Assembly: GCA_046563655.1 (NCBI GenBank)
Contig: CM102290.1
Span: 9,610,001-9,674,000 of the forward strand
Direction of reading: 5' to 3'
Origin: Yuukianura sp. NJ FZ-2021
Taxonomy: Eukaryota
Length of the DNA: 64,000 nt
This document shows positions 1 through 64,000 of this stretch, one piece after another. A program made the position numbers and the translations under genes. Position 1 is the first letter of the stretch; each line of letters begins with the position of its first letter. A model generated the notes under the pieces. The model was not told the DNA's origin. It saw only the letters and a list, made by a program, of their open reading frames with translations, and did no database searches.

Positions 1-477
1 TCGAACAACCAAATAACGAACTCTAAATTATAACGTTAGCTCTTCTACTACGTAACAACTTCCTGTATCCCTGTGGAACACTGACACGACAGAATAAACT
101 TCCTTTATCCAACACCCACTTAGCGGTCAGAGGTTATATTTTCTTAACAGTTTTATTAGTGTTGTAAACATATAATAAGAATATCTAAATATCTAACCAT
201 ACTAATTTGTACATCATTCAACTTGTTTCAATGAACAGTTACACAAAGCCACTCACACATAAAACTACTTACAACGGAAAACATTATTAGAATTTGATTC
301 GTTTTAACTAAGAATTTTTTTTTACACTTGCTAGAAGTATTTTTAAATCCTTCAGATAACTAGTAGTAGTGAGACTACTAGTTTTACAAGGATTTCCGAG
401 TTACAGTTACGTAATGGTAATTAAAATTTATACTAATGCTGAGACATAAACTTTACGAACAGTTAGATTGGAATTAC

Positions 478-1928
478 TCACTTCCAAGTACTTCTGGGAG
501 CTAATCCAGCAGCAGACCCAAATCCAAGTCCAACTCCCCTTTGGGTGTGAGTAATCGTTCTGGCGACTTCGTACTCTTTTTCCAATTTGTTGAAGTACTC
601 TTTCGACTGCGTCGCTGGAACTGGCACATCCTTCTTGTCAGAAGTACTTGTGCTGCTACTGTCTGCTACGAAGAGAAAGGGAAAAAAGTTTAGCAAAAGT
701 ATTTGCTCAGAATGTTCGTTGTTCATATTCGGAGTTTTTTTTTCTATACGTACCACCATCTTTCATTCCCATGAGACGCTTGAACTTGGCAGAAACTTTT
801 CCGTCTGAATCATCAGAAAATGTTGTCTTCTGCCAAACCGAGGAACTTGATGATGCTGTGCTAACAGGAGTTTCCTGCAAAAATGTTGCTTTTAGTCATA
901 TCCTTATTGATACAACGCTCATTCGAACAGTGGAGCTTGGATGGTCCACGAAAACCAACGTGCATACCTTTTTGCTAAAGAGGAGCTTCCTCTTTTCAAT
1001 TTGCTGGACGAGGTTCGTAGCTGCTGGGCAACTGATATTCAGTGAAATTGGGCGCAGGTCATCGTCATCAATATCGTCAGTAGTATCGGGCTCGGTCTCC
1101 TTTCCTGAAAAGGTTAAAAATAGCATTACCATTAGCACAACGCAACTCCACTTCAATTAGTAATTGAGTGAGAGAATCGTAATGACAATTAGCAAAACCT
1201 TGCGGCGGAAGTTCGTTGGATGCCTTCGTATCACATCTGTTGAACGGTTTTCTAGAATCGTATTGCGAACCTTGTCGGAAATTCTGTCTATTATCTCCTC
1301 GTGGATTGGAATAATTGTACCCGTAGTTAGAACCTCTCTTCCTCTCTGGACTGTGATGATCTCCGTGGTTTGACCTGAAGGTGAATCGCAATTGCTTATG
1401 ATAAGACAATTAAATTGTTAATCAATCAACCTCAATAAACAACGAATTCGTAGAAACGTTTCTCATGATTAGTTTTGCGTAGGTTTTAGCTTACCCGCCA
1501 CCACCACCGTCCCTTCCAGTATGAGCATTTCGGTCTCGATCGGGGCTACGACTACGTTTTCTGTCGTAATTCCTTCGTTCATTTCTCCCATTGCCACCAC
1601 CGCGATTTGTGTAGTTTCGGGGAAAGAATTTTCCATCGGACGATCCACTGTGACCTTCATCACGGTAATGTCTCGCAACCTACACAAGTATGGAAAACTA
1701 CTCTAAAATGTTAATCATTTGCTCTTTAGTTCAATGTAGCAGGATGTGCTTCAATTTTAAAAATTATCCAATCCTACATTTCATTTAACTAGTGAAGTAA
1801 CTAGAATTCAATTAAGAACTCACCTGTCCATCTCCATAGTCTCTGTTATTCCGATATCCTCTTCCGCCATACCCTGGGCGACGATATTCCTGATGTTCCT
1901 TCTTGTCCCAGTCTTCTCTCCGATCCAT
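478..1928 (-). CDS. RSRC2: RSRC2-like arginine/serine-rich coiled-coil protein with C-terminal SMAP-type domain; 6 coding exons
   Basis: ATG at 1928 (MDRREDWDKK). GT-AG exons approx. 1824-1928, 1495-1679, ~1199-1374, ~969-1104, ~752-874, 478-~666. C-terminal motifs QQIEKRKLLFSKK, WQKTTFSDDSDGKVSAKFKRLMG and LEKEYEVARTITHTQRGVGLGF match the conserved RSRC2 C-terminus. Confidence 0.8.
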
Positions 1929-2100
1929 TTCCAGTTAAGTATAAATTAAGGATCAGGCAATCATAAATACAACCAACAGAATTCAATTAACTTTAAAGTT
2001 AAACTCAACAATCAACTAATTGTTCGGTAATTAAAGTTTTGCACCGAAAAGAATTAAACCGTGTGATGAAGATAATGAAGAGCAAGAGAGAACAAAAATG

Positions 2101-2635
2101 GGTTGAAGTAAACTTTGGTCCGCCGCCTGTCCCCACCCGTTCAAATTTTCGCGCTGCTTACATTGTACCCACCCATTGTCCCCACCGGGTGGATACATTT
2201 GTCCCCACCACAACCAAAAGCAGTACATCCACCTAGCGGCAATATAGTAACCTCTGAATTCAAGCTGGCAACGTTTTTTCCTTTTTGATTTGGTAAATCC
2301 TGTTATATTTTCCCGCGCCGAAGGCGCGGCGTTAGGTTTGGTAAAGCACGCAATACTGATTACGTCAGTAGGTTTGATTTATTGAATTTCGCTATGTTGA
2401 TTACATCTGCCCTGAGTGGGTACAATGGAGCAATGCTACAACGTTGCCAGCTCGAATTCGCTAGTTCCACTTCTGCCGCTAGAGGGACTCGGTGTACGGC
2501 TGGTGGGTACAGATTTGTCCCCACCAAGTGGGGACATTTGTCTCCACCCGGTGGGTACAATGGGTGGGTACAATGGCAGCAGCGCGAAAATTTGAACGGG
2601 TGGGGACAGGCGGCGGACCAAAGTTTACTTCGACC
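2101..2635. mobile_element. Non-autonomous DNA transposon (MITE) with long TIRs, GG..CC termini and 8-bp TSD; Merlin-like
   Basis: 2101-~2275 (ggttgaagtaaactttggtccgccgcctgtccccacccgttcaaattttcgcgc...) is the reverse complement of ~2440-2635. The flanks carry an exact direct repeat, caaaaatg, at 2093-2100 and 2636-2643. Confidence 0.85.
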
Positions 2636-3303
2636 CAAAAATGAAAATGGCAAATTTATAGACAAATCGAACGAATAAAATTTAAAAAAAAAAATTAAAC
2701 GAAGACCAAACTTCCCGCATAAACATTGCTTTTCTAAACATTTTCATTTTTCAAATTCAAAAGAAGTTGGATGTTTAAAACAATAACAAATTCTTTGAAC
2801 AGTAGGCAAGTTTGACGAAGTTAAGAAATACAATTTTCATTTAAAATTTTTGTAGTTAAAACGCTTTAAAATAAAATGAACATGATCAAGCACACTTCAA
2901 AGAACAAAATTTTATTGTACTTAAATTAATTGTGGTTCAACTTCAAGCTTATTATGAAGATAAACAGTTCATGTTCAACACATAAGTGCGTAAAAACGTA
3001 AGCTAAACGTCTACTAAAGTCTATTGCCTTCCTGTAAACACTGACAAGTATCCCCTATATCTGACGCCTACAAATTAATTGTTCGGATGACTCTACTTCC
3101 GTTATTCGTGAGCTTAACAAGGAACATATTCACGGTATTTAGTAAACAGCCTAATTTAATTACAATTTATCCGCAATTAGCGAGTCATAGGAGGCAATAA
3201 TCATATCATCAACACAAAAGAAGTATATACTAACACTGGAGCTGTCATGGGTTTTTGTATGGTAAGGTAAATAAAATCAGAATCAGATCTTGTACGATTT
3301 TGA

Positions 3304-6300
3304 TTACTTCTTGGATTGGCCTCGCTTCTTCTTCGATTTAACTTCCGCCATGCTGCGAGTCTGACGTTGCCCTGGAGTTTTACGTTGACCCACAATTCGT
3401 GTTGCAGTGGGTAGAGCGTTGTCCCCCTTTGCATCGTTAGAAGCCTCAGACACATTCTACAAAAAAAAACGTAAGATGACATATTAAAATGTTCAACAAA
3501 TTATGGAAGTTGCAACTTATTTGCAATTACCCTAACATGACGTACAATGTGATTAATCGATTAATAATATATTGATTATAGTACAATGCCAACAATTTAA
3601 TGTTTTACTGAACTTACAGACTTTGGAGTCGCTTTTGCTCGCCCCCAACCTCGGTCCTTCACAGCTTTCATTGACTTTGTATTGCCAACAGCTCCTTCTT
3701 TCTGCGACTTTGGACTTTCAATGACTTGCGCAGCGAACCTTCGTCGCAGTTCTCGTTTGACAATTGGTCCTTGATAGTCAGTTCCATTTACAGCAGCATC
3801 AGCTTCAATTTGTTTCCCAGCGCTACGTCGAGTAACTCTGCCTTCAGGCTTTTTCAAAATTTTGACAGCAGCAACCTTTTCCTTCAAAGTTTTGAGTACA
3901 GCAGCCTTCTTCTCCTTTGAAGTTTTCACTACGGCCAGTTTCTCCTTGGAAATCTTGAGCAGAGCGGCTTTCTCCTTCGAAATTTTTAGTCCTGCCACTT
4001 TTTCTTTCGAAGTCTTGACTACTGCCGCCTTTTCCTTATTCTTCTGCTGCTTGGGTTGGCTGTTTGTTGCAACAGCTACAGCGACTGGCTTCCCACCTTT
4101 ACTATTCTTCAAACGTGATTGAGTTGCCGACCGAGTGACCTTGAGTGGTTTCTTGACTTCACCATTCTTCGCCAATCGCTTCTTCTCCTTTGGCTTTGTA
4201 TCTTTGTCTTTAGGCTTTGAATTTAGAAGTAGCGGAAGCGCAAGAAGCTTATGTCCAGCGAATACCAATTGGCTCAGCACGCGCTGCCCTTCAATTACTT
4301 TCTTATTGGCTTCAATCAACTTCTTTGTGTCCTCATCAAAGTTTGCGATTCCAATTGCCTGCCGTGCAGGAGCCTTTGGAACTGGCGTATTTGAAGGAGC
4401 CCAGCCTCGATATCGCGTAGTTCTGCCAGTAGCAGTGTTGCCTGTAGCTGAAGCAGCCGGCAGTTGCTGAGCATTTGCTGATCCAGTCTTTTGTACTTCA
4501 ATGGGTTTGTCTTCCGTGCTCAAAGCCATTTTACTTGTTCCTTGGATAGCAGTTGCCTGAGATTGGCCAGTTGAAGGCTCTTGTGAAGGCACTTGACTTT
4601 GACTTTGACTTAGAACTGACTGGCGTGTCACTCGTCGGCTGCTGTCTTCAGACGCAGTCTTAGGTTTCCCTTTCTGAACATTTGCAATAGCGTTGTACAA
4701 AATACTTCCAGTAGGTGCTTGGGTAATATTTTTAGCATGGGAGGAAGTAATTTCATTCAGTTGAAGTGCTGTACCAACCCCGTCGACAACATCTCCAATG
4801 TCCCCTGCTACTGCTGATTCTGGTCTCTCTTCCCCTTCACTGTACGAATCTGCTGCTTCCACAACTGGCTGTGGTGGAAGCTCTTCTTGAGCCTGATACT
4901 CTTGATCATCCGCCTGTTTACGACGCTTCGCTACATTTCCAAGGCTTTGTGCCGTCGGATCAGACATCGCTGCGACGCGACGCTTCGGTCGATCAGTTCC
5001 AGCTGCTGCTGGTGCAATTGATTGCTCGGACTTGTCTTCACCTGAAGGTCCTTCGGATTGGCCTTCTTGTTCAGCCTTTGATTCCTCTTCTTTTCCAGCT
5101 TGACTACTAGCACCTTGTGGTGGATCATCAGTCTTGGAGGAAGTGTCGTCTATCTGGCGACGCTTGATGACAACAGCTCGAGTTGTAGTTGCTCGAACAC
5201 TAACAGTAGAGACAATTCGTGGGCCAATAGGCATCGTACCTCCAGGATGTGGACTCACGAAAGTTGACGAAGAACGTGCAATTCGAATTACCTGGCGATG
5301 AGTTTTGCCAGTAGTCGATGGTGGCATGAGGTCTGAGATCGCGTCGATCTTGGGTAAGACATCTGAGATTGGTTCCAATACTACCTTGCGCACAGCATTA
5401 GTAGTACCTGCCTGAGCTGAGTCTTGTTCAGAATCAACTGATTCGTTCCCATCAGTTTTTGCGGAAGCAGAAGCAGCGTGAGATGGACCAGCTTCAATTG
5501 CAACCTCGTCGTCCATTTCCATATAGAAATCGTACTCTCCCTCAGATGGGCTCGTGGACACGGACATCGGGATATTATAGTGAGCTGAACCCGCCCGCCA
5601 ACCAGCAACATCTTTGTAACGAGTCCGGTAAGTCTAGCAAAAAAAAAAAATCTTTCAGAAAAATTGTTCAAAAGGTGTGAAAAGTTGAAATTTTGTTGAA
5701 ATATTTACATTGGGTTGTGTTTTCGGAGGACCCGGAGGATCAATAACAACAGTAATCACTGACGTGTTGTCGGCTCGAAGGCTATGATGAGCCCAACGAT
5801 CCAGTGCTCTATCCACAAGGCGTTTGGACGGATTGATCCAATTCTTGACGTGAGTTGAAGCCGTTTCGGGTGGGCTGGCCAGGAGTTGTCTCTCGTTGCT
5901 TCTCTCTGCAAAGTAGACAGTATTCACAGCCTCTTGTGGGTTGAGCATGTTCCATAAACCATCACTTCCGAAAATGAGGCACCGAAAGCTGCTGATATCA
6001 ATATTCACGACGCAAACATCGGGCACGGGCGAGACCACGAACTCATTTGAGTCTGCGTTGTAACTCCAGAAATCACCTGATCACATAGAAAGAAAATGAG
6101 TTTATCGGTTGAAAATAAGCAAGTCAAGCAGTACCTATGTGTGAGTTGCATTATTGTTGTATTATTGCATCTAAACTTAAGTTAAGTTATAAAAAAAATG
6201 TAAAAAATGTGATTTACCGAGAGAACGCGCTACAGCCAGAAACGGAATTGCTTCCATTGGAGTTGAGCGCCGCACGGGTCCTTGATGCCCAACACGTGGG

Positions 6301-7349
6301 CGATTCCACACAACTCGAGGAACTCCAGACTTCCGTGCTACTTTACCACCGGATCTACAAGATTATTGTTTATGATATTATATGTTATTGAAAATTGTGA
6401 CGATAATTTAAACACCAATTAATCAATTAATAACCAAGCATACGTAGACATTAACGGAATGCCGGTAAGGTTAAAAAAACATACAAACTACAAACGGACA
6501 GGAATGGCTGAAAGGATAGGCAACGTATTTAACAGTAAATAAAAAATAAATAGAAAACTACTGAATAGCGAAGCGAAGGCAGTTGAAGGAAGTTATTAGC
6601 GTATACTATACTATTTAACATTAATTTGACAAACTTACTCTGTAATCCGAGCGAGCTCAGTTGCACTCTCAGGCTTATGTTCAGTAGTAAGAGACTTGGC
6701 CCGCCAATATCCGCTATCGGGATCTTGATATCCCAGGATAAGGCCAGAATCACCTACGTGTCCAATGAAAAGTTTACTACGGCGAACAAAAGCCATAGTC
6801 GCAGTTGTGCCAGAGGTTGATGGCATCCCCGATAGAGTCTTTGGCCATTCATCTATAAGACAGAAAAATTGAATTAAATACTCATTTCATAACATGAACA
6901 TAGTGATACATTTCTTACTTAATTCCTTCATCATTGCATGATGTGTAGCCAAGAAACCGTCATGTATTGCCTTGAGCACACAGTCATCGTCGTCGTCCCA
7001 AAAGTGCTTCTGACGTACGATATTATCCATTAGATGTTGCTTGGTATACACAGCTGCTTCTTTGCCGCCATGTCCATCTAAAACGGATACATCATATCGA
7101 AATGTGTTTGTTTATCTCAAAGATTAACATTTTTTAATGAAACTAAGCCGAAATAGTTAGGAGCTTACCGAAAATTCCGAAGTATGCATACAGCAGATCC
7201 TTGTCATTCGATGTAGGCTGATACGCTACGCACAACATGTCCTCCATGTACCTTCTTCCTCCTTGACTGGAATGAGCAGTAACCCGAAGGTTCACTCCAA
7301 TAGTTGTTTCTGGTGTGGCCAGTACCTCTACTGGTGATGGTTCGGCCAT
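3304..7349 (-). CDS. PPM1D: Protein phosphatase 2C, PPM1D/Wip1 (Drosophila Pp2C1-like), with long low-complexity basic C-terminal extension
   Basis: PP2C motifs across exons: [68 protein letters not shown]. Large exon ~3618-5635; probable last exon 3304-3457 ending ...KKKRGQSKK*. Confidence 0.92.
3855..4037 (-). repeat. In-frame 30-bp (10-aa) tandem repeat, 6 copies, KEK[AVL]AxxKxS
   Basis: Translation [61 protein letters not shown]. Confidence 0.85.
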
Positions 7350-8777
7350 GTCTCCTTTCCGTCGATACCTTTAAGTAGCGTGGTGTGGTATGCAAACCAG
7401 CCTTGTCCTTGTGTACTGGACAGTACCACTATTCGATGAACTTCAAATCAGGACTCCCGTCTCTGTTCCACACTGAAACATAAACGAGTCATGAGACCAT
7501 ACTTGAAATCAATTACTAATCAATTTGATTGCTTAAATTGTTATGTTATGTTGACTATGATGGTCCAGTTCCCATGTACCAACTTGCTTATACTATCATA
7601 GCAAGCATGAGTCTACCACAAAAATTGTTTTAGCACAACACCCGTCCAGTTTAACATTATGACAGCCTTACCCTTTCAGCGATTGAAGTATTCTAAACAA
7701 TGACAACGATTAATGTTAGTCGAAACAAAAAGAATTGATTATTAATTGAAAAGAGTCACGGATCAAATGTCCCTTCCTGTCTTAGCTGCATCTGAGTCTA
7801 TTTTTCCATCGTTCCCTCCTAGATAACACTGCTGTCTTTCCAACCGCACCTATGCAAATTTATACTGGGAATTCCCCGCCCTCAATGCATACCTTTGTAA
7901 TCAGAGTTCCGCTTACAAAATAGAATGCGAAAGACATTGACATTGGAGATGATTCACACAAGGTAACCTAAAAGGCTTTCAACTTCTAACTCAAATTAAT
8001 TAATTTAACTTGCTATCTACTAAATAATTAGTCAAGTCAAATAATTTTTTTCACACAATATAATTTAAAAATACAAGTTAACAAAGCAAAGCACAAATAC
8101 GCATCTCATTTCATAAGATTCGCAGAAAGGTAAACCATTTTCAATTTTTAACTGAACATAATTTTTAACTTTGATTACTAATTTAATCTTGCTGCATACT
8201 ATAAGTAATCAAGCTAAATTACGTTTAACTATTATTTAACTAACTTAACATCGTATTTAACAGTACATTTTTACTGCGAATTTCACTGCATTTTGTGTGG
8301 CTGCGGCTCGGTAATCTCCGCTCACAAATGTGCAAAAAAAGAGCAAAAATTCTGGCCGTTTACGTTCTTGGTTTCTAAAGCAAAGCGCAGCCAATGGAAA
8401 AATGCAATGGTGATGGGAAGAAAAAAAATCTAAAACCAAAGCAATACGAATCTGGAATTTTGATTTTCGATCGAAAAAAAAATGATTTAAAAATAACCGG
8501 TTGCGGGAAAGTTAAACCCTAGAATCCCCGAAAGATGGCACTTATATCGTAAACCATCGATTTAGAAAACAAGAGTGAGGCCTTTTTGGCCTCTTTAAAA
8601 ACGTTTTTCTATAATATTCTGATCTAAATTTTCAACATTTTTTCAAACATAAAAAGAATCAACCATAATTTCTTTCCAAAAACTTATAATTTATTCCCTA
8701 ATAAGTTATACATTTACAATTAAACAACGTTAATGAAATTGTAACTAAGTAAAACGTCAATTAATTAGATAAACTTT

Positions 8778-11436
8778 TCAGTTAAAGTTGAAGGAATGAT
8801 TAATCAAAGGGTAGTCCTCTTTCCTTGATTTTTTGCAGCGACAAAGAGCGCATGATTCTTGTTCCCCAAGAAGCTCTTGTTCCCTTCAGTGAAATACCTT
8901 GAAAACAAAACCCCAAAATAAAAATAAGTTAAAAAACTAACTGTCTCACATTAATTTGTTGATTAAGTTGAGTCAAATTATGTCGAATGTTGTCTCACCT
9001 ACTACGACAAGCTCGGACGGGACGTCCAGAACTGAATTCCAGTTTTGACATAACGACTACTGCATCTGGCATGGAGTTGATAACAGGAGGAGGAGGAACA
9101 ACATTTTCTGGAACAATTCCTAAATTGGCCATTGGTGCTTTCCTAAACTTGGACAGCATCGAAGGCAAGATACGTCCGTTCCGGCTAAAACAAAACAGAA
9201 CTCGTTTCAGTACAGGTCAAAAGGTCGATTAATTAGTGGCACGGTCGTTAAACCAATCCAAACAATACCGGCTATAAATGTGTTGAACTGGACGAAGCAT
9301 GGAGCTGTCCTCATCATCGCTATTCTTCGGGGACGACGAAGCCTCTTCTTCTATTTCTTCTGGAATGGAACTTTCCTCTTTTTCTTCCTGCTCGTCGCTG
9401 TTCTTTTGTTCAGGTCCATTACTGTCACTTCCAGTACTTGTGCTGCTGCTGCCCTTCCCAACTGCATAGAAGTTCCGGACGCATTGCCGTTTGGACTTCG
9501 GCGACTGACAGAATGAGTTCAACAACAACTTGGAGTAGCTGTCATCATCTTCTTCTTCTCCAGGAGTATTCTGAATCTCACCTGAGTTCAAAAGAATTAC
9601 TTAAATACTAATCAAATAATCAAAACCAACATTAATAGCAGTGTTGTTAATTAAACTATTAATAGCTCGTAATTATTCATAGACAGTGTGCAACATAGTG
9701 GTTGAGACTCACTGGCCCTGGTAGAACGCCGTTTGAAAATGGACGAACTGGGAATCACAATCTTGTTGGGAATTGCTCCGCTTCCATTCTTTTGCGGAGA
9801 AGTAAAGAAAGAAGTTCCAATGAGCGATGGACCAACATTTCTATAGCTCTTTGACCAAATGCTTCTGGCAGTGTAATATCCCTTCAAAAAATCATCACTT
9901 TTGTCAAAATCTCAAATCTAACACCAAAGCTCTTCAGTCCGAAATCTAGCATGAAAGCTGGAATTGGCTGATTTGATCTGCTCACCCATTTTGGATCGTC
10001 GATGTTGAAGTTGTCAACTTTCTGCATGGTATGAGTACAGACGTTACCCAAAGCCATGTCCAATGAAAGCTGAAACAAAATTAAAATTGTAAATAGAAAA
10101 CGTATTTTGATTAGGATCATTGGTGGTTCATTGATTTGATTGATTATGCTTTTTATAACATAACTTCTAACTAACCTGTGGGGATTCGTAGTTTCCACAG
10201 TATGGAAGTTGTTCCTTGTCGATACTTGCAGGATATGGGGTCAAAGGACGCAACTCACGTTTCATCGGGTCAAAAACTAATTGAAACAGAAACGTATTTT
10301 CGGCTCTTTGGAATTCAGAAATGTATTCATCAGTCACTTCCAAGTCGATTTTGACAATATGTTGAGCATCTTTCAAAATCTGTAATAAAAAAAAACTGTT
10401 TTCGTATTTCGAAATTCTGCACTTTTTACAATCACAAATTAAGAAACTCATGACTTACCAGTGCAATATCATCGCGAGTTGTCAATGTAAAAACTTTCTT
10501 GGCTCGTCCAAGTCCAATTCCAGCGATTGACTCTAAGTAATCACATCCCGAAAAAATACACATTTGACGAAATCGAGTAAATTCAAACTTGGACTCCGGT
10601 TGACCCATACAGAGGGAGAGTCGTGATTTGTCATACAGGACCCCATCTCCGTCCACATTCATTTTGAAGAATATCTAGAACGTAACAAACTGAGTTATAA
10701 AGCTCCAAGTTCAACCTTAAAGCCAGAAGATTAATTAATCATGTTATCAAGTTAATTCACCTTTGGACATCCGAAAAGAACGAGATCTGAATCTTCTGTA
10801 ATAACCATGTCAACCACTCCAGCATTTGCGAGGAATGCCATCTGAGCATCTGCTTCGTATGGAGCAATAATATAATCCAGTTTTTGAAGACGAAGTTCCT
10901 GTTAATAAAGATCCAGTCTTAAGTGATTAATTGTGAACTAACAATTCATCTGAATCATAAGTATCTTACCCTAATCACGTCACGGACCATTGCAGGAGTA
11001 ATTTCAACAGCTTTTTGAAAACACTCCCACGCTTCTCGTTTGTCACCACGACGAAGGGCTTCCTTGGCCTTGACACGGTTCTCTTCCCGTTTTCTAACAC
11101 CAGCAAAATGAGTAATTAACTTATGGATTATTATTTATACCCGATGTCTACTTACTCTCGCCTCTTTCTGTTCGTTTCTTCCTTGGATGGAAGGCTCCTA
11201 CCATCGAAGACGAGTACTGGACGGATTCCGTTGGTAATAAGAATGTTGACATACTTCATAAAGTAAGTGACATAAGCAGTTGTCGCTTCACCAGTACCCA
11301 GTTTCTGAGCACATCCGTAAGATCCTTTGTGCAACCAACAAAAACCGTCGACAGCAGCTACAGTACCAGAGAAATTACGAATGTTCGTCTTCCGTTGTGC
11401 TTTCTTCACGAACGGTAAAAGTCCTGTTATTCCCAT
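8778..11436 (-). CDS. EXO1: Exonuclease 1 (XPG/Rad2 family; Drosophila tosca)
   Basis: N-terminus [37 protein letters not shown]-domain [22 protein letters not shown]3[25 protein letters not shown]. Acidic tail; last exon 8778-8897. Confidence 0.95.
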
Positions 11437-12887
11437 GATCGATTAAACGTCCAGTGATGTCCAGTGATTATCCAGCTCCTGTCCGCCCGCATCCGCTTCT
11501 CAAAAATCACTGTCAACAGCACCCCTATTAAGTTTTGTGAAAAAATGAAAAGCGGTCCATAAGCTACATAGCTACCAAAACAAGCCACCGTTTGCAAATG
11601 AACACCGATTGATTAAGTTGTTAAAACAATTACCAATTTGTAGCTAGCAACGTGATCCGTCCAGGTCAAAACTCAGGAAAGAGGAACCAATACTATAGTA
11701 CTAACCTAGAAAGTACGGAACAGCACTAATGAATATTAGAGAAAGAAAGAAGAAAAAGGCGGCAGAGAGGCTGAATTACCGCCAGCTGATATGAGTTTCG
11801 CGCTCTCCATCTCCCATAAGCTAAACAAAAATTTCAGACAATAAGCAACCACTTTGCACACTTAAAACAATAACTTGAAAAGTGAAAAAAACTAAATTTT
11901 AATTAATTACTTAGTAATTGATTAACTTTCAATAAATTTCTCCTAATTAGAATTTTTATACATAAGTTGTAGGACGTTGACTTTAAAAACACATTACATC
12001 CGACAAGGGGTAATTCTTAGTTTTTGGAGGATGGCGTGTCTTTCTTCACAATTTTCTTTAGAATTCCAAATTTTTTAGAATCAGGTTTTCATTTTGTTAT
12101 TGCCTAAAATACGTCATATATTTTTTGCAAAAAAAAAACAAAGACAAAAACCAAATCAAATAAAAAAATTAGTTAATTTTAGGCTAGTGATTTCATCATA
12201 CTGTTTGATGAGGTGATTGCACTTGCAACTTTTTTTATAAATTGGGTGATCCATAAAAGTTCAGTCACCTAACCTAATCACCACAAAAATAAACCGTTAA
12301 GTAAATCCGGTTGAAGCCAGTTTCATATTTAGAACAAATCGATTTTAGTTTGAAATTGCAAAAATAATTAGCATTAGCTAATTAGCATAGTCAAATTAAC
12401 TTAATAAAACATTTTCACCAATCCCATGAATTTTCTTTAACAAATCAACATTGGAAACAAAAAGAGTCGATGATGACCTTTCGTACAGCTGAAGTGATTT
12501 ATTTCTTCCAGTTTCGAAAATTCCTGATTTCGAAATTGTTGTTTCTGTTTGTTGTTGAAATTTGTTGAAACAAACAATTTTTATCAAAATGCTAAACAAT
12601 GTCTACACTACTGCTCATTTGCAGTCGGGAAAAGTCATTCCAGTTTGTTTGATAAAAATTTACAAATCAGCGTCGAGGTAATTAACCTACTCTGAACTTT
12701 CTGTCTTCTAGAATAAACAATTAACGAATTTTGCTATAAAACTGGAAACAAGGTACCAAAAGTTTAACTTTCTGCACAGCATTTCTGAATATAACTATTC
12801 CGTACTCTGATTTCTGAACAGTATATTTATTAAAAATCTTAATTAAAAAAAGTTTCACAAGAGTTTTTGAAAAAGAGTTTTTGAAAA

Positions 12888-15141
12888 ATGGCAGAAGAAA
12901 GGAGAGCAACGAATTACCATGGTTGCCCAGTCGCCAGCTTAACTGCGGCTCTCTCTGCAGGAAAAGATGGACAACTGCTGTTCCAGGACTCGAATCTCCA
13001 GGAACACTTAGCAGCATTTGATCGGGAACGCATTCCTGAAAGGTAAACCTACAAAAGATTTGTAGTGGAATTTTGCACAAGGTTTGTGGATTTGTGAACT
13101 TGGTCACAAAGTTTGTTAACTTTAGCACAAAATCTTAGACCTTCCTTGTGCAAAAGATTTGTGGATGCGTGAAATTGTGCAAAAGTCTTCTCGATTTGTG
13201 AACATTTGCGCAGCTTCGTGTATTATAGATGCGCAAACAATTTTTTTGCAGAGTGGTTCATGCCAAGGGTGGAGCTGCCTTTGGAACGTTTGTAGTGACA
13301 AATGACATTACGCAGTACACAAAGGCCAGGTTGTTCGAAACCGTTGGAAAATCCACACCAGTTGCAGTTCGGTTTTCAACGGTCGGGGGAGAAAGCGGTT
13401 CGGCCGATACGGCTCGCGATCCGCGTGGATTCGCTGTTAAATTTCGAACGGAAGACGGTAACTGGGACCTCGTTGGAAACAATACTCCGATTTTCTTCAT
13501 TCGAGATCCCATTTTCTTTCCGAGTTTCATCCACACTCAAAAGCGTCATCCGGGATCACATCTCAAGGTATATTTTCTTAAAATTCAAAATTGTAAAAAT
13601 ATAAGAATAATAAAATAAAAATGAAACTATTCAGGATGCCGACATGTTCTGGGACTTTTTATCACTTCGACCCGAGTCAACTCATCAGGTAAACTAGAAA
13701 TGCTTCAAAATTTTAAACACCTCACATAATTTTTTGCATAATGAAGATGTTTCGAAGCATTTTTGGAGTTGTTTTGATTTTTTTTTTGATTATAAAATTT
13801 TGAAAGGTGACATTTCTGTTTGGTGACCGTGGAACTCCCGATGGATTTCGGCACATGCATGGCTTTGGATCACACACATACAAAATGATCAACACAAACA
13901 ACGACGCCGTGTACGTCAAGTTCCACTGGGTGACGAACCAAGGAATTCAAAATTTACCAGCGGAGACGGCCGAGGCTTTGGCTGGAACTGACCCTGACTA
14001 TGCCATTCGTGACCTGTACAATGCAATTGCCAATGGGGACTTCCCCTCCTGGACACTCAACATCCAGGTCATGACGTTTGAGCAGGCAGAAACATGGGAG
14101 TTCAACCCATTTGACGTGACCAAAGTGTGGCCTCATGGGGACTTCCCTTTGATGCCCGTGGGGATCATGACCCTCAACCAGAATCCAGCAAACTACTTTG
14201 CAGAGGTGGAGCAACTCGCTTTTGCACCATCCAACTTGATTCCAGGTAAGAAATTGTTGTTTATTGATTACTATTTGTTAAACACTGGCTATCACCCACG
14301 CTAAAATGTGGAACGTGTCGTCATTTATGGATACGTTTATGCTATGTTCACGTTTACGTCAATACTACTTACGCTACGCTTATGATTACAAAAAATTTCC
14401 CGCGCCAGGAATTGAAGCCTCTCCAGACAAGATGTTGCAGGGACGTTTGTTCTCCTACGTCGACACGCAGCGTCATCGACTCGGAGCCAACTACGCACAC
14501 CTTCCGGTTAACCAGCCAGTCGTTCCAGTTGAAACGTTCACAAGGTATGTTCAAACCAGTTTAAATTTAGTTTCAAAATATTTCAAAATTTTGAATTTGT
14601 TTGGAAATGGTCCAGAGATGGACCAATGGCTTACCTCAACCAAGGCTCCCGGCCCAACTACTTTCCGAACAGCGTTGGTGGCTACATTGAGGATCCATTT
14701 GCAGTTCAGTCGACGTTCCCAGTTTCTGGAGACGCCGTGCGCTATGACACAGGAAGCCACGAAGAGTACGACAACTTCACCCAGGTCTCAAAATTTTGAA
14801 CATTAAGACGAGATAAAAACGAAAACTGTTTGAATTAAAAGCTTCGAAATTTTGACTTTTGGTATTTCAAGGTGAACGACTTTTGGACGAACGTGATTGG
14901 TCCAGAGGAGAGGCAGCGTCTCGTGAACAACATAGCCAAAAGTCTCGTCGGAGCCAACGAAACCATCCAGAATCGCACAGTGGACAACTTCACACAGGTC
15001 AACCCAGAATTTGGCCAAATGCTGCGGGAGGCTCTGGAAGCTGCGAAACGCAAGAAAGGAGTCTGCGTCGGCGCTGTTGCAGGCTCATGTCCACGAAGGT
15101 CTTCACCGCGCATCATTCCTACAAAGAAGAGGAAGCAGTAA
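12888..15141 (+). CDS. Cat: Monofunctional heme catalase
   Basis: ATG at 12888 ([15 protein letters not shown]). Active-site [15 protein letters not shown] is split by intron 13043-13251. Also [25 protein letters not shown] and heme-ligand motif [11 protein letters not shown]. Stop at 15139-15141. Confidence 0.96.
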
Positions 15142-16440
15142 GGTCAACGCGGATGTTAATGCCAACGAAACATAGTCAACACGCAGTAGCAGTATAAAAT
15201 AAGGACAATCACTATGCCTAGTAGTTAAGTTTGATTTAGGCAATTTTGTTTTCAATCCTTGATTTGCATAGTTAATGCAATTAAAATCTTTTTTTTTACC
15301 TAATATTAAAATCTATATTAGCGATTTATTGATTAGAATACTAATGAGCGCTGGTAATTCCGCTTCTGCGTAGCAACTGATAGTTTGTTCATTTCGAATT
15401 CCGTAACCGCAGAGTTACAAGTTAATTTGTTTACACTGAAAATCTTTGACACAAAAGCCCAAACTCAAAAAAAAGAACGTCTTCTTTGTTTCCGAATACA
15501 CCCTGCAGGATGTTGCAAAAAAAAAAAGAAGAAGCGCCTGAATTCACAAAAATATAAAGTATTTCTAGGAATTTTAAAAAGGTACCCTCAGATTTTGACT
15601 AAATTTTGAAAAAATCCATGGGCTATAGTCCATAGTTTTTTTTTCAAAACTTGATGTTCGATTTTGGACTTTTGAATATTTGTTAAAATTTGTCATGTTT
15701 TTTGAAGAGATTAGCTATCGTTTTCCGTTTTCGAGATATACATTTTCAAAATTTTATTTTCAAAAACTTTAAAAATTCATATCTCGGGTAAGAAAGGCGA
15801 TAGAGAGGTTAAAACAAATCAAAAAGTTCTGCAAAAGGTTCTGTCTTAATTTTTTATTTGAACTGAATTTATTTTAGTTAACACAAAAATTAGAACGTTC
15901 AATAGATTGTTTACTAAATTTCGATTTTTAACAAGGTACTACAAATAAAAATAAATTCCTACACTAGGAAACTCTCAAGTTCTAACGAAAATTCTACAGA
16001 AAACCTACGGTACGATTACTTTTTCAAAAAGTATTTTTTCAAAAAAAGTGAAGGTTTGTGTTGCGTCTGAAGTTGTTAGTCATGTACAAAAAAAAAAGAA
16101 GAGAATAAACTATTAATAGAACGTTATTTCCTGAAAGTAAATACTGACGGATCACTGGAAGTTCATTAACAATTGACTTAATTAATATAATTAGTTGGTA
16201 AACTTAATTCTAATTAATTAACTTCTGTATAATATACTGAACGATTTGGTTTTCTAACTCTGAAAATCCTGATTTCCATAAATGAACGTTGAGACAGAGA
16301 ATCTTATGGAAGGTGATTCTACTACAAAAGTTTGGAGCTAGAGAGTTTTATACTTGAGTTTTCTGGAAATCTGCACTAAACTTTGATGTGTTAAATTACG
16401 AGTAGTAATTAGTCTAAGGATGATTGGTTTCTACATGTTC

Positions 16441-18783
16441 TTATTGCGGAGCTATATCAACAGAACATGAAAGTGGTTCTTCCAGAAAGTTGTCTTCATT
16501 GTCCGGTTCGGTTTGAAACAGCTTCGTGACTGTCCCGAATCCTTTTGTTTGACCTACCCGAAACAGAAGACGAGATCCGACTTTGAGGTACTCTGGGCGT
16601 GTCAGAAATCGAAAGATAACTGTCGCTTCGTCATTGGTAGACAAAGTGGGAGTGGAGGGGTGTATTAGATGTACTGCCGCAGTTTGACGTATATTTCCAA
16701 TGTGTACAGTCGTTTGAAATCCTTTGCGAATGACAGTGGGGTGATAGAGAACAATGATAGTTGCCTGTAAATGAAAAATTTCAACTGAAGTAGTCAACCA
16801 AACTAACATAACTACTTAACTGTTATAAGATTAACTTAAGTTGATTAGGTTAACCACTTCGGGGGTTAAGGTTTTACCTGAAAGTATAAGCAGGAAGTAG
16901 TTTGTGTAAAGGGGCTGATGAGAACCATTCCAGGACGCGCTTCGACGCTTACATCGAGGCTGAGTGAAGCACTTTGACTGGCCTTGACTGAACGTTGACA
17001 GATTTTGTGCCTTCGTATGGATTTGACTGATACGGACTTGAATGATCCGTCACCATATGGACCTTTACAAAAAATTCAAAAACTTTACCATTTTGAAAAT
17101 TTTATAAACTTCTGATGTGTGAAAACTGGTTGTAATCTTACCCAAGAGCGCTGGTGTCCCTTCAGTAAGAATTCCTTGTGTTAATACTCCACCCAAAACT
17201 ACGCCAACTTCCGGTATTCGAAAAGTTTCGTCAATTTGAAACTCGAGGGGCTCCTGTAAAGATTCAAAATTTCTAAAATTTAAAACTGTGCTATTTTAAG
17301 AAAAAATGGCTAAAGAAGAAAGAACGCATACTTGTTCCAAGCGCTGACGTTCACTGGAGTTCAAGCGAGACGGAAGAAGAAACAGCAAGTTCTTCAGCAG
17401 ATCGATTCCAGTACCGGAGACGCTAGATACCGATATGACTGGAACTTCAACCTCGTTCGGTTGCTTTCCACAGGCAGTGATGATATCGTTGATCGTTCGG
17501 AGACGAACGAGACGCTTATTGTAAGTTCCTAGGCAGTCTGACAGTTGGACAATCAGCTGTTTCGATTGGGCAGAGCTTGAGATATCCACTTTGGTTAGAA
17601 CGACAATCAGGGGAATCTGAAACAAAAAATTTTCGTTAATTTCTTTCTTCCGACGTGTTATACACGAATTTTAGTTAATAATTAATTCAGAATGCCTACC
17701 TGGAGAGCCAGGGCTAACATGAGATGCTCATGAGTCATCTTCGTAAATCCAGTGCTGGTGCTGATCACAAAAATTAAGTAGTGTGGACTGTATCCTGTTA
17801 CACCTTTGATGGTTGTCTTGAGGTACTTTCGGTGACCAGCCAAATCAATAAGGGTCACGAGCTTAGAAGAGAGCTCACAAATAGTTTCAGGAGTTCCTTC
17901 GGAGTAATTGATAGCATTTCCGTTGCTATCAAAGCCAAGAAGTTCATGATTAATAGAAGAAGTTCGTCCCGATTCAATTTCATGCAAATGACGCAGCATA
18001 TTTAGTCGAGCCTTTCCTCTTCCGTCGTCCAGTTCACCCTGAATTAGAACTCCAAGCAAGGTACTCTTTCCAGCATTTTCATTTCCCATCACAGCCACTG
18101 TAATTTGTAACATTTGCTGATCATCCGGAACCTAAAATTCAAGAACAACATTTACTATATTGCTTCATAGCTTCAGATCAAAAGATTAGTGATACATATT
18201 AATCCAAAGTATCAAATTGCTAACCTTCCTGACTAGAACAGTTTTGACCAAGTTTCCATTGCCCGTAACCAGTTCTCGAAGGACCATTGTGGTGGCTCCA
18301 AGACGTTCTGCCATTTGATCCAAAGTGGACAAAGTTGAGATCATTTCTGCTCGACTAATCCCTTTGCGTACCCCTGAATCTTCTACCCCAATTTCATAAA
18401 TCGCTTCCCCTTGACCCTCGCGAAGCCTCCACTTCATCTACAAAGTTACAAAAATATGTGTATAAAAAATTATGCATAAATCGAATTGTTAAATAGCTTA
18501 CCTGTGTCACCAGATGCTCGAGCCTGCTGCTAGAAGGATTGACAAGTTTCAGCTTGTACTCAACATTCCCTTGTTCTGGTTCTGGAGGAAGGTTTTCGTT
18601 ATCCGACGATACTTCCAAATCCTGTTCCAGTGGAACCAGCGGAGACCCACGTCTGTGGACCAGTTGATAACCGTTCTCAGCTGACGGGGTACTTGGACAA
18701 GAAGTGGCTTTTCTCTTGGATGTTGACCCCGAATTGACCTTGTTGGAAGGCCCGGGGTCAAAGAGACTTAGAAAGGAGTCCAT
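16441..18783 (-). CDS. GTPBP2: GTP-binding protein 2 (translational GTPase, GTPBP1/2 family)
   Basis: MDSFLSLFDP start; LPPEPEQGNVEYKLKL; MKWRLREGQGEAIYEIGVED; G1 GNENAGKST; LRHLHEIESGRTSS; DLAGHRKYLKTT; TKVD; C-terminal beta-barrel domains. Confidence 0.93.
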
Positions 18784-19519
18784 AGTAGAGGTCAATCGAC
18801 AACTATACGCTCCGATGGAACGCAGCCAGCAGCAGCTGACAGCCAGACAACAACAGCTGACGGGAGGGAAAACGTCCACCTAAGTTGTTATTGCATGATG
18901 AAATAACAAGTGACGACAAGCAAACGACTTCCGTATGTATTCAAAAATAGTCATTTGTGGCCGCACCAGCTAAGCCGCACCCAATTATTGCACTCGTGTA
19001 GCACTATAACATTTGAGGTACGCACCAGAAAACCTAACTTAAAATTTACAACTTAGAACTAACTTAGGACTTAGAAACTTAAAATTTAGAACAATCCAAC
19101 TTGGAAGCAACAAGAATGTGGCGTTAATAATTAAATGCCCATTAAAATAGTATAGATTAACGGAATTTTTGTTAAAGTAAAGCTAATCCAATGTGTACGG
19201 AAGCTAAAATCTTCCCGCACCTGAGTACAACGCTTTTGTAAATGAAAAAACGATTCGCGAAATTATGTCAACAGCATTGCAAAACTCAAAAATAAAAATG
19301 GAACAAGGTTAGTCGATTAGTCAGAAAGGAATCTCAGGAATGAGATTCAAAAGATAAACGACTTTAAAGTTCCTCGTAGGTGGCGAGAGAGAAATAATAT
19401 GGATAACAGATTCGGTTTTTCGTGGATAAAAAATATGCCCACTTAAATTGGTTTTTATTCTTTAAGTTAGCAGAATCCTGAATGAAACCTAAGAGATACG
19501 AAGTGGAAGGGAACCTCTC

Positions 19520-21108
<1,589 letters not shown>

Positions 21109-21281
21109 GTTTGAATGTCAATTTAGATTTGATTAACAGTTGATTAATCAGTGGACGACAACAACGAGTAACCTAAAAGAGACAGGACCAACAATTTGCC
21201 TTGAAGTTGCTTATGGCAGGGAAGTGTGCATGCTTCAGTATCAGTTTCCGATGTTCCACACAACGAGGCATGCGATTCAAT

Positions 21282-21292
21282 GGAAAGAGAAA
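21282..21292 (-). promoter_or_regulatory. Candidate TCT (polypyrimidine) initiator of RpS3
   Basis: Minus strand reads ttCTCTTTCC about 180 bp upstream of the RpS3 ATG, matching the YYCTTTYY initiator of ribosomal-protein genes. A second candidate (gtctctttt) lies near 21175-21183. Confidence 0.4.
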
Positions 21293-22468
21293 CGAGCCAT
21301 AGAACCTCAATCAAAACCCCATACGAAAATACATGCATTTCCACGAGAGGGAGTTGACACGCAATAAGGCGTCAAATTCAAAATAGGGAAAACCATACAG
21401 TCAGTGCCAGCACTGAATAATTTTGACATGTAAAGTGTCGGCATCTAACTCCCCTTCAGCTGTTTTGATATTATATCATCGTTATATCAAATAAAATAAA
21501 TATATTCTGCAATATGCATTATACACTAAAAATGCAACGTTATTCTTATCTATAATAAGCTTAACTTTAATCACCTAACACGTTTAATTTTTAATTAAAA
21601 CTTTGAAATAATTCCTCAATCAAAATGTGAAAGTAGAGAGATCTAGGGGTACCACAGAAGTGTATATTGGGCTCAGACAGTAATGAGGAGCAAGTCAAAG
21701 GACAATGATTTTTCACGTGTTGTCATACCCAACATATGGGAGTAATTGAAAAATATCTTGTAATATTTTGTAATAACTGTATTTTCGCTTTCATTTATTT
21801 AAATAATTATTAAAGTTAATTGACATATTTTATTCCTTGCAACTTTAGCTAATTGACGATCTTGAAACCAGATTAACTGGATGTCTTATGAAGTGCAGGA
21901 ATGCAACATGTGTTGTGTTAGGCTGTGAGACAGATTTGGCGGGTCTCGGTTCTCCAAGTTTAAATTCCTTACACATGATTTTGATTTTTTTTGTTTAACC
22001 TGTTGCCTATATTCACTGTGCAGTTTTACATTCAAAAATACTGTATTTTTGGTATACTGTATTTTCGCCAGGCTGCGTATGTGCCATAGTGTTTAATGTA
22101 ATGTAAACTTTACATTGTAAAGTCAAATCTCTCTTTGCGGAGGTTTTACATAATACTAAATTTAATTACAATTTATTTTATTAAATCGATTTCCAACATC
22201 CAAGTTGTTAAGCTGCCGGGAAATAGCCGATCAAATCCATTACGTTGTACTTGTTGATTAATCCAATCTCCAAAACGGAAAACAAAAACTTACGTGTACG
22301 TCAACCCGAAAGGTAATCGTTCCAAATTGATACATTTAAAGATATTAACAACCTAAGGACCTTGTGGAACTTGGTATGAATTATTTTGCATACATGGTTT
22401 TTTACTAACATACAACCGCGTCTATTTTGTGTTTATAGATTTATTCAAACCTAAATCAAAATCGGTCG

Positions 22469-22840
22469 ATGCCAGTATACAAGAAAAACTGCCTAACCGC
22501 CTTCCAGCGGGACGATTACGAGCCGACAGAGGAACAGCGCGTTGTCAAGTACATTCGTGGCCGTGGAAACAACTTACATCTCGTTCAAGCGTTCGATGGA
22601 GCCGAATTCCTTGTATCCATGCCGAAGAAGTATCGCCAAACGTTTTGGTTGGCCAAAGGGAATGTTCTAGTCATTGATCCAATCAAGGAAGGGGACAAGG
22701 TCGAGGGAGAAATCCTCTGTGTCCTGGACGAAACATGTTTCCTGGATCTCATCAAGAAAGGATCATGGCCACCAGAGGCTCAGAATCCTAGCAACATCTC
22801 ACGTGATGAAATCATCAAGTTCTATCAGAAGGAAAAGTGA
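22469..22840 (+). CDS. EIF1AD: EIF1AD-like S1/OB-fold RNA-binding protein, intronless CDS
   Basis: RGNNLHLV, FLVSMPKKYRQTFW, VIDPIKEGDKVEGEI and KKGSWP match EIF1AD family motifs; aataaa follows at ~22944. Confidence 0.8.
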   Translation: MPVYKKNCLTAFQRDDYEPTEEQRVVKYIRGRGNNLHLVQAFDGAEFLVSMPKKYRQTFWLAKGNVLVIDPIKEGDKVEGEILCVLDETCFLDLIKKGSWPPEAQNPSNISRDEIIKFYQKEK

Positions 22841-23699
22841 GTTTAAAAACATCTTTACACATCTATATTTTCGCTACACGTTGACAACTTAACTTCGATA
22901 ACGTTTCCTCCGAGTACGTTCTTGTTAAGGAATTACTGTAAACAATAAAAAAAAAACTACCTCCAACATCAATCGGATTGGAATCTCGGAATAAGAATGA
23001 GATTCTTATATTTTTTTTTACTTTTCACGAATCTCGACGGTGTCGTTAATCCTAATTCTAAGATTTCTCGAAATACACAGTTGTACTTTCCATAAATTAT
23101 TTTTCATTAAATTACGTTTTTTTTCATAGTTAATTTCACTTATCACGAAAAATACAAATATTTGGATAAAGAACTCTTAGTATACATTTGCATTAGCATT
23201 GCATTGATTCTCCAGTCCACTGTTCGTGATTCGTATGAAATTATGCAAAGAAAAATCACAAATGAAGACGGAAATGAAAGGCCAGAGAAGGAATTAGCAA
23301 AACATAAAGACTGACTAGAATCTAACTTAACTTTTTTCGACAGCTCAAGTTTGACAAGTCAATTTCACAAAGCTAAAGTAAAGTAAGTAATTAAGGTTAA
23401 TAAATTAAAGTTACAGTGAAGTTACTTAATTATCCTATCATAATTGGTCCAAGTCTAATCTACTGTCTACACGAAAATATACTTTCCAGGTTGACATTAG
23501 AAAAACTTTTAAAGCCTCTGCAAAGACTGGCCGTAGTCGGTAGACTTCCGACAGCTGCAATCCTTGCCTCAGAAGATTATTTCAAAACGTAAATGCAATT
23601 CTTATAGACTTGGATTGAGTTGTAGTTTGGTTAATTTAGATTGACGTGACTTTTTGTAATATAGTTAGAGATGATTTGTAGATTTGTAAAAGTGACGCT

Positions 23700-26010
23700 T
23701 TAGGAACTTTGTGTGTTCGGTTGTTGACCGTTATTGACCAGGTACAGAGCCTCATCGTCACGTCGCAAATGGACAGAGATGAAAACGACTGCAAGGATGA
23801 CCAGGATGGCGATTCCAAGAGATACAAGGACGTAGGCCATGAGCGGAATAATATGGGCTGGACGAAGAGCTCCTTTCAGAGTGTGTTCGACAGCATCGTC
23901 AATGTGAGCTCTCTGTTTGAACCAGACCATGGGGAAGAAAATCCTTGGCACATGTTTGAACAAACTGAAACAAAAATGTAATTTTTCCAAAACTACTGCG
24001 AGTCACCATTCACCATTTCCTGGAATTTGAAAACTTACCTGAAGTGGGGATCCGGTTGAAGAAGAAAGTTGATTTGGAATCCAGCAGAAACTTGAAGGGG
24101 AACTCCAGTTACCTTTCGAAGAAAAAAAAAGCCATGAAAACTTAATTTTCATTTCAAAGTCTTAGGTTTCGGATGTCTTTCGAAATTTCGAAATTTTTAC
24201 CGGTTCCAAATCCAGGTAGAACTGGTGGAGGCTTTGTTGTGGATTTAGTCCTTCCACGGCTTCTCTGTATACTGGATCCGCTTGGTAGAAATGCGGATTT
24301 GAGAAGAAGGCCGGTGCACCCCATCTGTTAAACGAAACGTTTTCGTTAAACAAATAAACGTTTTTGTTTAAAAACTAAACGTTTCCGTTTACACCGTAAA
24401 CATGAGTAAATAATCGGCGGTTGATAAATCGCATACTTGCAAGTTGTAGCGTTGAGGATCCCGTTAGGATGGCAAGTTCGTCCATTATCACCGCAGTAGC
24501 ACCTGAAATTACAAGAATCACAATCAGCTTTAGGGTCAAAGGTCACCGTGGCACAGTCACGGTGATTAGAATTTCGTTAGGTTAACGTTGTTAGGTTCTA
24601 TTACTTACCAGTTACCGGCGTTAGATGTTTTGTTGGAAAACATACTGTCGCTTCCCCAGTATCGGTATCCCTCAATTCCAGAAACTGTGACTTCTTCCTT
24701 GAAGTCCAGTTGCAGTCTCCGGCAAATGTCTGAACTAAAAATTTCAATGGATCCTTTTTGTTGAAATGGCGGAAATAACTCTCCAGCCGATCCACCAACA
24801 AATCCGCAAGGCCGGGGGAAAAACGGAGTCGTCGTTTCATTGTTCCACTTCATCAACATCCCAACAGACACTCCATCTGTCCTCATGTTGTAAATTCCGT
24901 CATAGTCTGCCGAACCGTTTCTCTAAACACAAGGAACACAGCAGACAATCAATTGGTTATCATCAATCAATCAATTAACTTTACTTAATTAACTTACGGG
25001 ATACATCCATCCAAACTTATCAAAAGGAGCTGAGCCTTTGGTGAACTTTGAGAGGTCAACCAGCGGATCCTTGTATCCATCGAAGATAAACTCACGAGCA
25101 GTCCGTGTTGCAAAGTGTTTAGTTTGGAGACTTATGAGCATAATGTTCAGAAGATCTTTTACGAAAGTTTTGGCGTCTCGAAGTGTATAAGCTGCTGTCT
25201 GTAAAAGTCAATAAAAATCAAATGATCAATAACTTAGTTACACAAAGTGAATCATGGCACAAAAACAAACACTCTATAAAAAATGTTTTAAAGATTAAAA
25301 AAATGAGTCATAAGCATGCGACATTCGCAGTTTTGAATCAACAAAGATCACAATTTAGAAATGGCAAGTTTAGCATTTTGAGGAATTGACTCATCTTGAT
25401 ATAAATAGGTTGGAACTTCTGGAATAACTTACGACGGCAGGAACGTTGAGCGTGGTGATGAGATCATCCAAAGTCCCATTGCTCAAGTTGGGTTCAAAGA
25501 TCCAAGTTCGATTTTGACGGTAGGAAATGGTGTTGTTCTCGGGGAACCAACCATGGATAACCTTCGTACGATGTTCCCTGTAACCAAATTCATCAAATTA
25601 TCAATGACACTAGGTGTTGCTTTGTTTTGGAAATCAAAATTGAATTAATCAATGATAAATTATGTACCGAAACACATAAGGTCCTAGTTCTCGTACAATT
25701 GGTTTCTTAGTAGGATCATTAATTTCCATTGGATTAGTCCAGTTGAAGAGGTAGAAGTCCATGTAGATTGGAATCGGAACGTCTTTCCACATTGGATAAG
25801 TTTGTGAATTGTTACTCAAAGCCACTTGCTGCAAAGAATTGCAAAGAACTAGTGAATCAGTCGAATCTTACATTCAAATTGTTGTCAACTTACTTCGATC
25901 ACCAGTGACTTGAATACTACAGGCCAGACGATCAGTACGATGGTTCCAATGATCGTTAAGAGGATGCCAAGTATTGACAGGCATCTCCAACGCGTACAAA
26001 TTGGTGTCAT
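23700..26010 (-). CDS. Class B scavenger receptor (CD36 family, croquemort-like)
   Basis: N-terminal TM (ILGILLTIIGTIVLIVWP); WKDVPIPIYMDFYLFNWTNP; ELGPYVF; GGSAGELFPP; SSDICR; GAPAFFSNPHFYQAD; LEPVTGVP; C-terminal TM. Confidence 0.93.
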
Positions 26011-27677
26011 TTTGAATTGAGTCGTGGAAGGTTGGAAGACGTAGGTTGTGTAAGATGAGAAGACGACTAGAATTCTGGAAAAGTCCTTTGAATGCAAAGC
26101 AACAGATCGAGAACCTTTTGTTCGATTTGACTCTTGTCGTTTTTCGAACTCCTTCCTGCGACGCCAAACGAGACGAGGCAAATATATGTTGATATTACGC
26201 CTTCTTCGGTTGTCACGCTAACGACTGCTGGAGTCCCTAGAAATGTTAAGCAAAACAGAAAAATAATCCAATTAGTAGGTTCAATTACTTTGAATGAATA
26301 CAAATGAATTTCCCATGATTGAATAACCAAACTAAAATATTTAATATTTCTGAAAGAGACTACCCAAAACCCAGCAAAAATAACAAACGTTTTTACAAAA
26401 CCAATGTTTTTGTATCGCATCACCGCGGAGACAGCAACTTACGTGAACAATGAATGATCCTGTGTCACGCCAATCACCAACACGCCATCGGTCTTAATTC
26501 AAGTTGTCCAGGAGTGACAGGAGTTGCCCAGTTACAAACACGTTTCCTACTCAAATGAGATGGTCCCGAATGATTTTCGTATTACTTGGCCTCGACTTTG
26601 ACCTTTCCTGTCTCTTGTCCTCTCGCTCGTCTCCTGACACAAAGAAATAAGATATTTAACTTCAGACTTTACTTGATTGAGTGCATAAAGATACTGCCTT
26701 CCTGTCCGTGTTTAAACTCGAATAATAGTAAGATAACTTACCCTCTACGGTGCTGCAGGATGACGAAGACGAACGATGATGATTCCTCCCCCACCCCCGA
26801 CGTTAAAGTTAAGGATGTCGATTAACTTTTCCCAATTGTTATCTTGTTATTGTTAAAATTGTTCTCGTCTCCTCACGTAACGAAGAACATCGTATGGGTA
26901 TGCGTATGACTCACTTAGTATTCACAAATTCACAGAATCCAAGTCTGAAGTACCACATTAAATCCAAGGGCAGAAGATTATAAAAGTGAAGATCACTCTG
27001 GGAAGAATCCTCGTCTTCAACGGATGTACCTCGGTTTTCAATTAACCTAGATAGTATGTGCAAGCAAAATGTGTATAAAGTAATTTGTTAACTAATTCAC
27101 ATTGATTCCTTGATGTTTATTGAAAAAAATCTGTTATTGTTTCGCTTACTAATCATCTGATCAAAAAACTAAACAAAATAAAACCTGCTGTTTCCTTTTT
27201 CCTCGTGAGTGCGAATTTTGCAGATGGACTTTCCGTGTTGATTCAGATGTAGACACATATGTCAGCAAATTGTTGTGCAAACGCGTTCAAATACATTCTT
27301 AAAACACGTTTTGATGATATTTTAATTTCAAAATTTGTATTTTCGAAAAATTCTTGAGAAGTGAGAGCAGGAAATCGAATGGTAAAAAAATGTAAACAAA
27401 AACAAAGAAAAAATTGTGGAAACGGCTTCGCGGGAATCAAGAAACCTGGAATTCCGTGGGGCGCATGTGGAAGGAAAAAATTTTAAGAAAGTTTTATGTG
27501 ACAAACATTAAAATAAGCTAAAGTAATTTAAAAATTGGTGAATTATTCAATTAGTTGTGTAAATAAGCCAACTGAACCCAGTTTGCTAGAGAATTTGATA
27601 TTTATTTATATTAAGTTTTAGTTTTAATTTACTTTTTTTTGGAATTAACGATTTCCAACAGCAGAAGTCAAAGTTGT

Positions 27678-27755
27678 TAATAATGATAATTAATCATAAT
27701 AATTAATAATAATAATAATTGAGAATAATGAGAATGCTACGAATAATAATAATTT
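27678..27755. repeat. Imperfect (AAT)n microsatellite
   Basis: aataatgataattaatcataataattaataataataataat... Confidence 0.6.
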
Positions 27756-28751
27756 TAATAGTAACAAGGATAGTCAATGGTGTGATTTAGTTAATTACCT
27801 TAACTAACGGAGAGTTTAGCTTCTTTTTTCTTTGGATAATTCAGTACAATTCGACTGCTTCGCTTTTTCACTGACATTTTTTTCAAAGGTCATGGAGGTC
27901 GCTTCAAGGTCACTGACAGGCGGGAACATATGAAACGCTTTGACCTTTGACCTTTGTCTTTTGATTTAAAAAAAGGAATTAGGTGTATGGCTACTTGAAA
28001 TCATCAGTGGTTTCAAAATAAAATCATATTGTTTACACGACGACTTCTTCTTCGTTATCCGCAACAACTTTTTCATTTTTGACTTAAAGTGTAGAACTTT
28101 TAGGAAGTTGAGAGTTTTCAAAAATTTGAACCAAATTTTCTCTAAAATTAAAAAAAAAAGCAGAAAATAAAGAACGTAAAACAAACAAATAAATAAATCA
28201 CATTTATTTTGGAATTCAAGAAAAACTAAAAATCTCACCGGCTTCAATATTCTAAAAACTGAAGTAAACGATTTTAACAAACCCAAAAACCGAATTTAAG
28301 AAACCCAAACGCAACTTTTGGAACAACGACAGAAAAACGTTTTCACTCTTTCCCGTCCCTACAGTTCTACTAATCTTGTCGAAACGTTTTTCAATCCTTT
28401 AACATACAAAAGCTAAAAAGCTATAAGTATTTTTGACGAATTTTTTTTTGAATTAGTTTTTATAGTAGTTAGGTCGAAGATGACCACACCTCGACCTCTG
28501 ACCTTTTGAACCAGGTCAAGTAGCCCAAATTTGGTCATCCCGAAAATTTTAACATTTTTTTAACTTTTTTCAATCATTCATTTTTTCATTCATATAATTT
28601 TTCCTCTTGATTTTTGAAATGGTTCCTCCATGGCACGGAGGCTCTACCGGGGAAAGGGGGCAACTTTTGACCCCCTTGACTACATACATTCTTTTTTTAT
28701 GCGGGAATCACGTTATGGGATATGGGACAGTTGATAAATAACACGGTTTTA

Positions 28752-28827
28752 CGTGAGAGGTCACGGGGTCACGGAATGCGTGAGAGGTCATAGGGTCACG
28801 GAGAACGTGAGAGGTCACGGGGTCACG
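28752..28827. repeat. 27-bp tandem repeat, ~2.8 copies, in the presumed Syt1 3' UTR
   Basis: cgtgagaggtcacggggtcacggaatg / cgtgagaggtcatagggtcacggagaa / cgtgagaggtcacggggtcacg. Confidence 0.85.
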
Positions 28828-29327
28828 CTTCCAGGTTTTTGAACAAGGCGATTTTCGAGCACACGGAGCCGGATAATTGCTTTTCTTTAACTTGTCGCAA
28901 TTTGGAGAAACTTACTTTTTTGAAAGTCTTAGTCGAAAGTTGCACTTTTTGAAACTTTCACTTATTGAAAGTTACTTTTTTGAAAGTTGGAGCTCCCTTT
29001 CTAAACTTATTTTGATAATAACCGTAGTTATATTAAGCTTTTACTTTAACCTAGCCAAGAGTAAGGGGTCAGAGGGCAATGACCTCTGAAGTTATTTGTC
29101 AATAGTTGGAGAAAGATTAAACAAAGAGCATAAGTTTCGTTTTTTTCACGAAGTTGAAGTTGGCGGGGTGTGGTAAGTGAAAACAAAGATTCGACTCCGT
29201 GCGGGCACGAAAAAAGAAAGCCCCGCCCCCACATGTTGTAAAATGGTTGCCTGGATACTGTTGTTGACCTTTGACCTTTGACCGTAGCACCAACAAGAGC
29301 ACGAGGTTAGTTTGTGTTAGGTTGTCC

Positions 29328-32836
<3,509 letters not shown>

Positions 32837-35317
32837 TCTAAAAGAACCATTCAAATATGAGATCATTTTGATTTTTTTTGAAAATGAATCGCGTTTGGAT
32901 CGATCCTCTGTCCGTGTTGATGAGCCAACTAACCTAATTTTTGGTTAATGTCAATTGGTGCGTTTAACCACAAACTAAATTGAAGTGTTGGTCTGTCTCT
33001 TTTTTGCTTCCTACTCCGTTCCTGTAGTAAAAGTTAGTCATTCAAGTCACACGGAACTTTCATGACCTTTGACCTCCCGTGATATTCTTTAGAGCTCGTT
33101 TGACCTCTCCAAATTTATCCACAGAAACTGCAGGCTGGTGGTCGCTTTGAGGTCAGGGCGGGGTCACTTTTCTTTAGAAGAAAACTTTTAGGAGAAAGTT
33201 GACTTTCACTTTGTATTTTCTGTTTTCCTCAACTGGTGTAATGCGTTACTGCTGAACGTTGTTAACTGTAGTGAGTAATTTTGTGGTTACGAAGGTTACA
33301 GTTGGTGGTTAGTTTAGGTTAACTAGTTACGGGTAGTGGTTTCTCGCCAGTAACCTTAGTTTCTGACTCTCCCTACCTTCTGTTTGGAATGAGAAATGAG
33401 GAGAAAGTGAAGATGAATGAAGAGAGAAAGGGAGTGGTCAGAGGGGTTTCTGTTTCCCCGGGGGAGGGGGAGGAGGGGGGGAGGAGAAAGTACGGAATTC
33501 CAGCTTACCTTTTCAAGGGCTCCTTCTGGAAGGCTCTTGCGGTGTAAAGGGCCCTTGGCACGTAACGCTTCTTCTACTGTGTCATGGTCTGAACTGAACA
33601 GAGGGGCCCTTGGAGTACTTCGCACCAAAAAAAAACAGATTGTGTTTCTAAACTTTCGTTTTTGAAGCCACAAATTTTTTGGAAAGTGGGAAATGTTGTG
33701 GAAAATGGTGGAAAAATCAATAGGTGGGAGAAAACACCCAGAAACCCTGAGAGCCGCAAAGGAATTGTGAGGTAGAGGTGGGTGACGGCGTGAATTTCTG
33801 CGCTCGTGCGCGCGCATTCAAACTTACGTCATCACTTGCTTTCTCCCCCACTTTCACTACACACACACACCCACATAACAACCAAAACAAGACAGCAGGC
33901 CAGGAAATCCAGTGACACTTGACTCTTCATCTATAAATCACACCTTCAATTACTCGTACACTTCAATTGATCCGAGTCAAAAGTCCATTAAAAGCAAAAC
34001 TAATTACTAAAAGTTACAAATCATAAAGAAAGTCCAAAACAAGCAAGATGTAAAAAAGAGTTAAAAAGGTTTTGAATGGAAAGTAATTTTATGCTGTAGC
34101 TTCTTTTATGATGCTATTAAGCTTATTGTAAAAGTGAAATTTGTTTTTCTGAAATCAGAATTTTATTTTGCTTTTTGAAAAGTTTAGAACAATCAAATGG
34201 AAACAATACAAAGAGAACATGAAGAACTCATACATTGAAAAGTGAAAGCTAATTGTTAGTTACGAAAAAAAGAGGCTGAAAACGGTAAACATTTCCGAAA
34301 AAAAGGAGAAGTTTCTACATTTTCTTTTCTGCGATGTGTATTTTTGAACTGAAATGTTTAGTAACGAAGAAATTCGAGAAAAAAGAGGAGTGTCTTTTCA
34401 ATGTCAATCGTTTCGCATAAAATCCAAACTCGTTTGCTGGCAATAGCCCATTTTTAAGTTGAAATTTATTATCATCTTCATGCGATAGGGATGTGATTGC
34501 ATAAGATCATAATAGCCATCCATGCCCAGCCACGCACGCAGCATTACTTGAGTTTATGCCGCCGATGCTCACCACACATGGTGCGGAACCTCAAAAACGG
34601 TATTCAATGTCAATTTACTTTACTTTCAAAACGAAACGCTTTTTAATGTTTTGGCGCACCGAATTAAATCTGACATCCACCATTCTAGAATTTAATTGAA
34701 GTTGATAACCGGAGAAATAAACTACAATGTACAGAGTGATTCAAGTTTGGTTAATTTAAATAATAATATATAATGGTAGTGTAAGTTCGTTACGATATTA
34801 TATGGTAAGGATTAAGGTTAAGGCAATAATGGTATTGTAACTATCGAATAATGTGTGATGTTACCATCTGGTAGTGACGAGGGTAGTGCATCATTGTAAA
34901 TACTGTGGGAAGTTCACACTGGGAAAGATTAAAATCGTTCAACTAAAACTAAAATAAATAAAATACATTTATTTTTGTCTTGTATCTATAATATACATTA
35001 TTATTACACGTATAAATATTATGACATTTTTTAATTACCGTTTTGCAGCTTGTACGGGCACGGTAACCAGTACCGGATTGGGCGATACGCACCCTGAAGT
35101 TGTATTTGTGGGAGACGACATCGTGGGTATTTTTGCCGCCCCAGTGTCAACATTTGAATTGGGGCCATGACCTTGGGATAATCTTTCCTCGTGTTACACA
35201 GAAGAGCTACGCAGAAACTTTCTGGAGTAGTAATTGTTCAGCGTTTAATCCCGGTGGTGCGATTAATTCTCTTCTGGGTTGGGTCTTTTTCCAAAGCATA
35301 TTTTTGGTTTCATCGTC

Positions 35318-38300
35318 ATGTCTTCCCGTGAACGAGCGTCGCGACGATTTTACCGAGTAGAGAGTCAACATGACCTTTTGGCCTACATGGACCGCGGAAT
35401 GTCCGCTATGCAGGAAAATCGGTGGGTCCTGGAAGTGGCCTGGGAAGCGGCAAATAAAGGTAACAAACGCATTCTTTGCTCTTTATATGGGGTGGTGTTG
35501 CTAAAACTCCACTTTTACACATACGAAAATTTAAACGTAGTATTTTGTCTTCATACTTCATTAAGGATAACTAGTACCTAATGACCATCTTGAACTCAGT
35601 GACCTTCAGACTGAAACTTCAAGGTCAATTTTTTAGATGGATTTTTTATTAAAGTAACGTTTTTCTTACTGCTAGAGACCTTTATGATCCTACTAAAATA
35701 TTGTAACATCGGGCTTAAGGAAATTTTTGGTAACAACAATACTTTTCAGGGCTGGCATACAGTTATGAAGGGCATGAGAAACGCTAATTTAATGAAAAAA
35801 TTCATTTAATAAAATTGACCTTGAAGTATCATTCTGAAGGTCTCCGAGGTCAATGGTCAGTAGGATCATCGATAGTTATGAAGTTTGGAGACAAAATGCG
35901 TTTAAACTTTCCTGTCTTAAAAGTTGAGTTTTTGCAACACCGCCTCATCAATTCTGGCGAGTGGGAGTAGCGAAGAGAATTTCTTGTAACAAACTGTTCG
36001 GGGTTACATCTTTTACATCCATATTAGGCGTCAAATATCAACTCAATTCGAAGCATGTATGAATGACAATGGCAGTTTATGATTTTTAATGGTTATTCTT
36101 ACAGTTGGAGGAATTTATACCGTCATTCGGTCCAAGGCCTACGTTTCAACGGAAGAAATGGGTGACAACTACTGTCTCTTCGGCCCGTACAAGGAATACT
36201 ACGCTCGACAGGAAGTTGAACTCGGTGACTTTGCACACGATTCACCTCTTCAAATTGCCGCTAACAAACTAAGAGAAATCGGATTTCAAGTAACGCCTAG
36301 TCTACGATTGTTTCCGGTTTAATTAATTGGAAACCAGTGCTCTAAAATCTCATTTTGTTTACTAAGGTCAAATGTGGTCGATGGCTCGTTGATGGGAATC
36401 CGCAAATAGTCCTGTTCGACATTGGTTCTGCTTCTTGGAAACTGAGTGAATGGAAACAAGAGTTATGGGATAAGGCTTCAATTGGGATTCCACATAGTGA
36501 TATCGAATGCAACGACTCTGTAATTTTTGGATTCCTCGTCGCAATTTTTATTGCTGAGTTTCGAAAAGCTGCTGGCAGTGCGGCAGTCACAAACGGTGAA
36601 CATCAACCATACATTGTGGCCCACTTCCATGAATGGCTCGCAGGAATCGGGCTTATTCTGCTTCGACTCTGGGGCGTTGACGTGGCCACGGTGTTCACAA
36701 CGCATGCTACACTACTTGGTCGGTTTTTGTGCGCTGGCGCAACTGACTTTTATAATAATCTAGAAAAGGTAACTCAATCAGTAACTAAATACTTAATCTG
36801 TCACTATTATACTAGAAATCTAAGGTTTTCTAAGTTCAGAATTTTCTTAGTTCAACATCGACGAAGAAGCGGGAAAGAGGCAGATTTATCATCGTTATTG
36901 CATGGAGAGAGCAGCATGTCAAATGGCTCACACTTTCACAACTGTATCAGAGATTACTGGGCTGGAGGCTGAACATCTCATCAAACGAATCCCAGATGTT
37001 ATAACCCCCAATGGACTCAACGTCAAGAAGTTTTCAGCTCTTCATGAATTTCAGAATCTACATGCCATTTCTAAAAACAAAATCAATGAGTTTGTTCGTG
37101 GACACTTCTATGGTCACTTCGACTTTGACCTTGACAAAACCCTTTACTTTTTTACTGCCGGTCGCTACGAATTTGGAAACAAGGGAGCTGACATTTTCAT
37201 TGAAGCCCTTGCTCGTCTCAATCATTATCTTAAAGTACAAATCAACTTTCCGAAACAAATTATCTAGTAATTTTTTTTTCATGAAATACTGATTATTTTA
37301 GCAACACAATCCTGAGACTACCGTTGTTGCCTTCATGATTTTCCCTGCCAAGACAAACAACTTCAACGTCGAGAGTCTTCGTGGTCAAGCTCTAACAAAA
37401 AGTTTACGCGACACCATTCAAGATGTTCAGCAACACATTGGTCAACGTATGTACGATGTTTGTTTGAGGTGACAAGAAACAAAAGTTTAAAAAATTACGA
37501 AATTTTGAAAAACATTTTTCAAAACAGCAACGTTTTTGTTTTTTACTGTTTGCAGTGGTCGATTGCCCGTTCCTGAAGAATTGCTCCTAAAAGAAGATAT
37601 GGTAAAAATCAAGCGCTGTATCTACTCTCTTCAACGATCTACTCTTCCGCCAATCACAACTCACAATGTCGTTGATGACTTCAAAGATCCAGTCCTAAAT
37701 GGTCTACGACGATGTCAGCTTTTTAATTCTGTTCATGATCGTGTCAAGGTCATCTTCCACCCAGAATTTTTGTCTTCCACAAATCCACTGTTTGGACTGG
37801 ACTACGAAGAGTTTGTACGTGGTTGCCACTTGGGCGTGTTTCCATCTTACTACGAACCATGGGGATACACTCCAGCTGAATGTACTGTCATGGGAATCCC
37901 ATCAATTACGACTAATCTGTCAGGTACTATCAAAAAATCACGTTTTCAAAAATATTCTTGAAAATTAAAAGTAAAAAGAGGGTTTTCAAAATGGCTGCTT
38001 TTTCTTTGTGTTGATACCAGGATTCGGTTGCTTCATGTCCGAACACGTTGCGGATCCAAAGAGTTATGGAATTTACATTGTGGACAGAAGGCACATAGGG
38101 CTGGAAGAGTCCGTAAAACAACTGGCGACGGACATGTTTGAATTTTCAAAGCTCAACAGACGTCAGAGAATTATTCAACGCAACCGAACGGAACGACTCT
38201 CAGATTTACTCGACTGGAGAAATCTAGGAGTGGTGAGGATTAATTGTACAAAAACATTACTTTTCACAATCAATTGAATAATGTTTTGCTTTTTTTTAAC

Positions 38301-38592
38301 ACAGTACTATCGGCAGGCGCGTATCAAAGCGCTCAAAATGGTATATCCAGAGTTTCATGATGATGATCAACAAGGTGGCAGTGGACGTATGTCATATCCA
38401 AGACCAATTTCAGAACCGCCAAGTCCATCTTCTTCTCGTGCCACAACTCCTTGTCCATCCGAAGACGAAGTTGACTCAGAGGGAGAGGTAATTCATTAAT
38501 TTAAACTACAAAATTTAGTAACTTCAAATTGTAATCAATATGTTTCTGGTAATTAGTTGGAAGAGCTTCAGGGACGAGCAAACGGAAGATAA
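35318..38592 (+). CDS. GYS: Glycogen synthase (GT3 family)
   Basis: [91 protein letters not shown]-terminal phospho-cluster [19 protein letters not shown]. Confidence 0.97.
35489..35946. mobile_element. MITE with ~150-bp imperfect TIRs in glycogen synthase intron 1 (possible AT TSD)
   Basis: 35489-~35640 (ggggtggtgttgctaaaactc...gaccttcagactgaaacttcaaggtcaatttt) mirrors ~35805-35946 (aaaattgaccttgaagtatcattctgaaggtc...gagtttttgcaacaccgcctc). Flanked by at on both sides. Confidence 0.75.
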
Positions 38593-39048
38593 AAAATTCA
38601 CATGGAAAAAAATAGAGCATAAAACTGGCAACCGTTACGGACGCAACTGGTTGCAATTTTGGATAATCGACGAAGAACAAGGGCGTGTCCTCTTCCTTAG
38701 CTCGTGCCTAGTCTTTGTTCAGCAATAGACACAACTATCTAGCCCTGAGTTAATCATGACTCTTCTGTGCCAATTACACAATCAATCAACAATTCAGTGA
38801 TCAATTAAAGCAATTTTTAGCCAATTTGAGTTATGTCCATATCTGCTGACTCATTCCCTTGGGGTTGGGGTTGGGGTGTGTGTGATAAAAGTGTAGTTTT
38901 GTAACTCTTCTGTTGAGCTTTGACACTTCATTCATTCACTTCCTGAATTCAGGGTTCAACTCTTTAGCTGCTTTCTCTTTTGTCTTTAATTAGTATTTTA
39001 ATTTAATTAGTCAAATTTATTTGGATATCCAAATTTCCAGAGGTCATC

Positions 39049-40814
39049 ATGGCTTGTCTGGCCATTGACCCTCTAAAGGCGTATATTTCAGGTGAGTCGG
39101 GCCTGTCGGGCTACAAATTCAATTTCAGTTTGCTATTAATTTCTTGGTTATCCCGTTCCCGATCGGCGATGACCATATGATTAATCGATTACTTTGATAT
39201 TGCAGGATTCTCTTTTGACGAGACCAGATTGGTCATGTATTACCGAATTCATGTAGAAACTAAGGAAAACGTTTATTGGACGGTTGACAGGAGCTACTCG
39301 GAATTCGATGCTCTTCATAAGAAACTTGTTGATTCACAAGGTCAGTTCTGGGAGTTTATTACGTTTCAGAAGTGTTTGATCGATGTCTCTGGAAAAAGTA
39401 GTTTGTAAAGGTCATATGTTGGTTTATAGGACTTAATCTAACTCTTCCGCCTAAGAAATTTCTTGGTAATAAAGATCCAGTATTTGTGGAAAGTCGAAGA
39501 GGAAAACTAGACTTGTATTTGCAAAATATCATCCGATTACTGGGAAAGAATCCACCGACGGAATTGGCTCATTTCCTCAAGCTCTACGACTACGAAATCC
39601 TGTTTACACTTAGGAAAATGGCGCTTGAAATTTTTCAAAGAGGAGAGAAGTATCTGGAGAGTGATCTGTCGTATAAAATTTCACCATATCAGGTTAGTTT
39701 ATTATAACCTCCACTATGATTACATTAGTCACTAGCATAGAATAACATAAAGTTGATTTACTGAGGAGTTTACATGAAATGTTTTGAATCAAAAGCTGTT
39801 TGGAATCAAAGAACGTCTTAAACTTCCTCTGCCGCCTTTGGATTCCAATGACAAACGAGAAGATTTCAGTCATCTTATAGACTTCTGTACAAATGTGAAG
39901 AGCATGACCATCGTTGGCAGTACCATTCCAATTCCAAAGAGTACCATTATACCCAATGAGTACTCCATGGATCTCTTACCGTTCAAGTCACTCACGCAAC
40001 TGACATTGAAAATGGTTAACGTTGGCAGCCTTGAAGAGGTAATTACTGTACTGATGACGCGGTGCCGGTGCTGCATAAACTTCAATTTAACTTGTTTTAA
40101 AATAAGTTTTCTCAACTAATAAATATGTTTTTTTTTCATTCTAAGGTTTCAACTCTCCGCCCCACCTTACGATGTCTAACACTCAAAAATTGTCAATTGA
40201 CATCAACAGCTGAGCTGCTCCTGTGTGATACGCTGTACAAATCTTACGCCGAAGCAGGATCAACCTACGTTTGGCCAGTGCTCGAATCCATGTACCTTTC
40301 CAATAACGTTCTCCAAAGTGTGAGTGACCTTGGATCGTTAGCTCCGAAACTAAAGACGCTTGATCTCGGCTTCAATCAGCTCGAGAAAGTTTTTGATCTT
40401 ACCTCTCTAGCTTACTTGGAACAAGTGTCTTATGCCGGCAACATGCTAAGGAATGTCGACAATCTTCATCTGTATTTCCCAAATATCCGGATCCTAGACA
40501 TTTCCAGAAATCAAGTAGAATCGCTCCACGGATTTGCCAAACTCTACTGTCTCGCCTTCCTAAATCTCAGTTGCAATAGGATTGAAGATGTCAAAGAAGT
40601 GAGTCACTTGGCCAAACTGAGGGTGCTGGAGAGTTTGATGCTAACTGGAAATACTGTTGCTTCGTCCCTTGACTACAGAGTACGGACACTTGCAGTTTTT
40701 GGATCCAGAGCACCCGAGATTGCTTTGGATAACGAAAAGGCATCGGTTATTGAAGTTGATCAAATTGCAATTCTACAAGCAATTGAAAAAGGACGACAGC
40801 AAGTACTCGCCTAA
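39049..40814 (+). CDS. NISCH: Nischarin-like PX domain + leucine-rich repeat protein
   Basis: PX features (YYRIHV, WTVDREYSEFDALHKKL, LPPKKFLGNKDPVFVESRRGKLDLYLQ) followed by LRRs (LKTLDLGFNQL, IRILDISRNQV, LAFLNLSCNRI) and an LRR cap (LTGNTVASSLDYR). Confidence 0.85.
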
Positions 40815-43003
40815 ATATTGCCAATTTTCTCACTAAACTAGACTCGCAAACTCGAAATCACAATTTTCTAAGAACTAACCAAATTTCTGGATTCTTTGGA
40901 GAATTTAGCATGAAGTTCGCAAATAAATATTCGGAAAACTTCGTCAAAATTTGGACGTTTCATTTTAAATTGGTCCATTGACTAACTTCATTCCTTCGCT
41001 GTGTCTCGAGGTATACGTAAAATCACAAAACCTTGAAAAAGTCTTTATCGTACAATTTGCTTGAAGTTACTCCAGAACTAGCCGGTCGATTGGAGCCAAT
41101 GTTTATTTCCTTCTGTTTCATTCATTCCAGATACGCTCGTGACCTTTAACCTTTTGATGACCCTTCACTTCCATTCCATCATCATTTTTACCGTGTTAGT
41201 GGCATTGCAACTTTGTCGCTAAACCGCAATCTGGTTTTGTGGTAAACCCTGTTCCTGTGTCTATCATGCTCGATCCAAAAGTAACCAACCACCATTACCA
41301 TCAACTGGACGACTGGAACTAAATAGTTAACGACTCAGACAACTTTAACACATCCACCTAATAATTTGAAATTTCCTGCCTTCCTTTGCTTAAAATTCAT
41401 ACAAAGGCGTTGAGCTTATCCCATGCTGGAAGGGTGACGGTAGGTTCCATTCCAAAAGACGACTTGGGCAAAAATTGTTACAACAATAATCGAAAGGCTG
41501 ACCCGGAAGGAACAATAGCCAAAGAAACTAACCGCACGTTTACTTAATTAGGATTAATTGGTTTGCCAGTATCATTAATTAAACCTTTGGTTTCGTGACT
41601 TTAAAAGCAGTAATTTTCTGGGCTATTAATAGTTTGTCTCTTATTCCCTGCTCTTGTTACGGCACGCTGGAATTGGGGCAAATCGAGATTCGATATTCGA
41701 TAACTGCCATTCGATATTATCTCACTTCTCTCCCTTCTTCTGTTGTTTGTTTGAGAGAAGAAAAGTTTGACAGTTTAGAGAAGAGACTGTGTGTGACTTC
41801 TGACATTTCCTGGACACATGAACCGTGGTGGTGAGTTTGTTGTTGACACCGTGTGAACCGTGACAGCCGCTAGACGTCCAAGAAAAAGTTCTTTCGTGTG
41901 AAATAATTCGATTCCAGAAGGTGAGTATAGAAGTGTACATTCGTCCGTGAATGCGTGATATCGGTTCTGGCTAATAAAAATTTCAATGATTCAGCATCAA
42001 CTACAAGCAGATTCCATTTGTAGACGAAGCAACAAAAAATCGTTTCAAGGAGATCCAGCCGTGTCATAAAGGTGTTGGAAGTGCCGTTCTGCCGTTGGAT
42101 GATACAAGGCAGAGATGTTCTGGTAAGTTGTTAGACGATCTCCATGAAATTGGGAATGAATCTGCAAAAGTAGTTATTTTTGTGCTAACTTGTGCATTTT
42201 TTGTGGCCAGCAGCTTGCAATATCTCTCTCCACCCAGACCCAAGTATTGTATGTGTTTGCTGTATTTTTTAGCATGTGTCTTTTGTATTCTTTATCAGAT
42301 TACCAACTGATTTGTGGAAAAGGAAGTGGAAACCCAATTACCACCACTTTATGCCTTTGTTCCCTGCGCCAGAACCAGACAGGGCAGGTCCATTCGTCTG
42401 CTCAAGAAGGCTATAGCTCACGGGAACGAGAGTTCTCAAAAAGCCTGGCACTTCCATACCTAAGTTCTTCGGGATTTGGGATACACTCAGCACGTTCTTC
42501 GTTCAACCAAAAGCCTGTCTTCTGCCTGGTTTCTTTTGTGTACCACATTCATTGAGAGACCGTGGAGGTCTCTGGGGCTGGGCCAGTGTCATCAAATCAA
42601 GTGGACCAGGACATACAGGACACGGCCAAGTGGGCCAGCACAGGGCGGGACACGGGGGCGGAAGACAGGAGTCCGGATCATCCTGGAAGTACTTGGAAAG
42701 TATTTCACTGCCAAGCATGTACAATACCCGCTGAAGTATTCTGGACTGGACACTGGAAGATAAAAGCCTCTCGTGGTGAACACGTCACCGTTGAAATCAA
42801 TTTCCATGAGCGGTTTTGAGCCAGATTAGATTAAAAAGTGTGAGACATAGAAAGGACGTGGACTGGGACGCAGTGTGTGACTGTGTCAATCGTGTGGTGC
42901 TTAAGTTAGGTGGTGACTAATTAAACTAAATTCAAATTAAACTTCGTCCAGTCCTGGCGACATTCTCAACAATTTCAAGGTGCTAACTTGACACAACGAA
43001 AAC

Positions 43004-46000
43004 ATGGGCAGTTTTGAAGGTCATGTCGTTCCCGGAACGTTCTTTTCACTGTTCGGACTCTGGTGGCTCTACAGCTTATTTTATAGGTAAGTCATGTCCG
43101 ACTTGTGTCAATGTCAAAGGTCATGTCAATTGACATTCTGTGCACTGACTGATATTCGGGTGGTTCCTTCCAGGTTCTTCTATGTCCGGAGATTTCGTCG
43201 CGGAGAATACAAAAGTACGACGACCTTTCCAACTTGCCTTGGACCGTGGCCCGTCGAAGCCTTTTTTAAATTATTTGCCATAACTTTTGGCATGACAGGT
43301 CAGTACACATCGTCCCTGCTCCACCCACACTGTCAATACATGCTGATTAGAATTCTAATCACGAGGTCACGGATGCTGAGTCCTGAGTCAGAAGACTACA
43401 ACAGGATACATCTTTGTCTATCGTCCAATTGACACTATTGTGTCAATTCACAAACAAAACGTCAGTTAACCCACCACTTCCACCGTCCACCACTGAAAAC
43501 TGCTTCTGTTTTTGCAACTTAAGTTTTTTGCACTGGATGTGCATATTTGCCAAAGTAGGGCGTTGCTTTTAGGCTTATGATGCGTGTTATAAGAACTGCT
43601 CAGCGTGTCTCTCATTTACTTCTTTACTTTTAGAAACAAATCATAATAATTCCAGTTCCACAAAGGAAAATCATGAATTTAACTTCAGAAACGGCGTGAG
43701 CTTAATAAGGACGCGCAAATTAGCAAACCTTGCAATTTTGCGAATGTTGAAGCCCATTCCCATTTTTACCACCTTAACAAACCTGAACGCTCAAATTCTA
43801 TAAATTCGGCTTAGCTTGCACGAATTTGCCTTACCTTGCCATTTTGGGAATTTGCTAAACCCAATCTTACAAAAAACTTAAGTAAAGTCGTAAACCATGG
43901 TTTAGTAATTTCATTTTTTTAACTTCCCGTTCCAGACATCGATTTTGAAAAAGAAAGTGGAACAGACGAACCATTAGGTTTTTTCAGTAATGTATTTTCA
44001 ATTTTTCAAAAATGTCAAAGGTACGGTGATGGCTTATTTGGCATTCCTATTTAATTATTCATCATAAAAAATAAGTTCCTGAGTAGGTTACCATTTTCAT
44101 TGTTAGTATTTTTTTTTTTTTTTGAAATTTGCAAATGTGTATTTTCCGTTTGCTTTTCATGTCACGTAAGCATAGGAGGGGAGTTTCGCATGTCCTAGTA
44201 GTCCTTCAGATCACAATGGACAGGGGAAGTGTCTGGAAGGATTAGCGAGCGGTGCAAAGTTTTTGCTTACTTTATTTGTCATGTGCAAATCCAATAATTC
44301 GATTCCTTTTAGCACGCCCTCTTCCTATTCGTCTTTTTAAACGCTTTTTCCCGGGCCAAACTCAACCTTTAGCTATCATCACGCAGCCCACATTCTATTT
44401 TGTAGTAAACTTTCTTTTATGTGATAATATTTGCACAGCTTTCTATATTAACTTGAATTTGTTTACGTCTGGAGAATGATGGGATTGCCCTATAAAAAAC
44501 ACTTAAGCTATTCAAAAAACGTTTGAACCATTAGGGAGTTTGCGTTAAAAATAAATTACAGAATTTATAGAAGGTGTAGAATTAGTGACGCCACTTTTCA
44601 CACTTTTCGGATTTAGAAAATTTATAAACACGGAACATAAGTGCCATAAATGAGAAAAGTTTGGAAAGTGACGTCACACATTTGGAATCTACCAAGGGGC
44701 GGAACTTACTCAATTCTACCTGTATTACTTTCTATAAATTATTTACAACGCAAACTCCCTATTAAAAACACTAAAACAGGCATAAAAAGCCAGTAAAAAC
44801 GTTTGAGTTCCGGGTTCACTTGAACGACAGCTGTTTCCATTGTAACCAACGCCATTTTTGTAACCATCGAAGGAACATATACTGTTAGGCAATGTCATAG
44901 ATTTGGCGACACAGGGGGTTAAAGTTAAGATTAGGTGGGTACAAGGCGCATAATTAGTTTACACCAACCAACTAAACAGAAAAACGTTTGACGCTTATAT
45001 TATTACGAGAAACACCTAATAAGACGTTAAAAAACTGCTTAAGCCAATAAACACGGTTAAAATACCCGGAGGAGTTAAACAAAAGCTACATCCGTTGTAA
45101 CCACAAAGTGTAGCCTTCACTGTTCACTGCAATTTTTACTACCATTACCATTACGTTACAGTAGGTGGTTCAAAATATAAAAATGTTGGTGTGGGTTTCA
45201 CTGTGGTTACAGGCAATGTAGTTCTGGTTTACGCCAACCAACTATGAGAAAAAAATGTTCGAACGGAACCCTGGAGAAAGCTTTCCAAAGTCCGTCTAAA
45301 GCGTTTGGACAGCACAAAAGAAATATTTTTTTTAAATATTAAGATATAATTTTTAATGTAAATTATTTGTTTTTATTATTTCCAGGTGAGTTAGTGACAG
45401 GCTATGACTCGGAGGGCCACTTTGTTCATATGGGAAATGCTCAGCACATGACCATGTTCTTCTTCTTTGGGTTCAACGGCCTCATTGACCTCTGCTACTA
45501 CCGAAAAATCAAACTTCCGCCACGCCTTGACTATGTCACGGCAGCCTTGGCATTTCTCGTCCAAGCCTTTCTCTTCTACAATCACTTGCATGGCAGACCA
45601 CATATGGACATTCAGGTACTAACTAAACCTACTGCAATGTCATCGTCACCCAATCAGAGTTCAACTTGCTACAAAATGGCGCCAGGAGTTGACATTTTGT
45701 TTTGGATTGTAGGTTCACATGTTTTTGGTGTACATCATTCTGGGCTGCGTTTTTTTCACAGTGCTGGAAATGCTTTATCCGAAGGAGGTGTTGCTGTGTC
45801 TTGGAAGAACGTTTTGTACCCTGTTCCAAGGAACATGGTTCTTCCAAGTGGGTTTCATTCTGTATCCACCGTTTGGCCCGAAGTGGGACGTCGACAGTCA
45901 TCCTCAGGTAAGTTATTTTTAAATCAAAAATTTCAATGTTCGGAATGTGATGTTTCAGTTTTGAATAGAAATTAATTTTTGAATTTGATATTTTGTAGAT

Positions 46001-46241
46001 GATGCTGGTGACGCTGATCTACACTTGGCATGTGGCAGCTCTTGTTGTCTTTGTGAGTCTTGTAGGATTCTTGGTATGGATGAGAGTCCAGTGCCTCGAT
46101 GGTCCCGTCATGGCCTATCAACTAGTTGACACCTTTGCAGAAGACGAAACTGCACCAGCGACCAAAGTGAGCAACGGTCATGCCCACGCCGCTGCCAACA
46201 ACATGCACCGTCACCTCGACTCGGAGAGTGAAGACGCCTAA
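43004..46241 (+). CDS. TMEM45: TMEM45-family multi-pass membrane protein
   Basis: MGSFEGHVVPGTFFSLFGLWW start; GNAQHMTMFFFF; LFYNHLHGRPHMDIQVH; QGTWFFQVGFILYPP; YTWH. Large intron ~43299-45386. Confidence 0.88.
44533..44760. mobile_element. Small MITE (PIF/Harbinger-like) in TMEM45 intron, 3-bp TSD
   Basis: TIRs agggagtttgcgtt / aacgcaaactccct, with further internal symmetry (gtgacgccacttttca / ggaaagtgacgtcac); att at 44530-44532 and 44761-44763. Confidence 0.7.
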
Positions 46242-46880
46242 AAACCGAAAAAGTGAAACTCTGCTACGAAGCCATTAACCTTCTCAATTGCCTTTCTTCA
46301 TCTTCGTCCTCTTCTTAAAATATTTGTGTGTGCTGTTACTACTAGAATGACTTTACGACACGGCGGGAGTTGTCGTGATAGCCAAAAAAAGGATACGAAT
46401 GACGCCGAAGGAGTGTCCAGCTTCTTCCGATTTTAAAACTTCTCGTCACACTTTAACGTTGCTCTCTTTGCAGTATGAAGCAGTTGGATTGGGTCATGTC
46501 ACCTAACTTGATGCAAGGTGCCGGACACCCTTCGGACGTCGAGATTCCGACCATAATGTCTTGTCTCGCGGGCTTTAATTTGACACTAGGATCATATCTT
46601 TGATCATCTACTGCCTTGTGATAACGTAGATTTTACTTAGAAAACAATTCAAAATGGAATCTAATAATCAAGTACAACGGAAAAATATGCTTTAGGGAGG
46701 AGTCAACCTTAACAAAAAAACTTAGCATGTAAGGGCCAAAAAGCGCCTTCCGGGAGTCAATCAATCACTTAAACCCACCAACAAAAAATATTATTCTTTT
46801 CACAACTTAAAATCAAGTAACAACAACAATAAAGATTCAATCATTTCACCTTACGCCTGACTTCAACCAAGCGACATTAT

Positions 46881-47007
46881 AGTTACTCCGAAGTGACCTT
46901 GAATGAATTGAAACTTGTTTTGTAAAGAATGTGCTGTTTTAATATTTTGAAATAGAGTTGAGAATTTTGGAAATCTCGGTGTCACCGGCTACTCAGCTTG
47001 GTGCACT
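46881..47007 (+). pseudogene. Fragment paralogous to an intron + exon of the downstream F-box/LRR-type gene (49038-49166)
   Basis: agttactccgaagtgaccttgaat...agagttgagaattttggaaatctcggtgtcaccggctactcag aligns with 49038-49166 and includes the acceptor and LRILEISVS coding. Confidence 0.8.
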
Positions 47008-47348
47008 CAGCTAGAAACGTCTAGACGTTTCTAGAGACGACGCATTAAAAACAAATCAACGCACAGGGGAAAAAATGAACTATCGTGTAATAATTATTGA
47101 TTATGGGTAGTTGGCCAGTCGTGACAAACAGTATTGACGAATTGCTGAAAATAAAAATTAGACTTCGGATGTACACTTTGGAATAACCGTTGTTGTAACC
47201 ATAGCGATAGTTCATTGGATAAAGTTGACGCCATGTTTGTATATTTGCGGTTTGAGTTTTCACGCCGAAAAAATCAGATGTTGTTGGTCAAAGCCATTTT
47301 GAAAATTGGGCAAGAACATCATCACGTAAACTTCCGAACAATCAATTA

Positions 47349-49413
47349 ATGCTCAAGATGAATCCCATGCGTCAGAATTCTGAAAATATTGTCTGGAATC
47401 TTCATGTGGTGAGATGGTAAACTTAAGTTAATTAAGAATCACGATTAATCTGACTAATTTTTACAGGTCATTACCAACTTGTGTCGGTTCATGAACCCTA
47501 GCGACCTTCCAGCACTCCGACTTGTTAATCAGGTTTCCAACTACGCCGCTGTGCTGTTCATGAAACAAAATGGCCACCGTCCTACGATTCACTTGCGAAC
47601 TGACGAAGACATTTCAGCTTTTCTCACCGTCATGTCCAAGCGCACCAATCCGGAACTTCCTTCATTCTGCTCGTACAAGTTAGCCCTTGCGTCGACTTCA
47701 CTGAAACGAGTTAAGCAGTTCGTCTCCAAGTCATCTGAGCTGTTTGAATTTGACTTCATTGACACGGACTGTGGGACTACTTGGGAACTGGCTCCACCCG
47801 AAGACATTTCTCCAGCAGTCCTTGATCAACAAATTGCTTCTGGCCAATTCTGTTCCAAAATACTGTCAGTATTGAAGCAAGGATCCACTCAACTACAGAA
47901 GATTTCCATTCGGTGCAAACGGGACATACCGGTTGACCAAACAAAGTTGGATGAATTTCCAGAAACGTATCCAAATCTTCGAGAATTTAAGGCCCATTAC
48001 CTCTCAAATGGATTCCAAATGACATGTGACATGGTGTCCATGATCGTTGCAAGAGCGCCAAGACTTCAATTACTTGAAGTAATTAACTTCTTTGGAAACA
48101 ATCGTTGGCACTACAGCGCTCTCCTTCTGCGACGTCTTGTACGAATTCTGAGTCGACCGGATCCACCGTTTCTTCGTTTACGCACTCAGCTCATGCTGCA
48201 AGATGACATTGAGTCACTCGAAACTCTCATGAGAGTTTCAAAATTCAATCGGTTGCGCTTCTTTGAATTTCTGCTGATTTTTGAAGATGTGAATCAAAAC
48301 GATGGTGGAAATCTTCTGAAAAGATTTTCAAAATTCCTCAAGTTCCAGGCACCAGCGCTCCAAGAATTGTCAATTGTTGCTGCTGGAAATGAGGTCACCC
48401 ACCCTCTGCAACTTCCGGAACTTCCGAATTTGAAAATTTTGGAAATCGCCAGTGTAATTAACTTCCGAAAAAACGCAATCCAGAGTCTGATGCCGAACCA
48501 GTTTCCAAATTTGGAAACTCTGGAAATTTCTGGACACAATTTGTACAAGCATTTAGTGGGAACAACTGTACTTCCATCGGTGAAATCACTTCTGCTGGAC
48601 CTTGAAATCTCCAATGCTTCGCCAGTTGAAGACGCAGCTTCTACTGATACAATTCACATTAACTTTCCGAACTTAATCCAACTTGAACTTCGCGACAGCA
48701 CTTACATGAATTTGAAACGCGTCGACTACGTTTTGAATCATTTGGTCAGCCTTGAAATTCTGGTGCTCACGACTCACTTGACCTTGAAGCGTCGTGGCGG
48801 AAATGCTTTCTGGAAAACTTTTGCTGGAAAGCACTTGCGACTGCCAAAGCCAGATATTTTGAAGTTGTGTCAACGCCAGGTCAGGTCAACTATACAACTT
48901 AGCCAAAACAATTATTCAATTAATCTCAATTACATTTCTGTGTCACCCTCAGTCAAAAGAGCCAGTTGTCCAGGAAGAACGTGAGACGGAGTGGAACAGC
49001 AACAACAAACTACCGTCATTGGGCAATCTCCCAAGTTAGTTACTCCGAAGTGACCTTGAATTAATTTAAACTTGTTTTATAAATTTGAATGTGTTGTTTT
49101 AAATTTTGAAAAAGAGTTGAGAATTTTGGAAATCTCGGTGTCACTGGCTACTCAGTTGGGAGCACTTGCTTACATGGCGCGTCCTGAGTGCATGCATCCA
49201 CTGCAAAAACTTTATCTTGGATTCACTCATGGGAACTCAATTGATCCGGATGCAAGTCTTACATTGCTGAATTTAAAAAGATCTTTGTAATGTTAAATGG
49301 AATTAAAGTTCTGTCCCTTGTAGGATCAAGATGATTACGTGCGCATGCTCCGACGATTTCATCAAGAAGTAAACGTTGAAGAACTCGGTCCACGTCGAGG
49401 AATCCGTATTTAA
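47349..49413 (+). CDS. F-box-like N-terminus + degenerate LRR/RNI-like protein (lineage-expanded family)
   Basis: Exons ~47349-47408, 47468-48879, ~48953-49034, ~49115-49251, 49324-49413. N-terminal VWNLHVVITNLCRFMNPSDLPALRLVN resembles an F-box; repeated (F/L)PNLxxLxI motifs follow. Confidence 0.7.
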
Positions 49414-50446
49414 GCAAATCTTCGCATCATACGCTTTTGCTCTGCACAAAATTTCAATGTCAAAGTCAATCGTTTACTTCATCTCACAAATCAACTCAAT
49501 TTCTCGTATTTTTGACGAGAAAACGTTAACTGAAAACGTTTTGCAATAAAAATTTCTTTGAAACCAGCGTTTCCTGTACGATTGTTCTGAAATAGCTTTG
49601 GTCCTAAAGTTACAAACTACATGTTCTACATACAATACGTACCACAGAGATCACCGTTCGAGGAAGAGACTATATGCTAGATGCATGTTAGATTACGTCG
49701 ATATTCGCCAATAAACTTTGTATGGCTGGCTCTGACGACGACGGCTGACGTTGATTTGTTGAATATTTCCACATTTCGAAACGCCAGTCGCTTTTCAACC
49801 TTAAAAATAAAAATTTAAATTTAAAATATATCGAACGTTATTTCTGAATTCTGATTTGATTGATTTCATAAGATGGGCTCGATACATACATCGTACTTCC
49901 GAATTCACAATTCATATAAGTCTACCATTTATTAGTCATTTTTGGACTTTGTATGACATAAGTACACATTTGTACATAATATGAACTTTGTCTTGATTTG
50001 ACACTCTTTTTTTCGTTTTGGCAGACTTTGTCTTTTGCAGAAATGGCCAATAGGTGCAAGGTAAGGGCAAGTTTAAGTATGGGAAAAAATTTGAATTTAT
50101 AGGAATAAACAAACTGCCTAGAATTTTGAATCAGACTTTAGATGATTTTTTTCCTATTTAGAAACGTTTTCAATGTGTATTTTTCGTATAACCTCCTTAT
50201 ATGGAGGGGAAAGTACTAATTAGAATTTGGAAAGAAAAAGAATATTTTTTTTTGCTGAAAATGTTTCCAAGGTGATTTTTTATCGGTTTTACGTTCTTGT
50301 TGACTCCGATGCTTAGTTTTTTTTAGCCACGGCGCGACGCGGCGTTGGAAACAGACGGAACGGGCTGAAGTTGGAATCAGTTAATTTGTAATTGCAAAGA
50401 AACTCAAAAGGTTAAGTAACGCAGGTCAAAGGTCAATTTGTTCACA

Positions 50447-52059
50447 ATGGAGATCTTCCTTCAGGAAGAGGTTTTGATCCAGGTCAGCAGCAGTAGCAGC
50501 AGTAGTACTGAGAGCAGCGGTGCTGCTGCTGTGAATGACCCCGCAGCACCACCAGCGGAAGCTCCGCCTCGGGCTCTCTTGCGTTTTCCTAGTCGTAACC
50601 TTCCAGCACGTCGTCGGAGTGAGAATGACGCCGAGTACCAGTACTTGAAGATGTACGAAAGTGCCAAAGTACTGCTCCAGGACATTTTCAAGACTCCGCA
50701 TACCATCAACTCTGAACATATCTTGGAACGACTGCAACGCCAAGACTACGAGGGGTGGAGTCTCGACTGGGAGAGGAAACTGACTGTCCTTGGAACACGT
50801 CGGTCCTACGCCAGTGATGTTCTCCAGCATGCATTCCAGGGTATCTATGAAACAAAGTTTCAAAAATTTTAAAAACATGAGTTTTTTTTTCAAAAAAGTG
50901 TTTGGTTGTACTTTTGCAGAAGTGATACCGGTTGGAGTGTCTGAGTCATTGTACCATTTGGTGGCCTGTCCCACTGTGAACTTGATGAAACGGAAGAAAC
51001 TGGAGACGGATGAAACGCGGAAGGACGGCAAGGCAGTTTTCGAAGTGGCGAATATCAACGACTGCGTTTTCCTAAGAGTGGTCCAAACGTCAAAACGACG
51101 CAGATTCTCAGGCAATAAGGTGTTCACTGGACGAGATCGCCGCGGGAAGGAAATTTTCAAATTGGTGTGGGGTCGGGCGCTTCTCTCACGACGGCGGGTA
51201 AGTTCAAAAACGTAGAAAAACGGTTACAATACCTTCGGAATTAGGAGGTACCAACTGGGTATCTGCCAAAATACTCGAGGTATTTTGATGAAATAACAAA
51301 AATACTCGAGGTTCTATGAAAAAACTAAAAGTACTTGCGGTACCATGCTAAACTGTACTAAAAATACTCTCTAAGTATGTTTCCGTGATACTCAAAACAA
51401 GTTTATGTTTTGTTTTTAGTTAGTGAAGGTGTACTGTCCAGTGGGTTGTCACGTCGGTACCCTTAGAACACGATGGTCAATGCGGGAACATTCATACTAC
51501 AGTGTCATTTCACCAACCAATGAACGCTTTGCTCGCATCAAAGGTCGACTTGCAAACGTTTGGTTCGATGCAGACTTGGAACTTAGCGATGTTACCGGAA
51601 ACGTAAGAAAAAATGGCTGAATTTTCACAGCAAACAATTTCGAGTCAGAATTTTTTTGCCACTGCGCAGATGAATTTCTACAATATGGGAGAATCCGGAG
51701 CAATTCGAGGTGACTGGGCATGGAACGCCAACGAACCTGTCATGTCGATTACGTTTCCATTGTACCCTATTGGTCTTCTCACAAAGCTCATGACGCTGGC
51801 AGCGTCAATACTGATTGTAAGTGTTTTCGAAAAACCGACTCTCATTTTGAAAACATTTGTCACTTTCAAAAACTTTTCGTTTTATCTTTAGTTTGAACGC
51901 GCTTTCAAAAGCAAATTGAAAGGCAAGCTACTGCCGCAGAGTGAAAATACGTCACAGGAAATGCAAACGGAGTTGCGCCGTGTTAAACGTAAACGACACT
52001 TGGCAATTGTCAACGACACTTCCAGCGAAGTTGCAAAGTTATTGGCGGGTTTGCGTTAG
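50447..52059 (+). CDS. Divergent phospholipid scramblase / Tubby-C-like fold protein
   Basis: Five-exon model. VKVYCPVGCHVGTLRTRWS, FARIKG and MSITFPLYPIGLLTKLMTLAASILI resemble the scramblase motifs PPGxxIG..W, IxGP and FPxDL..KAxLLxAxFLI. Confidence 0.55.
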
Positions 52060-52551
52060 TTTTTGAACTCTACAAGCAACAAAGTCGCTTCAACTTTTCA
52101 AAAAACGCAGTATCCCCAAATTGCTAATTTTTGTTTATGTCATTGTAATGACACAGCTTCTAAGTCTCAAATGTTCAAAATTTACCGTAAAAACTTGAAT
52201 TTTATAAAATGAAGGTATACTAATTCTAAGAAAAAAGTAAAAATCATTATTTAAAAAGTATCTGATTCTAGGTCTTATTCTGAATTGAATTATTTATATA
52301 TTTTGGTAATTTAAGTTGTAAGTATCAAAATAGTTTGAAATTGTTGTACATTATGAAAGTTTGAAGTTTTACATTAAAAAAGAACCTCTCTGTTCGACTA
52401 AATGCGAGTTTAAAAAAAGTTACTACAAGTTAGACGCTGAAATTGTGACTTAGGAAAATTGATGAGTTCACATTGAGCTAAACGTTATTGGTTCGTTGAA
52501 AAATAAGCAGTTAGAAACGGATTTCCAACCGAGTGGTTCTGGACGTAACTG

Positions 52552-54053
52552 TTAAGTAGAAACGCTGAGCCAAGCCACGTGACTTGCAATTCCACACATA
52601 TTGGATCCAATAGCTACGTACAGATACCCCTTGTCACCAAATCCAGTTCCCCAGGAGTTTCGGACGATGTAGTGCGGAACTTCTCCAGTTTTATCATATC
52701 CGACAATCTGTCAAAAACGATTTTTTTTTCAAAATACTTCGTACAAGAAAACTTCAGAATTTTGCTTTTAAACTGTTTGCTTTCTTTCACCTGAACAGCA
52801 TGATTGAGATTGGCAGCACAGTTCCATTGAATAATTCCTCCGACGTAATACTGCCAATTAGTTGCATCAACTGCCACAGCCACTGGACCGTGCGTTTCAA
52901 GTATTTCCAGTATTTGATCCTCATTGCGAGACAGACTATAACATACCAAAAGATCGAATAAGGTTATTGAACCCCGTTTTGTTATGTCATGTTAAAGGTT
53001 ACTTACGCTTTGCAAGAGTAATTGGAATTGACTCGAACGCCACTATCGATAGCCATCAGAAGACATTCTTCTGTCTTGAGTGTTGTTGGGTACTCCGATT
53101 CCTTCACCAGATTGCTACCAGTCATCCACTCAATAGCTGCGCAAGTATCTCCACCATTACATCCAAGGTTCCCGTTCTTCGAACAGTCAATGACTTGCTG
53201 AACGCTAAGTGGTTGGAGATTTCCAGTAGCCAGGGCGCTCATAGTCTCCGCAGTTTCTACGGTTGAGAAAGCCCAGCAAGCTCCACAGCTCCTCTGCTGC
53301 TTGACGGGAGTAACTACGCCCTTATCTCTCCAATCAACCTTCAACTTACTGACGCTTCGCTTTCGTTTGGTAACAAGATTCTCAAAAGCAACGCCTTCCG
53401 ATGGGTGATAAGTTTTCTTGGAATGGTGACGATGCTTGCTTCGATACTTTTCAATGTGATGGATCAAGTTGGAGTCAAGGAACTTGGCACGGAATTCATC
53501 CTGAGTGAGATCAGCAAAAGACGTAAGGCCCCACGAAGCAGTGCCCTCGTTCTTCGGAAGGCCGTCTCGCCAACGGTTATCGAAATCCGAATCGGATTGA
53601 CCCAGAATAATTCCGTCATCGCTAGTTGGACGTCCATTGAGAAGCTTGATGGCTTCAACCGATTTCTACAAACAAAAAATTTCATTAGAATTAATAGTTT
53701 TTAGCTCCATTTTCATTTGCTGAAAGAAATAATAGGAATATTGGCACAGGTTTTAGAAAGAAAAAGAAAATGATCTAATCTAAAATTCAAAAACTGTGAA
53801 GTTGTCGTGTGAAGGTTGATAAGCTAGTTTCTATCACAGGTCAAGAGGTCGTGTTCCTCACCTTGAAGGCTAAAAATCGTCTTTCTCGTTCAATTTCCGT
53901 TTCATAGCTTTTCCCAAAGTATTGCGTAAAGTTGTTGAACTGGGATGTGAGCTGAGTCTCTTCGTCTGGACGGCTGAGATGAATTGGGATACCGATGAAA
54001 CAGATTACGGCAATCGTGGTCCACAGGAGTATTGTTTTGGCACGTTGTTCCAT
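52552..54053 (-). CDS. CTSO: Papain-family cysteine protease, cathepsin O-like
   Basis: Hydrophobic N-terminus; I29-type propeptide (WGLTSFADLTQDEF); VDWRDKG; QQRSCGACWAFS (catalytic Cys); SVQQVIDC; WQYYVGGIIQWNC; NHAVQ (His); YIVRNSWG (Asn). Confidence 0.9.
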
Positions 54054-55509
54054 TTTGAGAGATCAATCAAGTGACTAGGAACAGGGATGAACTGCTGAAA
54101 AAAGGAACAGAACTGAGTTAGTCAAATGCTACGAAGTGACTGAATGTCACCGACGTGAAGGAAGTCTGACTTTTAGAATTTGACAGCAGCGGTTTGTACA
54201 GTATCTCTTCCTTGTGATTCTGATAACCTGGACGACTTCCTCGGTCAATGCCGTCGTCTTTTCTCGAAAGCAATAATGTTGACCTCCAGCAAAAGAATAC
54301 AGAAATGAGGAGAGTCCGTCCAGGAACTTGTTTAGGTTATACACTGTGAATAAGCAAATAGATATGTTATCTTACTACAAAACTTTTGAAAAACCAAGCT
54401 AATCATTTACACTCTAAAGGGATGATGATGACGAAAAAACCATACTATTTTTTATGGTCACAAAAACTTACCTGTCCGGTTTCTGTTCAGAATCAGAACC
54501 CAATTTGGTTTACCCCGAAAAACATTCGCCAGTTTACCTCAGACCGGTGAGGACAAGAACTTATTGCTGTCATCAGTCATAAACGGCACGTTTTTTATGC
54601 AAAAATTATGTTAACTCCTTTCATTATGTTAATTGTTAATTTCATTACATGTCAAAGAGACTGACAAAATGCTGAGTCGTTCGTTACATATTGACAAGAT
54701 CTTTTCTTCTTGGCTTTGCTGATGCATAATAACGCTGAATAATCGGTTTTAGACCCACAATAAGTCAAAAGTCATAAAATCTTTTTGTCCTACATTTCAA
54801 AGGAAAAACGGATGTTTCGCTCCGTTAAAAATTAACTCGTAAGTCACAAGTTACAAGTTGTAAGTGTAGGAGTGTAACTTCTTGCCTTCTTCAGTCTCAC
54901 ATTACATAACATCGAGGAACTACTTGCTACCATACTACATAGTTATGAAATATGAAACCTTTTACCTTTGGTCAGCAAATTTTTGAGAAGAACCAATGTC
55001 TTGGCAGGTCAAAGGTCCCTTTAGAATCCCTTTCTTGGCATGGACGATTAACACCGAAAGTTTCTGTCCGAAACGCAGTAGGGTTTTCGAAGTAAAGAGC
55101 GATGAACAATGAAGGGATTGGAAACGACGCGCGTGGTTTACAGGCTGAGGCTGAGCATTAAAAACTTCAAAGGAACAAGAGGGAACGAAATGGAGCGTTG
55201 TTGTGAAATTTGAACCGAAATGGCGGGATTTCTCTTATCACCAAACACAGCAGACTTCAAGTTTAACTCCCATACACCCCCAAGTCTTCGCCTCAGCGTT
55301 AAATTAAACGTGAAATTGTCAAGGGAGGTTACATAACCTACATTTTTACACTGTTCTTTCGTTGGTGATACGACGATATTCTTGACATAGGAAACCCAGA
55401 CATTCACCGTTGAAAGCAAAAAAAAACTATTTTTTTGTTAAACGCATGCTAAAATACTTGCAAATTTGTATCCGTATGAAAAATACTAATATGTATAATA
55501 TGTATAATA

Positions 55510-57104
55510 CTAACAGAGAGAAACGGGGAGAAAACAGCTGGTAGTGAGACTACAGTCTCTCCTAAAATACTGAATTAATTGCTGTCATAAGTGTTACATC
55601 TCTATAGTTTGCACACACTAACAGATAGAAAATGTTCTCCTGTATCCTTGGATCAGTGTTCAGTGTGAATCAGTGACCGTAATCAGTGTTTAATCAATCA
55701 ATCAAAACTGTTCTTACAAACAACCTGTAAGTCTTAAGTTCCCATTTGAAGGGCGAGATGGAGCTGGATATCAATCCAGCTAAGGATAATGGTATTATTA
55801 TACCATTCTTACCAAAGTATCGATTACTCGATTACCTCAGTGCAGTGTCTGATTTGGTAGATCCTAAATCAATTACTGATGCGGGAATGTTCGGCCCTCG
55901 CACAGTTGCAATCTTTTTTGAAAATGAAGATGATATGATGAAATCAATTGGTTCTGGAACAATCAAAGTTGGAGACTCCTGTTTTTCGGTGGCACCCTAT
56001 ACTAGATCTTATTCGAAGATTTTCATGCGAAATGTACCGCCATTCATTCCTGAAGAGCTAATTGTCACTTCACTAAGTGGATTTGGTAAGGTTCTTGCCA
56101 CATCTAAGATTAAGTTCCGTTCACTGCCGGAAAAGCTCAAGCATATCAACACGTTTATGCGTGAGGCTACTATCGAACTTACTGTTCAAAAATCAGAAAT
56201 CCCAAGGTCAACCATCCTGAATTACGAAGGTCGTCAGTACACCATACAACTTGACACAGAAGCACAGCGATGCCATTTCTGCAATGGAACTGGCCACTTC
56301 GCTAGTAAGTGCAAGAAGAAACTTGCTGCACATTCTACAAATGATCCGGGGAACGTTCCAAAAATACCAGTTGCCAATATCAGCACTTCAGTTTCCATTC
56401 CAACATGGGCTGACCTTGCAAAATCGAAAGGAGTTCTCAACGTTCAAAATACTACTCAATCTGAAGGTGAAATAACCTCCGAATTTGACACTGACGAAAT
56501 GGAAAAAGACGAAGATGGCTTTGAGAGGGTACGGAAACGAACAAAAAGATCACCACGAAAAGTTAAAAAACCGGACAGCATTGGCCTTTCCAGTCAAATT
56601 CGACCACCGATCTTCAGTGGCCTTTCAACTTCAACTCTTCAACATGCCCCTGTACTTCCATCATCTTCAAATAATTCCGAAGTTGAATCTGATCGCGATG
56701 ACTCTTTGATTGAAAACGTTCAACTAGAGCCACTTCCAGAAATTAATCTTCCACAAGGTGTCCAGATCGAAGACTTAGTTTCTTTTCTTTCATCCTTCAA
56801 ATCAGGAAGAGTAACAAAGAAAAAAATTGAATCAACCCTCATCACTGTTGCTGTTACCCGGGCAAAAATGAAAACGACACTCCTACTTCTTAAAAATGAA
56901 ATTGCTCCTACATCGCATCCTGTTTTGCGTAAGATTTTAGAAAAGTTACTTAGAAATTGGCCTGAAGAATTTCAGTCTATCTAAATACAAACCAATACAA
57001 TGATATTGTCTGTATATAGCTTTAACACTCAGGGCTTAAAAAATCTACAATCCAGGATAAAGTTAGTTAAACTATTAAATTTATATAAACCTGAAAAAAA
57101 AAAA
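55510..57104 (+). mobile_element. Tx1/L1-clade non-LTR retroelement: intact ORF1, ORF2 truncated and poly(A)-tailed; 5' boundary approximate
   Basis: 5' region with repeated TCAGT; ORF1 55758-56984; ATG at 57000 opens MILSVYSFNTQGLKN..RIKLVKLLNLYKP (APE endonuclease N-terminus); A11 at 57094-57104. Confidence 0.85.
55758..56984 (+). CDS. Tx1-type ORF1p (RRM-like region + CCHC zinc knuckle), 408 aa, intronless
   Basis: VAIFF, KIFMRNVPPFIPEELIVTSLSGFGKV, CHFCNGTGHFASKC, PTWADL and DGFERVRKR are typical non-LTR ORF1 motifs. Confidence 0.85.
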   Translation: MELDINPAKDNGIIIPFLPKYRLLDYLSAVSDLVDPKSITDAGMFGPRTVAIFFENEDDMMKSIGSGTIKVGDSCFSVAPYTRSYSKIFMRNVPPFIPEELIVTSLSGFGKVLATSKIKFRSLPEKLKHINTFMREATIELTVQKSEIPRSTILNYEGRQYTIQLDTEAQRCHFCNGTGHFASKCKKKLAAHSTNDPGNVPKIPVANISTSVSIPTWADLAKSKGVLNVQNTTQSEGEITSEFDTDEMEKDEDGFERVRKRTKRSPRKVKKPDSIGLSSQIRPPIFSGLSTSTLQHAPVLPSSSNNSEVESDRDDSLIENVQLEPLPEINLPQGVQIEDLVSFLSSFKSGRVTKKKIESTLITVAVTRAKMKTTLLLLKNEIAPTSHPVLRKILEKLLRNWPEEFQSI

Positions 57105-58854
57105 GATTTGTATAATGTAGTGACAATTATTGGCAGATGATAGTGTATGATACTTATGGCACCTCATTTCTTTAGGTTGAGCACATGTTAATTAAACTTC
57201 CTAATTTGATCAAAAAAAAAAAAACGAATGTACAAGGCATTTACTACATAAGTAAATTGAAATTACTAAATAAATTCATAATTTCCGTAAAAAAAAAAAA
57301 ATTAACAGAGAACTTCTATTTTATTTCATAATTTTTAAGTGCGAAAATCCTAATATTAACATTCAGTAGCAAATATGTTATAAACCAAGCCGCCGTTGCT
57401 GTTAAAAAAAAACTAATATGTATACCAATACCGGAGGTTTCCTTCTGAGGTACTAATTCTTTCCTTATTTTAAGATTCATTTTTGCAATTATTTCATAAA
57501 TTGTTCGTAAAATCCCGAAGTTAATTTAATCAAACCTAACCGCAGGGTACTATTATAGAGGGGGCATTATTTCTTTCAGACCTCCTAGGGCATACGCACT
57601 ATGAAGACGGGGAATTATTTAGAAGCGCTGTACTATTCGGAAATCTGCTGTAGTATACATATTTATTTATTTATTTATTTAATTGCCACTGATGCCCTGC
57701 ATGCAGGTGTTTACATCGTGGATGCTTGTAGTGAAATAAGAAGTAGTGAGTAGTGTAATGAATGAAGTATTGCGATATACGTTAGTTTAAGTTAGGTGTA
57801 AATTGTAAAATAATGAATAATACATAAATGTATTATTCATAATGTTGTCAGAAAAGTATGTCGTATCACAGTTACAGTGCATACCCGCTTCCCCAAAGCT
57901 CGGCTAACGTTAAATCCTTTTGCTGCAAAAACAGGGGACGCTAGTTACTAGTTTACTTTAAAAATTTTTTAGGTTTTTTAGCAACTTTTATTGAAAGCTA
58001 AGAAAACTGGAGCTTCGGTTTGGTTAATTTAATAATTCATTAAGGTGGTTAATTTGATTTGTTACGACGTTTGATTATTTAAAACTGAATATTTGCTAAG
58101 GCGCTAATATGAGATTCCAAGGGCCATTCAAGGCGGTGAATTGAGTGTGCCCGGAGTTGTGTTTGTTACTAAAGCATGCATAAATTCCAGTGTGGAGGGA
58201 ACGGAGTCATTCATTCGCAACAACTCAGGAGTCATGAGAAGGTTTGAATTGTTGTGTCTCTCTCGTTCTCCCTCCTTCCTTATCAATATTGTTCTTACCA
58301 GTTGATCACAAAAGCTCATGAACAGATTCTTTTAGTTCTTCGAAGAACACTAGAAAGGATAGACTTTCGTTTCCGACTGCCCTGCTTCTAAATTAAGAAG
58401 CAAGTGAAGAAGTCAACGGGAAGGATTCTCGAGTTCATCATTTTCTAAAAACCCAACCAGGAAGACACCAATTCTCTAACTTATTGACCTATTGGATGTC
58501 ATTGTCATTTTGATAGTTCGGTCGCTTTGCAACAGTTGGTAGGGGACGGATTCAATTGCGAGGTCGAGGTAAATTAAATCCAAACATCTGATTCATCATT
58601 TCATTTTAACTAACAGACAGTAAAACTAAAGCTTTTACTCCTCTTTCTCATTATTGTTCAGCGCCGGCCGTGTGGTTGGGGAATTCCGTAGCCTGTGTCC
58701 TTGCTGGTCGTCTACAATTTTTAGAAGTCAACAGTTCGCTTACTTGTAAGTGAGATCCATGAATTAGCTTATTCGGTTAGTTGGAAGGACAATAACTGTG
58801 TTTTGTTATAATTGTTTGTCTTTTGTGCAGCTTTGAACCCAGTAGTTCACAAGA

Positions 58855-61800
58855 ATGTTGAAGAAATCGTCACCGAAGGTAGCAGCCTACAACCCGGCGG
58901 CGGAGGTAGTAGGGTTTACCAAAAGAAGTCCAGAGGAGATCCGGGAAATTGAACAACGATTGAATGCATTCAAAAGATCAAGTATGAACTGATATCCACA
59001 AGGAGCTTTTAAAAGCATAAATAAGGAACGGGAACTTTATATTCATTTAGACTTTGGAAATGAACTTTACGGAAATGTTAGTTGCGTTTGCAGGCACGAC
59101 AGGTTGATGTGACACCTTTTTGCTGTTTCAGGGAGGACCAATATAGTTACCGATGAAAAGAAAATCAAACTGGAAAAAAAGGTGGAGAGGGATGAAGCCA
59201 TGGAAGAATTTCTTGCTCAACAACCTCCGGCAATTATACCAGTCCTTCAGTCGGAAACTGAGTGTGACCGTATCGCCGCCGAAGGTGAATGCAACCCGAG
59301 GTGTTGGTCAGCAGATAATCTCGAGACCTTTCTTAAAGCCAACGATTTGGAACAAGCCGCTACGAAGCTGAGGTCACTCGTAAGACACGTCTCACACAAC
59401 TTGCACACTTCAATGCACAGGATTTGAGTTGTTGTAGTCTGCTAATGTTCAGCTCTAATCTGTTATTCTACTAGCGCATGACTGGAGAAACCTTCTTACA
59501 ACAAAACCGCCAAACCCTTGGGATACAGCTGGATATTCGTATGGTGATTACCTTGATGAAGTTTATCAATATGCTAAGGAAAATCGAGCATTCTTACCAA
59601 GAGAAAAGAAAACCAAAACTTGAAGACTTCTTCCCCACGCCTGAGATGATCGCTGCGATTCCTCCAGTTCCAGTGCTCAAAAGGAAGGTGGGTGCAGAGA
59701 TGTACGAATCCATCATGGCCAAACGGCAAAAGTTTCTACAGCAGGAGGGAATCACTAGACAACTTACCCCAACATTACACATGCCTCTTCTCCCGAACAT
59801 CAGCCCTGAACTCCGTCTCCAAGGACAAACCTCTCGGTATCTTGGGCGGCCTAAGATTTGCTACAAGTGTAAGGGAGAAGGCCATTTGGGAAGAGAATGT
59901 ACTCAACAAAATACTGGCAAGCACTCCTTTGACGATTTTCAATTCAAAAATTCCAATTAAATTCAAGCGACCATAAGTAATACTTTAACCCTTTTTTAGG
60001 TAAATCTGGATACTCTAATTCGCAAACAGTTGCAAACGACGATGAAGATTGGGGAGTATCGGATTCATCGCAGGCGTCGCTGCCAAAACCCCAGAACATA
60101 TCTGCTGCTGATGATGACGATTGGGGAGCTCCAGCCACCACTCCAGCTGCTGGCAAGCCAAAACCAGTCGCTACTGCGACTGACGATGACTGGGATGCTC
60201 CAACTTCATCCAATACAGGCAGTACGCAACACACTACGTCCATTGCTTCTGCTACAACTGTCGATGATGATGGCTGGGGTAGTTCTACCCCGACAGCTTC
60301 AGCTCTTTCAACTCCACGTTCAAGTTTTGATAGTGGTAACAGAAGTTTCAATGGTAGAGGTGGCGGAAGCTTCAGTGGGGGAAGAGGGCGTGGGGGAGGT
60401 CGTGGTGGCGGTCCTGGAAGTGGACCGCGAGTTTGTTTTCGTTGTAACCAAGAAGGTCATATGTCTAGGGAATGTCCGACTGGTAAGTTTTTTCGTTATT
60501 ATAGATGAATTGAAAATAGTTCAAGTCATTGTTTTGCTATAGGAGGATCTAACAACGGGCCTCGTGTAGGAGGTGGGAAAAAGATTTGTTACAATTGCCA
60601 ACAAGAAGGCCATCTTGGTCGGGAATGTCCAGAACCAAAGAACTATAACAGTAATGTCAACATAAGACAAACACAAGTATTAACATGTATAAAACGAGAC
60701 TAATGAAATGAAATGTACATGTTAGGTAACAGGCAGTATTCTAAACCACGACAGGACGACTGGGGAACTTCAGCTGCTACCCAGCCAAACCTCGTCGCTA
60801 CGGCCACCGACGATGACTGGGATGCTCCAATGACCACTCCAGATCCCGTCAAGCCAAAAGCTGATGCTGCTGCAACAGATGATGACTGGGATACCCCAGC
60901 AACCACTCCAACTCCTGCTAAGCCAAAAGCAGCCAATGCTGCTTCAACAGGCGATGATGACTGGGATTCGCCAGCCCCAGCGGTGCCAAGTACAGGAAGC
61001 GCTCAACTTACCACATCAACACCTTCTTCCGCGTCTGTCAATGATGATGACGGCTGGGGCATGCCTACCGTTTCAACATCATCTACTCCAAATACAAGCT
61101 TTGATGGCGGTAACAGAAGCTTCAACAGCAGAGGTCGCGGAAGCTTCAGTGGTGGAAGAGGGCGTGGGGGTGGTCGTGGTGGCGGGCCTGGAAGTGGACC
61201 GCGAGTTTGTTTTCGTTGTAACCAAGAAGGTCATATGTCTAGGGAATGTCCGAATGGTAAGTTTTTTCGTTATAATAGATGAAATTAAAATAGTTCAAGT
61301 CATTGTTTTGCTATAGGAGGATCTAACAACGGGCCTCGTGTAGGAGGTGGGAAAAAGATTTGTTACAATTGCCAACAAGAAGGCCACCTTGGTCGGGAAT
61401 GTCCAGAACCCAAGAACTACAACAGTAATGTTAACATAAGACAAACACAAGTATTAACATGTGTAAAACGACACTAATGAAATGAAATGTACATTTTAGG
61501 TAACAGGCAGTATTCTAAACCACGACAGGACGACTGGGGAACTTCAGCTGCTACCCAGCCAAACCTCGTCGCTACGGCAACCGACGATGACTGGGATGCT
61601 CCAATGACCACTCCAGATCCCGTCAAGCCAAAAGCTGATGCTGCTGCAACAGATGATGACTGGGATACCCCAGCAACCACTCCAACTCCTGCTAAGCCAA
61701 AAGCAGCCAATGCTGCTTCAACAGGCGATGATGACTGGGATTCGCCAGCCCCAGCGGTGTCCAGTACAGGAACTGCTCAACTTACTACATCAACACCTTC

Positions 61801-63440
61801 TACGTCTGTCAATGATGATGACGGCTGGGGCATGCCTACCGTTTCAACATCATCTACTCCAAATACAAGCTTTGATGGCGGTAACAGAAGCTTCAACGGC
61901 AGGGGCCGCGGCAGCTTCAGTGGTGAAAGAGGGCGTGGGGGTGGTCGTGGTGGCGGCCCTGGAAGTGGACCTCGAGTTTGTTTTCGCTGTAACCAGGAAG
62001 GTCACATGTCGTGGGAATGTCCGAGCGGTAAGTTTTTTTTAGTTGTAATAAATATTAATATAGAATTTGAGTTTAATCTTGAATACTACGTTTTGTATAG
62101 GAGGTTCTAACAACGGGCCACGTGTAGGAGGCGGTAAAAAGATTTGTTACAATTGCCAACAGGAAGGCCACCTTGGTCGGGAATGTCCAGAACCCAAGAA
62201 CTACAACAGTAATGTTAACACAAGTATTAAAATGTGTAATTTAATGACACTAATGAAATGAAATGTACATTCTAGGCAACAGGCAGTATTCTAAACCACG
62301 ACAGGACGACTGGGGAACTTCAGCTGCTACCCAGCCAAACCTCGTCGCTACGGCAACCGACGATGACTGGGATGCTCCAATGACCACTCCAGATCCCGTC
62401 AATCCAAAAGCTGGTGCTGCTGCAACAGATGATGACTGGGATTCGCCAGCCCCAGCGGTGTCCAGTACAGGAACTGCTCAACTTACTACATCAACACCTT
62501 CTACGTCTGTCAATGATGATGACGGCTGGGGCATGCCTACCGTTTCAACATCATCTACTCCAAATACAAGCTTTGATGGCGGTAACAGAAGCTTCAACAG
62601 CAGAGGTCGCGGAAGCTTCAGTGGTGGAAGAGGGCGTGGGGGTGGTCGTGGTGGCGGGCCTGGAAGTGGACCGCGAGTTTGTTTTCGTTGTAACCAAGAA
62701 GGTCATATGTCTAGGGAATGTCCGAATGGTAAGTTTTTTCGTTATAATAAATGAAATAGAAAATAGTTCAAGTCACTGTTTTGCTTTAGGAGGTTCTAAC
62801 AACGGGCCCCGTGTAGGAGGTGGTAAAAAGATTTGTTACAATTGTCAACAAGAAGGCCACCTTGGTCGGGAATGTCCAGAACCCAAGAACTACAACAGTA
62901 ATGTTAACACAAGTATTAAAATGTGTAATTTAATGACACTAATGAAATGAAATGTACATTCTAGGCAACAGGCAGTATTCTAAACCACGACAGGACGACT
63001 GGGGAACTTCAGCTGCTACCCAGTCAAACCTCGTCGCTACGGCCACCGACGATGACTGGGATGCTCCAATGACCACTCCAGATCCCGTCAAGCCAAAAGC
63101 TGATGCTGCTGCAACAGATGATGACTGGGATACCCCAGCAACCACTCCAACTCCTGCTAAGACAAAAGCAGCCAATGCTGCTGCAACAGGCGATGATGAC
63201 TGGGATTCGCCAGTCCCAGCGGTGTCCAGTACAGGAGCTGCTCAACTTACTACATCAACACCTTCTACGTCTGTCAATGATGATGACGGCTGGGGCATGC
63301 CTACCGTTTCACCTTCATCTACTCCAAATACAAGCTTTGATGGCGGTAACAGAAGCTTCAACGGCAGAGGCCGCGGAAGCTTCAGTGAAGGAAGAGGTCG
63401 TGGGGGAGGTCGTGGCGGCGGCCCTGGAAGTGGACCATGA
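58855..63440 (+). CDS. SAM-like domain + five repeated DDDW/RGG/CCHC modules; ~1,239-aa model, no catalytic domain
   Basis: Exons 58855-58981, 59132-59379, 59475-59916, 60000-60482, 60543-60650, 60726-61256, 61317-61424, 61500-62027, 62101-62208, 62276-62728, 62790-62897, 62965-63440 sum to 3,720 nt in one open frame. SAM-like PRCWSADNLETFL..LRSLRMTGETFL..LMKFINML; 9 CX2CX4HX4C knuckles before the stop. Confidence 0.75.
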
Positions 63441-63492
63441 GTTTGTTTTCGTTGTAACAAGGAAGATCACATGTCCTGGGAATGTCCGGAAG
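60000..63492 (+). repeat. Intragenic tandem array of two-exon units (period ~690-776 bp; four complete units plus a fifth A exon)
   Basis: Unit starts at 60000, 60726, 61500, 62276 and 62965. Exons and most introns are near-identical between units. Confidence 0.95.
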
Positions 63493-63869
63493 GTAACTTG
63501 TTTCGTTTTAAAAGATAAAATGACAGTTAAGGTAACCCAATAAGTTGTATATTTATTTACTTGCATTTACCCCAATAAGTGCATAGTTCGTTGTACTACA
63601 CTAAAATAGCTAAGGTTTTTAGTTTCTAAAAATGAATTCCCATTAAGTTAAATGGCACTAGATCCAGAAGATTTGGAAATGAATTATTTAAGGATAAGAA
63701 TGTGTTGGACTTGAGTAGTTTTGTTGTCCTCCATCCAAGGGGGCTGTGTTTGCTCTACGGTGGAATTATAAATAGGCTTGTTCCAGGGCTTCTGCCCGGT
63801 CGATCGAGCAATCGAACGGTCGAGGAGGGAAAAACTTTTTAAAAATTACTTATAGGAGTTGGGGAACGA

Positions 63870-63963
63870 TTATCTTGATGAAATGGCTTCTATCATCTTC
63901 CTCAACATAGGCTCAGGCTGACATTCCCTTGGGTCACACTCCATCATACCCCCACTCCCACAC
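63870..63963 (-). CDS. Terminal exon of an unidentified gene extending beyond the window (Cys-containing, possibly VWC-type)
   Basis: Acceptor ttttgtttcatag followed by CGSGGMMECDPRECQPEPMLRKMIEAISSR*. Confidence 0.45.
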
Positions 63964-64000
63964 CTATGAAACAAAACGTAAAATTAGTTTTTATAAGGCT

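Follow-up and report, generated by a model that had tools for sequence, protein, structure and literature searches.

Results

A 12-exon gene on the + strand

The window (the whole 64-kb stretch of DNA that we analyzed) carries a 12-exon gene on its + strand at 58855-63440. The joined exons span 3,720 nt, made up of 1,239 codons and a single terminal TGA, an in-frame model that a preliminary description of this DNA had proposed and that joining the exons confirms. Ten of the 11 introns are GT-AG and one is GC-AG (donor GCAAGC at 59917), and intron lengths across the gene are 60-150 nt. The start ATG at 58855 has an in-frame stop three codons upstream. Another in-frame stop lies at 59958-59960, just past the GC donor of exon 3. 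The features of the joined model are as follows.

58855-58981, + strand: exon 1, start codon and MLKK... N-terminus, phase 1 at its 3' end
59132-59379, + strand: exon 2, a charged helical stretch and then the conserved block C..AEGECNPRCWS..FL..NDL..A.KL
From about 59257 in exon 2, + strand: first half of the proposed SAM-like domain, corresponding to the conserved C..AEGECNPRCWS block
59475-59916, + strand: exon 3, second half of the proposed SAM-like domain (59475 to about 59597), basic linker, first CCHC knuckle, GC donor at 59917
59601-59618 (EKRKPK) and 59676-59690 (LKRKV), + strand: basic linker in exon 3
59859-59900, + strand: first CCHC knuckle, in exon 3, by pattern match and Pfam zf-CCHC (E 8.7e-6)
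60000-60650, + strand: module 1 (exons 4 and 5, 60000-60482 and 60543-60650), four acidic-Trp motifs, RGG box 60353-60412, knuckles 60434-60475 and 60587-60628
60726-61424, + strand: module 2 (exons 6 and 7, 60726-61256 and 61317-61424), five acidic-Trp motifs, RGG box 61130-61186, knuckles 61208-61249 and 61361-61402
61500-62208, + strand: module 3 (exons 8 and 9, 61500-62027 and 62101-62208), five acidic-Trp motifs, RGG box 61898-61957, knuckles 61979-62020 and 62145-62186
62276-62897, + strand: module 4 (exons 10 and 11, 62276-62728 and 62790-62897), four acidic-Trp motifs, RGG box 62602-62658, knuckles 62680-62721 and 62834-62875
62965-63440, + strand: module 5, truncated (exon 12), five acidic-Trp motifs, RGG box 63390-63422, TGA 63438-63440
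63441-63492, + strand: degenerate tenth knuckle after the stop, VCFRCNKEDHMSWECPE, then a donor-like GTAACT at 63493

A tandem array of modules

From exon 4 onwards the gene is an array of repeated modules. A regular expression finds all nine CCHC knuckles of the preliminary description in the spliced model, and in a Pfam scan of six exon pieces zf-CCHC (PF00098; C-x2-C-x4-H-x4-C) is the only family found, at 26-35 bits in 5 of 5 knuckle-bearing exon translations (cut-off 20.8 bits). The acidic Trp motifs and RGG sequence reported there are also present and can be counted: 23 of the 25 Trp residues stand in D/E-rich DDW(G/D) or DDDGWG motifs, 10 of these 23 having Gly adjoining the Trp and 13 being DDDWD without it, and there are five RGG boxes. 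The array as a whole is 14% Gly, 11% Ser, 9% Asp and 2.5% Trp. As for its division into five modules, four are complete (module 4 missing one 25-codon sub-repeat), but the fifth is cut short by the TGA, lacks the second-knuckle exon and has its first knuckle, now degenerate, past the stop.

Modules 2-5 are 90-97% identical at the DNA level with introns included, and the array must therefore be the product of recent or homogenized tandem duplication; module 1 is 68-80% identical to the other modules. All module introns are in phase 1, and frame and splice sites are intact in all eight module exons that precede the stop (exons 4-11). The second-knuckle exon offers the clearest view of selection: among its four copies of 35 codons, all nine variable sites are synonymous third positions, and none of the six pairwise comparisons contains a nonsynonymous change. 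This exon is under purifying selection and the gene is coding; the locus is a real, functional protein-coding gene of an animal.

Two homologous loci keep the same architecture

A phmmer search with exon 3 against 1.84 billion representatives returns 59 hits, and only one of them, P0010, an unnamed metagenome fragment with 42% identity to exon 3, covers the non-knuckle part. The other 58 match essentially the knuckle (their best stretch ends at query residues 143-146, with one low-complexity exception at 35-64), and the knuckle-only matches are multi-knuckle proteins of 68-730 aa. No long or annotated relative was found with exon 3 or the exon 2 profile (E <= 1) against longer proteins, or with exon 3 in phmmer. 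Annotated proteomes appear to lack the family, in agreement with the earlier remark that this architecture was not recognized as a named family, and the literature that we searched yielded no paper on a Vasa-type zinc-knuckle/RGG/Trp array fused to a SAM-like domain.

P0010 is encoded on contig L001, which with L002 forms a pair of metagenome loci at 31-49% (about 40%) amino acid identity to the window gene; loci L003-L021 are knuckle-only matches and were left out. In both loci an MLKK start and an AEG(E/D)CNPRAWS block precede the SAM-like second half, after which come KRK and the first knuckle, then D/E-W-G motifs, RGG and a further two knuckles, all in the order of the window gene. L001 has the MLKK start, GTATG donor and phase of exon 1 in common with the window gene, its introns 1-3 have, by our reading, the same positions and phases, and its module aligns to module 2. 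L002 holds the SAM-like second half, the first knuckle, acidic-Trp motifs, an RGG box and the next knuckle in one uninterrupted ORF; no intron separates the SAM-like half from module 1, and therefore both parts share one ORF, which bears out the earlier claim that the SAM-like exons and the repeat array are one gene. L002 then continues into a second module. The fused architecture is conserved in the two other loci, and its recurrence in independent loci, like the purely synonymous variation of the second-knuckle exon, goes beyond chance. Neither is informative on the 3' end, because both short contigs end inside the array.

The N-terminal domain may be SAM-like

The N-terminal part had been described as a SAM-like domain, a claim that the analysis supports weakly. 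In the exon 2 alignment of the window gene, L001 and L002 there are 20 invariant columns, and a conserved phase-0 intron splits the proposed domain in 3 of 3 loci. We scanned the two domain halves separately, as unspliced exon pieces. The window's own halves give no Pfam hit at E <= 10, whereas both homologues give sub-threshold SAM-clan matches: for the second half of L001 the match is to SAM_2 (E 0.16 and 12.6 bits against a cut-off of 20.5, over profile positions 28-59 of 66) and for the L002 read-through it is to SAM_PNT (positions 41-80 of 83, E 0.005, 17.2 bits against a cut-off of 24), both falling where the second half is expected. The first half of L001 matches LisH (PF08513) below its cut-off (16.8 bits, E 0.0068, cut-off 21.6), and Pfam gives no LisH match in the first halves of the window gene and L002. 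In the Atlas, which is based on a language model, the named clusters nearest to either half belong to SAM families, at 0.75-0.81 (SAM_2 at 0.78 for exon 2), scores below 0.9 being leads only. Profile searches of PDB sequences with both domain halves give 0 hits at E <= 10. Structure prediction, which the preliminary description had suggested as a check, was run with AlphaFold2 on the L002 read-through with four fragment rows; the resulting model is all-helical, and at a mean pLDDT of 53.4 it is not trustworthy and is uninformative on the fold. A SAM-like identity of the N-terminal helical domain is plausible, though all its Pfam scores lie below cut-off.

The modules resemble Vasa N-termini

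Module 2 is collinear with residues 1-106 of the DDX4-like protein P0004 of Dinothrombium tinctorium, at 41% identity (pairwise E 9e-12). The database match to P0004 has an E of 1.4e-6 among 5.8 billion sequences, tick Vasa proteins are matched too, and the best module matches are cladoceran, mite or tick proteins. The proposed likeness to invertebrate Vasa N-termini is therefore well founded, with tick and mite Vasa among the best matches, and each module is homologous to such an N-terminus. These N-termini (P0004, the Rhipicephalus microplus DDX4-like P0002 and the Ixodes Vasa P0006) have, in the same order, acidic-Trp motifs in Ser/Thr/Pro-rich disorder, RG/RGG sequences and knuckles, and the knuckle type CF(K/R)CN(Q/E)EGHMSR(E/D)CP is common to them and the window gene. 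We considered a transposon-gag origin of the knuckles and rejected it, given their Vasa type and the collinearity of the module with Vasa.

The frame stops before any helicase

The TGA of module 5 stands where the other copies have CGA (Arg). Two organisms are represented by the DNA contigs of runs X1, X2 and X5; these contigs show no joints between exons and have no alternative letter at the TGA, and the presence of the stop in both organisms led us to reject a sequencing error. Past the stop, module homology ends at about 63492 in the module DNA alignment, and the 17 codons of the post-stop knuckle carry 3-4 nonsynonymous against 2 synonymous differences, with the conserved knuckle Gly lost. 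We read this knuckle as one that is decaying under relaxed constraint.

The features of the Vasa helicase core that we looked for are the Q motif, motifs I, Ia, II (DEAD), III and VI, and the Pfam families DEAD and Helicase_C; in six frames of the full 64-kb window there are 0 matches to seven DEAD-box motif patterns. The window extends 560 nt 3' of the stop (to base 64000), and in these 560 nt there is no AATAAA or ATTAAA, only GATAAA at 63514 and TATAAA at 63767. The protein is likely helicase-less, as first described: the stop in two organisms, the decaying knuckle and the motif search all point this way, but the claim reaches only as far as the window does.

Interpretation and alternative explanations

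The explanation that we favor, at a probability of about 0.5, is that this functional animal gene encodes a 1,239-aa non-enzymatic protein, a SAM-like domain plus an array of Vasa N-termini, that serves as an RNP adaptor or condensate scaffold. Its predicted architecture would begin with the helical domain, whose fold is most likely SAM-like and would serve self-association or the binding of RNA hairpins. The basic linker (EKRKPK ... KRK) and one CCHC knuckle would follow, and then what appear to be four and a half copies of the whole Vasa N-terminal unit, composed of two CCHC knuckles, an RGG box and 4-5 acidic-Trp motifs in putative T/P/A/S-rich disorder. The frame stops before any helicase. 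A SAM-like domain joined to tandem Vasa front parts in this helicase-free form suggests that the protein is probably a multivalent RNA-binding scaffold. The nine knuckles and five RGG boxes would provide multivalent binding of single-stranded RNA, and methylation of the RG repeats could make them docking sites for Tudor domains, as it does in Vasa. The acidic-Trp motifs, 23 in all, may engage whatever reads the same motif in Vasa, and the N-terminal domain might multimerize or target the protein. The outcome would be an RNP adaptor or condensate scaffold working beside Vasa or competing with it. From the homology to Vasa alone we infer germ-line expression, and a germ-granule, Argonaute or Tudor role is conjectured.

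The same DNA might instead hold the 5' portion of a DEAD-box helicase gene of the vasa type, with helicase exons beyond base 64000 and transcripts that bypass the TGA, for instance by skipping exon 12; because all module introns are in phase 1, such an isoform could stay in frame and reach any exons beyond the window. In every named Vasa match the region homologous to the module is followed by DEAD and Helicase_C, a donor-like GTAACT is kept at 63493, and the window ends 560 nt after the stop with no canonical poly(A) signal in that interval. We nevertheless consider this unlikely: the in-frame TGA is in contigs of two organisms, constraint is relaxed past it to the point that the knuckle Gly is lost, and introns here are 60-150 nt long, yet 560 nt downstream contain no DEAD-box or flanking motif. 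No retrieved Vasa has the N-terminal domain, and no long protein turned up when exons 2 and 3 were used as queries. Improbable to a similar degree is a general CNBP-like nucleic-acid chaperone or RNA adaptor that is not specially tied to the germ line, to small RNAs or to the partners of Vasa, in which the Vasa likeness is shared low-complexity ancestry. It would fit with exon 3 matches that, other than P0010, are essentially the knuckle of multi-knuckle proteins, and with helicase-less RGG, CCHC and DDDWG proteins that occur under unrelated names, such as P0001 of Daphnia pulicaria. However, the match to the first 106 residues of a Vasa is collinear through acidic-Trp motifs, RGRG and knuckle, and CNBP, to our knowledge, has neither acidic-Trp spacers nor an N-terminal helical domain.

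A further concern is that the array is decaying or inflated by the assembly, so that only the N-terminal part and one or two modules function and the rest are young duplicates becoming pseudogenes, or an artefact. Modules 2-5 are indeed nearly identical down to their introns, module 5 is already cut off by a stop, module 3 carries R>W and G>E changes, and DNA short-read contigs break within the array; because no contig spans it in full, the copy number of five is without independent support. Against this, the second-knuckle exon has 0 nonsynonymous and nine synonymous sites across its four copies, frame and splice sites are kept in 8 of 8 module exons before the stop, and L002 also runs into a second module, which makes this explanation very unlikely.

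The scaffold reading can be taken further, to a Vasa N-terminus acting in trans: a self-associating SAM-like hub with 4-5 copies of the sticky Vasa region (nine knuckles, five methylatable RGG boxes for Tudor proteins and 23 acidic-Trp motifs) that would be a dedicated germ-granule nucleator or adaptor uncoupled from the helicase, or, more boldly, one whose acidic-Trp array might recruit PIWI/Argonaute or kinesin-1 light chain. We think this extended form quite unlikely. If true, it would give real form to the zinc-knuckle cofactors that have been suggested to work beside knuckle-less Vasa, and its bolder part would link RNP condensation to small-RNA loading or transport. The proposal appears in PMC6333804 (citing Gustafson & Wessel 2010), where knuckle loss in vertebrate and insect Vasa is suggested to coincide with unknown zinc-knuckle cofactors; the gene makes testable this old idea that zinc-knuckle functions of Vasa can be supplied in trans.

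Germ-granule condensation, the docking of Tudor proteins and the capture of RNA are attributed to the disordered N-terminus of Vasa, whose function is hard to separate from the attached helicase. A selected natural gene with the Vasa N-terminal region by itself, amplified about fivefold and fused to a putative oligomerization domain, would be a natural separation-of-function experiment. The gene also shows that symmetric phase-1 exon pairs allow tandem amplification of a whole functional module.

Comparison with known systems

Several known proteins share parts of this architecture. CNBP/ZNF9-type proteins are small-domain, non-enzymatic RNA or ssDNA binders with several CCHC knuckles and an RGG box; besides lacking the two features named above, they are not known to have modular tandem exon duplication. 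The vertebrate TENT4 adaptor ZCCHC14 likewise combines a SAM domain, a CCHC knuckle and long disorder in a non-enzymatic RNA adaptor, the SAM-like fold being putative in our case, and neither exon 3 phmmer nor the exon 2 profile detects a sequence relationship between the two. According to PMC11508327, a CNGGN pentaloop is what the SAM domain of ZCCHC14 binds. The protein is not known to have acidic-Trp/RGG modules.

GW/WG Ago-hook proteins (GW182/TNRC6, NRPE1 and Tetrahymena CnjBp) resemble the array in exposing many Trp beside Gly in disorder, and CnjBp joins GW repeats to CCHC knuckles. Compared by composition, the motifs here differ in being Vasa-type acidic-Trp, 13 of the 23 being DDDWD without Gly beside the Trp. 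Published work describes Ago-binding platforms as Trp next to Gly in Gly/Ser/Asp/Glu/Asn-rich disorder (PMC2910046), and reports that CnjBp co-purifies with the Argonaute Twi1p (PMC3519685). In the kinesin-1 W-acidic motif, which binds the KLC TPR groove, the Trp has Asp/Glu on its flanks and Leu/Met at the second position before it (PMC6214655). Thirteen motifs of the array have a D-W-D core, but with Asp rather than Leu/Met at that second position.

The best database match to a module is the Daphnia pulicaria 'zinc finger CCCH domain-containing protein 18-like' (ZC3H18-like; P0001, XP_046639036.1; E 6e-18, with only 9% of the query, the knuckle, covered). This annotated protein lacks a helicase and carries DDDWG motifs and RGG boxes together with knuckles of the CFNCNEEGHMSRECP type, but its order is reversed, knuckles coming before DDDWG motifs, and its Arg/Asp/Glu-rich N-terminus is unrelated and has no SAM-like part. 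P0001 is not an orthologue.

A further comparison is with Vasa itself. According to PMC10378496, methylated RGG of Vasa docks Tudor domains, and Vasa function needs an acidic C-terminal motif plus an invariant Trp. Unlike Vasa, the window gene has no DEAD or Helicase_C in its frame, nor DEAD-box motifs anywhere in the window; it repeats the N-terminal unit about 4.5 times in tandem, and it adds a putative SAM-like N-terminal helical domain and basic linker that are absent from the retrieved Vasa proteins.

A twelve-exon gene with knuckles, RGG boxes and acidic tryptophan motifs

Two regions near the end of the window are used in what follows, both on the plus strand:
58855-63440, + strand: 12-exon gene encoding a helical N-terminal domain, a knuckle and an array of Vasa-like modules
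55731-56984, + strand: open frame of 417 aa just upstream of the gene, with a single CCHC-like knuckle (CHFCNGTGHFASKC)

When joined, the twelve exons give 3,720 nt (1,239 codons and a single terminal TGA), and an in-frame stop stands three codons upstream of the ATG at 58855. The introns are 60-150 nt long; ten are GT-AG, and the remaining one follows exon 3 and begins with GC (donor GCAAGC, 59917). The protein contains 9 CCHC knuckles and 5 RGG boxes, and of its 25 Trp, 23 fall within DDW(G/D) or DDDGWG motifs. In the array, Gly makes up 14% of the residues and Thr/Pro/Ala/Ser together 39%. The protein counts as a zf-CCHC protein: among the six pieces scanned, all five that bear a knuckle match Pfam zf-CCHC above cut-off. 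The 12-exon model of the preliminary description is borne out.

The upstream frame matches no Pfam family at E <= 0.01 and could be an orphan gene or one of gag type. Inspected by eye, the long open frames of positions 1-55000 resemble what we take to be ordinary animal housekeeping genes; we likewise assume that the frames near 13.8-14.8 kb, 20 kb and 36.3-38 kb are catalase-like, ribosomal-protein-S3-like and glycogen-synthase-like, and that the minus-strand frame near 53.0-53.7 kb encodes a papain-type protease. An LRR-like frame at 47.5-49 kb gives weak LRR Pfam matches. In the DNA contigs of one sequencing run (X3), the loose ends at 58976, 61323, 62395, 63468 and 63664 all start with GATC, which suggests that this is a proximity-ligation (restriction-junction) library and that the GATC ends are no feature of the locus.

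The array is built from copies of a two-exon module

Two exons together form the genomic module that is repeated. Exon A encodes the acidic-Trp motifs, RGG box and knuckle 1, and exon B a Gly-rich stretch and knuckle 2. Phase-1 introns flank both exons, so that duplication or skipping of a whole module keeps the frame. Modules 2-5 share 90-97% DNA identity, introns included, and module 1 shares 68-80% with them. Despite this divergence, exon B of module 1 and both its flanking introns (60483-60725) almost match those of module 2 (61257-61499; 57/60 and 71/75 bases), while 77 of the 148 codons aligned between their exons A differ, 48 nonsynonymously. This mosaic likeness suggests unequal crossing-over or gene conversion with a boundary inside the module. 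Module 4 is missing one 25-codon sub-repeat. Five modules had been claimed; four are complete, and the fifth is truncated by a TGA where the other copies have CGA and has no exon B, module homology stopping just beyond a donor-like GTAACT at 63493.

What do these modules resemble? A protein search with exon A of module 2 returned nine matches, three of them named DDX4 or Vasa (ticks, mite) and a fourth being an Ixodes persulcatus hypothetical protein with a DEAD domain; the best match, from Daphnia pulicaria, is named 'ZC3H18-like' and has no helicase. In pairwise alignment the module is collinear with residues 1-106 of a DDX4-like protein (P0004) from the mite Dinothrombium tinctorium (41% identity, E 9e-12), and the alignment takes in Trp motifs, RGRG stretch and first knuckle alike. 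These matches make each module a complete copy of the N-terminal region of Vasa type. The Daphnia protein (XP_046639036.1) has three Vasa-type knuckles with RGG boxes, two DDDWG motifs and no helicase; either Vasa-tail-like segments may be more widespread outside helicases, or the gene model could be chimeric.

Selection and conservation

Selection on exon B and conservation in relatives both say yes to a real, translated gene, as judged from DNA. Across four copies of the 35-codon exon B, all 9 variable sites are third-position and synonymous, and each of the six pairwise comparisons has 0 nonsynonymous versus 3-8 synonymous differences. When exon 3 was searched with phmmer in 1.84 billion representative sequences, an unnamed protein fragment (P0010; 42% identity, E 3.7e-10) was the sole relative outside the knuckle; the remaining 58 matches lie in the knuckle region or in low complexity. 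Scanning metagenome contigs gave the contig that encodes this fragment (L001) and a second contig (L002).

On both contigs the parts follow the order of the window: the block AEG(E/D)CNPRAWS..F...NDL, an intron at the same point and (R/K)xxG(E/D)xLLKLN..., then an EKRKPK-like basic stretch, KRK and a knuckle, and after this first knuckle D/E-W-G motifs, an RGG box and two more knuckles. The MLKK start is also present in L001, whose introns 1-3, in our reading, equal those of the window in position and phase (1, 0, 1), and whose module aligns pairwise to the window module (37%, E 3e-14). No intron separates exon 3 from the first module in L002, where one 260-aa ORF spans the second half of the SAM-like domain, knuckle 1, Trp motifs, an RGG box and the next knuckle and runs on into a second module. 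So far as DNA alone can tell, this ORF joins the SAM-like exons and the array in one gene, as had been proposed, and speaks against a split into two genes, the outcome that was named as refuting the proposal. Intron 3 of the window (59917-59999) has its GC donor at G/GCAAGC; the homologous L001 intron has a normal GT donor, and L002 is intronless there.

Nature of the N-terminal domain

In the window, L001 and L002 alike, a phase-0 intron divides the N-terminal domain, whose two halves were scanned separately against profiles. The L002 intron (744-827, 84 nt) is in frame with both neighbouring exons and has two stops inside; its counterparts in L001 and the window (95 nt in the latter) are out of frame. 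For the domain scan the L002 intron was translated through, with X at its two stops.

The proposal of a SAM-like domain drew sub-cut-off matches from the two relatives: the second half of L001 to SAM_2 positions 28-59 of 66 (E 0.16, 12.6 bits; cut-off 20.5) and the L002 read-through to SAM_PNT positions 41-80 of 83 (E 0.005, 17.2 bits; cut-off 24). The window's own halves have no Pfam match at E <= 10, and the AlphaFold2 model of the L002 read-through has a mean pLDDT of 53.4. For both window halves, SAM families are the closest named clusters of the protein atlas (0.81-0.75; 0.78), at scores under the 0.9 from which such matches carry weight, and PDB profile searches with the halves gave no match. 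Alternatively, the domain could be LisH-type or another small helical self-association module, and the first half of L001 matches LisH weakly (16.8 bits; cut-off 21.6). SAM-like is the best reading and a fairly probable one, with all profile matches below the cut-off for SAM family membership.

Does the gene encode a helicase?

In our estimate, the gene lacks a helicase with a probability of about 0.7. Contigs from the sequencing runs of two organisms agree on the TGA at 63438-63440, with no other base read there, and constraint is relaxed past it: in the 17 codons of the knuckle downstream there are 3-4 nonsynonymous versus 2 synonymous differences, and a conserved Gly is lost. Seven DEAD-box motif patterns have no match in any frame of the 64-kb window, and the 560 nt from the stop to the window end, long beside introns of 60-150 nt in this gene, hold no recognisable exon. 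Against this reading, the window ends at 64000 and shows no canonical poly(A) signal past the stop, the phase-1 symmetry would permit an isoform without exon 12, and both L001 and L002 end within the array. Judged by the helicase core, sought in the window and not found there, the protein is not a Vasa family member.

Proposed function and comparison with known systems

Protein database searches found no annotated protein with this N-terminal domain, and a literature search found no paper on a SAM-like plus Vasa-module architecture, which is weak evidence of absence as most subscription journals lay outside its scope. We rate the architecture as new and its component pieces as known.

Nine knuckles and five RGG boxes would provide multivalent, low-specificity binding of single-stranded RNA. 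The RG repeats of Vasa are described as methylated and docking Tudor domains, and its localisation and piRNA functions as requiring an acidic motif with an invariant Trp (PMC10378496); the 23 acidic-Trp motifs would address the same putative reader. Argonaute hooks, as presented in PMC2910046, have a composition similar to the acidic-Trp array. Kinesin light chain, according to PMC6214655, binds Trp between acidic residues and makes further use of a Leu two positions ahead of it; no such Leu occurs in the motifs of the window protein. The SAM-like head could multimerise the protein, or bind an RNA hairpin as the SAM domain of ZCCHC14 is reported to do (PMC11508327), and the conserved EKRKPK ... 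KRK pair may, in our view, serve as a nuclear-localisation signal or for docking. As a whole, the protein would act as an enzyme-free RNP adaptor or scaffold, working beside or competing with Vasa, a reading that fits the proposal, cited in PMC6333804, that cofactors with zinc knuckles may work in trans where Vasa has none of its own.
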